From contig CM059431.1 of the NCBI GenBank assembly GCA_030390025.1, forward strand, positions 107,014,001-107,078,000: a stretch of DNA of 64,000 bases, read 5' to 3'. Positions 1 through 64,000 of the stretch are shown one piece after another; the first letter of the stretch is position 1, and each line of letters begins with the position of its first letter. Source of the stretch: Squalus acanthias. Taxonomy: Eukaryota. The notes under the pieces were generated by a model. The model saw only the letters and a list, made by a program, of their open reading frames with translations. It was not told where the DNA came from and ran no database searches. The position numbers were made by a program, and so were the translations under genes.

Positions 1-417
1 GACCCAGAGGTGGGACATTTAGAAAGAAGGAAGATGAAGGGAGAACAGAGTAACAAAGAAAGCTGGCCAGTCTATGTTTGCGACTTACGACTTTTCAGGA
101 CCGATCACCCAGAAATAAAGGAGTATGTATGAAAGTCGGACATAGAGCTTAGATATTTTTAAAGGGTACTTTTATGTACGGTTGACTTGGGATATAAATT
201 GCCAGGAGTTAGCGTATAAGTTGCTGGGGAGTACGTTTATGTACGGGTAAATTGGGTGTATATTGATTGCGATGTACACTTGAATTTTGAACTGTAGTGT
301 GAATAAAGACCAATTTTATTGATCACATACTTATCTGTCATTGTTACGCTTATTTGTAATTCTTGAGGTCTGAACAGTACTAAGAGAAAGACTTACACCC
401 TTTAAGAGGTTCAGACA
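1..417 (+). mobile_element. Possible 3' part of an LTR, cut by the window edge
   Basis: AATAAA at about 302 followed roughly 110 nt later by a ...GACA end. The 5' end and TSD are not visible. Confidence 0.35.
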
Positions 418-648
418 TTGCCACTATCAGTCTGCTTGCATGACCTGGCATGCTTCGGACCCAGTGCTGAATTCAGCGCTAGAGTCGAAGTTCGCGCTTA
501 TGATGTAAAGTTGGCGTTGCACACCGATTTATGCCACAATGCCAGTATTTTCTCTAACATGGCACTGCCAGTGTTTATGCTCCACGCAATTCTCTTCCCA
601 TCCTATTTCGTCTAACCCTATCAGTATAACCTTCTATTCCTTCGCCTA

Positions 649-783
649 AGATGTTAAACCGAGGCCCCATTTGCTCTCTCAGGTGGACATAAAAGATTCC
701 ATGGCAATATTTTGAAGAAGAGCATAAGAGTTATCCCTGGTGTCCTGCCCAATATATCTCTCAATCAACGTCACTAAAACAGA
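649..783 (+). mobile_element. Deu-domain SINE fragment
   Basis: GATGTTAAACCGAGGCCCC...AAAGATTCCATGGC...GGTGTCCTG matches the core of the full copy at 33886-34345. Confidence 0.75.
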
Positions 784-2143
784 GGCCGCAATTTTGCCAG
801 CGCTCTGCGGACCCAATTGATGGTGGGTCAGCTGTGAAATTTAAAATGAACCCACTGTCAAAACGCGCACACCTGCATTTCCCGATGTCGGGTCTGCCAG
901 CGCTGAGCAGACCCGACAGGCAGCGGCGGGGGACCCAATTTAAATCATTAGTGACTTGTTTACAGCCTCTTAACAGTGCTTTTTTCCCAGCTTTTTAACT
1001 TTCACAGGTCTCCCAGGGGTTTCCCGCTGTGCCTAGACCTCATCGGTGAAGCTGAGGCGGGAGGTCACTTGCCATTGAATCAGCTGATGAGTTGACAGCT
1101 TCAAATGTCAACTCAAAGCTCCCAGCTGATTCAGATAACTTCCCTTCAACATTAGCATCTCTAAACTGCATTTCCACCACAGATTCAGGATGCTGCAAGT
1201 CTTTACATAAGTCTCTATGCATTCTGACCTCATTACCTCTCCCACCATTGACAGATTGCTTCTGTCAACTCTACTTCACCTGCCTCTATTCCATCAGCAT
1301 GGGCGCATTTTATACTATCTCACTTTGGTCCTCAGAATCTGACCACGATCAGCCCCAACACCAGCAGCACCAGGCACACCAGTAGCACCAACAACAACAC
1401 CAGCCTTCTCCACAATCACCTGATGCTGCACAGGACACAGGGCATCAGCATTCGACTACATTACTGCCCGGGACACCAGGGTTCGCCTCACCATGGCCAG
1501 ATTTACTTCACTTGACGCTGTACACCCTGGCAGCCACATGATGCGCCAGGTTGCCACCACCCCATACCAACAACATAAAGCATCCCTACAATGCCCAAGC
1601 CATTCCTTTCACACTCATCACCATTGCAGGGGGTACCGCCGTTATGTCTCACCATTCATTGCAACTCACTAAGCCACTTCCAAAGGTTAACACAAATCTG
1701 TCCAAGAACGCAAAGTGTTGAAAATAAAGGTTTCAATGTTTGACAGCACATTAACAGAAACTTCACATGAACATTGGCTAAAATACACAAGTGCCTACCC
1801 TTGAGTGTTGTTAGTTGGTATGATTGGACTAGGATGAGGGTAAGTGTGAGGGGTGGCTATTGAGATGGGGAAGTGATAATGTAGATAGAGAGGGATGGGT
1901 GGAGGTGCAAGGTAAGTTGGTGTGAGTAAGAATGTGCAGGAGTAGGGTAGGGAAAGCAGAGTGATGGGGATGTGATGAGAGGCACAGCAGGATGAGGTTG
2001 AGTGTGGCTTTGCAGTAACGTTTCACGATCTACTCAGATCATTGAAACGTTTGTGCCACTGCACCCAGGTCCTCCTGATGACATCCCTGCTTGTGCCCTC
2101 GTCTGCAATGTGCAACCAGGCTGCGTTGGTCTCCTGGGGAGGT
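784..2143. mobile_element. Non-autonomous PIF/Harbinger derivative with Myb/SANT-like gene remnant, right end truncated
   Basis: Starts GGCCGCAATTTTGCCAGCG and is collinear with 11560-13339. The minus strand encodes AWLHIADEGTSRDVIRRTWVQWHKRFNDL, a Myb/SANT trihelix-type motif typical of the second Harbinger gene. Confidence 0.7.
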
Positions 2144-4080
2144 GCCATTATAATTGTAATGCTAAATGATCTTTGGACCTCCGTGTGCGTCAGGCAGAAT
2201 GTTAAAACAAATGGTTGGGAGAGGTGATAGAGAATTATTTGGATGTGCCAGTGCTGTAACAGGTCAAATGTCTGCACATTCAATCAGTACGTTTAATATA
2301 CTGATTTAAAATGTATTAGTGCAAGTTTCTGTTCCAATGAAGAGATCCTAAATTATTCCTGTGTAAAATCTATGCATGTTTGTGTCTGTGTACAGATTTT
2401 ACAAAGCAAGTCCTTAATGTTACACACTACGACTTGAGAAAAAGTACCTTATTGTCAGTGTGACACCAAATCTGTCCTCATCTATCAGACAGCTTTTCTA
2501 GAATACTCTGTACTAATATGTCCATTTTTGTCCAAGTTCTTCATATTAGCCTGTGCGGTGCATGAGACATAGTTAGCCTTCAGTTACACATTAGGACATC
2601 TTTTAATCAACAACAGGTCCCATCAAACCGATTACAGAACCCATTGTAATATCGGACATGTTGGGCTGGATCTCAACCTATGTCTACATGCGTGAGCCTC
2701 TTCATGGAATTGGTGGTTGAATCTAACACATAAATAAAATTTTACTCATAAGGGTTATATTTTGTATTATTGATGCGTCTAGATAGCCTGTAACACAAGT
2801 TTTACAATGACATTCTGAATGACTTTGAGTCAACCCTTGACATATTGGCAGCTGTAGAGCAGGCTGACGATATTGGCTTGTAATTCTGCTACCAGCCATC
2901 AGGCTGCATAAAAGGTTACAGGAGTACGGAATCAGATTATTCGAAAATGGGAGACAGTCGACCTTTCACCTTGGAATTTTACCATTGCATGCTTATGATA
3001 TAGCCACAACTACTGTGATTTAAAAGGGATGGGGTCCTGGGTGAGTCTACATCAACAACAGTAACTGTCAAACATGGATTATACTTACAGGTTGTTAAAT
3101 TATAATATAAAATCCCCAGATGTATGTATTGTAATCTTACTAACAATGAATACTGTAGTAAAATGGTATAAAATGCGATTTTTTTTCACAAGGTTACAAT
3201 TTCCTGGGATGAATTATGTTGCTGAATATTATCAGCATAGACATAAAGGTAGTATTTAAGAAGCAGTCCCCCAAAAATGCTACCTTTTCCAGCATGCTTC
3301 TATTGATTACTCAACAGCTTTTCAGGCTTTGATCTCCATCATTCATAAGCTTTATGTTTTAATCATTCAATTTGAAGTGTTTTGAGATAGCAGCTTTGCC
3401 TGAAAATCTTGTTAATACGGTGAAACCTGGTGTGCAAAACCTGTTATGAATATCAGATTTGAATAAATCAACTTGCTAGAGCTAAGAGTTCATCAAAAGA
3501 AATGAATGTTGACTGTACAGAATTTGGTGCAAAAAGCATGACTTCTATTTTTTTTTTAAATAGCCCAGCGATTGGACATGAAATGATTTGTTGCACATGT
3601 TGGGTTTGCGGAGATTTGTTTTGAGGTGTACTGTATTTTTAACATTTTCATAATTTTGTTAATAACACTTTCGTATATTTTTTCCCTAAAACAAGAACTA
3701 TTTTGGCACATAGCCTGTTTTATCTTCTGTTTTGAAATGCATTTCTTCCATTAATCTTTTAGTGTTTTTGCGTGATATTTTTTGTGAAGCTCTCAGCGTG
3801 GAGCCTGATTAGACACAAGTGTGGGTTGCAGAGCTGGCCTCTATAGTGTTGCAGTCCTCTCTCCAATCCACTCAACCAGCTAGCAAAGCAGCATGCTGTG
3901 AGTGGAGCCTCAGAATGACCCCTCTTCTTTAACTATGGATGTTTTACTGGGATTGAAAGATCACAATTTACTGAAGTGAAGAGCAAAAGAAGTAAAAGTG
4001 GGATTGATGAGTGGTCTAGGATGTGTAGGTCAGAGGTCTGATAGGCTGCCTGATCCTTTCCCATTATTTCAGTTCTTAGA

Positions 4081-5839
4081 AAAAAAGAAAGTCTTACAAT
4101 TCTATAGCGCCTTTCATGACCTCAGGACGTCCCAAAGTCCTTTATAGCCACTTTTGAGGTGTAGTCACTGTTGTAATGTAGGAAATGCGGCAGCCAATTT
4201 GTACACAGCAAGCTCCCACAAACAGCAATGTGATAATGACCAGATAATTTGTTTTAGTGGTGTTGATTGAGGGATAAATATAGGCCGGACACCGGGGATA
4301 AAACTTCTACTCTTCTTCGAACTAGTGCCATGGGATCTTTTACATCCACCTGAGAGGGCAGACGGGACCTCAGTTTAACGTCTCATCTGTAAGACGGCAT
4401 CTCCCAATAGCGAAGCACTCCCTCAGTACTGCATTGGTGATTCAGTCTAGATTTTTGTGCTCTAGTCTTCAGGAGGGTATAAGGTTTCCAAAATTTGCAG
4501 ATCCCCAAAACCTAAGGAAAAAGGACTTTGGAACTACCTCAGAGTGATAAAAATGCATTTGGGCCTAAACCTAAGAGACTGTAAGACCAAAACCCAAGTT
4601 TTGGCATTTTAAAAGCATGTCTGGGCCTGTGAAGGGAGAAAAGGCTGTGAAGGAAGTTGGGGTCGACCTCTGCAAAAGCAGTTTTGGGTATTGCAGTTAA
4701 ATTGCATTGTCTGGGGAATCGGGATGACCTCACTCTAGCCCCAGCAAGCATTAACATTTTGACAATAGACCCTAGGAGGAGACAACCCCACCCAAAACAA
4801 CAGGTCCCATCAAACCGATTACAGAACCCATTAAAGACATGCATAAAGCAAATATTCGATCGAAGTCCCAGGCCCAGTCAAGAAAACCAAAACATGAGGA
4901 CAATTCAAACTCCGATTAAACAACAGATCGACAGGATGGAGCTATTTTGAAACCACTTCACATTTACAAAACCAGTTAACACGCTAGTAAAGTCGTTACT
5001 GTTAACGAGGTCTTACAATGACCGGGATTTGATTTGGTTTTGATAAGGCCACTTCAATTTAGTATAATTGAAGGCCCAACAAGAAAAGAAGTGACAACAG
5101 TTCAAGTTCAACAGAAGGCAGTTCTGCAGTTTTGGAGTTCAATTTGAAAGCCTGTTTTTCAGCAGAAGTCAGTGCTGGAATTACAGGGTTCAGGAGAAGC
5201 AAGTTGGGCAGTTAAAGAAGACAGTTCAGTAAGAAGGGAGTTCTCCAGTTCTCCAGTAAAACAGTTCAAGTTCAATAAGCAGGCAGAATGCAGTTTCCAC
5301 AGTTCTGCAAAAAAGGCAGTTCCACAGCTCGGAAGAAGACAGTTTAAACAGAAAGCAGTTCAACAAAGAAAGCCAACAGCTCCAGAAGTTGGCCGACATG
5401 CAAGAAGAGACCAGAGCGACCGCCTCAGTGACCATCAGACACCTCGCGGCAACAAGGGCCTTACGAAACCTTTTACTCAAAAGACTCTAAACCCTAACTC
5501 TCGTTTGGTGAGCATTATCCCTGGTTCTCCAGAGTCCAACCTAGCTTGTGAAGTGGGATTGGGAGGGGTAAAGTATTCTTCTAATGTTATTTCCCTCGCG
5601 TGTACCGAAGTGTTCCCCACCTTTAGAGTGTTAAGAGTGTTTGTGTTGTGTTTTACTTTCTTGAATAAAAGTCAAAATTCTTTCATCGAAACCTGTTGTC
5701 TACTGCATCTTTGTTCACAACCCCCAAATAAGTCCAAGGTCTAGAACCAGGGGCGTGGGAGCGATTCGAACCTGCTCACTGAGTCAGAGGTGAAGCTGAC
5801 CCTACCACACCACCCCCTACAAGGGGGACGTGAATCTAC

Positions 5840-5870
<31 letters not shown>

Positions 5871-5890
5871 AACTGAGCCACGGCTGACGC
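4081..5890 (-). mobile_element. Deu-type tRNA-derived SINE interrupted by a solo LTR at 4478-5821
   Basis: Reverse complement of the SINE at 33886-34345. Body at 4081-4477, head at about 5826-5890. Confidence 0.85.
4478..5821 (+). mobile_element. Solo LTR (family A), 4-bp TSD AGGG
   Basis: Ends TATAAGG (TGTAAGG in the sister copy) ... CCCTACA. AGGG at 4474-4477 and 5822-5825. TATAAT near 5063 and AATAAA at 5664. It splits a SINE and is homologous to 51663-55260. Confidence 0.85.
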
Positions 5891-5974
5891 TTAATGGGAT
5901 CTGCTTTTTCACATTGGATGTTGGAATATACAAAGTGCTCAGTGGTCACTTGCTTCCATAAAATTAATACTCAA

Positions 5975-6394
5975 AACATAAGAACCTAAGAATATAAGAA
6001 TTAAGAGCTGGAGCAGGCCATTTGGCCCCTCGAGCCTGCTCCGTCATTTAATAAGATCATAGCTGATCCGATTTTGGCCTCAACTCTACTTTCCTTCCTG
6101 TTCCCCATAACCCTTGACTCCCCTGTTGCTCAAAAATCTGTCTATCTCAGCCTTGAATATATTCAATGACTCAGCTTCCACAGCTCTCTGGGGTAAAGAA
6201 TTCCAAAGTTTCACGACCCTCTGAGAGAAGAAATTTCTCCTCATCTCCATCTTAAATGGGCGACCCCTTATTCTGAGACTATGCCCCCTCGTTCTAGATT
6301 CCCCCACGAGGGGAAACATCCTCTCAGCATCTACCCTGTCAAGCCCCCTCAGAATCTTATATGTTTCAATATGATCACCTCTCATCCTTCTAAA
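5975..6394 (-). mobile_element. CR1 LINE 3' end, 5'-truncated
   Basis: ORF 6086-6412 contains RRMRGDHIETYKIL...RTRGHSL...FFSQRVV, followed by the CR1 3' UTR and a short-repeat tail. Confidence 0.9.
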
Positions 6395-6447
6395 GAGAGA
6401 GAGAAGTCGCACAACACCAGGTTATAGTCCAACAGATTTATTTAATT

Positions 6448-6485
6448 TTACAAGCTTTCGGAGCTGTCGCTCCTTCGTCAGGTAA
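6448..6485 (-). ncRNA. Minimal type I hammerhead ribozyme-like motif (left arm)
   Basis: Reverse complement of 7591-7628. Confidence 0.7.
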
Positions 6486-7039
6486 GTTACCAATGAGAGA
6501 ATCTCCCAGAATTCACAATTTAAACCCAGACAAAATCTATTCACATTATTCGCTACAACAAAGAGCACAGCCAAGACAATGAGATGTGTCCCAGGGGGTC
6601 CAACGTGTCAAACCACCTGCTGGCTGCATATCCTGTCAATTTGTGTTCTTGTGTTAGCCTTTTTAAAAAAAAACACCAAAAAAAACCAAAAAAAAAAACA
6701 AAAAAAACACCTGGGAAGACCGGCCATGATGTCAAGTCACGTTCTGTATCGTGACATGAACCCGATATCGCGATTGAGGCCATCCTCATGAGTGCGGAAC
6801 TTGGCTATCAGTTTCTGCTCTATGATTTTGCGCTGTCGTGTATCTCGAAGGCCGCCTTGGAGAACGCTTACCCGCAGATCCGAGGCTGAATGCCCCTGGC
6901 TGCTGAAGTGTTCCCCGACTGGGAGGCAACCCTCCTGCCTGGCGATTGTTGCGCGGTGTCCGTTCATACGTTGTCTCAGTGTCTGCATGGTCTCGCCGAT
7001 GTACCATGCTCTGGAGCATCCTTTACTGCAACGTATCAG

Positions 7040-7351
7040 GTTGTCTACCTGATACGTTGCAGTAAAGGATGCTCCAGAGCATGGTACATCGGCGAGACCA
7101 TGCAGACACTGAGACAACGTATGAACGGACACCGCGCAACAATCGCCAGGCAGGAGGGTTGCCTCCCAGTCGGGGAACACTTCAGCAGCCAGGGGCATTC
7201 AGCCTCGGATCTGCGGGTAAGCGTTCTCCAAGGCGGCCTTCGAGATACACGACAGCGCAAAATCATAGAGCAGAAACTGATAGCCAAGTTCCGCACTCAT
7301 GAGGATGGCCTCAATCGCGATATCGGGTTCATGTCACGATACAGAACGTGA
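7040..7351 (+). pseudogene. Penelope-like GIY-YIG endonuclease domain, 5'-truncated and mirrored on the minus strand at 6737-7041
   Basis: VVYLIRC...AWYIGET.QTLRQRMNGHR...VGEHF...EQKLI..F...GLN matches the PLE GIY-YIG motif set. Confidence 0.9.
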
Positions 7352-7590
7352 CTTGACATCATGGCCGGTCTTCCCAGGTGTTTTTTTTGGTTTTTTTTGG
7401 TGTTTTTTTTTAAAAAGGCTAACACAAGAACACAAATTGACAGGATATGCAGCCAGCAGGTGGTTTGACACGTTGGACCCCCTGGGACACATCTCATTGT
7501 CTTGGCTGTGCTCTTTGTTGTAGCGAATAATGTGAATAGATTTTGTCTGGGTTTAAATTGTGAATTCTGGGAGATTCTCTCATTGCTAAC

Positions 7591-7628
7591 TTACCTGACG
7601 AAGGAGCGACAGCTCCGAAAGCTTGTAA
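7591..7628 (+). ncRNA. Minimal type I hammerhead ribozyme-like motif
   Basis: TTAC-CTGACGA-A-GGAGC-GACA-GCTCC-GAA-AGCT-T-GTAA gives stem I TTAC/GTAA, a CUGANGA core, stem II, GAAA and a palindromic AGCT stem III. Hammerheads are known from PLE pseudo-LTRs. Confidence 0.72.
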
Positions 7629-8099
7629 AATTAAATAAATCTGTTGGACTATAACCTGGTGTTGTGCGACTTCTCATTTTTGTCCACCCCAGTCCAGCGC
7701 CGGCATCTCCACATCATGGCCTTCTAAAGAGAACAGTGGGTGATATGGAGAGGAGCAGTCGTGAGTGGTTCTAACTAACGCATACGCCTAGAAATTGCAA
7801 TTGGCATAAAGCTTGATGCTTTACTGGCAGTGCTGTGTACTGTTTATTTACATTCCACTTCCTCACACAAACCGAATGGCTGAATGAAGAAATTTCACTG
7901 TGAAAGTGAATGTGCTCAATTTATCTTGGGTCAATTAAGCCAGCAGATTGGGTACTCAAGAGAGAAGCACCCATAATTATAGTTATAATGCAATGCTGGT
8001 GCAATGTGTTTATTGGGCACAAATGGAATAGACGTTACTGCAGAGGCTGCAATGGGAAAATTGGAGTCTTTATTTGAATGCGAGCAGCATCAATTTTTC

Positions 8100-8320
8100 T
8101 TTCCTCGTGTCCTGGCTAACATTTATCCTCAACTGACGGAAGTAAAACGAGTTATCTGGTCATTTATCGCATTGCTATTTGTGGGATCTTTCTGTGCATA
8201 AGTTAGCCATTGTGCTTCCCAACATTACAACAGTGACTGAACTCCCAAAGTACATCTTTAGCTGTGAAGCGCTTTGGGAGGTCTTCAGGTTGAGAAAGGC
8301 GCTATATAAATGCAGCTTCT
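8100..8320 (+). mobile_element. Deu-type SINE 3' fragment
   Basis: GTGTCCTGGCTAACATTTATCC...ACATTACAACAGTGACT...AGGCGCTATATAAATGCA. Confidence 0.75.
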
Positions 8321-8521
8321 TTTGACAGCTAAAAGTGAGGAAAAGAAGATCACAGAAGAACCAAAAAGAAAGAAAAGTGTCAGCAAATTGCCAAAGACCT
8401 GCTCCAGAGGCCGTAATCAATGCACGATAAAGAATTAGGAACTGCTTTGATATAACAGTTAAACTGCTATCAGATAAAAGAGTTCATTGCTTTTGTTAAT
8501 AGTAATGTCATCCAAAATATA

Positions 8522-9262
8522 GGCCTGGAACCTGCGGTCGTAATGACGGCGAAAGTGTCAGCGTTTGTCGTCATTACAGCTGACATCACCTTCTGGAGTC
8601 TGCAGAGCGCATTTAAATGCGGAAATCCTGAAGCTGCTGTCAGTGATACCCTGTTCCTCCACAGGGGGCACTGTTGCAGTCTTCGCAGATGGAAATCAAT
8701 TAGAAATCACTGCACGGACGTGAACTTTTACGCACTATTCTCACTGTAAAAACCTTTGAAAAAGTTAAGCCTTGTTGAATGAGGTGTAACTGAATTTTTA
8801 ACGGTGTACTAAGTCATAATTACTGTTGAACAACTTCTCTGGCCCTGAAAAATTGATTTTCATTTTCTCTGTTCCAAGTTAAAAATTCCATAGATTTTTA
8901 AAATAATTTTAAATTTTTTTTTAAAGTTTGTTTATGATATTTTAGCTTATACCTTAATCCAATGTGTATGTACCAGTCTTTATTTTGCTCACAGTAAAAT
9001 CATAAAAAGTGAATGATAAAACCTGCTTATTACTTCCTGGTTTGCTGTCTGTGAGAATTCTTCAATGTGATTGGCTGCTTAGCCTGTTTGATGATATCAC
9101 TGTTGCTGGATGCCAGAGATCCCCTATAGATGATGCCAGAATGAAATTAACATCGGAAAAGGTGAAATCAATGTCACAGAGCCCCATAAACGTTTGTGGG
9201 CAGCTTTCTTTGAGGTCAACAGTGAGCAGCGTCAATTCAATGCTGATCACAAAATCCAGGCC
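8522..9262. mobile_element. Harbinger-type MITE, TSD ATA
   Basis: Termini GGCCTGGA.../...TCCAGGCC with ATA on both sides and an AT-rich core. Confidence 0.75.
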
Positions 9263-9325
9263 ATAAACTTGAAGAAGAGGAGCACAAGTACAACCTGTTA
9301 CCTCACTCTATAAACTGACAAGGAC

Positions 9326-9626
9326 TTTTTTTAAATTCATTGCTGGGATGTGGGCATCATTGGCAAGGCCAGCATTTATTGCCCATCCCTAATTGCCCTT
9401 GAGAAGGTGGTGGCGAGCCGCCTTCTTGAACCGCTACAATCTATGTGGCGAAGGTACTCCCACAGTGCTGTTAGGGAGGGAGTTCCAGGATTTTGACCCA
9501 GCGACGAAGAAGTAACCACAGTATGCTTCCAAGTCAGGATGGTGTGTAACTTGAAGGGGAACTTGCAGGTGACGCCTGCTGCCCTTGTCCTTCTAGGTGG
9601 TAGAGGTCGCGGGTTTGGGAGGTGCT
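9326..9626 (-). mobile_element. 3' end of LINE family 2
   Basis: Reverse complement of the 3' end of the element at 23520-26372. Confidence 0.85.
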
Positions 9627-9779
9627 TGCTGTACCTGCATGTTAACTTTCAGTGATTCGTGTACCCAGGTCCCTCTGAACACCAACATTTCCCAATCTCT
9701 CACCATTTAATAAATACTCTGCTTTTCTATTTTTCCTACCAAAGTGGATAACTTCATATTTCTCCACATTATATTCCAT

Positions 9780-10668
9780 GGGGGAAAAATTCAGTTGGTT
9801 GCGCCTCCCGTTAGCGCCTTAAGAGGGCACTAATGGGGCGCAAAGCAACTAGTGCCTGGGCGCAGCGATGTTTGCGCCGCTCGCGAACTTAACTAGACAT
9901 TTTGCGGCGGCGCTAAACACTACCGCCACGATATCCTGCGCCGGCAGATCGTGATGTCAATCGAGTGCGCAACGCCCCGGTATCGCCCCGAAGCGGATAT
10001 TGAGTGGCGCCCCCTGCTTTACCGCCTGACGCTAGCAACGACAGGTTGAGGGGAGCGTTCTGCAGTCATGAAGGGAAAGGGGGAGCGCTATTTAAAGGTG
10101 ACCGCTTCCTGCCTTTTATTGTTGGTGCCATTTTTGAACTATGCATTCTGAGAGAGAGAGAGACTTCTGGAGAGATTCAACGTTGTGTGAAGGAGTTTTG
10201 GGTACTGAGCAGCACTTTGCAGGTTCATTTTGATTTGCCATTCCTTGTATCGATTTAGAAAAGACTGTGGGGGCTGCACTCTGAGCTCTTTGCCTGGTAC
10301 TCTCCATTGTTCTTTCCAGCAGATTTGATGTACAGGTCTCTCCAGGCTGAGATTCAAGGCTGCAATGAGCAGGATGTGGATGGAAAGCAAGATTAACCCT
10401 CCCCTTTAAGAACTGGCCCGTGCCATTGTGTGTGTGCTCCATTGCTGACTGACATTACATGAGCTTCGCCAGCGCTCTGAGGTAGCGCCTCGCTCCTCGG
10501 CCTTTGCGCCTTAAGACAGGTGTGAAGTGCCTGATTTAGCGCTCCAATCACCTCCAGGGGCGATAAAAGTCAAGTTTGCAGTCGGTGGCGATAATTAGCG
10601 CCAGGCGCTAATCTTTGCGCCCGGCCGATAATTGCGCCCCAAATGGGGCGATACTGAATTTCTCCCAC
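9780..10668. mobile_element. Harbinger-type MITE, TSD CAT
   Basis: TIRs GGGGGAAAAATTCAGT / ACTGAATTTCTCCCAC, with CAT at 9777-9779 and 10669-10671. Many subterminal GCGCC/GGCGC motifs. Ends are related to 46486-47243. Confidence 0.85.
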
Positions 10669-11559
10669 CATTTGTCATGTTCTTGCCCACTCAATTAGCT
10701 TGTCTATATCCCCTTGAAGCCTCTTTGCATCCTCCTCACAACTTAGATTCCCACTTTGCTTTGTATCATCAGCAAACTTGGATATATTACATTTGGTTCC
10801 CTCATCCAAATCATTGATGTAGATTGTGAATAGCTGAGGCCCAAGCACTGATCCTTACGGCACTCCACCATTTATAGCTTGCCAACCCGAAAATGGCCCG
10901 TTTATTCCTACTCTCTGTTTTCTGTCCGTTAACCAATCCTCAATCTATGCTAGTATATTATCCCCCAATCCCATGAGCCCTAATTTTGTTTAATAACCTC
11001 TAGTGTGGCACCTTATCGAATGCCTTCTGAAAATCCAAATACACCACATCCACTGGTTCCCCCTTATCTATTCTACAAGTTGCACCTCAAAAAACTCAAC
11101 AGATTTGTCAAACATGATTTCCCTTTCATAAATCTGTGTTGACTCTGCCCAATCCTATTATTATTTTCTAAGTGCCCTGTTACTACGTCCTTAATAATAG
11201 ATTCAAGCATTTTCCTACTACTGATGTCAGGCTAACTGGTCTGAAGTTTTCTGTTTTCACTCTCCCTCCTTTCTTAAATAGTAGGGTTACATTTGCTATC
11301 TTCCAATCTGTGGGAACCGTTCTAGAATCTATGGAATTTTTGAAGAGGACAACCAATGCATTCACTCTCTCTATAGCTACCACTTTTAAAACCCTAGGAT
11401 GTAGGGCATCATGTCCAGGGAATTTATCGGCTTTTAGTCCCATTAATTTCTCTAGCACACTTTTGAACTAATACTAATTTCTTTCAGTTCCTCATTCTTG
11501 CTAGACCCTTGGTTCTCCACTATTTCCGGGAAGTTTTTTGCATCTTCTTCCATGAAGAA

Positions 11560-13339
11560 GGTCTGAATTTTGCCGGCGCTCAGAGTCAGCGTTTGGAGAC
11601 GGGTCCGTTGCCAAAATCAAAATGATTGACAGCGGGTTGGGAACCCGCTGCGAACCCACCTTCATGTAAATTTCCAAAGTGTTGGGTCTGCGATTTCAGA
11701 ACAGACCCGACACCAAGTGGCGGGGGAGGCATTTAAGTTACTTAACTGATAGTTCAGTGCTTGCTTACAACTATTTTGCCAGCCTTTTCTATTTTCCCAC
11801 ATTTTTAATGGGGTTCACGTCATTCGGAGATCACATCAGATAAGTAGGTCGGGTTCTCTATGTCTCACCATTGCTGTGAATAGGTGACAGCTGCAAAAGT
11901 GGTATAAAAGCTACCATTTCATAGCTGTTCACTTTCCAATGTCAGAAGCTTGAGCCTTCAGGACTTGGAAGACACTTTTGAGCTGTATGCGGTTTGGAAG
12001 TGTTTGGAGTAAACTCTCTATCCACTGTCACCTCCTTGGAGCAAGCTCTCCCACCATTAACAGATTGCTCTGTCATCTCAACTTCAGCTGCCATCTATTA
12101 CAGCAACATCGGTGCCCTTGAAAAAATCTCACCTTGGTCCTCAGAATCCCACCGCAATCAGCCCCAACACCATCACCAGGCACACCAGCAGCACCAACAA
12201 CAGCACCAACCTTCTCCGCAATAACCTGATGCTGCACAGGACACAGGGCATCAGCACCCGACAACATTGCTGTCCGGGAGGCCAGTGATGGCATCACCAT
12301 AGCCAGATTTACTTCAGTTGACGCTGTACACCCTGGCTGCCACATGATGCTCCAGGTTAACTCCACCTTACACCATCACCATAAAGCATTCCTACAATGC
12401 CCAAGCCATTCCTTTAATACTCATCACCATTGCGGGGGATACCGTTATGTCTCACCATTCACTGCAACTCACTAAGACACTTCCAAATGTGTGCACAGAT
12501 CTGTACAATAAGGTAAAGTGTTGAAAATAAAGATTTCAATGTTTGACAACACATTAACAGAAAACTTACATGAACATTGCATAAAACACCGAAGTGCCTA
12601 CCCTTTTGTGTTGTTAGTTGGTATGATTGCACTAGGATGAGGGTGAGTGTGAGGAGTGGCTAGTGAGATGGGGAAGTGATAATGCAGATATAGAGGGATG
12701 GGTGGAGGTACAAGGTAAGTTGATGTGAGTAAGGATTTACAGGAGTAGGGTAGGGAAGGCAGAGTTATGGGGATGTGATGAGTGGCACAGGATGAGGTTG
12801 AGTGCGGCTTTGCAGTAACGTTTCGTGATCTACTGAGATCATTGAAAGGTTTGCGCCACTGCAGCCTGGTCCTCCTGATGACATCCCTGCTTGTGCCCTC
12901 CTCTGCAATGTGCAACCAGGCTGCGTGGGTGTCCTGGGGAGGTCTCTTCCGCCCTTGGAAGGGAAGAGAACCTCCCTGCGTGCTGTTACTCCCTCCATTA
13001 GCATATGGAGGGAGTCATGCGAGAGCCTGGGTGCAGCCGTACACCTTTATACAGTGCTTGTCAGTGTTTGCAGCAACTCAATGCTGTGGAACACTGACAG
13101 CACAACTGTCAAAATGAATGTGGACGTGGTCCCTTTAAGAAAACCGGCTGATGACGTGTCATCAGATGATGTCATCATACCCGCTTCCTTTTAATTGGCC
13201 GGGAACCCCGCAGGGCGGGCTTAACCAGCCCTCTTCACGGAAAATCCTTTTTACAAAGCGGCTACAGCCGGGAATGGGACCGGAATGCACCAACCAGCTC
13301 TCCCGCTGCGATCCCGCCTCCGCTGGTGAAATCGCAGCC
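11560..13339. mobile_element. Non-autonomous PIF/Harbinger derivative with Myb/SANT-like gene remnant on the minus strand
   Basis: Imperfect TIRs GGTCTGAATTTTGCCGGCG / CGCTGGTGAAATCGCAGCC, inserted in a CR1. Minus-strand peptides MEGVTARREVLFP and HIAEEGTSRDVIRRTRLQWRKPFNDL. Confidence 0.78.
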
Positions 13340-13879
13340 AAAATATTTGTTTAATTTCTCTGCCATTTCCTTATTTCCCATTATAACTTCTCCTGTCTCA
13401 GCCTGTAAGGGACCCACATTTACTTTTGCTAATCTTTTCCTTTTTACATACCTATAGAAGCTTTTACAGTCTGTTTTTATGTCTCTCGCTAGTAATTCTC
13501 ATATTCTATTTTCCCTTTCTTTATCAATTTCTTGGTCCTCCTTTGCTGAATTCTAAAATCCTCCTAATCCTCAGACTTACTTTTTGACAACATATGTCTC
13601 TTCCTTTGAGCTAATACTATCTTTAACTTCTCTTGTTAGCCACGGTTGGACCACTTTTCCTGTGGGGTTTTTGTGCCTGAAAGGAATATATATTTGATGT
13701 AAATTATGTATTAATTCTTTAAATGCTAGCCATTGCTTGTCTACTCTCATACCTTTTAATGTAGTTTCCCAATCTACCGTAGCCAACTCGCCCCTCATAT
13801 TTACATAGTTTGCTTTGTTTAGATTTAAGACCCTAGTTTCGGATTTAACTAAATCACTTTCAAATTCAATATAAAATTC

Positions 13880-14810
13880 TATCATTCTAGTAAACCTACG
13901 CTGCACTGGCTCCAAGGCCAATATATCCTTCTTAAGGTGTGGTGCCCAGAACTGCTCACAGTACTCCAGGTGTGGTCTAACCAGGGTTTTGTACAGCTGC
14001 AGCATAACTTCTACCCCCTTGTATTCCAGTCCTCAAGATATAAAGGCCAGCATTCCATTAGCATTTTTGATTATTTTCTGGACCTGTTCATGACATTTTA
14101 ATGACCTATGTACCTGGGTCCCCAAGTCTCTTTGGACATCCACTGTTTTTTAGCTTTTTACCATTTAGAAAGTACCAAGTTCTATCCGTTTTAGGTCCAA
14201 AGTTGATGACCTCACATTTGCCTATATTGAAATCCATTTGCCATAGTTTTGCCCATTCGCTAAATCTACCAATATCCCTTTGTAATTTTATGCCTACAAT
14301 GCCGCCTATGTTTGTGTCATCGACAAATTTGGATATATGACTTTCAATGCCATCATCTAAGTCATTCATAAATATGGTAAATAGTTGAGGCCCCAACACA
14401 GATCCCTGCGGGACACCACAAGCCATATCCTGCCAATGAGAGTACCTGCCCATTATCCCTACTCTCTGTCTCCTGCCGCTCAGCCAATTTCCTAACCAGG
14501 TCAATAATTTGCCCTCAACTCCATGGGCATCTACCTTAGATAACAGGCTCTTATGTGGGACTTTATCAAATACCTTCTGGAAGTCCATATAAATAACATC
14601 GATAGACATTCCCCTGTCCACTACTTTAGTCACCTGCTCAAAAAATTCAATCAGGTTGGTCAGGCATGACCTACCTTTCACAAATCCACGCTGACTCTCT
14701 CTGATTAACTGAAAATTTTCGAGGTGTTCAGTCACCCTATCCTTAATTATAGACTCTAGTAATTTCCTGACAACAGATGTTAGGCTAACTGGTCTATAAT
14801 TTCCTGGTTT
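13880..14810 (-). mobile_element. CR1 ORF2 RT fragment
   Basis: ORF 14106-14825: NYRPVSLTS, GFVKGRSCLTNL, YMDFQKVFD, GVPQGSVLGP, KFVDDT. Confidence 0.92.
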
Positions 14811-16112
14811 TGAAGGGATAATCACTAGTCTTAGCCCCTTTAGGGCTACCCCAGATCAGGTGTATTCCTCAGATGTTCACTTTCAACTAAAGTTAGCGGT
14901 AGCCGAATCCTAGAGATGCTTAATTGGGTCTAAAGGTTCAGACTATCTCTCCCTAAAGGAAAGGAACAACCTGAAAATGTTACCGTCCTCCAGATAGCAC
15001 TTTTAATAAGTTTAGCTAGACTGTAACGTTCTGGATATTATGAGGGTCCGGAAAACTCCCCTAGAATTCTGCAACTCCTCACCAAAGAGTGTACAGAGAT
15101 TGAGTTTGCAAGTTTGATACAGAAGTATTATGTGAGACAATTCTAAAAATATATAGATTTATTAAAGAACCAACATGTAATTTACAGTTGGTGAGTCAAT
15201 CACAACATTAACAGTTCCAAAAAGAGAAAGCTTTGCAATCTTATTATCAGAGATCCTTACTCTCAAATCTTAACTTCGCTCCAGTTTTACAGTTCTTAGT
15301 TTTATTCAGGATATCCACCAAAATCAAATACAGTACCTTTGATCCCCAAAGTACAAAGAGTTGTAGACTTACAGAGCCACCTCTGAAGCCTGAGAATCGC
15401 TTTGCCCCTTTACAGCGAGTCTACTATCCCATTTGAGAGTTCAATATTTATACCCTTTTTCAGTGGTATTTCCTTTAAGGTTTTCTGCTGATGTAAGCTA
15501 ATTATCTCTAGTCATTTTTCTGCTGACTTCTACAATTCTTAGTCACCTCAGCTGGTAGCATTACAGAACCATGTCTCTTCTCTAGGTGTTCCAAGCTTAC
15601 CATAAAAAACAGTGTAAAAGCACATGCGCTTTATTTGATGTCATTTTTACCAAGGCCTTTTGTTTGTGTCTTTTAAAAAGTGTAAATTAGAACACCTCAA
15701 CCAGGGTGATCTATGCAATTCTTAGTCACCACAGCTGGTTGTAACACAGAATCGTGTCTCTCCTCCCCTCTAGGTATTCCAATGTAACAACAGGTGCATT
15801 TCATTTGATGTCATTTTTACTAAGGCCTTCTGTTTGTGCCTTTTTGCGAAGTGTAATTTAGAACACCTTAACAGGGTGTACCATTGTCTGCTCCCAAAGA
15901 TTCAGACCGTCGGGAAACTTTAACCTTCTGTTTCAATTAGGTTATTGATTCAGTGTCAACAACTTATCTTATTTCAGTAGCCTGAATGCTGTAAACAATA
16001 CAACTTTTCATAGCCAGGTTTCTAGATTTCCAGACCTAGTTTGTCATGTTTTAATAAGGCCAGAATTCTTTCATAGAATGGTGTATTTTTCTGAATATGG
16101 CTTATTCCTTCA
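14811..16112 (-). mobile_element. Solo LTR (family B) without a matching TSD
   Basis: Termini TGAAGGGATAA / TTATTCCTTCA. Minus-strand TATAAA at 15447-15452 lies upstream of AATAAA at 15158-15163. An approximately 183-bp tandem duplication sits in the putative U3. Confidence 0.75.
15533..15880. repeat. Imperfect tandem duplication inside the LTR, unit about 183 bp
   Basis: CAATTCTTAGTCACC starts at 15533 and 15716. Both units share TTTGATGTCATTTTTAC and TTAGAACACCT. Confidence 0.85.
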
Positions 16113-19100
16113 CAGGAGGTAAATTAAAAAATAGGACCTCAAAGGTAGTAATCTCAGGATTGCTACCAGTGCCACGTGCTAGTCAGTGTAGAAATAGAAG
16201 GATATTTCAGATGAATACGAGGCTAGAGGAATGGTGCAAGGGGGAGGGATTCAAATTCCTGGGACATTGGAACCGGTTCTGGGGGAGGTGGGACCAGTAC
16301 AAACTGGACAGTTTGCACCTGGGCGGGACCGGGACCGATGTCCTTGGGAGAGTGTTTGCTAGTGCTGTTGGGGAGGGTTTAAACTAAAATGGCAGGGAGT
16401 TGGGAACCTGTGCAGGGAAACAGAGGAAAGGGAAGCAAGGATAGAAACAAAAGACAGGAAGGAGAAAAGCATTAGTGGAAGGCAGTGAAATCAAGGCTGT
16501 AAATCAAACAGGGCTACAGTAAATAATAATTTTAAAAGGACTAAAAGTGATAAAAAAAACAAGCCTGAAGGCTTTGTGTCTTAATGCGAGGAGCATTTGT
16601 AATAAGGTGGCTGAATTAGCTGCACAAATATATGTAAACGGATATGATATAATTGGGATTACAGAGACATGGCTCCAGGGTGACCAAGGCTGGGAATTCA
16701 ACATCCAGGGGTATTCAATATTCAGGAAGGACAAGCAAAAAGGAAAAGGAGGTGGGGTAGCATTGCTGATTAAAGAAGAGATTATCACAATAGTAAGGAA
16801 GGATATTAGCTCTGATGATGTGGAATCTGTATGGGTAGAGCTGAGAAATACCAAGGGGCAGAAAACGTTAGTGGGAGTTGTATACAGACCCCCAAACAGT
16901 AATGCTGAGGTTGGGGATGGCATTAAATGGGAAATTAGAGATGCGTGCAATAAGGGCACAGCAGTTATCATGGGTGACTTTAATCTACATATAGATTGGG
17001 CTATCCAAATTAGTAACAATACTGTGGAGGAGGAATTCCTAGAGTGTATACGGGATTGTTTCCTGGACCAATATGTCGAGCAACCAACTAGCGACCAGGC
17101 CATCTTAGACTGGGTATTATGTAATGAGAAAGGGTTAATTAGCAATCTTGTTGTGCGAGGCCCCTTGGGGAGGAGCGATCATAATATGATAGAATTCTTC
17201 ATTAAGATGGTGAGTGAAATAGTTGACTCAGAGACTAGGATCCTGAACTTAAATAAAGGAAACTATGATGGTATGAGGCGCGAGTTGGCAAGGCTGGATT
17301 GGGGAACATTACTTAAAGGGTTGATGGTAGATTGGCAATGGCACACATTTAAAGATTGCATGGATGAACTACAGAATTTGTTCATCCCTTTTTGGCATAA
17401 AAATAAAACAAAAAAGGTGACTCAACCGTGGCTAACAACGGAAATTAGGGACAGCATAAGATCCAAGGAGAGGACATATAAATTGGCCAGAAAAAGCGGC
17501 AAACCTGAGGATTGTGAGCAATTTAGGATTCAGCAAAGGAGGACAAAGGGATTAATTAAGAGGGGGGAAATAGAATATGAGAGTAAGCTTCCAGGGAACA
17601 TAAAAACTGAATGTAAAAGCTTCTATAGAGAAAAAGATTGGTGAAGTCAAGCATAGGTCCCTTGCAGTCAGAATCAGGGGAATTTATAATGGGGAACAAA
17701 GAAATGGCAGACCAATTAAATACATACTTTGGTTCTGTCTTCACAAAGGAGGACACAAATAACCTCCCAAGAGATGTCGGGGAACATAGGGTCTAATGAG
17801 AAGAAGGAATTGAATGAAATCAGGATTTGTAGGGAAATGGTGTTAGGCAAATTGACGGGATTGAAGGCCGATAAATCCCCAGGGCCTGATAATCTACATC
17901 CTAGGGTACTTAATGAAGTGGCCCTAGAAATAGTAGATGCCTTGCTGGTCATCTTCCAAAATTCTATAGACTCTGGAACAGTTCCCATGGATTGGAGGGC
18001 AGCTAATGTAACCCCACTATTTAAAAAAGGTGGCAGAGAGAAAACGGGGAATTATAGACCGGTAAGCCTGACATCGGTAGTGGGCAAAATGCTAGAGTCC
18101 ATTATAAAAGATGTAATAGCAGAGCACTTGGACAACAATGACAGGATCAGACAAAAGTCAACATGGATTTACAAAAGGTAAATCATGTTTGACTAATCTA
18201 CTGGGACTTTTTGAGGATGTAACTGGTAGAATAGATAAGGGTGAACCAGTGGATGTGGTGTATTTGGACTTTTAGAAGGCTTTCGATAAGGTCCCGGATA
18301 AGAGATTAGCATGCAAAGTTAAAGCACATGGGATTGGGGGTAAGGTACTGACTTGGATAGAGAACTGGTTGGCAGACAGGAAGCAAAGAGTTGGAATAAA
18401 TGGATCTTTTTCCGAGTGGCAGGCAGTGACTAGTGGGGTACCGCAGGGATTGGTGCTAGGACCCCAGCTATTCACAATATATATTAATGACCTAGACAAG
18501 GGAACTAGATGTAATATCTCCGCGTTTGCAGACAACACAGAGCTGGGTGGGTGTGTGTGCTGTAAGAAGGATGCAGAGAAACTCCAGTATGATTTGGGCA
18601 GGTTGGGTGATTGGGCAGATGCATGGCAGATGCAGTATAATGTGTATAAATATGAGGTTATCCACTTTAGTGGCAAAAACAGGAAGACAGATTATTATCT
18701 GAACGGCAATAGATTTGGAAAAGGGGACGTGCAACAAGACCTGGGTGTCCTTGTGCACCAGTCGCTGAAGGTAAGCATGCAGGTGCAGCAGGCGGTTAAG
18801 AAGGCAAATGGTATGTTGGCCTTCATAGCGAGAGGATTCGAGTACAGGAGCAAGGCTGTCTTGCTGCAGTTGTACAGGGCCTTGGTGTGACCACACCTTG
18901 AGTATTGAGTGCAGTTTTGGTCGCCTTATCTGAGGAAGGATGTTCTTGCCATGGAGGGAGTGCAGCGAAGATTCACCAGACTGATACCTGGGATGGCAAG
19001 AATGACGTATGAAGAGAGATTGGTTCGATTAGGCTTATATTCGCTTGAGTTTAGAAGAATGAGAGGGGATCTCATTGAAACTTATAAAATTCTAACAGAC

Positions 19101-19450
19101 TAGACAGACTAGATGCAGGAAGGAAGTTCCCGATGGCGGGGGAGTCCAGAACCAGGGGTCCCAGTCTAAGGATAAGGGGTAAGCCATTTAGGACTGAGAT
19201 GAGGAGGAATTTCTTCACCCAGAGAGTGGTGAACCTGTGGAATTCTCTACCACAGAAGGCAGTTGAGGCCAATTCATTAAATATATTCAAGAAGGAGTTA
19301 GATATATTTCTTATTGCTAAAGGTATCAAGGGATATGGGGAGAAAGCAGGGACAGGGTACTGAATTTGGATGATCAGCCATGATCTCATTAAATGTCAGA
19401 ACAGGCTCGAGGGGCTGAATGGCCTACTCCTGCTCCTATCTTCTATGTTT
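16113..19450 (+). mobile_element. CR1 LINE: C-terminus of ORF1 SGNH esterase, frameshifted ORF2 (APE + RT) and 3' UTR
   Basis: ORFs 16097-16387 (KVVISGLLPVP...DSLHL), 16547-17644 (NARSI, GITETW, GDFN, SDHN), then 17729-18181, 18369-18890, 18909-19103 and 19133-19363. Confidence 0.95.
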
Positions 19451-19516
19451 CCCCTATCTTTCCTGTAGACCTTATAACCTGGTATATTTAGTTCCCAGAA
19501 CATCCCCACTTCTGAC

Positions 19517-20290
19517 CTTATGACGGAGGGAAGATGGTTGAGCCTCGAACACTGCCCTGAGGAACTCCTGCAGCAATGTCCTGGGGCTGAGCTGATTGGC
19601 CTCTAACCACCACAACCATCTTCCTTTGTGCTAGGTATGACTCCAGCCAGTGGATAGATTTCCCTCTGATTCCCATTAACTTCAGTTTTACTCGGGTTCC
19701 TTGATGCCACACTTGGTCAAATGCTGCTTTGATGCCAAGGGCAATCACTCTCACCTCACCTCTGGAATTCAACTCTTTTGTTCATGTTTAGACCAGGGCT
19801 GTAATGAGGTCTGGAGCTGAGTGGACCTGGCGGAACCCAAACTGAGCATCGGTGAGCAGGTTATTGGTGAGTAAGTGCTGCTTGATAGCCCTGTTGACGA
19901 CACCATCCATCACTTTGCTGATGATTGAGAGTGGACTGATGGAGCGGTAATTGTCCGGATTGGATTTGTCCTGTTTTTTGTGGACAGGACATACCTGGGC
20001 AGTTTTCCACATTGTCAGGTAGGTGCCAGTGTTGTAGCTGTACTGAAACAGCTTGGCTAGAGGCGCGGCTAGTTCTGGAGCACAAGTCTTCAGCCACGAT
20101 GTTGTTGGGGCCCATAGCCTTTGCTGTATCCAGTGCGCTCAGTCGTTTCTTGATATCACGTGGAGTGAATTGAATTGGCTGAAGACTGGCTTATGTGATG
20201 ATGGGGACCTCAGGTGGAGGCCGAGATGGATCATCCACTCGGCATTTCTGGCTGAAGATGTTTGCAAATGTTTCAGCCTTGTCTTTTGCA
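19517..20290 (-). mobile_element. LINE family 2 RT fragment
   Basis: WKTAQVCPVHKK...NYRSIS, QFGFR, IKAAFD, GVPQGS. Homologous to 24700-25400. Confidence 0.9.
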
Positions 20291-23200
20291 TCTTATTATG
20301 CACAGTATTCTTTAATATTAAATAATAATGAATTACTCTATGTTAAATTGAACTCAGGTAAAGCTGTGCTATTGTAATTTAGTTTTTGTTTATGATTATG
20401 TTGACAATCATATAGCTTTCAGTAAACTACAGCACACAAAGACACCATTATCAATTAAGAACATACACTCAAGGAATGCTGAGACATAAAATACACCAAA
20501 TTCTAAATTTCCGTTGTGGAAACTCATTCCTGTTTGACCTTTGTTTTGTGTGGATTTCGTCATCATCAAGGAGAGGAATGGAAACTTTTCTAACTCCTGG
20601 GATCCAGTATCAGCAATCTCACATCAAGTAGCCAATGTTTAGTTGCAGAAAAATGCTCCCTCTGCTGTGCCTTATAATGTGACTTAACCTGAACTTCAGA
20701 ACCTCACCCCCATTAAAATGGTGTGAAATTTCCCTTCCTCACACTAGTCATCCTTGTGACCTCTCTGACTGAATATCAATTTAGCGCCAATTAGCGGTGA
20801 ATTGTGGCAGTTGGCCTAGGAACTTGATATGGACTGCCCAAACTTAGGACATTTACAGCTGACAAATGAAATTTTCACCCAATTAGTCAGGAATTCAAAC
20901 TTGGGAGAAAGTACAACGTGTGATAACCCACTGTGCCCCCTCATTTCATAACAAGTCCTTTTTGCATTATTTATAAGTTCTACCTTTGCTTCATTGATTT
21001 ACTGTACAAACATTTTTTTTTGGATGGATAATTTGTTCGCTCCAACACGGCTCACGGTGCGTTTATGTTACAGAACTATTTTGGGAAGTAGTTTTGTGGC
21101 GGGGGGGCATAGGAATTGCTGACTTCTATTATGGGGTGGTTATGGGGCAGCATTCGGGATGATGTAAAACGATCTGTGCATGTGTTTAAGTTGCGACTTA
21201 AGATGCGACGATGTAGTTGCAGAATGTCCGTGCAGCCGAGCGAGTGCAAACTCGAGTGAGTGTGTATCAACTGAGCTGATCGGTTCATTGCTGACCAGAA
21301 AACATGGCCACTTTCACATCTGGAGGCAAGTCCAGTTTTATTCATGTTGCCATTGGGGATGGCCGTGCCCCCAGACGCGTTGGTGGAAACCAACCTTTTT
21401 CGGCTGGAAAGAAACCATCCTAAGGGTGCCAACCCTTTTACGTGGCTGGATTGCCACTGATGGTAAAACTAAATGGTTAGAGGCCTCCCTTTCTCAAGGA
21501 GCAAACTGCAAAGTTGATGATTAAAAGCAAATGGCTTCGCACCTCAAAAAAAACCCAACCCATTTGGATCAAATTCTCCTTTTTTTAAAAAGAGGTATTT
21601 CCAGATGAAGAAAATTCTCAAATGTTACCCTTGCGGTTATCCTGTATCCAGCTGTCATTGCAAGCAGTATCTTAAAATGATCACTGCTGTTAGTCCTTTC
21701 GAAAAGGACACAGCAGCCGTACTCTTCATTTTACTGGAACTACAACTACTGGCGTGAAGCCTTTCTTTTGATAATGTTTTAGTATGTTTACAATGCTGCT
21801 GTAAATATATTTTGTGTGGTATTACATGTGTGTTTTTATATCGTATTTGCTGTGGCTCATAATTAATTTGAAAATTTGTAATCTAATTTAGGCTGATTTT
21901 GGAAACAAAACACTGAAGGCCCAGTAGGATTGGAGTGCATGGAGCTTAGAACAATTCAAATACACTGCTGAAAAGAACTCAAACCGCCTTCATCAGCCTC
22001 GCACTTCAATGGGATCCTGCAGGTTATTCTCTCACTGCTGACCTCTGATGATTCCATTGTGCTGGAATCAGATACTGAGCATCGAATGGATCGATACACT
22101 ACATCAAGTATCAGATGCAAAACCTAGATTGGATCAATACACGGTGAGGCCTATTTTCAGGCTGTACTTTGACTGCATGCAGTTAACGCTGCAAAATGGT
22201 TCAGTGCTGAACCAATTAATTGTGCACTGATTTCTGTCTCTCCTGGATGTGGTTGCGTTGCTGGTGAAAGCCTAAACTGGCCTATCATTGCATAGTGGCC
22301 ATTATCGCGGTTAAAACCGTAAACAAGCAGAATAAGAAGACCCTGCCTCTTATAATTAACTGCACCGTACTGACAGCAGAGCCAATTGGTAATTGACTAA
22401 AACCGCATAAAATCACAATTTACGGAACATGAGCCTCCAAGGTGTCCAGGAATGCAGGAAACATTTGGCATGGGGATGGGCAGGATGGGGTTAACGTCCT
22501 CAATAGATTCAGTGACGTAGTAATCCAATGCCAAGTCTAGAGGACGAAAGGATGAGGGCCGTAGCACCTTGAAGGAGCTCCCAGCTTCAAAGAAAGATAA
22601 CCAAGTTTTGCAAGGGCTACAGGTTGAAGCCAAATTTGTCAAAAACAGTGAATCAGAAGCTGTTGTAACATTTTTGTCTTATCACAAATAGAAAAGTGGT
22701 CAAATTGTGTGACACATTGACCAGTAATGATGTGTTTAGTCCATTGTGCAGCACAAAGCAAAATATAGGTGTTTGAAATTTGCAGAACTGTTGAAAATAT
22801 ATGACATGCACTCATTTAGAAGCTCGCATTTCATGACATACTTGCTGAGTTGTTGAAGAGGTGACAGAACCTCCTCAGACTATGCAAACCCTGCGGTGTA
22901 ATAATGGACTTCTTTTTTTTATCACTGTTCATGTAGAAGGGCTTCTCCCATTGTCCTCTCTGTTTCTTGTCTTCATGAAAGATCAGGTTACCATGCTGTA
23001 CTTTTTGTTAATGACACTACCCTCCAAACAGTGGTTGAGCCCTGATGTGAGAGCCAAGCAATAACAGAATCACCTCGGGTAGATACTGACAGATTTGAAT
23101 ACTGGTCAGATGATGCATTATCTTCAGTGGTGAGAAAAAGTAATCAATAATTCTGTCAACAATCATTGTGTTGTTGTCTACTCATCTCTACTCTATGAGA

Positions 23201-23519
23201 GTACCGAGGTCTTGTCAGTTAAAAACAGTCAGCTTATTAGCTAGATAATCAAATTTGAAGTACACTATAGGATAGAGCAATGAAGGTCGCAAAAACTGCT
23301 GGCAGGAAAGTAAGGATTTTGAGAAAATTAATCTGAATTTACAACCATGTTTTGGGAAGCATGTAACTATCCAATAATTGATTATTTTAGTCAGGTTTGG
23401 AAGGCTGTTTAAAAAAAAGTCAGCTCTTGCCCCAGGATTCAGTACAGTTAAAAGTAATGTAGACCAGTAAACATGATCAGGATGGGTCCTCCATGTTCAA
23501 GTTCAAAATAATAAGAACA

Positions 23520-26372
23520 AAACCAGACGGACCATGCGACATCGACCTCGACACTGGCTACGGACACGACAATGGCACACCCAGCCCAGTCAACCCTGCA
23601 AAGTCCTCCTCACCAACATCTGGGGACTTGTGCCAAAATTGGGAGAGCTGTCCCACAGACTAGTCAAGCAACAGCCTGACATAGTCATACTCACAGAATC
23701 ATACCTTTCAGCCAATGTCCCAAACTCTTCCATCACCATCCCTGGGTATGTCCTGTCCCACCGGCAGGACAGACCCATCAGGGGTTGCGGCACAGTGGTA
23801 TACAGTCAGGAAGGAGTGGCCCCGGGAGACCTCAACATTGACTCCGGACGCCATGAAGTCTCATGTCTTCAGGACAAGCATGGGCAAGGAAACCTCCTGC
23901 TGATTACCACCTACCGCCCTCCCTCAGCTGATGAATCAGTACTCCGCCATGTTGAACACCAGTTGGAAGAAGCAGTGAGAGTAGCAAGGCACAAAATGTA
24001 CTCTGGGTGGGGGACTTCAATGTCCATCACCAAGAGTGGCTCGGTAGCACCACTACTGACCGAGCTGGCTGAGTCCTGAAGGACATAACTGCCAGTCTGG
24101 GCCTGCGACAGGTGGTGAGAGAACCAACATGAGAGAAAAACCTACTTGACCTCATCATCACAAATGTACCAGTCTCTGATGCATCTGTCCATGACAGTAT
24201 TGGTAGTAGTGACCACCGCACAGTCATTGTGGAGACAAAGTCCTATCTTCACACTGAGGACACTCTCTATCATGTTGTGTGGCACTACCACCGTGCTAAA
24301 TGGGATAGATTCAGAACAGATCTAGCAGCTCAAAACTGGGCATCCATGAGGCGCTGTGGGCCATCAGAAGCAGCAGAATTATATTCCACCACAATCTGTA
24401 ACCTCTACCATTACCATCAAGCCAGGGGACCAACCCTGTTTCAATAAGGAGTGTAGAAGAGCATGCCAGGAGCAGCACCAGGCATACCTAAAAATGAGGT
24501 GCCAACCTGGGGAAGCTGCAAAACAGGACTACATGCATGCTAAAAAACGGAAGCAGCATGCTATAGACAGGGCTAAGCGATCCCACAATCAACGGATCAG
24601 ATCAAAGCTCTGCAGTCCTGCCACATCCAGTCATGAATGGTGGTGGACCATTAAACAACTAACGGGAGGAGGAGGCTCCATGAATATCCCCATCCTCAAT
24701 GATGGTGGAGCCTAGCACGTGAGTGCAAAGGACAAGGCTGAAACGTTTGCAACCATCTTCGGCCACAAGTGTCGAGTTGATGATCCATATCGGCCTCCTC
24801 CTGAGGTCCCCACCATCACAGAAGCCAGTCTTCAGCCAATTCGATTCACTCCACGTGATATCAAGAAATGGCTCAGCACACTGGATACAGCTAAGGCTAT
24901 GGGCCCTGACAACATCACAGCTATCGTGCTGAAGACTTGTGCTCCAGAACTAGCCGTGCCTCTAGCCAAGCTGTTCCAGTACAGCTACAACACTGGCATC
25001 TATCCGACAATGTGGAAAACTGCCCAGGTATGTCCTGTCCACAAAAAGCAGGACAATTCCAATCCAGCCAATTACCGTCCCATCAGTCTACTCTCAATCA
25101 TCAGCAAAGTGATGGAAGGTGTCATCAACAGTTCTTTCAAGTGGCACTTACTCACTAATAACCTGCTCACTGATGCCCAGTTTGGGTTTCGCCAAGACCA
25201 CTTGGCTCCCAACCTCATTACAGCCTTGGTCCAAACATGGACAAAGGAGCTGAATTCCAGAGCTGAGGTGAGAGTGACTGCCCTTGAAATCAAGGCAGCA
25301 TTTGACTGAGTGTGGCATGAAGGAGCCCTAGTAAAACTGAAGTCAATGGGAATTGGGGGAAAACTCTCCACTGGCTGGCGTCATACCTAGCACAAAGGAA
25401 GATGGTTGTGGTGATCTTCAGTTGCTTCATCTATGACCTTCTCTCCAACATAAGGTCAGAAATGGGGATGTTCTCTGATGACTGCACATTGTTCAGTGCC
25501 ATTCACAACTCCACAGATAATGAAGCAGTTCATGCCCGCATGCAACAAGATGTGGACGATGTTCAGGCTTGGGCTGATAAGTGGCAGGTAACATTCGCAC
25601 CACAGAAGTGCCAGGCAATGACTATCTCCAACAAGAGTGAGTCTAACCACCGCCGCTTGACATTCAACGGCATTACCATCGCCGAATCCCCCATCATCAA
25701 CATCCTGGGGGTCACCATTAACCAGAAACTTAACTGGACCAGCCACATAAATACTGTGGCAACAAGGGCAGGTCAAAGGCTTGGTATTCTGTGGCGAGTG
25801 TCTCCTGACTCCCCAAAGCCTTTCCACCATCTACAAGGCACAAGTAAAAGAGTGTGATGGAATAACCTCCACTTGCCTGGATGAGTGCAGCTCCAACAAC
25901 ACTCAAGAAGATTGACACCATCCAGGACAAAGCAGCCCACTTGATTGGCACCCCATCTACCACCTTAAACATTCACTCCTTCCACCACCAGCGTACCGTG
26001 GCTGCAGTGTGTACCATCTACAAGATGCACTGCAGCAACTCGCTAAGGCTTCTTCGGCAGCACCTCCCAAACCAGCGACCTCTTCCACCTAGAAGGACAA
26101 GGGCAGCAGGCTCATGGGAACACCACCACCTCCAAGTTCCCCTCCAAGTCACACACCATCCTGACATAGAAATATATCGCCGATCCTTCATCGTCGCTGG
26201 GTCAAAATCCTGGAACTCCCTCCCTAACAGCACTGTGGGAGTACCTTTACCACACTGACTGCAGCGGTTCAAGAAGGCGGTTCACCACCACCTTCTCAAG
26301 GGCAATTAGGGATGGGCAATAAATGCTGACCTTGCCAGCAATGCCCACATCCCATAAACAAATTTAAAAAAA
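23520..26372 (+). mobile_element. LINE family 2 (APE endonuclease + RT, CR1/L2-group-like), degenerate ORF2 with 3' UTR and A tail
   Basis: TNIWGL...PDIVILTES...YRPP, SDH, GPDNI, NYRPISLLS, QFGFR, KAAFD and FSDD motifs spread over several frames. The exact clade cannot be resolved by eye. Confidence 0.9.
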
Positions 26373-27099
26373 AGTTCCCCCTTTGCAATATCAGAGAGAT
26401 GTGATTAAATTCTCAGATTTCTAACATTTTGAATGGGGCAGCGTCGCAAACATTGCCACTACTTGAGTAACATCTTCAGCAAGTAAGAGTTGTTGCAACT
26501 GCGCCAACAATCCCGTATCAATCTGAAATACCTGCACAGAATACCAATTGCAAAGGTTCGTAAACTCCTGCCTGTGGAGCAGACACTGTGGTCACCAAGG
26601 CCTTTGTCCTTTTAGATGGGTAAGTTCAAACGTAGACTATGGTTGAAAGAGCACGCATCAGACTACAGGAAATCTTTGATATGTGCAATGGTAAATCAGA
26701 ACAATTCTGTAACTCTTTCTATCATCCCGGTAACCACTAAGGTCAAACTATGTGAGCTTGTGGCTGCACTCCAATCTGCTATGAAATATATATGTAGAAA
26801 AAAACTAGCTCTATTCACTCCTGAATTTTATTTTGTTTTATGGGTATTTGAGAATAGGAACAGTACGAATATGAAACGCAAACTTTTAGTATATGGGTAT
26901 GAGATCCATGTCAGATTCCGTGGTTCCATCCGGTGCTGTAAATATGCCTTGGCATCCCTTTTGGTATTGATATGAGAGCTGACCTTGATTAAATGGAACT
27001 TTATGCTGAGAGAAACTCTTTAAGAGTTACATTGCCGAACAGATTGTTTCTTACACTGCAGAATAAATTGCTTTGCTGACTTGATGGAATGGATTTATT

Positions 27100-27700
27100 G
27101 GTCCGAATTTTACCAGGCCGATGACGGCGAACGCACAGCGTACGCCGCCATAAGTCCTCAGAATGGCCCCGCAAGTTCTGGGTTTCCGCACGCGATGTGC
27201 ACGTGCGAAAACCCGTAACTCGCAATCTGTCAAGTTTCTCTGCACGCGTTCCAAAAACACTTCCACTGCCACAGAATCGTGCTATTTGCCCAACTACTGC
27301 CCAGCGAATGCCCACTAAACCCTTACGCCGGGTAAAAGTAGGCATCGGACTTGCTTTAAGCAGCGTAAGGGTTAAAATAAATGTTAAATTACAATTTTAA
27401 AAATGATTAAAACATACAAAAACATTTAAAATTAGTTCATGTAAATTTTGGGCGGAGTAAAAATTTTATTATTTTTCCCAAAATTTACATTTTTATTTTA
27501 AATGCTTAATCAAAGGGACTTTTAATTCATTTTTGAACATGGGAATATTTATTTTTTTGTTAGTTGTGTTCATTATTTATTTATTTCGGGATTTCTCATA
27601 AGCTTGCGAGGAATCCCCCCTTTCTAAGTGGTTGGCCTGGCCCACGCGATCCCAGGAGCGCTTCCGAACCGCCTGCGTCCCTGGGATCAGTGGGCCTTTA
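27100..27700. mobile_element. Truncated Harbinger-type MITE
   Basis: Starts GGTCCGAATTTTACC, has an AT-rich core, and shares GGCCCACG.GATCCCAGG with 31729-32487. Confidence 0.55.
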
Positions 27701-27709
27701 CACAGATGA

Positions 27710-27810
27710 ATGCGGTGAGATGAAGAGGGGTGGGAGGAGGCTCATGTGGAGTACAAACACCGGCGCGGACCAGTTGGGCCGAATGGCCTGTTTCTGTGCT
27801 GTAAATTCTC
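27710..27810 (+). mobile_element. CR1-type 3' tail fragment (LINE or SINE)
   Basis: Ends GGGCCGAATGGCCTGTTTCTGTGCTGTAAATTCT. Confidence 0.6.
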
Positions 27811-28906
27811 TGTTAAAATGACATGAAGTAGAAGAGCATCACTTTACGATGGGAGAATGCAACGTTTTGTTAAGAATGAACCTTGCTGGTAAATTGCCAT
27901 TTCTCCATCTTTACAGAGCCATCACACACACGGATTGTGTATTCCATTGCTGGATTACGAAACTTTTTGACAGCATTACTGGCTAAACACCCATTTAGCT
28001 ACTTATCTATGAAAGGAGCAATGCAACATGCGCACAGTAATAGGTTGTATTTTCTGTCAATACTGCCAAAGAAGTCTTCAGTTCACAGTTCACAGAATCA
28101 TCTTCAGGCAATTTGTGCTCAGTCATCTTTTTGCTTGCTTTTCATTAAAATCCATGAAAAAGGACATTCTGATGATATAAACTGACCATTACAAAAGCTT
28201 GCACATAAAAACACTTTGGCCCCGTTATTTATGGGGAGAGATTGAGGAGCAGAGGAGTAGGGGAGTGGGGGAGCTGAGCAGTCGGGTTTCCCGGAGATGT
28301 GGGTAACACGGAGGTCCTATCGAATTTAAAAGGCAGGACATCATTTGAATTTCTCTCGCCGTTTCCCGGCTGGCAGCCAGCCAGATTGAGAGACTGGCTG
28401 GGTGTCGGGCAGGAAGGCTGGCAGCCAGAGAGCGGAGAGGAGAGGAGAGGAGAGGAGGGAGGGAGGGAGAGATCGGGGGGTGGGTGAAGACATTGCGGAC
28501 ACTTGCTGATGTCAGCAGCACCATCATTATCAAGATGGGTCTCCATTGACTTTTTTTTTTAAGAAGAGGCATGTTCCTTCATCTCTTAGAATATATCATA
28601 TCTAGATCCTGGTGCTAATAGAATTTTCATTGCTTCATCTGCACAGTAAAAGCAACTTTCAAAGTGGCCACTTTCCACTTTCCTGATAACTGCTTTGGAG
28701 AGATCATTAGCAATAGCAGCTGGTTCCTGATGGCTAAATACCATTAATGATCTCTCCAAATGGTTACTATTTTCTAAATGTTCACTTTGGAAGTTGCTTC
28801 TGTTTTGTAGCTGAAATGACAGGAAAATGAATTGATGCTGGCAACCAAATACTGGAAGAGTACACTGTGTAGCAAGAAGAGTGAATCTCGGTTGTAACAT
28901 ATCACT

Positions 28907-30345
28907 GAGGAGCTAAATTGTTATGGAGACAAATAGCTGAGTATGCCATCCAATTACATCAATCCCTTTCCTGAATTTCCTACGTCTTTTCGCCCAGAGA
29001 CACACCTAACCCGGGCGCAAAGCAAATACTTAAAAGTTCACGGAAAATTGGGCTTAAGTGTAATTATGATACGCCCAAATCTCCTTAGTCGTTTATCTAT
29101 CTCTCTTCCCGAACGCATCACGCCTCATAATAATGGCCCCGCTCCCCAAGCAACGGAGACTTATACGCAAATTTCCTGCAATTGCGCTTCCTCAGAGGGT
29201 CTCTTCAGATCACGACCAGTTTTTCAGTCGTACGGGCACCCACAGTCACCTGAAGGAGGTGCAAATCAGCTGCTTCAGGAAGCGTTGAAGCCGTTCCGAT
29301 CCTGTTATTGCAGGCAGCCGTTTCACAGTCCTTCTGGTAAATAAGAATGCCTCCTTTGCTGGCTGTACCCCTGCCTGCCATTATCATGGGGGAGGAGGAA
29401 AGGAGGGAGAGGGAAAGAACCAGAGACAGGAGGCCTGGAGAGTGAAGCACTACTAGTGGAGATGGCGCCCCACATGTTAGTACCCGGCCCGACGAGTGTA
29501 CAGGCCTCATCTGGCGTTCCAGGAGCTGTCTGAGGAGATGGCTGTGCGACTTGCCCCGTGATGACTTCAAGCCCTCGGTCCACATGTGGCAGAGCCTTAA
29601 CTCTGGAAGTGTAGGGCACCACAGCCCTCAACTTTCATTGCTCTGGATCCTTCCTGGTGTCCACGGAGGGCCTATACAGGATTAGTCAAGGGGCACTGAG
29701 CACTTACATTCAGCAGGTGACTGATGCCCATTTCCATAGTGCTGGGGGAGTCCATCAGATGTGGAATGTCCGTGGTGGAGCAAGGGCAGAGGTCATTGAG
29801 TTTCTACAGGATCGCTGGCTTCCACGGAGTGCTGGGGGCGATCGATGGAACTCGTGTGGCACGAAAGGCTTCCCCTCAGAACCCACCAAACCTCATGAAC
29901 AGTAAGGGGTTACACTCCCTCAACGTTCCGCTGGTCTGCGACTCCTGGCTGTGCACCTTGCACTAGAATGCTCAGCACGCGAGGGTCTGTCATCATGCAT
30001 TCGCGCAACTCGGCCATCGCACGCAAGCTCAGCAACGGGCGATGGATCCACAGTGATCAGTCTTGCCCCTTTGCTGCCGTGACTGATGAGGCTTTTCACG
30101 TGCCACGGACCGAAGCAGAGGAGAGATACAATCGGGTACGTGCGTCCGCCAGGCAGGTGGTTGAGCGGTTGCGAGCTGCTTCAGGCTCTTGGACCTGTCT
30201 GGGGATTGTCCTCCAATTCTGTCCAGAGAGGACAGTCATCGTGTGCTGTGGCCCTGGACAACTTCACCCTAACAGAAGGTTCTAGATCTTGATGTACACG
30301 GGGGAGGAACCGATCGAAGCAGAAGATCATCTCCCTCCACCCCAA
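28907..30345 (+). mobile_element. Truncated Harbinger transposon
   Basis: Carries the transposase relic listed below. The left end is GGAGCTAAATTG-like and no right TIR was found. Confidence 0.65.
29385..30290 (+). pseudogene. Harbinger (HARBI1-like, DDE_Tnp_4) transposase pseudogene
   Basis: FYRIAGFHGVLGAIDGTRV...NSKGLHSLNVPLVCD and PRTEAEERYNRVRASARQVVER match Harbinger transposase motifs. Multiple frameshifts. Confidence 0.85.
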
Positions 30346-30378
30346 ATTAAAGAGATGACGAAAGAATAACGCTTATTT

Positions 30379-30470
30379 CAGATCAGCCATGATCTTATTG
30401 AATGGCGGAGCAGGCTCGAGGGGCCGATTGGCCTACTCCTGCTCCTATTTCTTATGTTCTTATGTTCTTA
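30379..30470 (+). mobile_element. CR1 3' UTR/tail only
   Basis: GATCAGCCATGATC...GGCCTACTCCTGCTCCTA followed by (TTCTTATG)n. Confidence 0.85.
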
Positions 30471-31064
30471 TCTCAGTGTTCTAGTACAGTTATAAGGATG
30501 GAGATGAATAAAGATTAGCTCTGCACACATTCATAAAATTCCCTCGTCGTAATGTTTTCCAACTGTAGTAAAAAAGATTCCTGTCTTCTTGTAACTTTAG
30601 CCGGTTCCTAATGTTTTCAGAGAGCCTGTTGATTTCCCCCACTGACTCCGAGAACTGATGTTGCTCTGTGATGGCAGCAATCAGGATAGAATAAAGTGGC
30701 ATTGCTAATAAGGTACTCTGCAGTAGCTGGAAGACATGAAAGATTTGTTTTCCTGCAGACAATGCCACATCTTAGAAGAGCAGTCAGATTTAGAAGATGA
30801 TGCTGCATTGGATTAGGATGATAATCCTGGTCCATTGGGCTCAGTAGGCAACAGACAGTCAGCCTGATCCCTCGGAAGTGCACACAGTATCAACTTGAAA
30901 GGACTGATTGCAGGGATGATCGGAAGTTGTAATTCCTGCACTCGCTGATGATTTTGTTGCTTGTAATATCATTTCTGAAGATGAAATGCTGGTTTGATGA
31001 ATTTTTTTAAAATGCTGTCGGCAATTTGGCTAAGAACACAATCCATGCAGATACAGATTGTATG

Positions 31065-31074
31065 CGTGTGTTTG

Positions 31075-31114
<40 letters not shown>

Positions 31115-31123
31115 TGAGTGTGT
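31065..31123. repeat. (GT)n microsatellite
   Basis: Directly visible. Confidence 0.95.
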
Positions 31124-31297
31124 CCCCTGTGATGCACTTTGGGCATGTTTTCTATGATAAAGCTGCTATATAAATGCAAGTTGCGTGCTATATACATGCG
31201 TGTGTATGTGTGTGTATAAAACAGATGGCACCTACTATGTCTTACATGATGTAACACTCCTAGCATTCTAAAATAGGTGTACAATTTTTTGTCTTTT

Positions 31298-31370
31298 AAC
31301 GCTCCTGTGAAGCACCTTGGAACGTTTTACTATGTTAAAGGCACTATATAAATACAAGTTGTTGTTGTTG
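31298..31370 (+). mobile_element. L2-type 3' tail
   Basis: CTCCTGTGAAGCACCTTGG...CTATATAAATACAAG(TTG)n. Confidence 0.7.
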
Positions 31371-31728
31371 TATCTTCTGAATCATTCCTAAGGGACATCC
31401 ACTAGTAGTATACAAAAAAATTTTGGAAAATTGATAAGGAGTTGTAATTTAATTTTAAAGTATACACACTTGATTATCCGAAACCTAATTGTAGTTTATT
31501 CCCTCCTGACTATCCATAATTCCATCCATAACTAGATACAGAGTGAAGTAAAGAGTCGCTTTAAGTGTGATTGACACGTGAGAGTGTCTCTAATAGGTTT
31601 AAAAACTGCTACGAATACGGCGACAACTTGTCCACCATATTACCTGCCCAATTAAAATCAGGAGAGGTTGGTCCCAGTCTGCCGAGTATGAAATCACTTT
31701 CATGTTATTGTTACAGCAGAAATCACAT

Positions 31729-32487
31729 GGGGCCAGAAATTCGGCTGTTGTCGGGTGAGTACGCGCTGTGTACTCACCCGTAAGGCCACCTGAAGTGACG
31801 GTTTCCTGCATGCACTGCGCATGTGCGGGAAACCGGAACTTCCGTTCCCCTGAAGGGAGGGGTTCAGAGGTGAACCGCGTGCACGGGAGAGGCTGCGTGC
31901 GCGCAGCGAACTTTGGTTTTTTTTTCAGGTTTCTCCGGGAAGGTAAGTATGAAGAAGCTGCGCTTTTAAAAAGGAAGCGCAAGACCCGTTTTTAACAAGG
32001 TAAGTGGTTAATTAATTACAATTTCAAAAATTTTTCAACAGGTTTATCTTTTTTAAATACTTTAAAGAAAGGTAAGTTTATTTTTAGCACTGTTAAAAAG
32101 TATTTTAATTTTTTTTTAATTTTAATTTTCGTTTAAAGTAGTTAATTTATTTAACTTATAGCTATTTTAAAAATGTGATTTTTTAAAAAAATTATTTGAA
32201 GTTTAGGTGTTTTGGGGCCGATTTCAATTCATAGATTTGACAGGTCTTCCTGTCAAATCTATGAATGAAAATTCCCTGCTAGGATTGGCTCTCCATGGCC
32301 CACGTGATCCCAGGGGACGCTTCGAACTAACTACGCCCCTGGGATACGCAAGCACTGCGCGCCGGCAGCTGCAGGAGGCCCAGGACCCAAAGTTCTCGTG
32401 GGCCCAAAACACAACGGCAGGCGCGGTAGGTAAGTACGCGCGCGATGCTTGCACCCGCAGGAAGCTGGAAAACCGAATTTCTGGCTC
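31729..32487. mobile_element. Harbinger-type MITE
   Basis: TIRs GGGCCAGAAATTCGG / CCGAATTTCTGGCTC. Homologous to 47572-48315. Confidence 0.85.
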
Positions 32488-32635
32488 ATTATAATCACAT
32501 ATAACAAAGTAAAAACAGGAGGCCAAGACTGTATTTGAAGGGAACAACACACTTGAGTGGTCTTTTGTTATTTTATATTATATGCATGGTTTATGTTTTA
32601 TCTCAATAAGGATATTTTATATTTTGAAAGAAAAT

Positions 32636-32860
32636 GTGCCTTCACCTGCCTCGGCCCTAAGCTCTGGAATTCCCTCCCTAAACCTCTCCGCTTCTCTACC
32701 TCTCTCTCCTCCTTTCAGACCCTCTTTAAAACCTTCCTTTTTGGCCAAGCACCTGTCCTAATATCTCCTTATGTGGCTCGGTGTCAAAGTTTGTCTGATA
32801 ACCCATCCTGTGAAGCGTCTTGGGATGTTAAAGGTGCTATACAAATGCAGGCTGTTGTCG
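32636..32860 (+). mobile_element. L2 LINE 3' fragment
   Basis: AFTCLGPKLWNSLP..LR...SLSSFQTLFKTFLF, then the tail. Confidence 0.8.
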
Positions 32861-32917
32861 CATATGGTTATTGGTGGATAATATCATGTGCCAGGAAAGC
32901 GGATGACACCCAATTTA

Positions 32918-33415
32918 CAACAACAACAACTTGTATTTGTATAGCGCCTTTAACATAGTAAAACGTCCCAAGGCGTTTCACAGGAGTATTATAAGACAAA
33001 AAAATTGACACTGAGCCACATAAGGAGAAATTAGGGTAGATGACCAAAAGCTTGGTCAAAGAGGTAGGTTTTAAGGAGCGTCTTAAAGGATTAAAGAGAG
33101 GTAGCGAGGCGGAGAGGTTTAGGCAGGGAATTCCAGAGCTTAGGGCCTAGGCAACAGAAGGCACGGCCACCAATTGTTGAGCGATTATAATCAGGGATGC
33201 TCAAGAGGGCAGAATTAGAGGAGCGAATGGGACTTGGTGCGAGTTAGGACACTGACAGCCGAGTTTTAGATCGCCTCAAGTTTACGTAGGGTAGAATGTG
33301 GGAGGCCAGCCAGGAGTGCGTTGGAATAGTCAAGTCTAGAGGTAACAAAGGCATGGATGAGGGTTTCAGCAGCGGATGAGCTGAGGCAAGGGCGGAGACG
33401 GGTGATGTTCCGGAG
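32918..33415 (-). mobile_element. L2 LINE 3' fragment, internally deleted
   Basis: ORF 33266-33454 (LRNITRLRPCLSSSAAETLIHAFVTSRLDYSNALLAGLP) is a typical L2 C-terminus. (ACA)n tail. Confidence 0.88.
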
Positions 33416-33885
33416 GAATTTATGGGAAAAAATAATCCTGGGGTGTTGCTGCATTATGTAGCAAGAAGGATAGCGTTGTAAGCATAGTTTTGTGGCATAT
33501 CACTGATAGTTACCCCTGATTTAAAAGAAACAAGCAAACCTCACTACATTACCCATACCAGAATGGATTTTCTTTATGATCTTGCAAAGTGCAGCTTATG
33601 TTAACAACTGCAGTTCCATACTCCTTTCCATATAAAAATAATAGTTTAAAATGAAGTGGAAACAGTTAATTGAAATGAATACTTATCTACATTGTAAGAT
33701 ACTTAAGAGATTCTTGTAGCTTGTTTCACGAACACTGCTGTTGTTTATCGGAGTACCACATTTTCAATAAGACACATCTAAATACCTCATTGTACACTAC
33801 AAGTGTTGGGACACAACCCATTGAATAAATTTTCATAATTCGAAGGTTCTCCTATTTGCATAATCACCTGCAGGGATTTAGCCTA

Positions 33886-34345
33886 GTGTCAGCTCTGGCT
33901 CAGTTGGTAGCACTCTTGCTTCTGAGTCAGAAGGTTGTGGGTTCATAGTCCCCCTCCAGGGACTTGAGCATGCAAACCAAGGCTAACACTCCAGTGCAGT
34001 GCTGAGGGAGCGCTGCACTGTCAGAGGTGCCGTCTTTCAGATGAGATGTTAAACCGAGGCCCCGTCTGCTCTCTCAGGTGGATGTAAAAGATCCCATGAC
34101 ACTATTTCGAAGAAGAGCAGGGGAGTTATCCCCGGTGTCCTGGCTAATATTTATCCCTCAGCCAACATCACTAAAACAGATTATCTGGTCATTATCACAT
34201 TGCTGTTTGTGGGAGCTTGCTGTGTGCAAATTGGCTGCCGCGTTTCCCACATTACAACAGTGACTACACTTCAAAAATACTTCATTGGCTGTTAAAGCGC
34301 TTTGAGACATCCAGTAGTCGTGAAAGGCGCTATATAAATGCAATT
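33886..34345 (+). mobile_element. Full-length tRNA-derived Deu-type SINE (SacSINE1/AmnSINE-like core, L2-like tail)
   Basis: A box TGGCTCAGTTGG, B-box-like GGTTCATAGTCC, core GGTGCCGTCTTTC.GATGAGA.GTTAAACCGAGG...AAAGATCCCATG and tail GGCGCTATATAAATGCAA. Confidence 0.88.
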
Positions 34346-35035
34346 CATTCTTTCTTTTATTTTGTTCTTCTCTGGAACTACCTTAGATGAAGTTCCAAAA
34401 TCAGTTTGCTATATAATACACTGCTGTAAATCCTGCCATAAGTCCTGCCCAGCCTCGGATTCATTGACTGACACAGAGGTGTCAGTGGACACTCTGGAAT
34501 TTCTTACTCCTGAGTGGGGAAGTTAATATTACAGGAATAGAAAAAGAAATGGCATTGTGGCCTTCGGATGAAACAAATCAAGAAAAGACGCAAACAAAAA
34601 TGTAGTTCCATTGCTATCTGCCTGTGTAAAGGTGTTCCCTTGAGCTTGAGCCTGAGCTCATCACGTTTTATCATTGCACATCAAGGTGTCAGAAACATTA
34701 CAAGGAGAATAAACGATAATTATTTCCTTCTGGTTTTATTTTTCTGACCGTGTCATCCTCCAGGGGCCAGGCATTTAGAAAAAGCTTTCATTCTGTCAAT
34801 AATTAGCCTCTAATTGACTTTGGGATGTGCCTATTTAGACCCTCTGCACTTTCTGTAGCTGGCCAGTGGCCTTAAAGGGGCAGGCCAGGTTAAACACAAC
34901 TACATATTGGAGGCTAAACATTGCAAATGTACTCCAGACTATCGATGAGCAATACAGTGCATGGGAAATCATCTATTATAAAGATGAGCTACATTATTTG
35001 CTCCCGATGTTTGACCTTCCTGTTAAAAAGACAAT

Positions 35036-35196
35036 GGCCCAAAAATTCGTGAGGAAGCCTTCGTGCGAGGGTAAGCCCTCCCCGCGATCTCTCACTCCGC
35101 GTTGGCTTTTTCAGTTCCAGCTCGCACGAACTTGATGTTCTGGACAGCTGCTATGCTGGGCTTGCGTATCCCACCGGCGTAGTTAATTCGTGCGAC
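35036..35196. mobile_element. One end of the MITE family seen at 47572-48315
   Basis: Reverse complement of about 48155-48315 (TTGCGTATCCCACCGGCGTAGT, CCAGCTCGCACGAACTTGATG). Confidence 0.8.
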
Positions 35197-35199
35197 AAT

Positions 35200-35985
35200 A
35201 TATGTCCAGGTCAGGATGGAGGTGGTGGTGTTCCCATGCACCTGCTGCCCTTGTCTTTCTAGGTGGTGGAGGTTGCGGATTTGGGAGGTGCTGTCAAAAT
35301 AGCCTTGGTGAGTTGCTACAGTTCATCCTGTAGATAGGACACACTGCAGCAATGATGCGCCGATGATGGAGGGAGTGGATGTTTAAACCAAGGGATGTAG
35401 TGCTGATCAAGTGGGCTGCTTTGTCGTGGATGGTGTCGAGCTTCTTGAGTGTCGTTGCAGCTGCACACATCCTGCAAATGGGAAGTATTCGATCACATTT
35501 TTTGACTTGTGCCTTGTCGGTATTGGAGAGGCTTTGGGGAGTCAGAAAGTGAGCCACTCATCACAGAATGCCCAGCCTCTGACCTGCTCTAGTAGCCACG
35601 GCATTTATGTGGCTGGTCCAGTTAAGTTTCTGGTCAATGGTGACCCCTAGGATGGGAGATTCGGTGATGGTAATGCCGTTGAATGTCAAGGGGAGGTGGT
35701 TAGACTCTCTCTTGTTTGATATGGTGATTGCCTGATACTTGTGCAATGTGAATTTTATTTGCCACTTTTCAGCCCAAGCCTGCATGTTGTCCATGTCTTG
35801 CTGCATGCATGCACGGACTGCTTCATTATCTGAGGAATTGAAAATGGAACTGATCACTGTGCAATCATCAGTGAACATCCCCATCTGATCTAATGTTGGA
35901 GCGACAGTCTTTCATGAAGCAGCTGAAGATAGTTGGGTGTAGGACGCTGCCCTGAGGAACTCCTGCAGATATCCTGGGTCTGAAA
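35200..35985 (-). mobile_element. LINE family 2 fragment
   Basis: ORFs 35561-35884 (MFTDDCT...MQQDMD...) and 35294-35557. Confidence 0.88.
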
Positions 35986-37208
35986 TAAAATTAACTGTTT
36001 CGAACTACTTCCATTTTTTAGAATGATGTGGTTTCCAACTCCAGAACAGACAGTGAGATCAACATTGTTCAAAATTGGCTTCTGAAGAGCCATGTAATTA
36101 AAGTGAACAAGTCAATCGTTTAGACGCCTTCTTGAGCCTGACATCAAGCAAGTAAAAAGGTTATTTCTTGGGAGGCCGAGAACATTGGACGGTGCTGAAA
36201 TACCTCATCTCATCAGCAACATCTAACATGTTAACATAAAGTCAGGTTCAAGGCATGATGTGCTCCCACACAATGTGCGGCCAAAACGGACAGCTCTGGG
36301 GAAAATACCAACACAAACATTTTACAGGTGAGATTTTCAGCCTTGCTTTGTACAGGAGACTCTTTAGCTTTTCATTTCATATTCACTTAATAACAGGGCT
36401 TCTATTTCATTCGTCATAATAATAATAGCCTGATAAAGATTTGCTGCTTAATTAAGGATATGTAATCTCACGTATTTCAAACAGTGAACTATTCTTCTAT
36501 GTTTAATTAATCAGACATTTTCTTCTTTCCTAGAGATTAAAGTGAGCACATGATAAAGGCAAGTATTATGCATCCAGAGTAAACAGAATATTTTTCTTGC
36601 TTTGTCACTTTTCTCCTGAAGCGGCTGGGTTCAAGGTTCCAGTAACCCTCCGCTAACTTGCCACATGCCCATTTTTCATGTATGAGCCTGAGTGATAGGT
36701 ATTGATGGGCTGTTGAGTTGTGAGGGGCATAATTTCCTCAATCAATGCCCACAACACATGACTAGAGTTGCTGAATATCGGACAGCAATGGGAATTCTAG
36801 ATAATTCACCCTCCCCTTCTCTCCATAGTACAGGAAGCGTAAAATCCCAATGTCAACCTAGCTGCAGTTGCCTAATGAGCCACCGACCAGGTGTCTGACG
36901 TGGAACCTTTACAATCCAGATCTCGGTGGTGCGCCATACACGGGACTTTCCCCTGGGGACATTTAAAAAGCTCCCTAAAACATTGCAAGCAAAGCAATCA
37001 GCACTCCCGGCACAGAACAGCTGGTCTCAGAGAGCACAGATCTGACGGATGGAAAATCACAAGCTTCGGACCTAATATTTCCTAACTTGCACTCCCTGCA
37101 AGCATTGGGTTCCGGGAATCCAATCACAGAATCGGCCCTAAAATGTTGTTGACGGCCATTTGTCTGTTGTGTATATAGATACAGTCATTCATATATACAT
37201 TCTTCCTT

Positions 37209-37657
37209 TTATATCACGCCTTTCATGACCTCAGGATGTCCCAAAGGGCTTTACAGCCAATTAAGTACTTTTTCAAGTGTAGTTACTGTTGTAATGTAGG
37301 AAATGCGACAGCCAGTTTGTGCACAGCAAGCTCCCACAAACAGCAATGTCATAAGGATCAGATTTTTTTTTATGATGTTGATTGAGGGATAAATATTGGC
37401 CCCAGGACACCGGGGATAACTCCCCTGCTCTTCTTCAAATAGAGCCATGGGATCTTTTACATCCACCTGAGAGCAGACGGGGCCTCGGTTTAACGCCTCA
37501 TCCGAAAGACAGCACCTCCGACAGTGCAGCACTCCCTCAGCACTGCACTGGGAGTGCCAGCCTAGCTTTTTTGTGCTCAAGTGTCTGGAGTGGGACTGTG
37601 AACCTCACAATCTTCTGAGTCAGAGGCAAGAGTGCTACCCGCCGAGCCAAGGTGACA
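37209..37657 (-). mobile_element. Full-length Deu-type SINE
   Basis: Reverse complement of 33886-34345. Confidence 0.88.
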
Positions 37658-37732
37658 CAATATTCCTACTCTTCTGAGTTTAAATCCTTTGCGTGTTGGA
37701 AGTAAAAGTTCAGCCGAGCCTGCCGAGATAAC

Positions 37733-38470
37733 AGGCCAGATCTTGCTGGAGCGTGCGCCACTGATTAGACTTTTCCCACACCCTTCAGCTCGATTATAAT
37801 TTGCACCATAACTTGCTGGGAGTACGAGCTGATAACAGTGCGGCGAGGGCACAGGGGCATCTGGGACCTCGGTGAACGACGGGACCAACAGTCTATCACC
37901 TTAACCAATGAGATTGAAGGATTGAGAAAGAAACAGAGGAACAACGGAGCAGGAGGGTGAGTTAGAGTCAAATCAGCTACAGAAAGAGAGTTAAAGAAAA
38001 GAAAGATTGGGTGAAGAGAGAGGAGAGAAAAAAGAGACAGAAAGGAAAAGCAGAAAAAAAGTTTAAATTTTAAATATTAAAAATCTCTAAGAATTTACTC
38101 AGAATTTACAGGAATGAGACTCAACAGTGTAAGTTGTTCCCTTTCTGGACCGGAGAGGTTGATTGGCAACTAGAAGTTGATAGACAATTATCACATCTTT
38201 AAAAGGGTACTTACACTGTTAAGTACGAGCCCTAACTTTCTGCGGCGAGTTCAATAGGCAATTAATGTACAAATCCAGCAAGTTCTTAAAAATAACAGGG
38301 CGTTTGTGGGGGAGATGCAAATGGCGGAGCGGCTTAAATCGACCAGCAAGTTATGGAGATTTGCAACTCACGGCGTACCTCTTCTTCGCTTGAAGTTGCT
38401 GGCCGATTTTTCCATTAATAACGGCATGCGTCGTAAACTCGCCGTTACTTTTCCCAGGAAGATTTGGTCC
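37733..38470. mobile_element. Harbinger-type MITE
   Basis: Imperfect TIRs AGGCCAGATCTTGCTGG / CCAGGAAGATTTGGTCC. Confidence 0.65.
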
Positions 38471-39075
38471 AAATTGTTGAATGGCCAAAGCATCATACAT
38501 TGTGTTGAAAAAAGGACAGTCCAGTTTCAGCTAATCGGAGACCATTGTTTGGAGATGTGGATCTCAGCTTGACATTGCCCTGAGAATGTACCACTTTCTA
38601 CTTTCTACTTCCTTGAGCAAGGAATGTCACCCTCCCTATAAGTCATGTGTTAAGTATCAGGAACATTTGAGTTAATTTCAAGCACAAGATGAAACGTACA
38701 AAAATGTTTCCTTTGTATTTTCAAATCACATTCACTTCTGATAGCAAATCCCATTAAATGTAGTAACCCAGCCCTCCTCAGTAGTGAAGAGTAATTCTCC
38801 ACCCCCAGCACACTGACACTTGTGATCTCATTCTTGCTTTGTGCTCTTGATCACTGATCTGAAGAATACATGGAAATTTGACGTGCTCTCTCACTGATGC
38901 AAGCAGATCAAACTTTCATATTCAGAACTCCTGATTGACCAAGCGTTTGGAATCAGCCTTCAAACAATCAAAGGTGAATATTAGTGATGTGGGCTCCAGC
39001 TCCAGAATGGAGCAGAGGTTGGTGGAGTAGCTCGTGAATAGGCAAGTTTGGATGTTAAAATAGAAATGTAAAAAA

Positions 39076-39918
39076 GGAACAGGAATAGGACATTCAATTA
39101 GATCATGGCTGATCTGTACCTCAACTCCATTTACCTGTCTTTGTTCCCTTGATACCCTGACCTAAGAAAAACGTATTAATCTCAGTCTTAAAAATTTTAA
39201 TTGACCCAGCATCCACAGCCTTTTGGGGGGAGCGAGTTCCAGATTTCCACTACCCTTTGTGTAAAAAAGTGCTTCCAGATTTCACTCCTAAATGACCTAG
39301 CTCTAGTTTTAAGATTATGGCCTCTTGTTCTGGATTCCCCCACCACAAGAAATAGTTTCTCTTCATCGACCCTATCAAATCCTTTTGTCATTTTAAACAC
39401 CTTGATCAGATCACCCCTCAACCTGTTAAACTCAAGGGAACACAAGCTCAGTTTATGCAACCTGTCCTTATCATTTAACCCTTCAAGCCCTGGTATCATT
39501 CTGATGAATCTACGTTGTCCCCTTTCCAAGGCCAATATATCTTTCCTGTCCAAATCTAAATGCAGTGCTTCAGATATGGTCTGACCAAGGCTCTGAACAA
39601 CTGAGGCATCACTTCCTCACTATTGAATTTCAGCCTCCTTCATTACCCTGATTGATTACTTTTTGTACCTGTGCACTAGCTTGTCATGATTTATGTACCT
39701 CAATCTGTTTGCTCCTCCACAGCTCTTAGAATCGCACCATTAAGAAAATATTCCGATTTTGTCTTTCCCTGATCATTGTGGATGAGCGCACACTTCACAA
39801 CATTGAACCCCATCTGCCACAGTTTTGCCCGCTCACTTGGTCCGTCTATGTCTCTTTGCAACTTCCGGCTCCCAGCTGCACTACTTGCCGTGCCACCTAA
39901 CACAGTGTCATTGCAAAC
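39076..39918 (-). mobile_element. Older CR1 3' fragment
   Basis: ORFs 39197-39553 (QRRFIRMIPGL...RGDLI...RTRGHNLK) and 39700-39903. Confidence 0.88.
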
Positions 39919-39919
39919 C

Positions 39920-40230
39920 TTGTGAAAGACCCGGTGCAGAAGATCCCTGGCTTCGCTCTACAGCGAAGCTTACGGGCAACCTTAACCCGCATCCACAGAA
40001 ACCACGGCAGATTCAGATAATTGAGTCACAGTGTGCGACTGTGGTCGCCCAGAACAGAGCATGGAACGTTTAATGATTCAATGCCCAATTCACAAATACA
40101 AAGGAGGCATCACAGCGATGCACTCCGCTATCCCTGGTGCAATTATCTGGCTTAACCACCTAAACGTAAAATGATAGTAGGTGTTCTACATCTACATCAG
40201 ACACACAAAGTAGTAGTATTGCAAGTAGTA
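39920..40230 (+). mobile_element. 3' end of a Vingi/Ingi-like LINE
   Basis: Manual translation gives DPVQKIPGFALQRSLRATLTRIHRNHGR, then CDCGRPEQSMERLMIQCP...GGITAMHSAIPGAIIWL*, resembling the Vingi C-terminal zinc-knuckle region. Short 3' UTR and (GTA)n tail. Confidence 0.7.
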
Positions 40231-40249
40231 TGACGAGCAGCCAGTTGTC

Positions 40250-40594
40250 GTGGTGCACATAGGCATCAACGATATAGGTAAAAAACGGGATGAGGTCCTA
40301 AAAGCAGAATATAGGGAGTTAGGAGGTAAATTAAAAAAGAGGACCTCAAAGGTAGTAATCTCAGGATTACTACCAGTGCCACGTGCTAGTCAGAGTAGGA
40401 ATAGGAGGATATTTCAAATGAATACGTGGCTAGAGGAATGGTGCAAGGGGGAGGGATTCAAATTCCTTGGACATTGGAACCGGTTCTGGGGGAGGTGGGA
40501 CCAGTACAAGCGGGATGGTCTGCACCTGGGCAGGGCCGGGACCGATGTCCTAGGGGGAGTGTTTGCTAGTGCTGTTGGGGAGGGTTTAAACTAA
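40250..40594 (+). CDS. CR1 ORF1 SGNH/GDSL esterase-like domain, 5'-truncated
   Basis: VHIGINDI (block III GxND) ... DGLHL (block V DxxH). Confidence 0.85.
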   Translation: MVHIGINDIGKKRDEVLKAEYRELGGKLKKRTSKVVISGLLPVPRASQSRNRRIFQMNTWLEEWCKGEGFKFLGHWNRFWGRWDQYKRDGLHLGRAGTDVLGGVFASAVGEGLN

Positions 40595-43145
40595 AGTGGC
40601 AGGGGGTTGGGAACCTGAGCAGGGAGACAGAGGAAAGGGAAACAAGGATAAAAGCTAAAGACAGGAAGGAGAAAAACAAAAGTAGAAGGCAAAGAACTCA
40701 ACAGTTTAAATCAAACATGGTCACAGTAAATAATAATTCATATAGGTCTGAGAGCGTTAAAAAAACAAGCCTGAAGGCTTTGTGTCTTAATGCAAGGAGC
40801 ATTCGGAACAAGGTGGATGAATTAGCTGCGCAAATAGAGGTAAATGAATATGATTTGATTGGGATTACAGAAACATGGCTCCAGGGTGGCCAAGGCTGGG
40901 AACTCAACATCCAGGGTTATTCAATATTTAGGAAAGATAGGCAAAAAAGAAAGGGAGGTGGGGTAGCATTGCTGGTTAAAGAGGGGATTAACACAATTGA
41001 AAGGAAGGATATTAGCTCTGATGATGCGGAATCTGTATGGGTAGAACTGAGAAATAACAAGGGGCAGAAAACGTTAGTGGGAGTGGTATATAGACATCCA
41101 AACAGTAATACGGAGGTTGGGGATGGCATTAAAAGGGAAATTAGAGAAGCATGCAGTAAGGGCACAGCAGTCATCATGGGTGACTTTCATTTACATATAG
41201 ATTGGGCTAACCAAATTAGTAAAAATACTGTGGAGGAGGAATTCCTAGAATGTTTACGAGATGGTTTTCTGCAACAATATGTCGAGGAACCAACCAGAGA
41301 TCAGGCCATCTTAGACTGGGTATTATGTAACGAGAAAGGATTAATTAGCAATCTTGTTGTACGAGGCCCCTTGGGTCAGAGTGATCATAATATGATAGAA
41401 TTCTTCATTAGGATGGAGAGTGAAGTCGTTGAATCAGAGACTAGGGTCCTGAATTTAAATAAAGGAAACTACGATGGTATGAGGCGCGAGTTGGATAAGA
41501 TTGATTGGGGAATGTCACTCAAGGGGTTGACGGTGGATAGGCAATGGCAAACATTCAAAGACTGCATGGATGAACTACAGAATTTGTTCATCCCAGTTTG
41601 GCACAAGAATAAAACAAAAAGGGTGACTCAAACATGGCTAACAAGGGAAATTAGGGATAGCATAAGATCCAAGGAGAGGGCATATAAATTGTCCAGAAAA
41701 AGCGGTAGCCCTGAGGATTGGGAGCAGTTTAGGATTCAACAAAGGAGGACAAAGGGATTAATTAAGAAGGGGAAAATAGAATATGAAAGGAAGCTTGCTG
41801 GGAACATAATAACTGACTGTAAGAGCTTTTATAGATATGTGAAGAGAAAAAGATTAGTGAAATCAAGTGTAGGTCCCTTGCAGTCAGAAGTGGGGGAAGT
41901 TATAATGGGGAACAAAGAAATGGCAGACCAATTAAATGCATATTTTAGTTCTGTCTTCACAAAGGAGGACACAAATAACCTCCCAGAGATGTTGGAGAAC
42001 ATACGGTCTGATGAAAGGGAGGAACTGAAAGAAATCACTATTTGCAGGGAAATGGTGTTAGGGAAATTGACGGGAATGAAGGCCGATAAATCCCCAGGGC
42101 CTGATAATCTACATCCTAGGGTACTTAAGGAAGTGGCCCTAGAAATAGTAGATGCATTGCTGATCATCTTCCAACATTCAATGGAATGTGGAACTGTACC
42201 CATGGATTGGAGGGTAGCCAATGTTACCCCACTATTCAAAAAGGGTGGTAGAGAGAAAGCAGGGAATTACAGACCGGTAAGCCTGACATCGGTATTGGGG
42301 AAAATGCTGGAGTCCATTATAAAGGATGTAATAGCTGAGCACTTGAAAAACAGTGACAGGATCGGACAAAGTCAACATGGATTTACAAAAGGTAAATCGT
42401 GCTTGACTAATCTACTGGAATTTTTTGAGGATGTAACTGGGAAAATAGATAAGGGAGAACCAGTAGATGTGGTGTATTTGGACTTTCAAATGGCTTTCGA
42501 TAAGGTCCCGCATAAGAGATTAGCATGTAAAGTTAAGGCACATGGGATTGGGGGCAAGGTATTGACTTGGATAGAGAACTGGTTAGCGGACAGAAAGCAG
42601 AGAGTAGGAATTAATGGGTCTTTTTCCGAGTGGCAAGCAGTGACTAGTGGGGTACCGCAGGGATCTTTCCTTGGACCCCAGCTATTCACAATATACATTA
42701 ATGATCTAGATAAGGGAACTAAATGTAATATCTCCAAGTTTGCAGATGACACAAAGCTGGGTGGGAGTGTGTGCTGCGAGGAGGATACTGAGAAACTCCA
42801 GGATGATTTGGACAGTTTGGGTGAGTGGGCAGAAGCGTGGCAGATGCAATATAACGTGGATAAGTGCGAGGTTATCCACTTTGGTGTCAAAAACAGAAAG
42901 GCAGACTATTATCTGAATGACAATAGATTGGGAGAAGGGGAAGTGCAACGAGACCTAGGTGTCCTTGTGCACCAGTCGCTGAAAGTAAGCATGCAGGTGC
43001 AGCAGGCGGTGAAGAAGGCAAATGGTATGTTGGCCTTCATAGCGAAAGGGTTTGAGTATAGGAACAGGGATGTCCTGCTGCAGTTGTACAGTGCCTTGGT
43101 GAGACCACACCTTGAGTACTGTGTGCAATTTTGGTCACCTTATCT

Positions 43146-44865
43146 TGTAGAATTCGCAATATAATCGCGATTTTATAAATAAGGAGAAAACACATAGTTT
43201 CGTTCGAACAGCTTTATTTCAGCAGAATGCTGTCAGGTTTTTCAAAGTGGACACAAGCAGCCTGTAAAATGGCCGCCATGCCTCGTGGCAGAACATTCTA
43301 GACTTTTCGATAAGCAGACAAGATGGCGTTCCAATAAGCATTTGTGCGAGATCGGACAAGACTCAGCACATTTGAGATAAATCACAAGACATAATGGGTT
43401 TGCATTTTACACATAAATACTGGAATCGGTCTCCCAGGTGCGAATAAGGGCTATTGTACAGAGCGATCAAGAACCCATCCAGAGACATTAATATGCAAAA
43501 TCCCCACGACTCTATGATGAGAGAGCCGTTTGCGGGTAGTTACAGAAACATTTGGAAGCCCCAAAAGCCCTCCAGGGAGAATACTGACCAGTTACACAAT
43601 GGGAGAAGTATTAACGGGTACTCAGGCAGTTACAAGTATCACCGAAACCCATTAAACGGAGATCACCCTATACAAGAAGTTTGGGCGCCAAAACCCTAAC
43701 AAAAGAAAAGACATTAAGATTGGGCGGGAAGAGGGGAATTTCAGCACTATAACTGTAAGCTCCAACCGTCCATCTTTCTCTTATCCTCTTGCCTCTTCGC
43801 CTGCGACGCTGTCTTTTGACTCTTGCCGCTTGACTCTTTCTTCGCCTGCGACTCTGACTCTTGCATCTGCCTCTTGCTGCTCGACTTGCTGGAAGACTAT
43901 CGAACTTTCTGATCCGCCAGGATCAACCTCGTGGCTTGCCGCGAAGATCTGTGTGGAACCGGGCTGTGAAGCATTGAAACGGGCACACCATCCCGAGAAG
44001 TCGGTAAACGGTGTTGGAACCGAAGGCCCGAGATGAGATGAGATGAGATGAGATGAGATGAGAAGAGAAGAAGACGACCATACGTATCGCCACGGTCAGT
44101 AAGCCCCGACCGTGCCTGTAGGTCGAATAGACACTTTCCTTGCCCAGGAAGACTATCTTTTGAGTTTTACAGAACTGGCATCGGAAGACCATTCTTCGAG
44201 TTTTATCGCATCGGGGCGAGGGCACAGGAAGACTATTTTTCGAGTCGTGTAAGAACTCCGAGGACAACACAGATCTTCATGACAGCAGACGGTCCAGCCT
44301 GCTAGCCGGAGCAGAAACGAGTAAACAAGTGGGGTACAGAGACCCCTGATCAACACGTGGGTGATCAGGTGCTGCGGTAAAAACATCCGAGCAGAGTTTT
44401 CGGAATTCTCCGAGTTATCACGAGTGGTGAGCATGAGTCTCGATCCTACAAATCTAGTTTAGAGCAGGTATTGATAGGGGAGGGTTTAAGTTTTAAGGAT
44501 AACTGTAATGTGTGCCCCCATTTACGATGTGTCGTTCGTTCCTCGTTTCCCTAAAATTAGTTACATAACTGCGTGTAAGATTGTACTGTCATTAATCTGT
44601 GCTTATGACATGTATTTCGTAATCTCGAATAATATGCAATAAAGATTTTCCATTTCGTACCATTCAACCGGGTCGACCTGAGTTTTCTCTCCATTATTTT
44701 CTCGCATCTAAGTCCAGTGTCAGAACCGTAAGGGCGAGTGGGTCGAACCACTCACAGGTGTCTAGTGCTCCCAGACTGGCTGGAGACCAGAACAGGCAAC
44801 AAGGCCTAACCTCGCACTAGCACCCAGGCTGAGCACAGAGCCACAGGCGTGTCCAAACCCTTACA
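43146..44865 (+). mobile_element. Solo LTR (family C, 1720 bp), 4-bp TSD ATCT
   Basis: TGTA...TACA termini, ATCT at 43142-43145 and 44866-44869, AATAAA at 44638 and no coding content. Confidence 0.92.
44030..44062. repeat. (GAGAT)n microsatellite within the LTR
   Basis: Directly visible. Confidence 0.9.
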
Positions 44866-45399
44866 ATCTGAGGAAGGATGTTCTTGCCATGGAAGGAGTT
44901 CAGCGAAGATTCACAAGGCTGATACCTGGGATGGCAGGAATGACATATGAGGAGAGATTGGGTCGATTGGGCTTGTATTCGCTGGAGTATAGAAGACTGA
45001 GAGGGGATCTCATCGAAACATATAAAATTCTGACAGGTCTGGACAAACTAAATGCAGGAAGAATGTTCCTGATGGTCGGAGAGTCCAGAACCAGGGGTCA
45101 TAATCTAAGGATAACGGGTAAGCCATTTAGGACAGAAATGAGGAGGAATTTCTTCACCCAGAGAGTGGTGAATCAGTGGAATTCTCTACCACAGAAGGTA
45201 GTTGAGGCCAAGTCATTAAATATATTCAAGAATGAGTTAGATATATTTCTTAAAGCTAAAGGTATCAAGGGATATGGGGAGAGGGCAGGTACAGGGTACT
45301 GAGTTTGGATGATCAGCCATGATCTCATCGAATGGCGGAGCAGGCTCGAGGGGCCGAATGGCCTACTCCTGCTCCTATCTTCTATGTTTCTATGTTTCT

Positions 45400-45945
45400 A
45401 AACCTGGAGACACCACTGTCTATTCCTTCATTCACGTCATTAATATATATGGTGAGGCCCCAGTACAAATCCCTGGAGACCACCACTTGTCACATCCCAC
45501 CAGAGAACAAATGCTTAATCCCTACTCTCTCTCTCTCCTATCTCCCAATCAATTACCAACCCATGTCATAAGGTTATTTCCAAATCCAGGTGCTTTTAGT
45601 TTTGCTAATTATCTATTGTGCGAAACCTGATCAAATGCCTTCTGGAATTTTATAAAGGCAACACCCATAGACATTCCCCTATCCACCATGCTTCTCCAAA
45701 ATTCAACTAGATTCGTCAAAAATGACTTAGCCTTCACAAATCCAAGCTGGCTTTTTTTGATCAGCTCATACTTGTCCAAGTGCTCAGTCACACTGTCTCT
45801 GGTGATAGATTCCAGTAACTTCCCACCAACTGATGTTAAACTAACAGGCCTGTAGTTACCTGGTTTATCCCTCCCGACCTTCTTAAACAATGAAGTGACA
45901 TTTGCAATTCCCCAATCCATAGGCACAACTCCTGAATCCAGAGAG
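45400..45945 (-). mobile_element. Older CR1 RT fragment
   Basis: ORF 45609-45926 (DWGIANVTSLFKK...NYRPVSLTS...FQKAFD). Confidence 0.85.
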
Positions 45946-46485
45946 CTTTAGACAATCAAAATTATATAGATAAAACAAGTAATGCATGATGCAAATGAGG
46001 TTATAGTAGTGAATGCAGAAGAGTAAAGATAAGGGATCATGAAGTGAATGTAAGGAAAAGAGAAGCAGAACAAAAATCATTTTTAAAAGTTTTCTTTTTT
46101 TTTAATCAAGCACATTTTTTTAGTCGTGTTACAATGATGCTGCAGTAATAAGGCTACTCTCAAACTCTGCATTACAAGAGTGTTGTTATTAGGGAATTGT
46201 GCAGTGTTATGGTGTGCGGGCTTCAATTTTAAAAATATGTTTAGCTCCAGGATTGCAAAATTCTCTCGAGGTGCTGACAGTGTAAGGGGATAAAACATTC
46301 AGACACGTATAAAATTAATGTTTTACATAGCAGTCACACACCTTCCCTAAACTTCCAGTCTACCAGAAATGACAAGGATGAACCAGATAAGAAACACTCG
46401 CATTTGTGTAGCGCTGTGACAAAATATGATGCATTTCTTCGTCCAAATTTTGATGTAGTGCTTGTCTCTTTGTAACTCAGTCATT

Positions 46486-47243
46486 GGGGGAGAAATTTGG
46501 TATCGCCCTGTTTGGGGCAGTAAATTTTGAAATCCTGAAAAATTTGCACCAGGCGCGAATGATTCTCCGCTTCCACGAAATTGGCTGTTAGTGCTCCAGG
46601 AAGGATTGCCAAGCACTGCCACTTCCCTTGGAACGCTAAAGCTGGCAGGAGGGGAGGTAGCGGTGCAGCGCTGCTCAATGTCAAGGGCAGCGCTGCCTGG
46701 AATGGAGGCTCCTTCCCTCCCTTAAAGGGAAGGGCCATCGCTGCAGGCTCTGCAATGAAAAGAGATATCTTGTCACCGATGGCATCCGTGAACCGCCATG
46801 ATCAGCCCCAAGCGCTCGAGCAGATGGCAGGGCTGATCGATCGCAGCCCAAGAAAATCATGAAAAATGAACGTTAGGCTGCACGAAAAATTTATTCCCCC
46901 CTCGCAACCATCATTCCCTTTAAACAGTGCTCCCCAAGCGCCCGGCCTCCCTGACAACGCCTCCTGCAGCTGTCGGTGTTGTCGCCCGGCGATGCTGCAG
47001 GGGGCGGAACCGAATTTCGGGTCTGGGGCACTACCGGGGTGATGCGCAGGACGATGATGTCACGATCTCTGGGCGCAGGAGATCGATGCGCTCGGGGTTA
47101 CCGCCGCCGCAAACCTCCAGGTGAATTTAGAGGGAGTCGTTTCTTTCGCCGTGCCCGGGCGGTAAGTCGTTATCGCCCCATTATCACCCCCCCCACCCCC
47201 GGAGGTGCTAACGGGAGGCGCTAACCAACCAAATTTCTCCCTC
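46486..47243. mobile_element. Harbinger-type MITE, TSD ATT
   Basis: TIRs GGGGGAGAAATTTGGT / ACCAAATTTCTCCCTC with ATT on both sides. Confidence 0.88.
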
Positions 47244-47571
47244 ATTGTGTTCAGGGAGTTTAACTGCCAGTTAGGCCTGAATCTTCTAGCAGGTTTAACT
47301 TGATGCAATGTTGGCAACATCTTATTGTTATTATCTCCCTGGTAGCAGATTGAGAGGCTGTCGAACATGCAATGTTCAAATATTTACAAACTTCCGAATT
47401 GGTTCAGGTAGTTACTTTTTGAACTTGAGAGGTCAGCTCTCCAAAACCCAGGAAGTCCTGCCACAGATATTTTTTTTAAAAAAAGGTGTTGTTTGATTGA
47501 AATGGGCAGTTGAGAAAGAGGTTTTAAAACTCTCCGAAATGCAACCAGGCGTCTGCTTGAAAAGAAGCAAT

Positions 47572-48315
47572 GGGCCAAAAATTCATCCCGCTGCGTGAGA
47601 GTACGCACTGTGTACTCTCGCGTATTCTCTCTCCAATTGCCGGTTTTCTGCATGCCCTGCGCATGCGCTGAAAACCGACACTTGGTCTTTTGAAAAGGGG
47701 GCGGTTCCTCGGTGCATCGCGTGCGCGCTACAGGCTGCGCGCACGCTGTGCACTTCATGCTTTGGACGCGCAGGTAAGTACGGATGATTTTAGAAATGGA
47801 AAAAGGAGGAGTAAGACCCACTTTTAACAAGGTAAGTAGTGAATTAAGTATTTTTTTGAATTTTTTTTAACAGGTATATCTTTTTTAGAGACTTTAAAGA
47901 CAGGTAAGTTTATTTTTATAACTTTTTAAAAGATTTTAAATTTTTTCAAAAATTTAATTTTTTATTTAAAATGGTTAATTTATTTAACTATACTTATTTT
48001 ATTAATGTGATGGGTTTTTTTTTAAATTTAATTGAGGTTTAGCTGTTATTTTGGGGGGGTGTAAGATTCATAGATTTCACAGCACGAATGTGAAACTTAT
48101 GAATGGAAGATGGTGTGCTGCCATTGGCTCTAACTGAGTCACGTGATCCCACAGCTCGCACGAATTCACTACGCCGGTGGGATACGCAAGCACTGCCCAG
48201 CTGATGTCTGGAACATCAAGTTCGTGCGAGCTGGATCTGAAAAAGCACAAGCGGAGTGAGAGATCGCGGGGAAGCCTTACCCCCGCGGGAACAGAGCGAG
48301 ATCAATTTCTGGGCC
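47572..48315. mobile_element. Harbinger-type MITE, TSD AAT
   Basis: Termini GGGCCAAAAATT / AATTTCTGGGCC with AAT on both sides. Homologous to 31729-32487. Confidence 0.85.
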
Positions 48316-48377
48316 AATAGGTGGACATTCCTGAAAGGAAATGAAAACACTGCGTGTATTTAAAGGTTATACACCAG

Positions 48378-49150
48378 TAACTGCTTGCATTTGTGTAGCA
48401 CCTTTAATGTAGTAGAACGTCCCCAAGCACTTCACAGGAGAGTTATCAGATAAAATTTGACACTGAGCCACATAAGGAGATGTTAAGACAGGTGACTAAA
48501 AGCTTAGTCAAAAAGGTAGGTTTTAAAGAAAGAAAGACTTGCATTTCTACAGCGCCTTTCACGACCACCGGATGTCTCAAAGTGCTTTACAACCAATGAA
48601 GTACTTTTTGAAGTGTAGTCACTGTTGTAATGTAGGAAACGCGGCAGCCAATTTGCACACAGCAAGGTCCCACAAACAGCAATGTGATAATGACCAGATA
48701 ATCTGTTTTTGTTATGTTGGTTGAGGGATAAATATTGGCCAGGACACCAGGGATAACTCCCCTGTTCTTCTTCGAAATAGTGCCGTGGAATCTTTTACGT
48801 CCACCTGAGAGAGCAGACAGGGCCTCAGTTTAACTTCTCATCCAAAAGACGACACTTCCAACAGTGCAGCGCTCCCTCAGCACTGCACTGGACTGTCAGC
48901 CTAGCTTTATGTGCTCAAGTCCCTGGAGTGAGACTTTGAACCCATAACCTTCATGACTCAGAGGTGAGGGTGCTACCAACTGAGCCACAGCTGACACTAA
49001 GGAGAGTCTTGAAGGAGGAGAGAGAGGTAGAGAGGCGGAGAGGTAGAGGGAGGGAATTCCAGAGCTTAGGGTCTCGGCAGCTGAAGACACGGCTGCCAAT
49101 GGTGGAGTGATAGAAATCGAGGATGCTCAAGAGGCCAGAATTGGAGGAAT
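48378..49150 (-). mobile_element. L2 3' fragment interrupted by a SINE
   Basis: Same sequence as 32918-33220. It resumes after 48997. Confidence 0.8.
48526..48997 (-). mobile_element. Full-length Deu-type SINE
   Basis: Reverse complement of 33886-34345. Confidence 0.9.
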
Positions 49151-49789
49151 CTCATTGCTGCTTCAGGGATCTTGCTACATCCAAATAGTATACGGAAGTA
49201 ATTTGTGTGACTGCATTTGTAAAGTAACTTATGTGAAGTGTTCAGACTCTGGAGATATGCAAGTGGCCAGAATTGGAGGACCACAGAGATCTTGTAGGGT
49301 TGGAGGAGGCTACGTATGAGGGGTTGGAGGAGCATGGATGGTGGCACAGCTGGGATGGCTGGGTTGTAATTTGGGGAAGGACCTGGTACCGTTGGTCTCT
49401 ACCCCTTTTTGGCTTTGAACTTTCCGACCGCATCCGCTGCCCGCACCCCGCCCCCCCCCGCCAACCCCTCACCACATGTGATCATCACCGGAAGAGGCAG
49501 GACTGGGGGATGACATCATCCATCTGAAATCGTTCCATTTCCACTACACTTGACCTCTTGTTGCGCTGTGACATGATGCAGAGCTTACCGGGATCAAATC
49601 CTGACAGAAGTGAGGCCCACAGCTGCCTGAAGTGTAGGCCAATCGATTGCGGTCTGGTGATTCTTTTTAGATTTCAAATCACCAGAAGGGCTGGCCTTTA
49701 ACGTAACGCCAATGTACTGCTTGGCAAATGTCCTCCCCATAGCACCCCCTACCCCTCCATGCAAACCACCCTAACACTGGGCTTTGGCT

Positions 49790-51373
49790 CACTCCACGTG
49801 ATATCAAGAAACTGCAAAGGCAATGGGCCCCGAGAACATCCCGGCTATTGTGCTGAAGACTTGTGCTCCAGAACTAGCCGCGCCTCTAGCCAAGCTGTTC
49901 CAGTACAGCTACAACACTGGCATCTATCCGACAATGTGGAAAACTGCCCAGGTATGTCCTGTCCACAAAATGCAGGACAAATCCAACCCGGCCAATTACC
50001 ACCCTATCACTCTACTCTCAATCATCAGCAAAGTGATGGAAGGTGTCATCAACAGTGCTATCAAGCGGCACTTACACACCAATAACCTGCTCACTGATGC
50101 CCAGTTTGGGTTCTGCCATGACTACTCTGCTCCCGACCTCATTACAGCCTTGGTCCAAACATGGAAAAAGGAGCTGAATTCCGGAGGTGGGGTGAGAGTG
50201 ACTGCCGTTGACATCAAAGCAGCATTTGACTGAGTCTGGCATCAAGGAGCCCTAGTAAAACTGAAGTCAATGGGAATCAGGGGGAAAATGCTCCACTGGC
50301 CGGAGTCATACCTAGCACAAAGGAAGATGGTTGTGGTGGTTGAAGGTCAATCATCACAGCCCTAGGACATAGCTGCAGGAGTTCCTCAGGGCAGTGTCCT
50401 AGGCCCAACCATCTTCAGCTGCTTCATCAATGACCTTCCCTCCAACATAAGGTCAGAAATGGGGATGTTCGCTGATGAGTGCACAGTGTTCAGCACCATT
50501 CACAACTCCACAGATAATGAAGCAGTCCATGCCCGCATGCAACAAGACCTGGATGACGTTCAGGCTTGGGCTGATAAGTGGCAGGTAACATTCACGCCAC
50601 AGAAGTGCCAGGCAATGACTATCTCCAGCAAGCAAGAGTCTAACCACTTCCCCTTGACATTCAATGGCATTACCATCGCCGAATCCCCCACCATCAACAT
50701 CCTGGCGGTTACCATTAACCAGAAACTTAACTGGACCAGCCACATAAATACTGTGGCAACAAGAGCAGGTCAGAGACTGGGTATTCTGCGGCGAGTGTCT
50801 CACTTCCTGACTCCCCAAAGCCTTTCTACCATCTACAAGGCACAAGTAAGGAGTGTGATGGAATACCCTCCACTTGCCTGGATGAGTGCAGCTCCAACAG
50901 CATTCAAGAAGCTCGACACCATCCAGGACAAAGCAGCCCGCTTGATTGGCACCCCATCCACCACCTTAAACATTCGCTCCCTCCACCACCGGCGTACCGT
51001 GGCTGCAGTGTGTACCATCTACAAGATGCACTGCAGCAACTCGCCAAGGCTTCTTCGGCAGCACCTCCCAAACCCGCGATCTCATCCACCTAGAAGGACA
51101 AGGGCAGCAGGCGCATGGGAACACCACCACCTCCAAGTTCCCCTCCAATTCACACACCATCCTGACTTAGAAGTATATCGCCGATCCTTCATCGTCGCTG
51201 GGTCAAAATCCTGGAACTCCCTCCCTAACAGCACTGTGGGAGTACCTTCACCGCACGACTGCAGCGGTTCAAGAAGGCGGCTCACCACCACCTTCTCAAG
51301 GGCAACTAGGGATGGGCAATAAATGCTGGCCTTGCCAGCGACGCCCACATCCCATAAGCGAATAAAAAAAAAA
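49790..51373 (+). mobile_element. LINE family 2, 5'-truncated (RT, 3' UTR, poly-A)
   Basis: ORFs 49823-50233 and 50459-51322 (MFADECT...). Tail is of the same type as at 26270-26372. Confidence 0.92.
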
Positions 51374-52786
51374 CGAGTGACTGGAAGTTATGCCTCACTG
51401 CACCCCTGGTGCCCCAGGAGTTTGATGCCCCAGTGAGCTATTATTATTTCAGCCACTTGAGCTCGATTAAAAAAAAATGTTCCATTGTAAATATATAACC
51501 ATCAGATCACTGTTAGATTATTCACTTGTTTATTATCTGTGTCATAAATTTCTTTCATATTTTAACCTTTGAATTAGATCTGCTGTGATACTCTTTTAAG
51601 ACTGAATTCATACCTAAAATTCAGCCCCGGGGTCGGGAATCGGAGTCCCCCCCCCCAGCCCTTGTAGGGGGTGGTGGTTTGTGTCAGCTTTACCTCTGAC
51701 TTCTGAGCGGTTCGAATCGCTCCCACTCCCTTGGTTCTAGACCTTGGACTTATTTGGGGGTTGTGATACAAAGGTGCAGCAGACAACTGAGTTTGATGAA
51801 AGAACTTCAATCTTTATTAAAAGGTAAGACACAAATAATAACACTCTTAACACTCTAAAGGTGGGGAACACTTCGGTACAGGCGAGGGAAATGACAGTAG
51901 AACAATTACTTCACCCCTCCCAACCCCACTTTACTAGCTAAGTTAGGTTTTGAAGGACCAGGGATAATGCTCACCAATCCTTTGACAGTTGGGCTAAATC
52001 GCGGTTTTGGTGTTCGCTGTTTATGGCGGTTAGTGTCTGCCGTACCCCGTACGCAGTAGAGGACTTCACCTGAGTCTCTGGTCAGTCTTCGCGAGTCCGC
52101 TGATGCGGTAGGATGTCGTTTTGGATTTATCTGGTGAGTACCGAATTTCTTTGGTTTAGCAGTAGGGTTTAGAGTCTTTGGGGAAAATCTTACCCAGGGG
52201 TAAGTCAGGAGTAGTTTGTAGTGTGGAAACTTTGTGGTTCTTCGGGTTTTCTTCCCTGGAGTTGGTCTTTGTTGGTCGCGGTGGCCTGCTATTACCCGGT
52301 CAGTTGGGGGTAATATACGATTGTTGGTTTTGTGAGGCCTTTGGTTTCCGTGATGGCTTTAGGCCTTGTTTAGTGTGTCGGTCGACTTCGTGGAGCCGTC
52401 GGTGACTTGTTGCTGCTTGTTGCTCCGGGTGACTGTGTTGGGACCATTGTTGGAGGTCCGTCGAGGTGGTATCTTCACGAGCTGGACTCAGGTGTGTCTG
52501 AGTGGTGAGCGATGCCGACTCGCTTCCAGCTTGGGTTTCCTTCTTCTGATGACCACCGGTTGCGACTGACTGCTTGCTCCCAACTTTGAACTGTTGTAAC
52601 TCCTTGATGGGCCTTCAATTATACCAAATTGAAGTGGCCTTATCTACCCGCCAAATCTACTCAGTTCATTGTCTGGTTTTTGGCGGGCTCGTAAATCGGT
52701 AATGAATTACTAGCACGTTAACTGGGTTTTTAACAAATTGAGAAGTCGCACAACACCAGGTTATAGTCCAACAGCTTTATTTGAAA

Positions 52787-52823
52787 TCACAAGCTTTCGG
52801 AGCGTTGCTCCTTCGTCAGGTGA
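52787..52823 (-). ncRNA. Minimal type I hammerhead-like motif in the inverted pseudo-LTR
   Basis: Reverse complement of 54523-54559 with one loop change. Confidence 0.68.
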
Positions 52824-52992
52824 AGTGAAGAGATGCATATAGGCACAGCATATATAGTCAGAGAACAATGCCAGATGATTACAGTTAATCTTTCTAACTG
52901 CCCTTTATCACACCTCGGCAGAGAGATAATCACGGCAATCAAAGGTGTGGATGGTGTCCAAACAGGTCAGTCAGGAAAACATTACATCAAAG

Positions 52993-54190
52993 ACCAGTTT
53001 TTTACCCAAACACACGGAACAGCCATGGGGACCAAATTCGCACCCCAATACGCCAACATCTTCATGCACAAGTTCGAGGAAGACTTCTTCGCTGCACAGG
53101 CCCTCCAACCAACGCTATACACCAGATACATCAACGACATTTTCTTCCTATGGACCCACGGCGAAGAATCACTGAAAAGACTACACGATAACATCAACAA
53201 GTTCCATCCCACCATCAAACTCACCATGGACTACTCCTCAGAATCGGTTTCATTCTTGGACACACGAATCTCCATCAAAGACGGACACCTCAGCACTTCA
53301 CTCTACCGCAAGCCCACGGACAACCTCACGATGCTCCACTTCTCCAGCTTCCACCCTAACCACGTTAAAGAAGCCATCCCCTATGGACAAGCCCTGCGAA
53401 TACACAGGATCTGCTCAGATGAGGAGGAACACGATGGACACCTACAGACGCTGAAAGACGCCCTCGTAAGAACGGGATATGACGCTCGACTCGGGCCACA
53501 GCGAAAAATCGCATAGACCTCCTCAGAAGACAAACACGGGACGAAACCAGCAGAGTACCCTACGTCGTCCAGTACTTCCCCGGAGTGGAGAAACTACGCC
53601 ATGTTCTTCGCAGCCTTCAACATGTCATCGATGACGACGAACACCTCGCTAAGGCCATCCCCACGCATCTACTACTAGCCTTCAAACAGCCGCCTAACCT
53701 CAAATAGACCATCGTTCGCAGCAAATTACCCAGCTTTCAGGAGAACAGCGACCACGACACCACACAACCCTGCCACGGCAACCTCTGCAAGACATGCCAA
53801 ATCATCAACACAGATACCATCATCACACGTGAGGACAAAACCCACCAGGTACATGGTACATACTCATGTGACTCGGCCAACGTCGTCTACCTCATACGTT
53901 GCAGGAAAGGATGCCCCGGAGCATGGTGCATTGGCGAGACCATGCAGACACTGCGACAACGTATGAACGGACACCGCGCAACAATCGCCAGGCAGGAGTG
54001 TTACCTCCCAGTCGGGGAACACTTCAGCAGTCAAGGACATTCAGCCTCTGATCTTCGGGTTAGCGTTCTCCAAGGCAGCCTTCGAGACACACGACAACGC
54101 AAAATCGTCGAGCAGAAACTGATAGCCAAGTTCCGCACCCATGAGGACAGCCTCAACCGGGATCTTGGGTCATGTCACGCTACATGTAAC
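52993..54190 (+). pseudogene. PLE reverse transcriptase C-terminal half, Cys-rich linker and GIY-YIG endonuclease (disrupted)
   Basis: QTHGTAMG...RYINDIF (YIDD variant), FLD, LYRKPT, PCHGNLCKTC (Neptune-type linker), NVVYLIRC...IGET. Frameshift near 53490 and stop at about 53705. Confidence 0.92.
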
Positions 54191-54191
54191 C

Positions 54192-54230
54192 CCACCTGAC
54201 GTAGAGTCATCCAGACTCGAGTCGTCGTTG
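54192..54230 (+). ncRNA. Degenerate second hammerhead-like motif
   Basis: CTGACGT-A-GAGTC-ATCCA-GACTC-GA: stem II is intact but the core is mutated. Confidence 0.45.
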
Positions 54231-54522
54231 GCTTGTTCTCTCTACCCAGATGCGGCTGGACCTGCTGTGATTTCCAGCAAAAAAAGTTTTTTTGTTTTCC
54301 ATACAGACCCCAGCATCTGCCACATCTGACCCCTTGTGACCCCACTTCATGGTCTTTGATGTAATGTTTTCCTGACTGACCTGTTTGGACACCATCTACA
54401 CCTTTGATTGCCGTGATTATCTCTCTGCCGAGGTGTGATAAAGGGCAGTTGGAAAGATTAACTGTAATTATCTGGCAGTGTTCTCTGCCTATTTATGCTG
54501 TGCCTATATGCATCTCTTCACT

Positions 54523-54559
54523 TCACCTGACGAAGGAGCAGCGCTCCGAAAGCTTGTGA
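54523..54559 (+). ncRNA. Minimal type I hammerhead ribozyme-like motif
   Basis: TCAC-CTGACGA-A-GGAGC-AGC-GCTCC-GAA-AGCT-T-GTGA. Confidence 0.72.
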
Positions 54560-55731
54560 TTTCAAATAAAGCTATTGGACTATAACCTGGTGTTGTGCGA
54601 CTTCTCACATTTGTCAACCCCAGTCCAACACCGGCATCTCCACATCAGGGTTTTTAACAGACATTCAATCTCACCCATTGAACATGGCCTTATCTACCCG
54701 CCAAATCTACTTAGTTCATTGTCTGATTTTTGGCGGGCCTGTTACCAGTAACTGCTCTGTAAGTGTCAAATGGGTTTTGGGATGGTTTGCATCCTGTCGA
54801 TCTCCTTGGCTGATCACTGGTGATTGGTTTCGTGTTTTGGGTTTCTAGGCTGGACTCAGTCTTTTCTATAGCCTGGTCCTGAGTGATTTGTATTATGCAT
54901 GTTTTCTGATGGGCCCTATAATCGGTTTGATGGGGCCTGTTGTTTTGGGTGGGACTGTCTTCTCCCAGGGTCTATTGTCAAAATGTTAATGCCTGCTGGG
55001 GCTTGAGTAGGATCATCCCGGTTCCCCAGACAGTGCAATTAACTGCAATAACCAAAACTGCTTTTACAGAGGTCGAACCCAACTTCCTTCACACCCTTTT
55101 CTCCCTTTACAGGCCCAGACATGTTTTTAAAATGCCAATACTTGGCTTTTGGTCTTAAATTCCTTAGGTTAGGCCCAAATTCATTTTTATCACTCTGAGG
55201 TAGTTCCAAAGTCCTTCTTTCCTTAGGTTTTGGGGATCTGTAAATTTTGGAAACCTTACACTCCCCCATGGCTTGGAACCGCCCGCCCCCCCCCCCCCCC
55301 AAACCATCCTGGGCCCAGCACCTACCTGGTCCAGTGGCCACCTGGTCAGCGTTCCCCACACAACTGGAAGCCAGCCTGTCAGGCAGGCTGACTTCCGAGC
55401 GGGGCACCCACCCTTTCCGCCGCACGCACGATGTGGATTCCCGCCATCTCCTGGATCCGCCCCCCCCGCACTGTGCGGGCAGGTCCCGGGAAAACCCAGC
55501 CCAATGTAACAGTTCCTAACAGCACTGCACCAGTGCCAGCCTTGATTATGTGTTCAAGTTTTATATAGCAAGGGGCTGGAAACCACAGCTTCTGACTCCG
55601 GAAGGCAGGCATGCTGTTCTTGAATCAAGCTGTCACGCTCAGTGTCAGCTGAATTGCATGGGCTGGCAAGTAAACCAGCACACATAACTTTCACAGAAAG
55701 TATCTTCGTATTGCATACTAATGATATGTTG

Positions 55732-56155
55732 CAACAACAACAACAACTTGCATTTACTCAGCATTTTTAACATAGTAAAGCATCCCAAGGTGCAACATAG
55801 GTGCAACACAGGAGCATTATTAGACAAAATTTGACACTGAGCCACATAAGGAGATATTAGGACAGGTGACCAAAAGCTACTCCAAGAGATAGGTTTTAAG
55901 GAGCGTCTTAAAGGAGGAGAGAGGCGTAGAGAGGTGGAGAGGTTTAGGGAGGGAATTTAAGCGCTTCGGGATTAGGCAGCTGAAGGCACGGCCGCCAATG
56001 GTGGAGCGAAGGAAATCAGGGATGCGCAAGAGGCCAGAACTGGAGGAATGCGGAGTTCTCAGCGGGTTGTGGGGCTGGATAGGTTAAAGAGATTGGGGGA
56101 GGGGCGAGGCCATGGAGAGATTTGAAAACAAGGATGAGGATTTTAAAATACTGAT
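55732..56155 (-). mobile_element. L2 3' fragment
   Basis: (CAA)n tail, FKILILVFKSLHGLAP, and homology with 32918-33220. Confidence 0.85.
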
Positions 56156-56864
56156 TGTTAGTAAATAGGGATACAGTAGATATGTGCATTGCTGCCACAT
56201 GCATAGATGGATACATAGATCGAGTCCCCTTTGCCCAAAATTTTGGGGCGTGTAGCAGTGGCAGTGAATTGCTCTCTGATAGTCTGTTACTGCTATGGAG
56301 AAATAAGAAGCTGATGAAGCTCCTGAACACAGCAGAGGTAACTGGAAAAATCCTTTAGATGTTGCTCGGTTTTTCTGAGATTTCATTTTAAGTACAATGT
56401 GAGAATTGAGGTCACCTTCACTGGTACTGGTAGTGGGTAATTTATGTTAGCTTGGCACCACAGATCCTTTTTTTTTTTATCTCTTCACGCATCTCGCACA
56501 GCGTTTTGCTTATTAAATCTAAATCTTTGATAACAGTGCCTGTTGGACCAATCAATCACACTAATGTGACATCTGGAAATCCTGAGGGATGCCTTTATTA
56601 ATTTCTCCTACATTCACAAACATGTCTGAAGTACCAGCAGCCATTTTCCATCGTCACATCAGCAAAACAAAGCGATGTTGGCAGCCATTTATGCTGTGCA
56701 GTCTCATGTGCTCCATTGCGGAGAGTGTAAACGTTGAAGCAGAAATCAGAGGATTGTAAACCCTCTCTGTAGCTTGAATGACATTATGTGCTGAAGTGCT
56801 TCATTTGCCTACATGCAAAATAGATTCACACGCAGGAATAAGCTTGGTGCGCATGCTGCGTACT

Positions 56865-58099
56865 GGGGTACGGTAGCATAGTGGTAATGTTACTGGACTA
56901 TGAGTTCAAATACCACCACGGCAGCTGGGGAATTTAAATTCAGTTGATTAAATAAATCTGGAATAAAAAGCTAGGGCACGATCTTGCCAGCCCTGGAGAG
57001 GTGGGTTTGGAGGCGGGACTGCCGGGAAAATGGCAGAATCTGGGGGCGGGTGCCCGTCCCGCCCCCAACCCGCCTCCGTGCCATCTTCCCAGGAGGCGGG
57101 TAGCCGACCCACGCCGGGTCCCGTCTCCTGGAGGTGGAAAGGGGATTACAGCCACTTAACAGCCTGTTAACAGGTAGTTAGCAGGCAGTTAAGAGGATTA
57201 TCCCCATTTTTCCCACAGAGGCGCGGGCTTCCCGACATCGGGAAACCTCGCCAGGGTCACCGAGGCGAGCAGTGGGTCTGCGGGGGTCGGAGGGGTGCAA
57301 AAGTGCGCTGTGCAGGTGAGTGATGGGTGCAAGTGTGGAGAGGTGAATATGTGAGGTGAGTGGAAAGTGGTTACTTACTTTTGTTTCTTCCTGCAGGCTT
57401 CAACAGTTGGGGATGTGGAGACTCTTGCATCTCAATGGCAGAGATGACAGATGGCAGCTGCATTCTCCAATGCAACAGCCATCTAATTTCTGCTCACAAA
57501 AGAGGTTTGAGGAATCTTGAATACCAGAACTCATCAAACAACAGAGAGTGTCAGTGTTTGACAGCTTCACAAAGCTGTCTAACGATGACAATCCATCTGT
57601 CAAAAATTTTTGACAGATGAAATGTCATACGCTGACATTCTCTGTAACCGGCTTCCCCTTAATTGGCCTGCTAAGCCTGTTGGGCGGGCTTAACAAAGTC
57701 AATCAAGGGAAAATAGCGTGGGTTGGCCACAAGTCGATGGAGGCGGGACTAAAACCCGACAAGCAGCAGTCCCGCCTCCAACGTGCCCCCATTGACAAAA
57801 TCGCCCCCCAAGTATCAGTAATAGTGACCATGAAACTATCGGATTGTCGTAAAAACCCATCTGGTCCACTAATGTCCTTTCGGAAAGGAAATCTGTCGTC
57901 CTTACCCGGTCTGGCCTATATGTGACTCCAGATCCACAACAATGTGGTTGACTCTTAACTGCCCTCTGAAATGGCCTAGCAAGCCACTCAGATGTATTTA
58001 AGAAGGCGGCTGACCACCACCCTCTCGAGGGAAATTAGGGATGGGCAATAAATGCTGGCCTTTCCAGCGATGTCCACATCCCATGAATGAAAAAAAAAT
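56865..58099 (+). mobile_element. tRNA-derived SINE with a LINE-family-2 3' tail, split by a MITE at 56974-57808
   Basis: A box TAGCATAGTGG, B-box-like GAGTTCAAATAC and tail AAGAAGGCGGCT.ACCACCACC...GGGATGGGCAATAAATGCTGGCC followed by an A run. Confidence 0.8.
56974..57808 (+). mobile_element. Harbinger-type MITE (copy 1)
   Basis: Termini GGGCACGATCTTGCCA / TGACAAAATCGCCCC. Imperfect TSD CTA/CAA. Confidence 0.82.
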
Positions 58100-58265
58100 A
58101 CCAGATAAAGATGCACAATTCGAATTTAGCCCAGTATTTTATGAGCTCTGTTTATTCATAACTAATCTCTTGCAGCTTCTTTTTTTCAAAATGACATTCC
58201 AGAGCTTTGGAGCAATCTTATAATCATGAATATTGAAATCAAATTATATAATAAACAACAACCTC

Positions 58266-59071
58266 GGGCTGATTTTGCCAATGGGGAGCTTTTGGATGCG
58301 GGACTCCCACTTGTCGGGTTTCAGTCCCGCCTCCATCGACTTGTGACCAAACCATGCTATTTTCCCTTGATTGACCTTATTAAGCCCGTGCAGTGGGCTT
58401 AGCAGGCCAATTAAAGGAAAGCCGGTTACAGAGAACGTCAGTGTGTGTCGTTTCATCTGTCAAAAATTTTGACAGATGAATTGTCATCGTTTGGCAGCTC
58501 TGTGAAGCTGTCAAACACTGACATTCTATGTTGTTTGATGAGTTCTTGTATTCAAGACTCATGAAACCTCTTTCTTTAGCAGAAATTAGATGGTTGTTGC
58601 ATTGGTGAATGCAGCAGCCATCCGTCATCTCTGCCGGTGCGAAGCGAGACTCTCCGCATCCTCAACGATTGAAGCCTGCAGGAAGAAACAAAGGTAAGTA
58701 AACATTTTCTATCACTTTCCACTCACCTCACATACTTACCTCTCCACACTTGCACCCATCACTTACCTCCACAGTGCACTTTTGCACCCCTCCGACCCCC
58801 GCAGACCCACTGCTCGCCTCGCTGACCCTGGCAGGATTCGGAGCCTTCGGGAAGCCCGCACTTGTGTGGGTAAAATGGGGATAATCCTCTTATCTGCCTG
58901 TTAACTACCTGTTAACAGGCAGTTAAGTGGCTGTAATCCCCTTCCCGCCTCCAAGGAGACGGGACCCGGCACGGAGGCGGGTTGGGGGCAGGATGGGCAC
59001 CCGCCCTCAGATTCTGTCATTTTCCCGCAGTCCCGCCTCCAAACCCCCCCAGGGCTGGCAAGATCGCGCCC
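58266..59071 (-). mobile_element. Harbinger-type MITE (copy 2, inverted), TSD CTC
   Basis: Reverse-complement homolog of 56974-57808. CTC at 58263-58265 and 59072-59074. Confidence 0.85.
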
Positions 59072-59084
59072 CTCTTTTTTTTTG

Positions 59085-59570
59085 GATGTAACGTTAAACC
59101 GAGGCCCTGTCTGGTCTCTTAGGTGGACATAAAGGATCCCATGACATTATTAGTGGAAGAGTAGAATAGTTTTCCCAGTATCCTGGCCAATATCTATCCC
59201 TCAACCAACATTTTTTATATATATAATGTGCTCATCCATCTCACTACATTTTGTGGGAGCTTGCCAATGATTCTTTCCCCTTCCCTGGCCACTGTCTCAT
59301 GTTTGAACCAGAATGTTCGGAACCTCAGCATCCTATTAGATCCCAAGATGAACTTTAAACCCTATATCCTCTCTATCACAAAGGCCCCCTACTTTCCGCT
59401 CCGTAATATTGCCCATCTCCAGCCCTGCATCAGTCCACTCCCTTCACCCCACCACTGGCGACTGTGCCTTCAACCGTTTAGGCCTCTGGAAATCCCTCCC
59501 TAATCCTTTACACATGTCTCTCCTCCTTGAAGATCTTCCTTAAAATGCACCTCTTAGAACAAGCTTTTAA
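59085..59570 (+). mobile_element. Deu-SINE fragment followed by degenerate L2 fragments
   Basis: ACGTTAAACCGAGGCCC...GGATCCCATG, then VRNLSILLDPKMNFKPYI...LRNIAHLQP. Confidence 0.7.
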
Positions 59571-60089
59571 TCATTAAAAAGGAGACTGTATTAATGAGAC
59601 TTAAAGCGAGATGTGATATGCCACCATATCTTTACTCCAGAATACTTAGGGAGGCCAGTGATGAAATATCAAAGGTACTAACCAAAATTTTCCAAAATTT
59701 TCTGGAAATGGGAATTGTACTAAAGGAGTTGATGTTGTTGAGGGTAATTTTAACTTTTGCCAATATCGGATCGGCCACCCAATGTACACATCTCCTGATT
59801 TTCCTTTCCATCGCCTAAGATTAGAATGGCCCCCATTGAATATTATTGAGTGGAAGGTGTTGAATATTGCACTTCTGTGTGATAAAATAGGGAGACTTTT
59901 CCATTTTATCACATGCAATTTTGGAATAGCTAGAGTTAAAATGGAAGCTATCTTTCTTTACCAAAGTGTGAAGTGGAGGCCTGGAGACAAATTTCGATGT
60001 GCCCAAATCAAGCTGATCCATTTAAAATTAGTAAGTATGTTTTTGTCACAGTGCCATCTATCTATAGACAAGCTAGCCTCATGTCAGTA

Positions 60090-60905
60090 GGAAAGTGGAC
60101 ATTAGAGCCGTAATAATGGATAACATTAATGAGCGCTTGAGAAATATGGGACCATCAAATATAGTCAACAGGATTCGTAAAGGGCAAGTCATGCTTGACT
60201 AATCAAATTCTTCACAGAAATCATCAAGTTTATGGACAAATGGAATGCAACGGATGGGGTATATTTGTGCTTCCAAAAAAAAGCATTTGATAATGTGTCA
60301 CTTGGACACATCTACCAAAGATTAAGACCTAGGCTTTTAAAGGTAAAGTAGCAGCAAGGATAGAGGGATGCTGAAGAATAGAATAGGAGTGAGTGAATGT
60401 TTCTTGGATTGACAAGTTGTACCACCTGTTGGCATGCTCAAAAGACAAACGTTGGGTTCTCTTTTGTTTTCCACGTATAAATAAATATTTTGGATGATGG
60501 AAACACAGAGAATATCATTGACATTTGCTGACAATGTTAAATTAAGATACATGGCAACCGCGAGGAAGAATGTAGGAGACTGCAAGAAAATATACTGGCT
60601 AGGAGAGTGGAGAGCTATGTGGCATATTAAGTTCACTGTGGACAATTGTGAAGTGGTACATTTTGGAAAAAGGAACGGAGTAAAAATATACCCTAAATGG
60701 CAAGATTCTCAGAGAAGTGGCGTAATATAGAGAGCTGGGGAATAGCATTAAAAGCAAGACTGCAAGAAGGTGCTGATCAATCTGTACAAGACTTTGCTAA
60801 TGTCACAGTTGCAGTACTAGGTGCAGTTTTGAGCATCTCATTATGGAAAGAATATTAGAGCTATGAGATAGCTAAAACCTCGATTCATAGGGTGATACTA
60901 GGGGC
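60090..60905 (+). mobile_element. Highly degenerate CR1 RT relic
   Basis: Traces of [11 protein letters not shown] and KAFD, plus LTFADNVKL...W.IKFTVDNCEVVHFG in ORF 60494-60730. Confidence 0.7.
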
Positions 60906-61855
60906 GACAGGATAGAGTTGATATTTGAAAGATCATGTTTCACGGAAAGGATACCGACAGAATGGAGGTTTCCCAAAATATCAATAAAGATCACAGGAAA
61001 TCTATAATCCTATTTGATAGGGATTTGAAATATTTTTTCCACAGGAAAACTAATGAAGATTTTGCTCCTTGCAAACATAGCAGTTGTCACTTGCTTGCAC
61101 AGATGTGGACTGAAGACTTCCTGATGTGGCAGGTCTCTCGTGAGGTGCCTTAAAAAGATCAGCTCGCATGAAAGCTTCATGCTGTGGTTATCTTCACTCT
61201 TTCGGCAAGATTCAAATGTTGTATGGCAGGTTGTTCTGCAGCAAATGGCACAAGTGCGTGGCAACATCTCTTATGAAGCAGGGGGCAGCAAAGATAGGTC
61301 TCCTCCTGACATATTCACGCAAATGTGGAGGGGTCTATAAACACAAAAGTCCCAGGGTCGTGATGGGTTTGGCCAAAGCAACTCCAGGGTCATTGCACCT
61401 GCATTTTTTGATCCCTCACAAACTTCTGTTCCTCATCTCAATTATGCATTGTGTTCAAAGCCCCCAAAAGGAATCCTTATCCTCACCTCTCTGCACGGTG
61501 GACCATCAAAACCAGCAACAGCCAAGAATAAAGAAGAAAGCTATTGGCAGGGAAAAACGTACTCAGCAAAATTAACTAACACGTGGAGCAAAATGCAGCT
61601 AAAGGTACATAAAAATATTTTAAAAAGAGCAAAAAATACTTCTTGAAAAACCTACTTTCATCCCATCCCTTTCTTAAGAAGCCTATTTCAGTTGGCTTTC
61701 TGCATGTTCAGTTTTTATGGTTCAGGGCCAAGCCTCATGCTGATGTAAAATTCACATGTGACCTTGCATATTTGGTAGCACAACCTCCTTTTTTTGCCCC
61801 CAGATAAGCTGTAAGAAAATTAGGCACCTTTCGATGGTTGGGTGCCTGATTGTCC

Positions 61856-62289
61856 AACATAGGAACGTAGGAACAGGAGTAGGCCATTGAGCCCCTCGAG
61901 CCTGTTCCGCCAATCAATGAGATCATATACCCGCCTTCGCCCCATATCCATTAATACCTTTGGTTAACAAAAATCTATCAATCTCAGCTTTAAAATTAAC
62001 AATTGATCTAGAATCAATTGCCGTTTGCGGAAGAGAGTTCCAAACTTCTACCACCCTTTGTGTGTAGAAGTGTTTCCTAATTTCACTCCTGAAAGATCTG
62101 GCTCTAATTTTTAGACTATGCCCCCGTCCTAGGCTCCGCAACCAGCGGAAATAGTTTCTCTCTATCTACCCTATCTGTTCCACTTCGTATCTTGAAAACT
62201 TCGATTAAAATCGCCCCTTAACCTTCTGAATTCCAGGGAATACAACCCTAGTTTGTGCAATCTCTCCTCGTAACTTAATCCCTGGAGTC
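61856..62289 (-). mobile_element. CR1 3' end
   Basis: ORF 61923-62141, LSYEERLHKLGLYSLEFRRLRGD and the CR1 3' UTR. Confidence 0.9.
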
Positions 62290-62667
62290 TACACTTCATG
62301 CCACGTGTGTGTGGCTTTACAGTTAGTGGAGACGTATGCTGCGTCGCCTTCTGTTCATTCAGTAGCCAGTTTAGCACCGTTGGATTGTCTGCAGACTTTC
62401 TGAAGCAAAGGGGTGTGGCTTTCACTCTCTTCCCACGACATGTTAATATATACAATTGGAGACCCCGGTATCGCAAGCAAGGAGCAGTTGCATGCTTGTT
62501 CCATGTGATGCCATAATCTTCACTTGCATTTAGTCATTAAAATGAAATACGATTCAACTGAATATAACAAAGATGTAGAGTACTTCTTTAAGATTTATAT
62601 TTCCAGAGGGAAATAATAAGAGTCCCATTTTTTTGTTTTGTCACTGCCGCTCCTGCTGCACAAGGTA

Positions 62668-62768
62668 AAAGAAAGAAAGAGCTTACATTTATATAGTGCC
62701 TTTCATGACCTCGGGATGTCCCAAAGCGCTTTACAGCCAGTGATGCACTTTTGAAGTGTAGTCACTAT
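62668..62768 (-). mobile_element. Deu-type SINE tail fragment
   Basis: CATTTATATAGTGCCTTTCATGACCTC...GAAGTGTAGTCACT. Confidence 0.8.
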
Positions 62769-64000
62769 TCTGAAAGGACAGGAAATCTTGCATTATGAAG
62801 ATGCATTTTCAGATTTCGTGTGGCTGAGGCAGGAATATGTAGCACTGGCAGATTTTACAAGGAACTAATAAACTAAAAGATGAAATGGCCATGGGCACAG
62901 TTGAATGCCTGGATTTGAAGGTAAGGAAGTAAAAGAGAACTCATTGGAATGCATTTAATCGCACAAGCCTCTGTTTAACTGAAGATGTGATATTATATAG
63001 TCATAACATTTTGATCAATAATTCGAGAGCATTTCAAATCTCTCTGTTTATGACAGCAAACTCTCATATTAACATTCATATATTAGAGCACTAAACCCTT
63101 GCTCTTCACATTAGACAGAGGCTTTCCAATAAAGACACATGTCTGAAACAAAATTGTAGAATTTAATAACACTGCACTTTAAAGGATATTTACGCATGAG
63201 TCACTGAAATATATCTGAGTAACATAATGTAGAAGAAAATTAAATTACATGCTGTACCACCGATGAATTCTATTCAATAAAATAATAAAAATTTCCTAGC
63301 AATACGCCCGATAGTTTTTATTTCAATGCAAGGAAGTGATTAAATGGTGGCCAGTAGAGATACCTAATATGATTCTACAAGCAAATATTTGTTAAGGGAC
63401 GCATAAACAAAGGCACTTGGCATTGCAATAATGAGGACCGAAGCATATTAGCAATGACAGCACGTTTGAGCTGTGCAAGCAAAGTGATGCAAGGGAAAAC
63501 CATGAGTATTAAAACAATGTCATTATTAGCACATTTGATGGCAAGCTAATGGTTCCATTTCCATGCTGACCGATTGCATGCACAAGCAGAGAACAAATAA
63601 CACTCTTGCTGGCACTAACTCGTATTTACTTTTGAACACACTGTACCCTGGACACTTAACTTGCATAGGTTTTGTGTTGTAATGTTTTCATTTTATTTTC
63701 GCTTCAGCCAATAATACGCCTCGCAGGAATGTTGCTTTCTGCAAATATAATCAACACGATGGTGTAGTTAACTGTATTTTAGAAGAATGATCAATTGATT
63801 ATCACTATTTATCAGTCAGAAGTTCATTCAAAAATCTTAGACATTGTTCAAAAGTTAGTGTTGTACTGGCATTCTCCAAAACCATTGCTGACGATTTGGT
63901 GAAAATTTTAACATATATTTTAAATAACCTCGGTTTTGCAAACTGAAACCGCCCGACATGGTGAAGCGATTGAATGGAAGATCGTTACTAAAACGAACAT

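Follow-up and report, generated by a model that had tools for sequence, protein, structure and literature searches.

Described Penelope-like insertions

The general layout of Penelope-like elements (PLEs), as given in passages of Craig et al. (2021, PMC8557442), includes an inverted, 5'-truncated copy adjoining the 5' end of the element, a tail of 30-40 bp that is often present at one end only, plus a GIY-YIG endonuclease at the C-terminal end, with a CX2-5CxxC linker. In these passages the linker together with the C-terminal endonuclease marks Neptune/Nematis, the linker is absent from Penelope/Poseidon, and the features of the PLE cycle behind tandem and inverted structures are called 'still undefined'. 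For Pen2a_Av and other endonuclease-bearing (EN+) PLEs of Adineta vaga, the relevant part of PMC3846280 describes an inverted copy placed head-to-head at the 5' end, an optional one-sided tail of 31 bp, target duplications of 8-10 bp and junction palindromes of 18-38 bp at the pLTR end. For PAc, a Poseidon element of Anolis carolinensis, the enzyme, a predicted dimer, cuts and extends both strands and has two start sites for reverse transcription, which bound the tail; the tail is also bounded by the two ends of genomic copies, and a hammerhead lies in the terminal repeat (Frangieh et al. 2024, PMC11167929, in part). Minimal hammerheads of metazoan PLEs are described in sections of Cervera and de la Pena (2014, PMC4209133). 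Neptune and Poseidon are given as the most widespread PLE groups of vertebrates in a portion of a recent preprint (bioRxiv 10.64898/2026.07.22.740005). In the literature searched, with older Penelope papers poorly covered, neither palindromes of Neptune elements in sharks nor twin priming of PLEs was the subject of any paper found; copies that are palindromes throughout may appear in the figures of PMC3846280 and PMC8557442.

The insertion at 6386-7732 of the Squalus acanthias stretch analysed here (64,000 nt, hereafter the window) has the published PLE layout, a truncated copy in inverted orientation followed by a truncated copy in sense orientation and a tail, all enclosed by the duplication, in an unusually symmetric form. 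It shares the inverted truncated copy at the 5' end with the general PLE layout and its head-to-head orientation with the A. vaga elements, from which it differs in tail (44 nt) and duplication (13 nt) length, in that the whole 1.27-kb insert is palindromic, and in that the fold point lies inside the endonuclease coding region instead of at a pLTR end. It also differs from the Neptune/Nematis elements described, having lost the reverse transcriptase (RT) and the linker by truncation. The two arm ends bound the tail as the ends of PAc copies do, and cutting of both strands with two RT start sites would fit them, but PAc belongs to another clade, Poseidon having no linker. The palindrome is very probably a real and young 5'-truncated insertion of an endonuclease-bearing PLE of Neptune/Nematis type, a degree of confidence that applies to its identity and not to the mechanism by which it arose.

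Structure of the palindrome

The left arm (6401-7041, minus strand) is the tail-less 3' end of a 5'-truncated PLE, with an endonuclease fragment, 3' UTR and hammerhead region, and is the reverse complement of the right, sense arm (7047-7675, plus strand) in the inverted-repeat comparison. The arms are 99.8 % identical, differing by one substitution (6490 vs 7586) and by a C/A tract that is 12 nt longer in the left arm, with no difference in the innermost 342 nt. They form the longest and best-matched of the 16 inverted repeats listed for the 64-kb window. The arm coordinates and both differences had been read from the letters alone in an earlier, sequence-only reading and were borne out by the comparison, as was its one-sided extension of about 45 nt, which is the 44-nt PLE tail at 7676-7719 (plus strand), present on the right side only and common to the second copy of the family described below (54608-54647).

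A perfect 13-nt direct repeat (6386-6398 and 7720-7732) encloses the insert, in agreement with the duplication first noted. When 20,000 pairs of positions were drawn at random from this window, 7 had a flanking match of at least 13 nt and none a match of 10-12 nt; the 7 are read as repeat pairs. On the left, two additional nucleotides (GA, 6399-6400) separate the duplication from the arm and sit in a short (GA)n run made by the end of the duplication and the start of the arm. This run (6394-6405) holds three GA units more than direct priming on the TCTC of the element predicts; a short template copied repeatedly during priming, or later slippage, could have produced them.

Adjoining the insertion is an older LINE 3'-end fragment (6086-6398, minus strand) with 74-76 % matches to the LINE 3' ends at 19050-19341 and 44990-45280. 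It ends at the insertion and has no continuation in the right flank. Pfam gave no family for this fragment, which we take to be of CR1/L2 type.

At the centre, 8 of the 9 nucleotides at 7040-7048 are the same as at 53882-53890 in the second copy. The sense copy is taken to begin at 7040, since 7040-7046 match the second copy, which is intact there, and the 5' end of the inverted copy lies 7 nt further into the element, with a GT/AC dinucleotide common to both. The 5 nt between the arms (7042-7046, plus strand), described earlier as a spacer, are therefore present but not extra; they are native element sequence kept in the sense copy only, with the GT/AC dinucleotide as a 2-nt microhomology at their edges. 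The insert is fully palindromic only because its two copies were truncated 7 nt apart. The microhomology was considered as evidence for a fold-back origin and rejected, as a stem of at least 2 is available at 660 of the 1573 positions.

A second copy in the window

An older copy of the same family lies at 52724-54659 (plus strand) with remains of the RT, a CX4CxxC linker and the endonuclease, within a 12-nt duplication. It consists of an inverted arm of 258 nt (52739-52996), a sense copy about 1,600 nt long (approximately 52997-54607) and the tail, which extends to 54647. Its arms have 8 differences in 258 nt and are 1,353 nt apart, and its coding region is broken by a short deletion with a frameshift and by stops. 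Both PLE copies in the window are truncated and carry an inverted 5'-truncated copy, a one-sided tail and a target duplication. The 3' UTRs of the second copy and the palindrome resemble each other over approximately the last 130 nt only, and the second copy is therefore assigned to another subfamily. Outside its duplication, a 75-nt direct repeat (85 % alike) is found at 52614-52688 and 54664-54738, part of which matches 5015-5072 in reverse; this is probably another repeat family into which the second PLE landed.

Endonuclease and family assignment

The last 103 codons of the PLE open reading frame, encoding the GIY-YIG endonuclease, are present in the sense orientation at 7040-7351 (plus strand) with no stops or frameshifts and 90 % identity to homologue P0001. 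Region 7040-7348 scored 23.3 bits against Pfam PF01541 (cut-off 22.6) and is followed by a stop codon at 7349-7351. The corresponding minus-strand fragment (6746-7039) lacks the Val-Tyr of the first motif; it was 91 % identical to P0001 over 98 amino acids in tblastn, and its Pfam GIY-YIG match (E 0.016) was under the cut-off. All 8 aligned endonuclease sequences have two cysteines between VYL and WYIG (C7 and C11) and the histidines H47 and H53; the motif definition is from passages of PMC8557442, and the choice of H47 and H53 as its two histidines is our own.

The 153-codon open reading frames reported earlier for both strands do exist, at 6890-7351 (plus) and 6737-7198 (minus), and start with ATG. 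Their first 50 codons are the antisense frame of the endonuclease, which is open in the second copy too. In the minus-strand frame VDNLIRC replaces VVYLIRC, so that the tyrosine of the first motif is gone. As judged from these alignments, both frames appear to be chimeric by-products, 50 antisense codons joined by accident to an endonuclease fragment. The ATG at the end of the tail was considered as a start of the PLE reading frame; the two translated 3' ends matched only P0014, which we read as the model of a host protein that has captured repeat sequence, and no PLE N-terminus was found in them.

With the endonuclease region of the second copy, 32 longer proteins were retrieved among 126 candidates. 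The best homologues (81-90 % identity) are annotated in sharks, and several have an RT domain (PF00078). P0001, which carries this domain, was 90-94 % identical to the RT and endonuclease of the second copy and 90-91 % identical to the palindrome arms; the two window copies are about 90 % alike in the endonuclease. The second copy has the RT upstream of the endonuclease (Pfam RVT_1, E 0.00047, under the cut-off), as has P0001, and the truncated palindrome copy lacks it. Together with the tail and the duplication, the Pfam match and the homologues uphold the original description of a Penelope-like insertion with inverted structure.

A CX4CxxC linker precedes the C-terminal endonuclease in the second copy and in 5 of 6 aligned homologues, P0002 having Tyr in the last position. 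The presence of this linker argues against the Penelope/Poseidon clade. The palindrome copy lost RT and linker by truncation, and its placement in Neptune/Nematis, indicated by the linker, rests on the second copy and the homologues. Between palindrome and second copy, 16 synonymous and 10 non-synonymous differences were counted in 96 codons, too few to carry weight.

The family is very abundant: over the element, the summed depth of contigs was 4-5 orders of magnitude above that of the unique right flank, a depth sum that is not a copy number. In metagenomes an exact 32-nt pattern was found at 0 loci, and a metagenome protein scan gave one relative among 488 candidate stretches (L001, 50 % identity), which was without a long inverted repeat. 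Several shark gene models with names of host genes (cytochrome P450, septin, XRCC5 and others; P0008, P0011, P0014, P0023, P0027 and P0031) contain pieces of the endonuclease of this PLE, likely through annotation capture or exonisation.

Hammerhead motifs

Each arm of the palindrome carries a predicted minimal type-I hammerhead, which the sequence-only reading had overlooked, at 6448-6485 (minus strand) in the left arm and 7591-7628 (plus strand) in the right arm, identified by pattern search, fold and alignment. The minimal pattern gave 4 matches in the window (0.02 expected), all inside the two PLE copies, the second copy having two motifs. Helices I and II are predicted to fold, and helix I has a compensatory change from T-A to C-G between the two copies (one event). 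The core boxes and the 4-bp helix I are like those of the metazoan PLE hammerheads described in parts of PMC4209133, and the extra base before the G10.1-C11.1 pair and the palindromic 15.2-16.2 agree with the same source. The dual hammerheads of Schistosoma, also described there, lie on opposite strands 100-700 bp apart, compared with approximately 1.1 kb here. The opposite-strand pair of the palindrome cannot form a sense dimer. A loose hammerhead pattern, with 14 matches against 6.4 expected, revealed no additional family, and no hammerhead was among 18 Rfam matches up to E 10.

Age and reality of the insertion

The insertion appears to be young: its arms show 1 substitution in 629 nt, those of the second copy 8 in 258 nt, its duplication is perfect and its frame unbroken. 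The same features support the recent date proposed earlier, with arm identity an unclean clock that gene conversion or assembly polishing can also produce.

Near-perfect palindromes are a known artefact of long-read sequencing, and a fold-back read or an assembly error, with one arm absent from the genome, would account for this one. The read check was made with assembled contigs, not raw reads, of four sequencing runs (20 listed). None of the 32 pieces listed, of more than 168,000 in the contigs of the four runs, crosses the centre or the left junction, which for the centre agrees with an artefact. At the right junction a 494-nt contig (7688-8181) bridges 32 nt of tail, the duplication and the unique right flank with 0 differences in runs X1 and X3, which are one sample and may be the source of the assembly; its depth is similar to that of the next flank contig. 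The contig is unbroken at the duplication, which hints at a sample without an empty allele. No empty-site joint was found among 15 of 325 joints in the contigs, which by itself proves nothing. A depth hole at 7734-7830 in X5 was discarded as evidence, 55 % of that run being covered. Besides the bridged junction, an artefact is opposed by the mirror ending exactly at the edge of the tail, the differing flanks, the 13-nt duplication, the two places at which the arms differ, and the older second copy, which repeats the plan with 8 arm differences; an artefact is accordingly considered very improbable. Had two elements inserted independently at one site in opposite orientations, the abundance of the family would have provided the material, but a single duplication surrounds both arms with none at the centre, and the arms are 99.8 % alike compared with 90 % between the endonucleases of the window copies, so that such a coincidence is hardly credible.

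Origin of the inverted arm

There is roughly an even chance that the insert arose by two priming events, one on each target overhang, with the cDNAs joined head to head. The endonuclease of the element would make a staggered cut of 13 nt, after which the two target strands would each prime reverse transcription, one from the outer and the other from the inner end of the tail. A single short or broken RNA would serve as template for both cDNAs, which would reach approximately the same 5' end; the 2-nt microhomology would then allow their 3' ends to be joined head to head, with filling in. The outer edge of the tail is where the sense copy ends in both window copies, and the inverted arm starts at the inner edge or no more than about 9 nt from it. 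The stop of the inverted arm at the inner edge fits a second priming event, and it is at this position that the related enzyme starts reverse transcription in vitro, the in-vitro data coming from a Poseidon-clade element that is different from this family. The unequal arms of the second copy (258 and approximately 1,600 nt) were also counted for two priming sites. Short matches of the target end with the element at the left junction (GAGA/TCTC in the palindrome, ACA/TGT in the second copy) fit two priming events, being only 3-4 nt long and uncontrolled. The fuller proposal, that the locus is a relic of a double-primed integration unique to PLEs, in which a dimeric enzyme uses both target strands and two start sites bounding the tail to copy one RNA into cDNAs fused head to head, is put forward tentatively.

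Alternatively, a single truncated first-strand cDNA could have bent back on itself at its 3' end, with a stem of 2 bp and a loop of 5 nt, been extended as far as the tail and been joined to the left target overhang. Such a fold-back accounts for the symmetry directly and more cheaply, the 5' ends being just 7 nt apart and the 5-nt loop of hairpin size, and all private sequence is common to both arms. Palindromes at inverted junctions are also frequent in the part of PMC3846280 concerned with them, where they are read as self-priming. Against this, the 2-bp stem is at chance level, a further reason is needed why, in both copies, the copied arm goes no further than the inner tail edge, and the 1,353-nt gap between the arms of the second copy would demand a long-range template switch; a fold-back origin is possible but somewhat doubtful. 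The earlier view that the whole truncated cDNA was inverted stands in so far as a fold-back fits the product; it is one of two mechanisms that do, the stop at the tail edge fitting a second priming. Two independent truncations within 7 nt would be expected in about 1-2 % of cases (own arithmetic, uniform over 0.6-2.6 kb), a rarity that counts against two priming events and implies that the ends were coupled by the same RNA end or that the locus was picked for its symmetry. Two window copies are too few to separate two priming events from fold-back.

As a single locus the palindrome matters little, being a published insertion layout in clean and symmetric form, and its interest is as a data point on the mechanism of the inverted structures of PLEs. 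If double priming is true, the abundant young copies in sharks would hold the junction statistics needed to settle how inverted PLE structures form, and would seed long perfect palindromes at a large scale.

Potential transcripts and function

A transcript across the insert is predicted to form a hairpin with 628 pairs between the arms and a 5-nt loop (RNA or DNA fold), so that the hairpin of about 630 bp anticipated from the letters holds as a predicted fold; double-stranded RNA, a cruciform and fragility would be hypothetical consequences of it. This hairpin, the ATG-started 153-codon frames and matches of Rfam microRNA models to the palindrome centre would be in line with a locus for a functional hairpin RNA or with a nuclease gene expressed on its own. 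All 18 Rfam matches were, however, below the gathering score (best 90 bits vs 140) and reflect the perfect stem, for which reason a microRNA precursor was rejected, and the first 50 codons derive from an antisense frame that the second copy has open as well. The element is young and high-copy. No host exon was recognised among the 37 open reading frames of at least 130 codons in the window, most of which are LINE or PLE pieces by inspection, and a DNA-mode search, a weak test, gave no RNA run holding this stretch. A functional locus of either kind is thus regarded as most improbable. The insertion most likely does nothing and was dead on arrival; it lacks RT, can produce no transposase and is incapable of mobilising itself.

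Other repeats in the window

An older inverted repeat at 56962-59083 has arms of approximately 850 nt (84 % alike) and a 458-nt middle with a piece of dispersed repeat; no hammerhead pattern and no duplication were identified for it. An inverted pair of short dispersed-repeat copies (81-86 % alike) with a 64-nt gap is present at 32636-33164. The 864-codon open frame at 40570-43164, with endonuclease-like and RT-like regions, is by inspection a young LINE.

Follow-up and report, generated by a model that had tools for sequence, protein, structure and literature searches.

The motif at positions 7591-7628 of the window, by which we mean the whole 64,000-nucleotide stretch of Squalus acanthias DNA analysed here, is very probably an ordinary minimal type I hammerhead ribozyme carried in the pLTR of an endonuclease-bearing (EN+) Penelope element (PLE), probably of the Neptune group, in which cutting is conditional and of which the window copies are passengers, most likely silent. 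At the level of sequence, the secondary structure and the core are conserved and covary across the family, and selection acts on the parent elements, not on the window copies.

The window holds four such motifs, one in each arm of two insertions (element 1 and element 2; features lie on the + strand unless marked −). In the right arm of element 1, stem I is formed by TTAC (7591-7594) and GTAA (7625-7628), the core (7595-7601) is followed by an extra A (7602), stem II consists of GGAGC/GCTCC (7603-7607 and 7612-7616) with the loop GACA, and GAAA (7617-7620) runs into the palindrome AGCU (7620-7623), with the predicted cut after CUU at 7624/7625. Its left-arm counterpart (6448-6485, −) has the same GACA loop and a predicted cut between 6452 and 6451. 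The right-arm motif of element 2 (54523-54559) has a stem I of TCAC (54523-54526) and GTGA (54556-54559), the loop AGC and a predicted cut after CUU at 54555/54556, and its left-arm motif (52787-52823, −) has the loop AAC and a predicted cut between 52791 and 52790. All four share the GGAGC/GCTCC stem II and the extra A, and all follow the type I order, with CUGANGA core, GAAA and NUH present. A search for the core alone placed the four cores at 7595 (+), 6481 (−), 54527 (+) and 52819 (−), among 14 window matches against 5.7 expected, whilst a full descriptor (core, stem II of at least 3 bp, NUH, and stem I of at least 3 bp) returned exactly four matches in the whole window, those of the four expected arms, and none in either 768,000 bases of Markov-shuffled window or 184,374 bases of 33 unrelated loci. 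Core search and descriptor thus confirm the four motifs, stems, extra A and predicted cuts listed in an earlier note made from the letters alone, and the position after CUU is borne out as a sequence-based prediction.

Folded in isolation, each window motif forms both stem I and stem II, at modest z-scores (−1.1 to −2.4). Rfam gave no match in the window at gathering score, and no hammerhead model was among its four weak matches at 7500-7720. A monomeric helix III is absent, and AGCU, whose self-duplex is worth −2.5 kcal/mol, can form stem III only between two copies, as the earlier note's palindromic stem III had it. Every stem I pair is Watson-Crick in the homodimer model, and a heterodimer of elements 1 and 2 would pair as U-G in one direction and as C-A in the other.

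Element 1 is bounded by a 13-bp target-site duplication (6386-6398, identical to 7720-7732); in random pairs drawn from the window, matches of at least 12 were seen in 2 of 2981. Its left arm (6401-7041, −) is an inverted copy of the EN 3′ end and the pLTR, without the tail, and its arms are identical at 628 of 629 aligned bases with a single 12-nt gap in a T-tract, making a near-perfect palindrome (6401-7675) around a 5-nt loop at the fold-back centre (7042-7046, no strand assigned). Positions 7040-7041 are used by both arms, a 2-nt microhomology at which we infer the cDNA to have snapped back. The C-terminal GIY-YIG endonuclease fragment (7040-7351) runs for 103 aa up to the stop, passes the Pfam GIY-YIG cut-off (E 8e-5) and is 90% identical to protein P0006, and the tail (7676-7719), found on the right side only, ends in an ATG (7716-7718). 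This ATG is a candidate ORF start that may coincide with the RT start point; it stands in a good Kozak-like context, many genomic copies terminate at 7717, and no shark N-terminus for it was found among the cluster members of P0006, P0008 and P0020.

Element 2 has a 12-bp target-site duplication (52724-52735, identical to 54648-54659), a left arm (52739-52996, −) that is an inverted pLTR copy without tail and matches 54350-54607 at 250 of 258 positions, a 5′-truncated and frameshifted RT-linker-EN coding region (52992-54169), for which tblastn against P0006 gave 94% in one frame and 90% in another, and a tail (54608-54647) identical to that of element 1 at 36 of 42 positions. A few bases are common to both sides of its junction. 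Its linker carries a CX4CxxC motif, CHGNLCKTC, and element 1 is truncated past this point. One of the eight arm mismatches falls inside the 37-nt motif, namely the AGC versus AAC loop; as these two loops belong to the arms of one insertion, the difference would have arisen after insertion, by decay rather than as family variation. The stem II loop therefore does vary between GACA, AGC and AAC, as had been noticed earlier, but the last two are a single loop that has presumably decayed in one arm.

Other repeats lie in the window. A 62-bp direct repeat (94%; 52628-52688 and 54677-54738) brackets element 2 outside its target duplication, part of this repeat matches 4964-5083 on the opposite strand, and judged from these matches element 2 seems to sit inside another repeat. 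A second long inverted repeat, with arms of ~680 bp (57129-57807 and 58266-58953) that are 85-90% alike and a different repeat between them, contains no hammerhead and no match to a PLE protein, and is possibly a fold-back or DNA-transposon remnant. LINE ORF2 remnants (APE endonuclease and/or RT) occupy 40570-43164, 16523-17644 and 50366-51322, including an open frame of 864 codons.

The host is an EN+ PLE, in which RT is followed by a C-terminal GIY-YIG EN with a CCHH motif, and the hammerheads lie downstream of the EN stop within the repeated arms, i.e. the pLTR. Together with the core and the palindrome, this location upholds the identification as a PLE minimal type I hammerhead. Proteins named Heptranchias perlo share 95% identity with the RT fragment of element 2, and other named shark proteins among its 82 matches share 74-87%. 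A CX2-5CxxC motif in the RT-EN linker is present in Neptune and Nematis and lacking in Penelope/Poseidon (PMC8557442), and on this motif, not on a tree, the element is probably of the Neptune group; the sample described in a 2026 preprint comprises Neptune, Poseidon, Hydra and Naiad, with no Nematis reported in the portion available (bioRxiv 10.64898/2026.07.22.740005).

The family is very abundant in the shark: 9742 contigs of genomic run X3 fell on 7440-7800 with ~55% of the run read, and the depth steps of this run near 7676 and 7717, the latter with 52 loose ends, correspond to the arm end and the tail end. Elements 1 and 2 are 90% identical in EN and ~88% in the block from hammerhead to tail, and a BLAST comparison of their 3′ UTRs gave no match, similarity restarting at stem I. 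The intervening 3′ UTR/promoter regions (7352-7588 and 54195-54519) are unrelated, which, between such similar flanks, suggests UTR or promoter swapping between subfamilies. None of the 19 substitution sites listed in three genomic runs falls in 7592-7628, 7641-7676 is likewise free of listed variants, and two of the three listed indels lie in the stem II loop. An AATAAA (7634-7639), 9 nt past the predicted cut, recurs on all four window arms and shows no listed variant at or above 3% in the genomic runs. Ends of the element 2 type appear in the runs only as clipped loose ends, and a common shark subfamily keeps A at 7627 and has 7629-7630 changed. Where a subfamily has C at 7591, the outer pair had first looked broken to us, a reading that we withdrew, since depth at 7628 exceeds that at 7591 more than tenfold and a partner change would drop below the 3% listing threshold. 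In run X13, a single contig with a loose end before 7607 is a fold-back copy of extreme truncation, its halves meeting head to head in a palindrome whose centre lies just upstream of stem I; it has G at N7 and a stem II G-U pair as in one distant relative (L003, below). In run X15, a loose end of one or few contigs has a two-sided stem II change with a damaged core. Neither this change nor the X13 wobble was counted. In raw RNA run X21, which is no test of cleavage or RNA ends, 0 of ~10 million reads mapped to the stretch.

The earlier note had argued that the RNA fold is under selection from a paired double change in stem I between the two elements. The change is present, but it amounts to a single base pair whose 5′ side can be aligned just as well by placing a 1-nt insertion in element 2, the bases just outside stem I differ too and a column shuffle gives p 0.5, and we reject this comparison alone as evidence of covariation. 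That the fold is under selection is supported instead by distant relatives, which were found by an EN profile search of metagenome contigs that yielded five loci (L001-L005). Three of these are convincing, with EN identities of 63% (L001), 50% (L002) and 86% over a short segment (L003), and all three carry the motif ~210-280 nt after the EN stop. L004 and L005 were marginal (E 1e-4, 15-18 residues), had neither a tblastn match to full PLE proteins nor the motif, and were excluded from every count. No relative turned up when the EN profile was run on viral contigs, and strict motif patterns matched nothing in either viral contigs or prokaryote genomes; of the loci found with looser patterns (9 and 24), 0 of 33 had an upstream core or a PLE protein match, and these were dropped as chance and kept as background. 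In L001 (1-702), RT codons on one strand are joined to EN codons on the other near position 170, a strand switch which indicates that L001 is likewise an inverted, truncated insertion. By eye, TATA-like and initiator-like words stand just upstream of stem I in element 2, L001 and L003; the AATAAA is absent in L001-L003.

An anchor-based count over elements 1 and 2 and L001-L003 finds Watson-Crick pairing in 20 of 20 stem I cells, and each of the four pairs has changed on both sides. The exact shuffle p is 1e-4; leaving out L002, whose motif had first been noticed by eye, it is 0.016. The next four positions (5-8), taken as a control, are paired in 7 of 20 (p 0.6). These counts cover five elements only and carry no correction for relatedness. 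A tool-based count on five rows without L002 found 43 of 43 cells paired and four pairs changed on both sides, with 1 of 500 shuffles as high and 27-51% pairing when partners were slid; L002 is missing from this count because MAFFT misaligned its hammerhead, and it enters the anchor-based count only.

The L002 hammerhead (L002:1780-1814, behind EN) combines a stem I of 5 bp with a stem II of 3 bp, its stem III is nearly palindromic, and core positions 3 and 8 are G and C, so that the 3-8 pair is kept as G-C. It is recovered by a descriptor that accepts every Watson-Crick combination at 3-8, and the same descriptor has no hit in 131,400 bases of the shuffled L002 3′ region. The natural covariant on record is U3-A8; G3-C8 is on record as a variant that was tested or a rescue that was engineered (PMC3088659, PMC3884650, PMC6155905, PMC8495972). 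From its sequence, L002 is apparently a natural form of the engineered C3G/G8C rescue, and we found no natural G3-C8 core in a literature search outside which most subscription papers fell.

The motif is of a kind known since 2014 and matches the descriptions of Cervera and De la Peña 2014 and Frangieh 2024, including the opposite-strand pairs. The former study (Cervera and De la Peña 2014, PMC4209133) reported minimal hammerheads in the pLTRs of metazoan PLEs, including Xena, Poseidon and Neptune of fishes, in families rich in compensatory changes and with opposite-strand pairs 100-700 bp apart; the opposite-strand pairs, extra nucleotide, palindrome and compensatory changes of the earlier note are thus all already in that paper. 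Its motifs share with ours the CUGANGA with one extra base, G10.1-C11.1, a palindromic 15.2-16.2, a 4-bp helix I, the lack of a monomeric helix III, the position behind EN and a second, opposite-strand motif on a 5′-truncated element (main text and Fig. S4A legend). In its Fig. S3, a turtle motif shares the G-C-U-U after GAAA with the window motifs and a lamprey motif shares the UCAC/GUGA helix I of element 2; we found no chondrichthyan in its Table S1 or Fig. S3 list, and the core variant that the paper reports is U3-A8; we did not come across the G3-C8 of L002 in it. Such minimal hammerheads cleave poorly even as dimers, with low cleavage in multimers only (PMC4209133).

As far as the accessible texts go, the sole PLE hammerhead tested with its own protein is that of the Anolis carolinensis Poseidon element PAc (Frangieh et al. 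2024, PMC11167929), where cleavage required the protein and was dispensable for insertion in vitro, and where RNA-seq ends at the cut were not found. PAc resembles our elements in having the hammerhead followed by two RT start points that bound the tail, inserted copies that keep the uncut site, and an AC-rich tail. It differs in being of the Penelope/Poseidon type with an ORF starting at stem II, whereas the window motif has no ATG there and a candidate ATG at the tail end, and the window element has the CX2-5CxxC motif in its EN linker. The target-site duplications, inverted pLTRs and one-sided tails, all present in the window insertions, agree with the known insertion anatomy of EN+ PLEs (Arkhipova et al. 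2013, PMC3846280; Craig et al. 2021, PMC8557442), which includes an inverted 5′-truncated copy, a palindromic junction, a one-sided tail of 30-40 bp and a short duplication; the window tails (40-44 nt) and duplications (12-13 bp) are slightly longer than the 31-bp tail and 8-10 bp duplications of rotifers. Non-LTR retrozymes, with one chondrichthyan reported, also have a type I hammerhead derived from PLE pLTRs (bioRxiv 10.64898/2026.07.22.740005); those are head-to-tail non-coding tandem arrays, and we rejected this assignment for the window copies, whose arms are inverted and which hold RT/EN remnants. Our literature searches found no paper on a shark PLE hammerhead.

Beyond the hammerhead, the pLTR end could pair with the tail in a 9-bp stem, 7642-7650 with 7691-7699 in element 1 (7642-7699) and 54573-54581 with 54622-54630 in element 2 (54573-54630), the latter with one mismatch at 54574 where the left arm retains the pairing base. 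This stem spans both insertion ends (pLTR end and tail end) and is kept in relatives with 50-63% EN identity. Over five elements, 43 of 44 cells are paired and four pairs have changed on both sides, three of them through L002, with 13 of 500 shuffles as high; a second count gave 43 of 45 paired (p 0.028), and the covariation, weak as it is in these alignments, is no more than suggestive. By eye, the tail of elements 1 and 2 could alternatively pair with 7656-7664. Compared by position only, the stem resembles the AC-rich stem-loop at the RT start of the Anolis element (PMC11167929). Hammerhead folding is predicted to be high with 10 nt of downstream sequence and to fall with 51 nt in elements 1 and 2, L002 and L003, not in L001; when the tail is added, the predicted refolding is full in element 1, partial in L002 and L003, absent in the right arm of element 2 and irrelevant in L001. 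On these folding predictions one could propose a two-part RNA switch across distant Neptune-type PLEs, in which the pLTR end masks the ribozyme until the tail stem forms and releases it. We regard this model as tentative and rather unlikely; masking before the protein binds, or without the tail, would explain both the protein dependence in Anolis and the uncut templates.

In the reading that we favour, an active parent with tandem pLTRs would, going by known PLE biology, give a transcript with two sense motifs, and these would pair through the AGCU palindrome as stem III and through swapped stem I strands; alternatively to a dimer, a single motif might fold with the help of the element's own RT-EN protein. 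A full-length parent of this tandem form was not seen in the DNA analysed. The RNA would be cut slowly and conditionally after CUU, and the cut would trim or inactivate multi-unit transcripts. Reverse transcription would start on uncut RNA ~51 or 92-95 nt downstream, at the pLTR end or the tail end, so that the cut would not be the insertion-defining step. Both insertions retain the uncut site and ~92-95 nt beyond it, which implies that the template was uncut or re-ligated. The window copies would be 5′-truncated products, their inverted pLTRs arising as the cDNA folded back (element 1) or jumped onto itself, the newly made strand (element 2). As the paired motifs lie on opposite strands, no transcript of one insertion would contain two sense copies, and there is no dimer partner in cis. 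The earlier note was correct that a transcript of either strand holds one sense motif and its antisense copy, but this removes rather than supplies the partner. In a transcript of the whole of element 1, the predicted probability of stem II is 0.00, its motif being buried, by prediction, in a 630-bp duplex. The working window copies which that note implied are therefore not upheld, given the opposite strands, the lost stem II and the retained uncut site, and the hammerheads are most likely inherited passengers, silent in place.

The alternative that survives best, although we consider it improbable, is that cleavage is obligatory, with a double cut of tandem transcripts releasing a unit-length RNA that is circularised and copied into more-than-unit cDNA, as put forward by Cervera and De la Peña (PMC4209133). 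The intact site in the inserted DNA would likewise follow from a re-ligated circle, and the covariation of the core, including the 3-8 pair, indicates that catalytic geometry is kept; however, the cut is not where the ends of insertions gather, these being grouped at the pLTR end and the tail end, and hammerhead mutants were without effect on insertion of the Anolis element in vitro (PMC11167929). Somewhat less probable again is a fold without a meaningful rate of cutting, which would serve together with the downstream stem as a module for folding or for binding protein. In conservation the downstream GGACT/AGTCC block equals the hammerhead, misfolding with 51 nt downstream is predicted in four of five elements, and RNA ends at the cut are absent in Anolis (PMC11167929), yet every catalytic core base is retained, and the covarying 3-8 pair is G-C in L002, a double substitution that is known to restore cleavage (PMC8495972, PMC11167929).

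We think it very unlikely that the window copies are themselves active or co-opted and cut host transcripts running through them. All four motifs are intact and an AATAAA follows the cut, but a sense partner is missing within each insertion and the stem II of the element 1 hairpin is not predicted to form; element 1, with its near-identical arms, is simply young, and element 2 has one of its eight arm mismatches in the 37-nt motif, as neutral decay predicts. Finally, the lack of an Rfam hammerhead match and the modest folding z-scores might point to a chance resemblance or a fold-back assembly chimera, but this carries next to no weight against the empty 768-kb shuffle, the target-site duplications around both insertions with their one-sided tails and the motif at the homologous place in all three convincing relatives, and as a reading of the motif, chance is refuted.

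On the preferred reading, a conditional pLTR hammerhead inherited by silent copies, the known range of a PLE feature now takes in a shark family of very high abundance, together with a small, clean set of covarying sequences. Little is likely to hang on the two window copies in their own right. What PLE hammerheads do is still described as open (PMC8557442), and the family offers a compact system for testing it: its two natural forms of stem I are predicted to be compatible as heterodimers in one direction only, its downstream stem is conserved, and a relative has a natural G3-C8 core.
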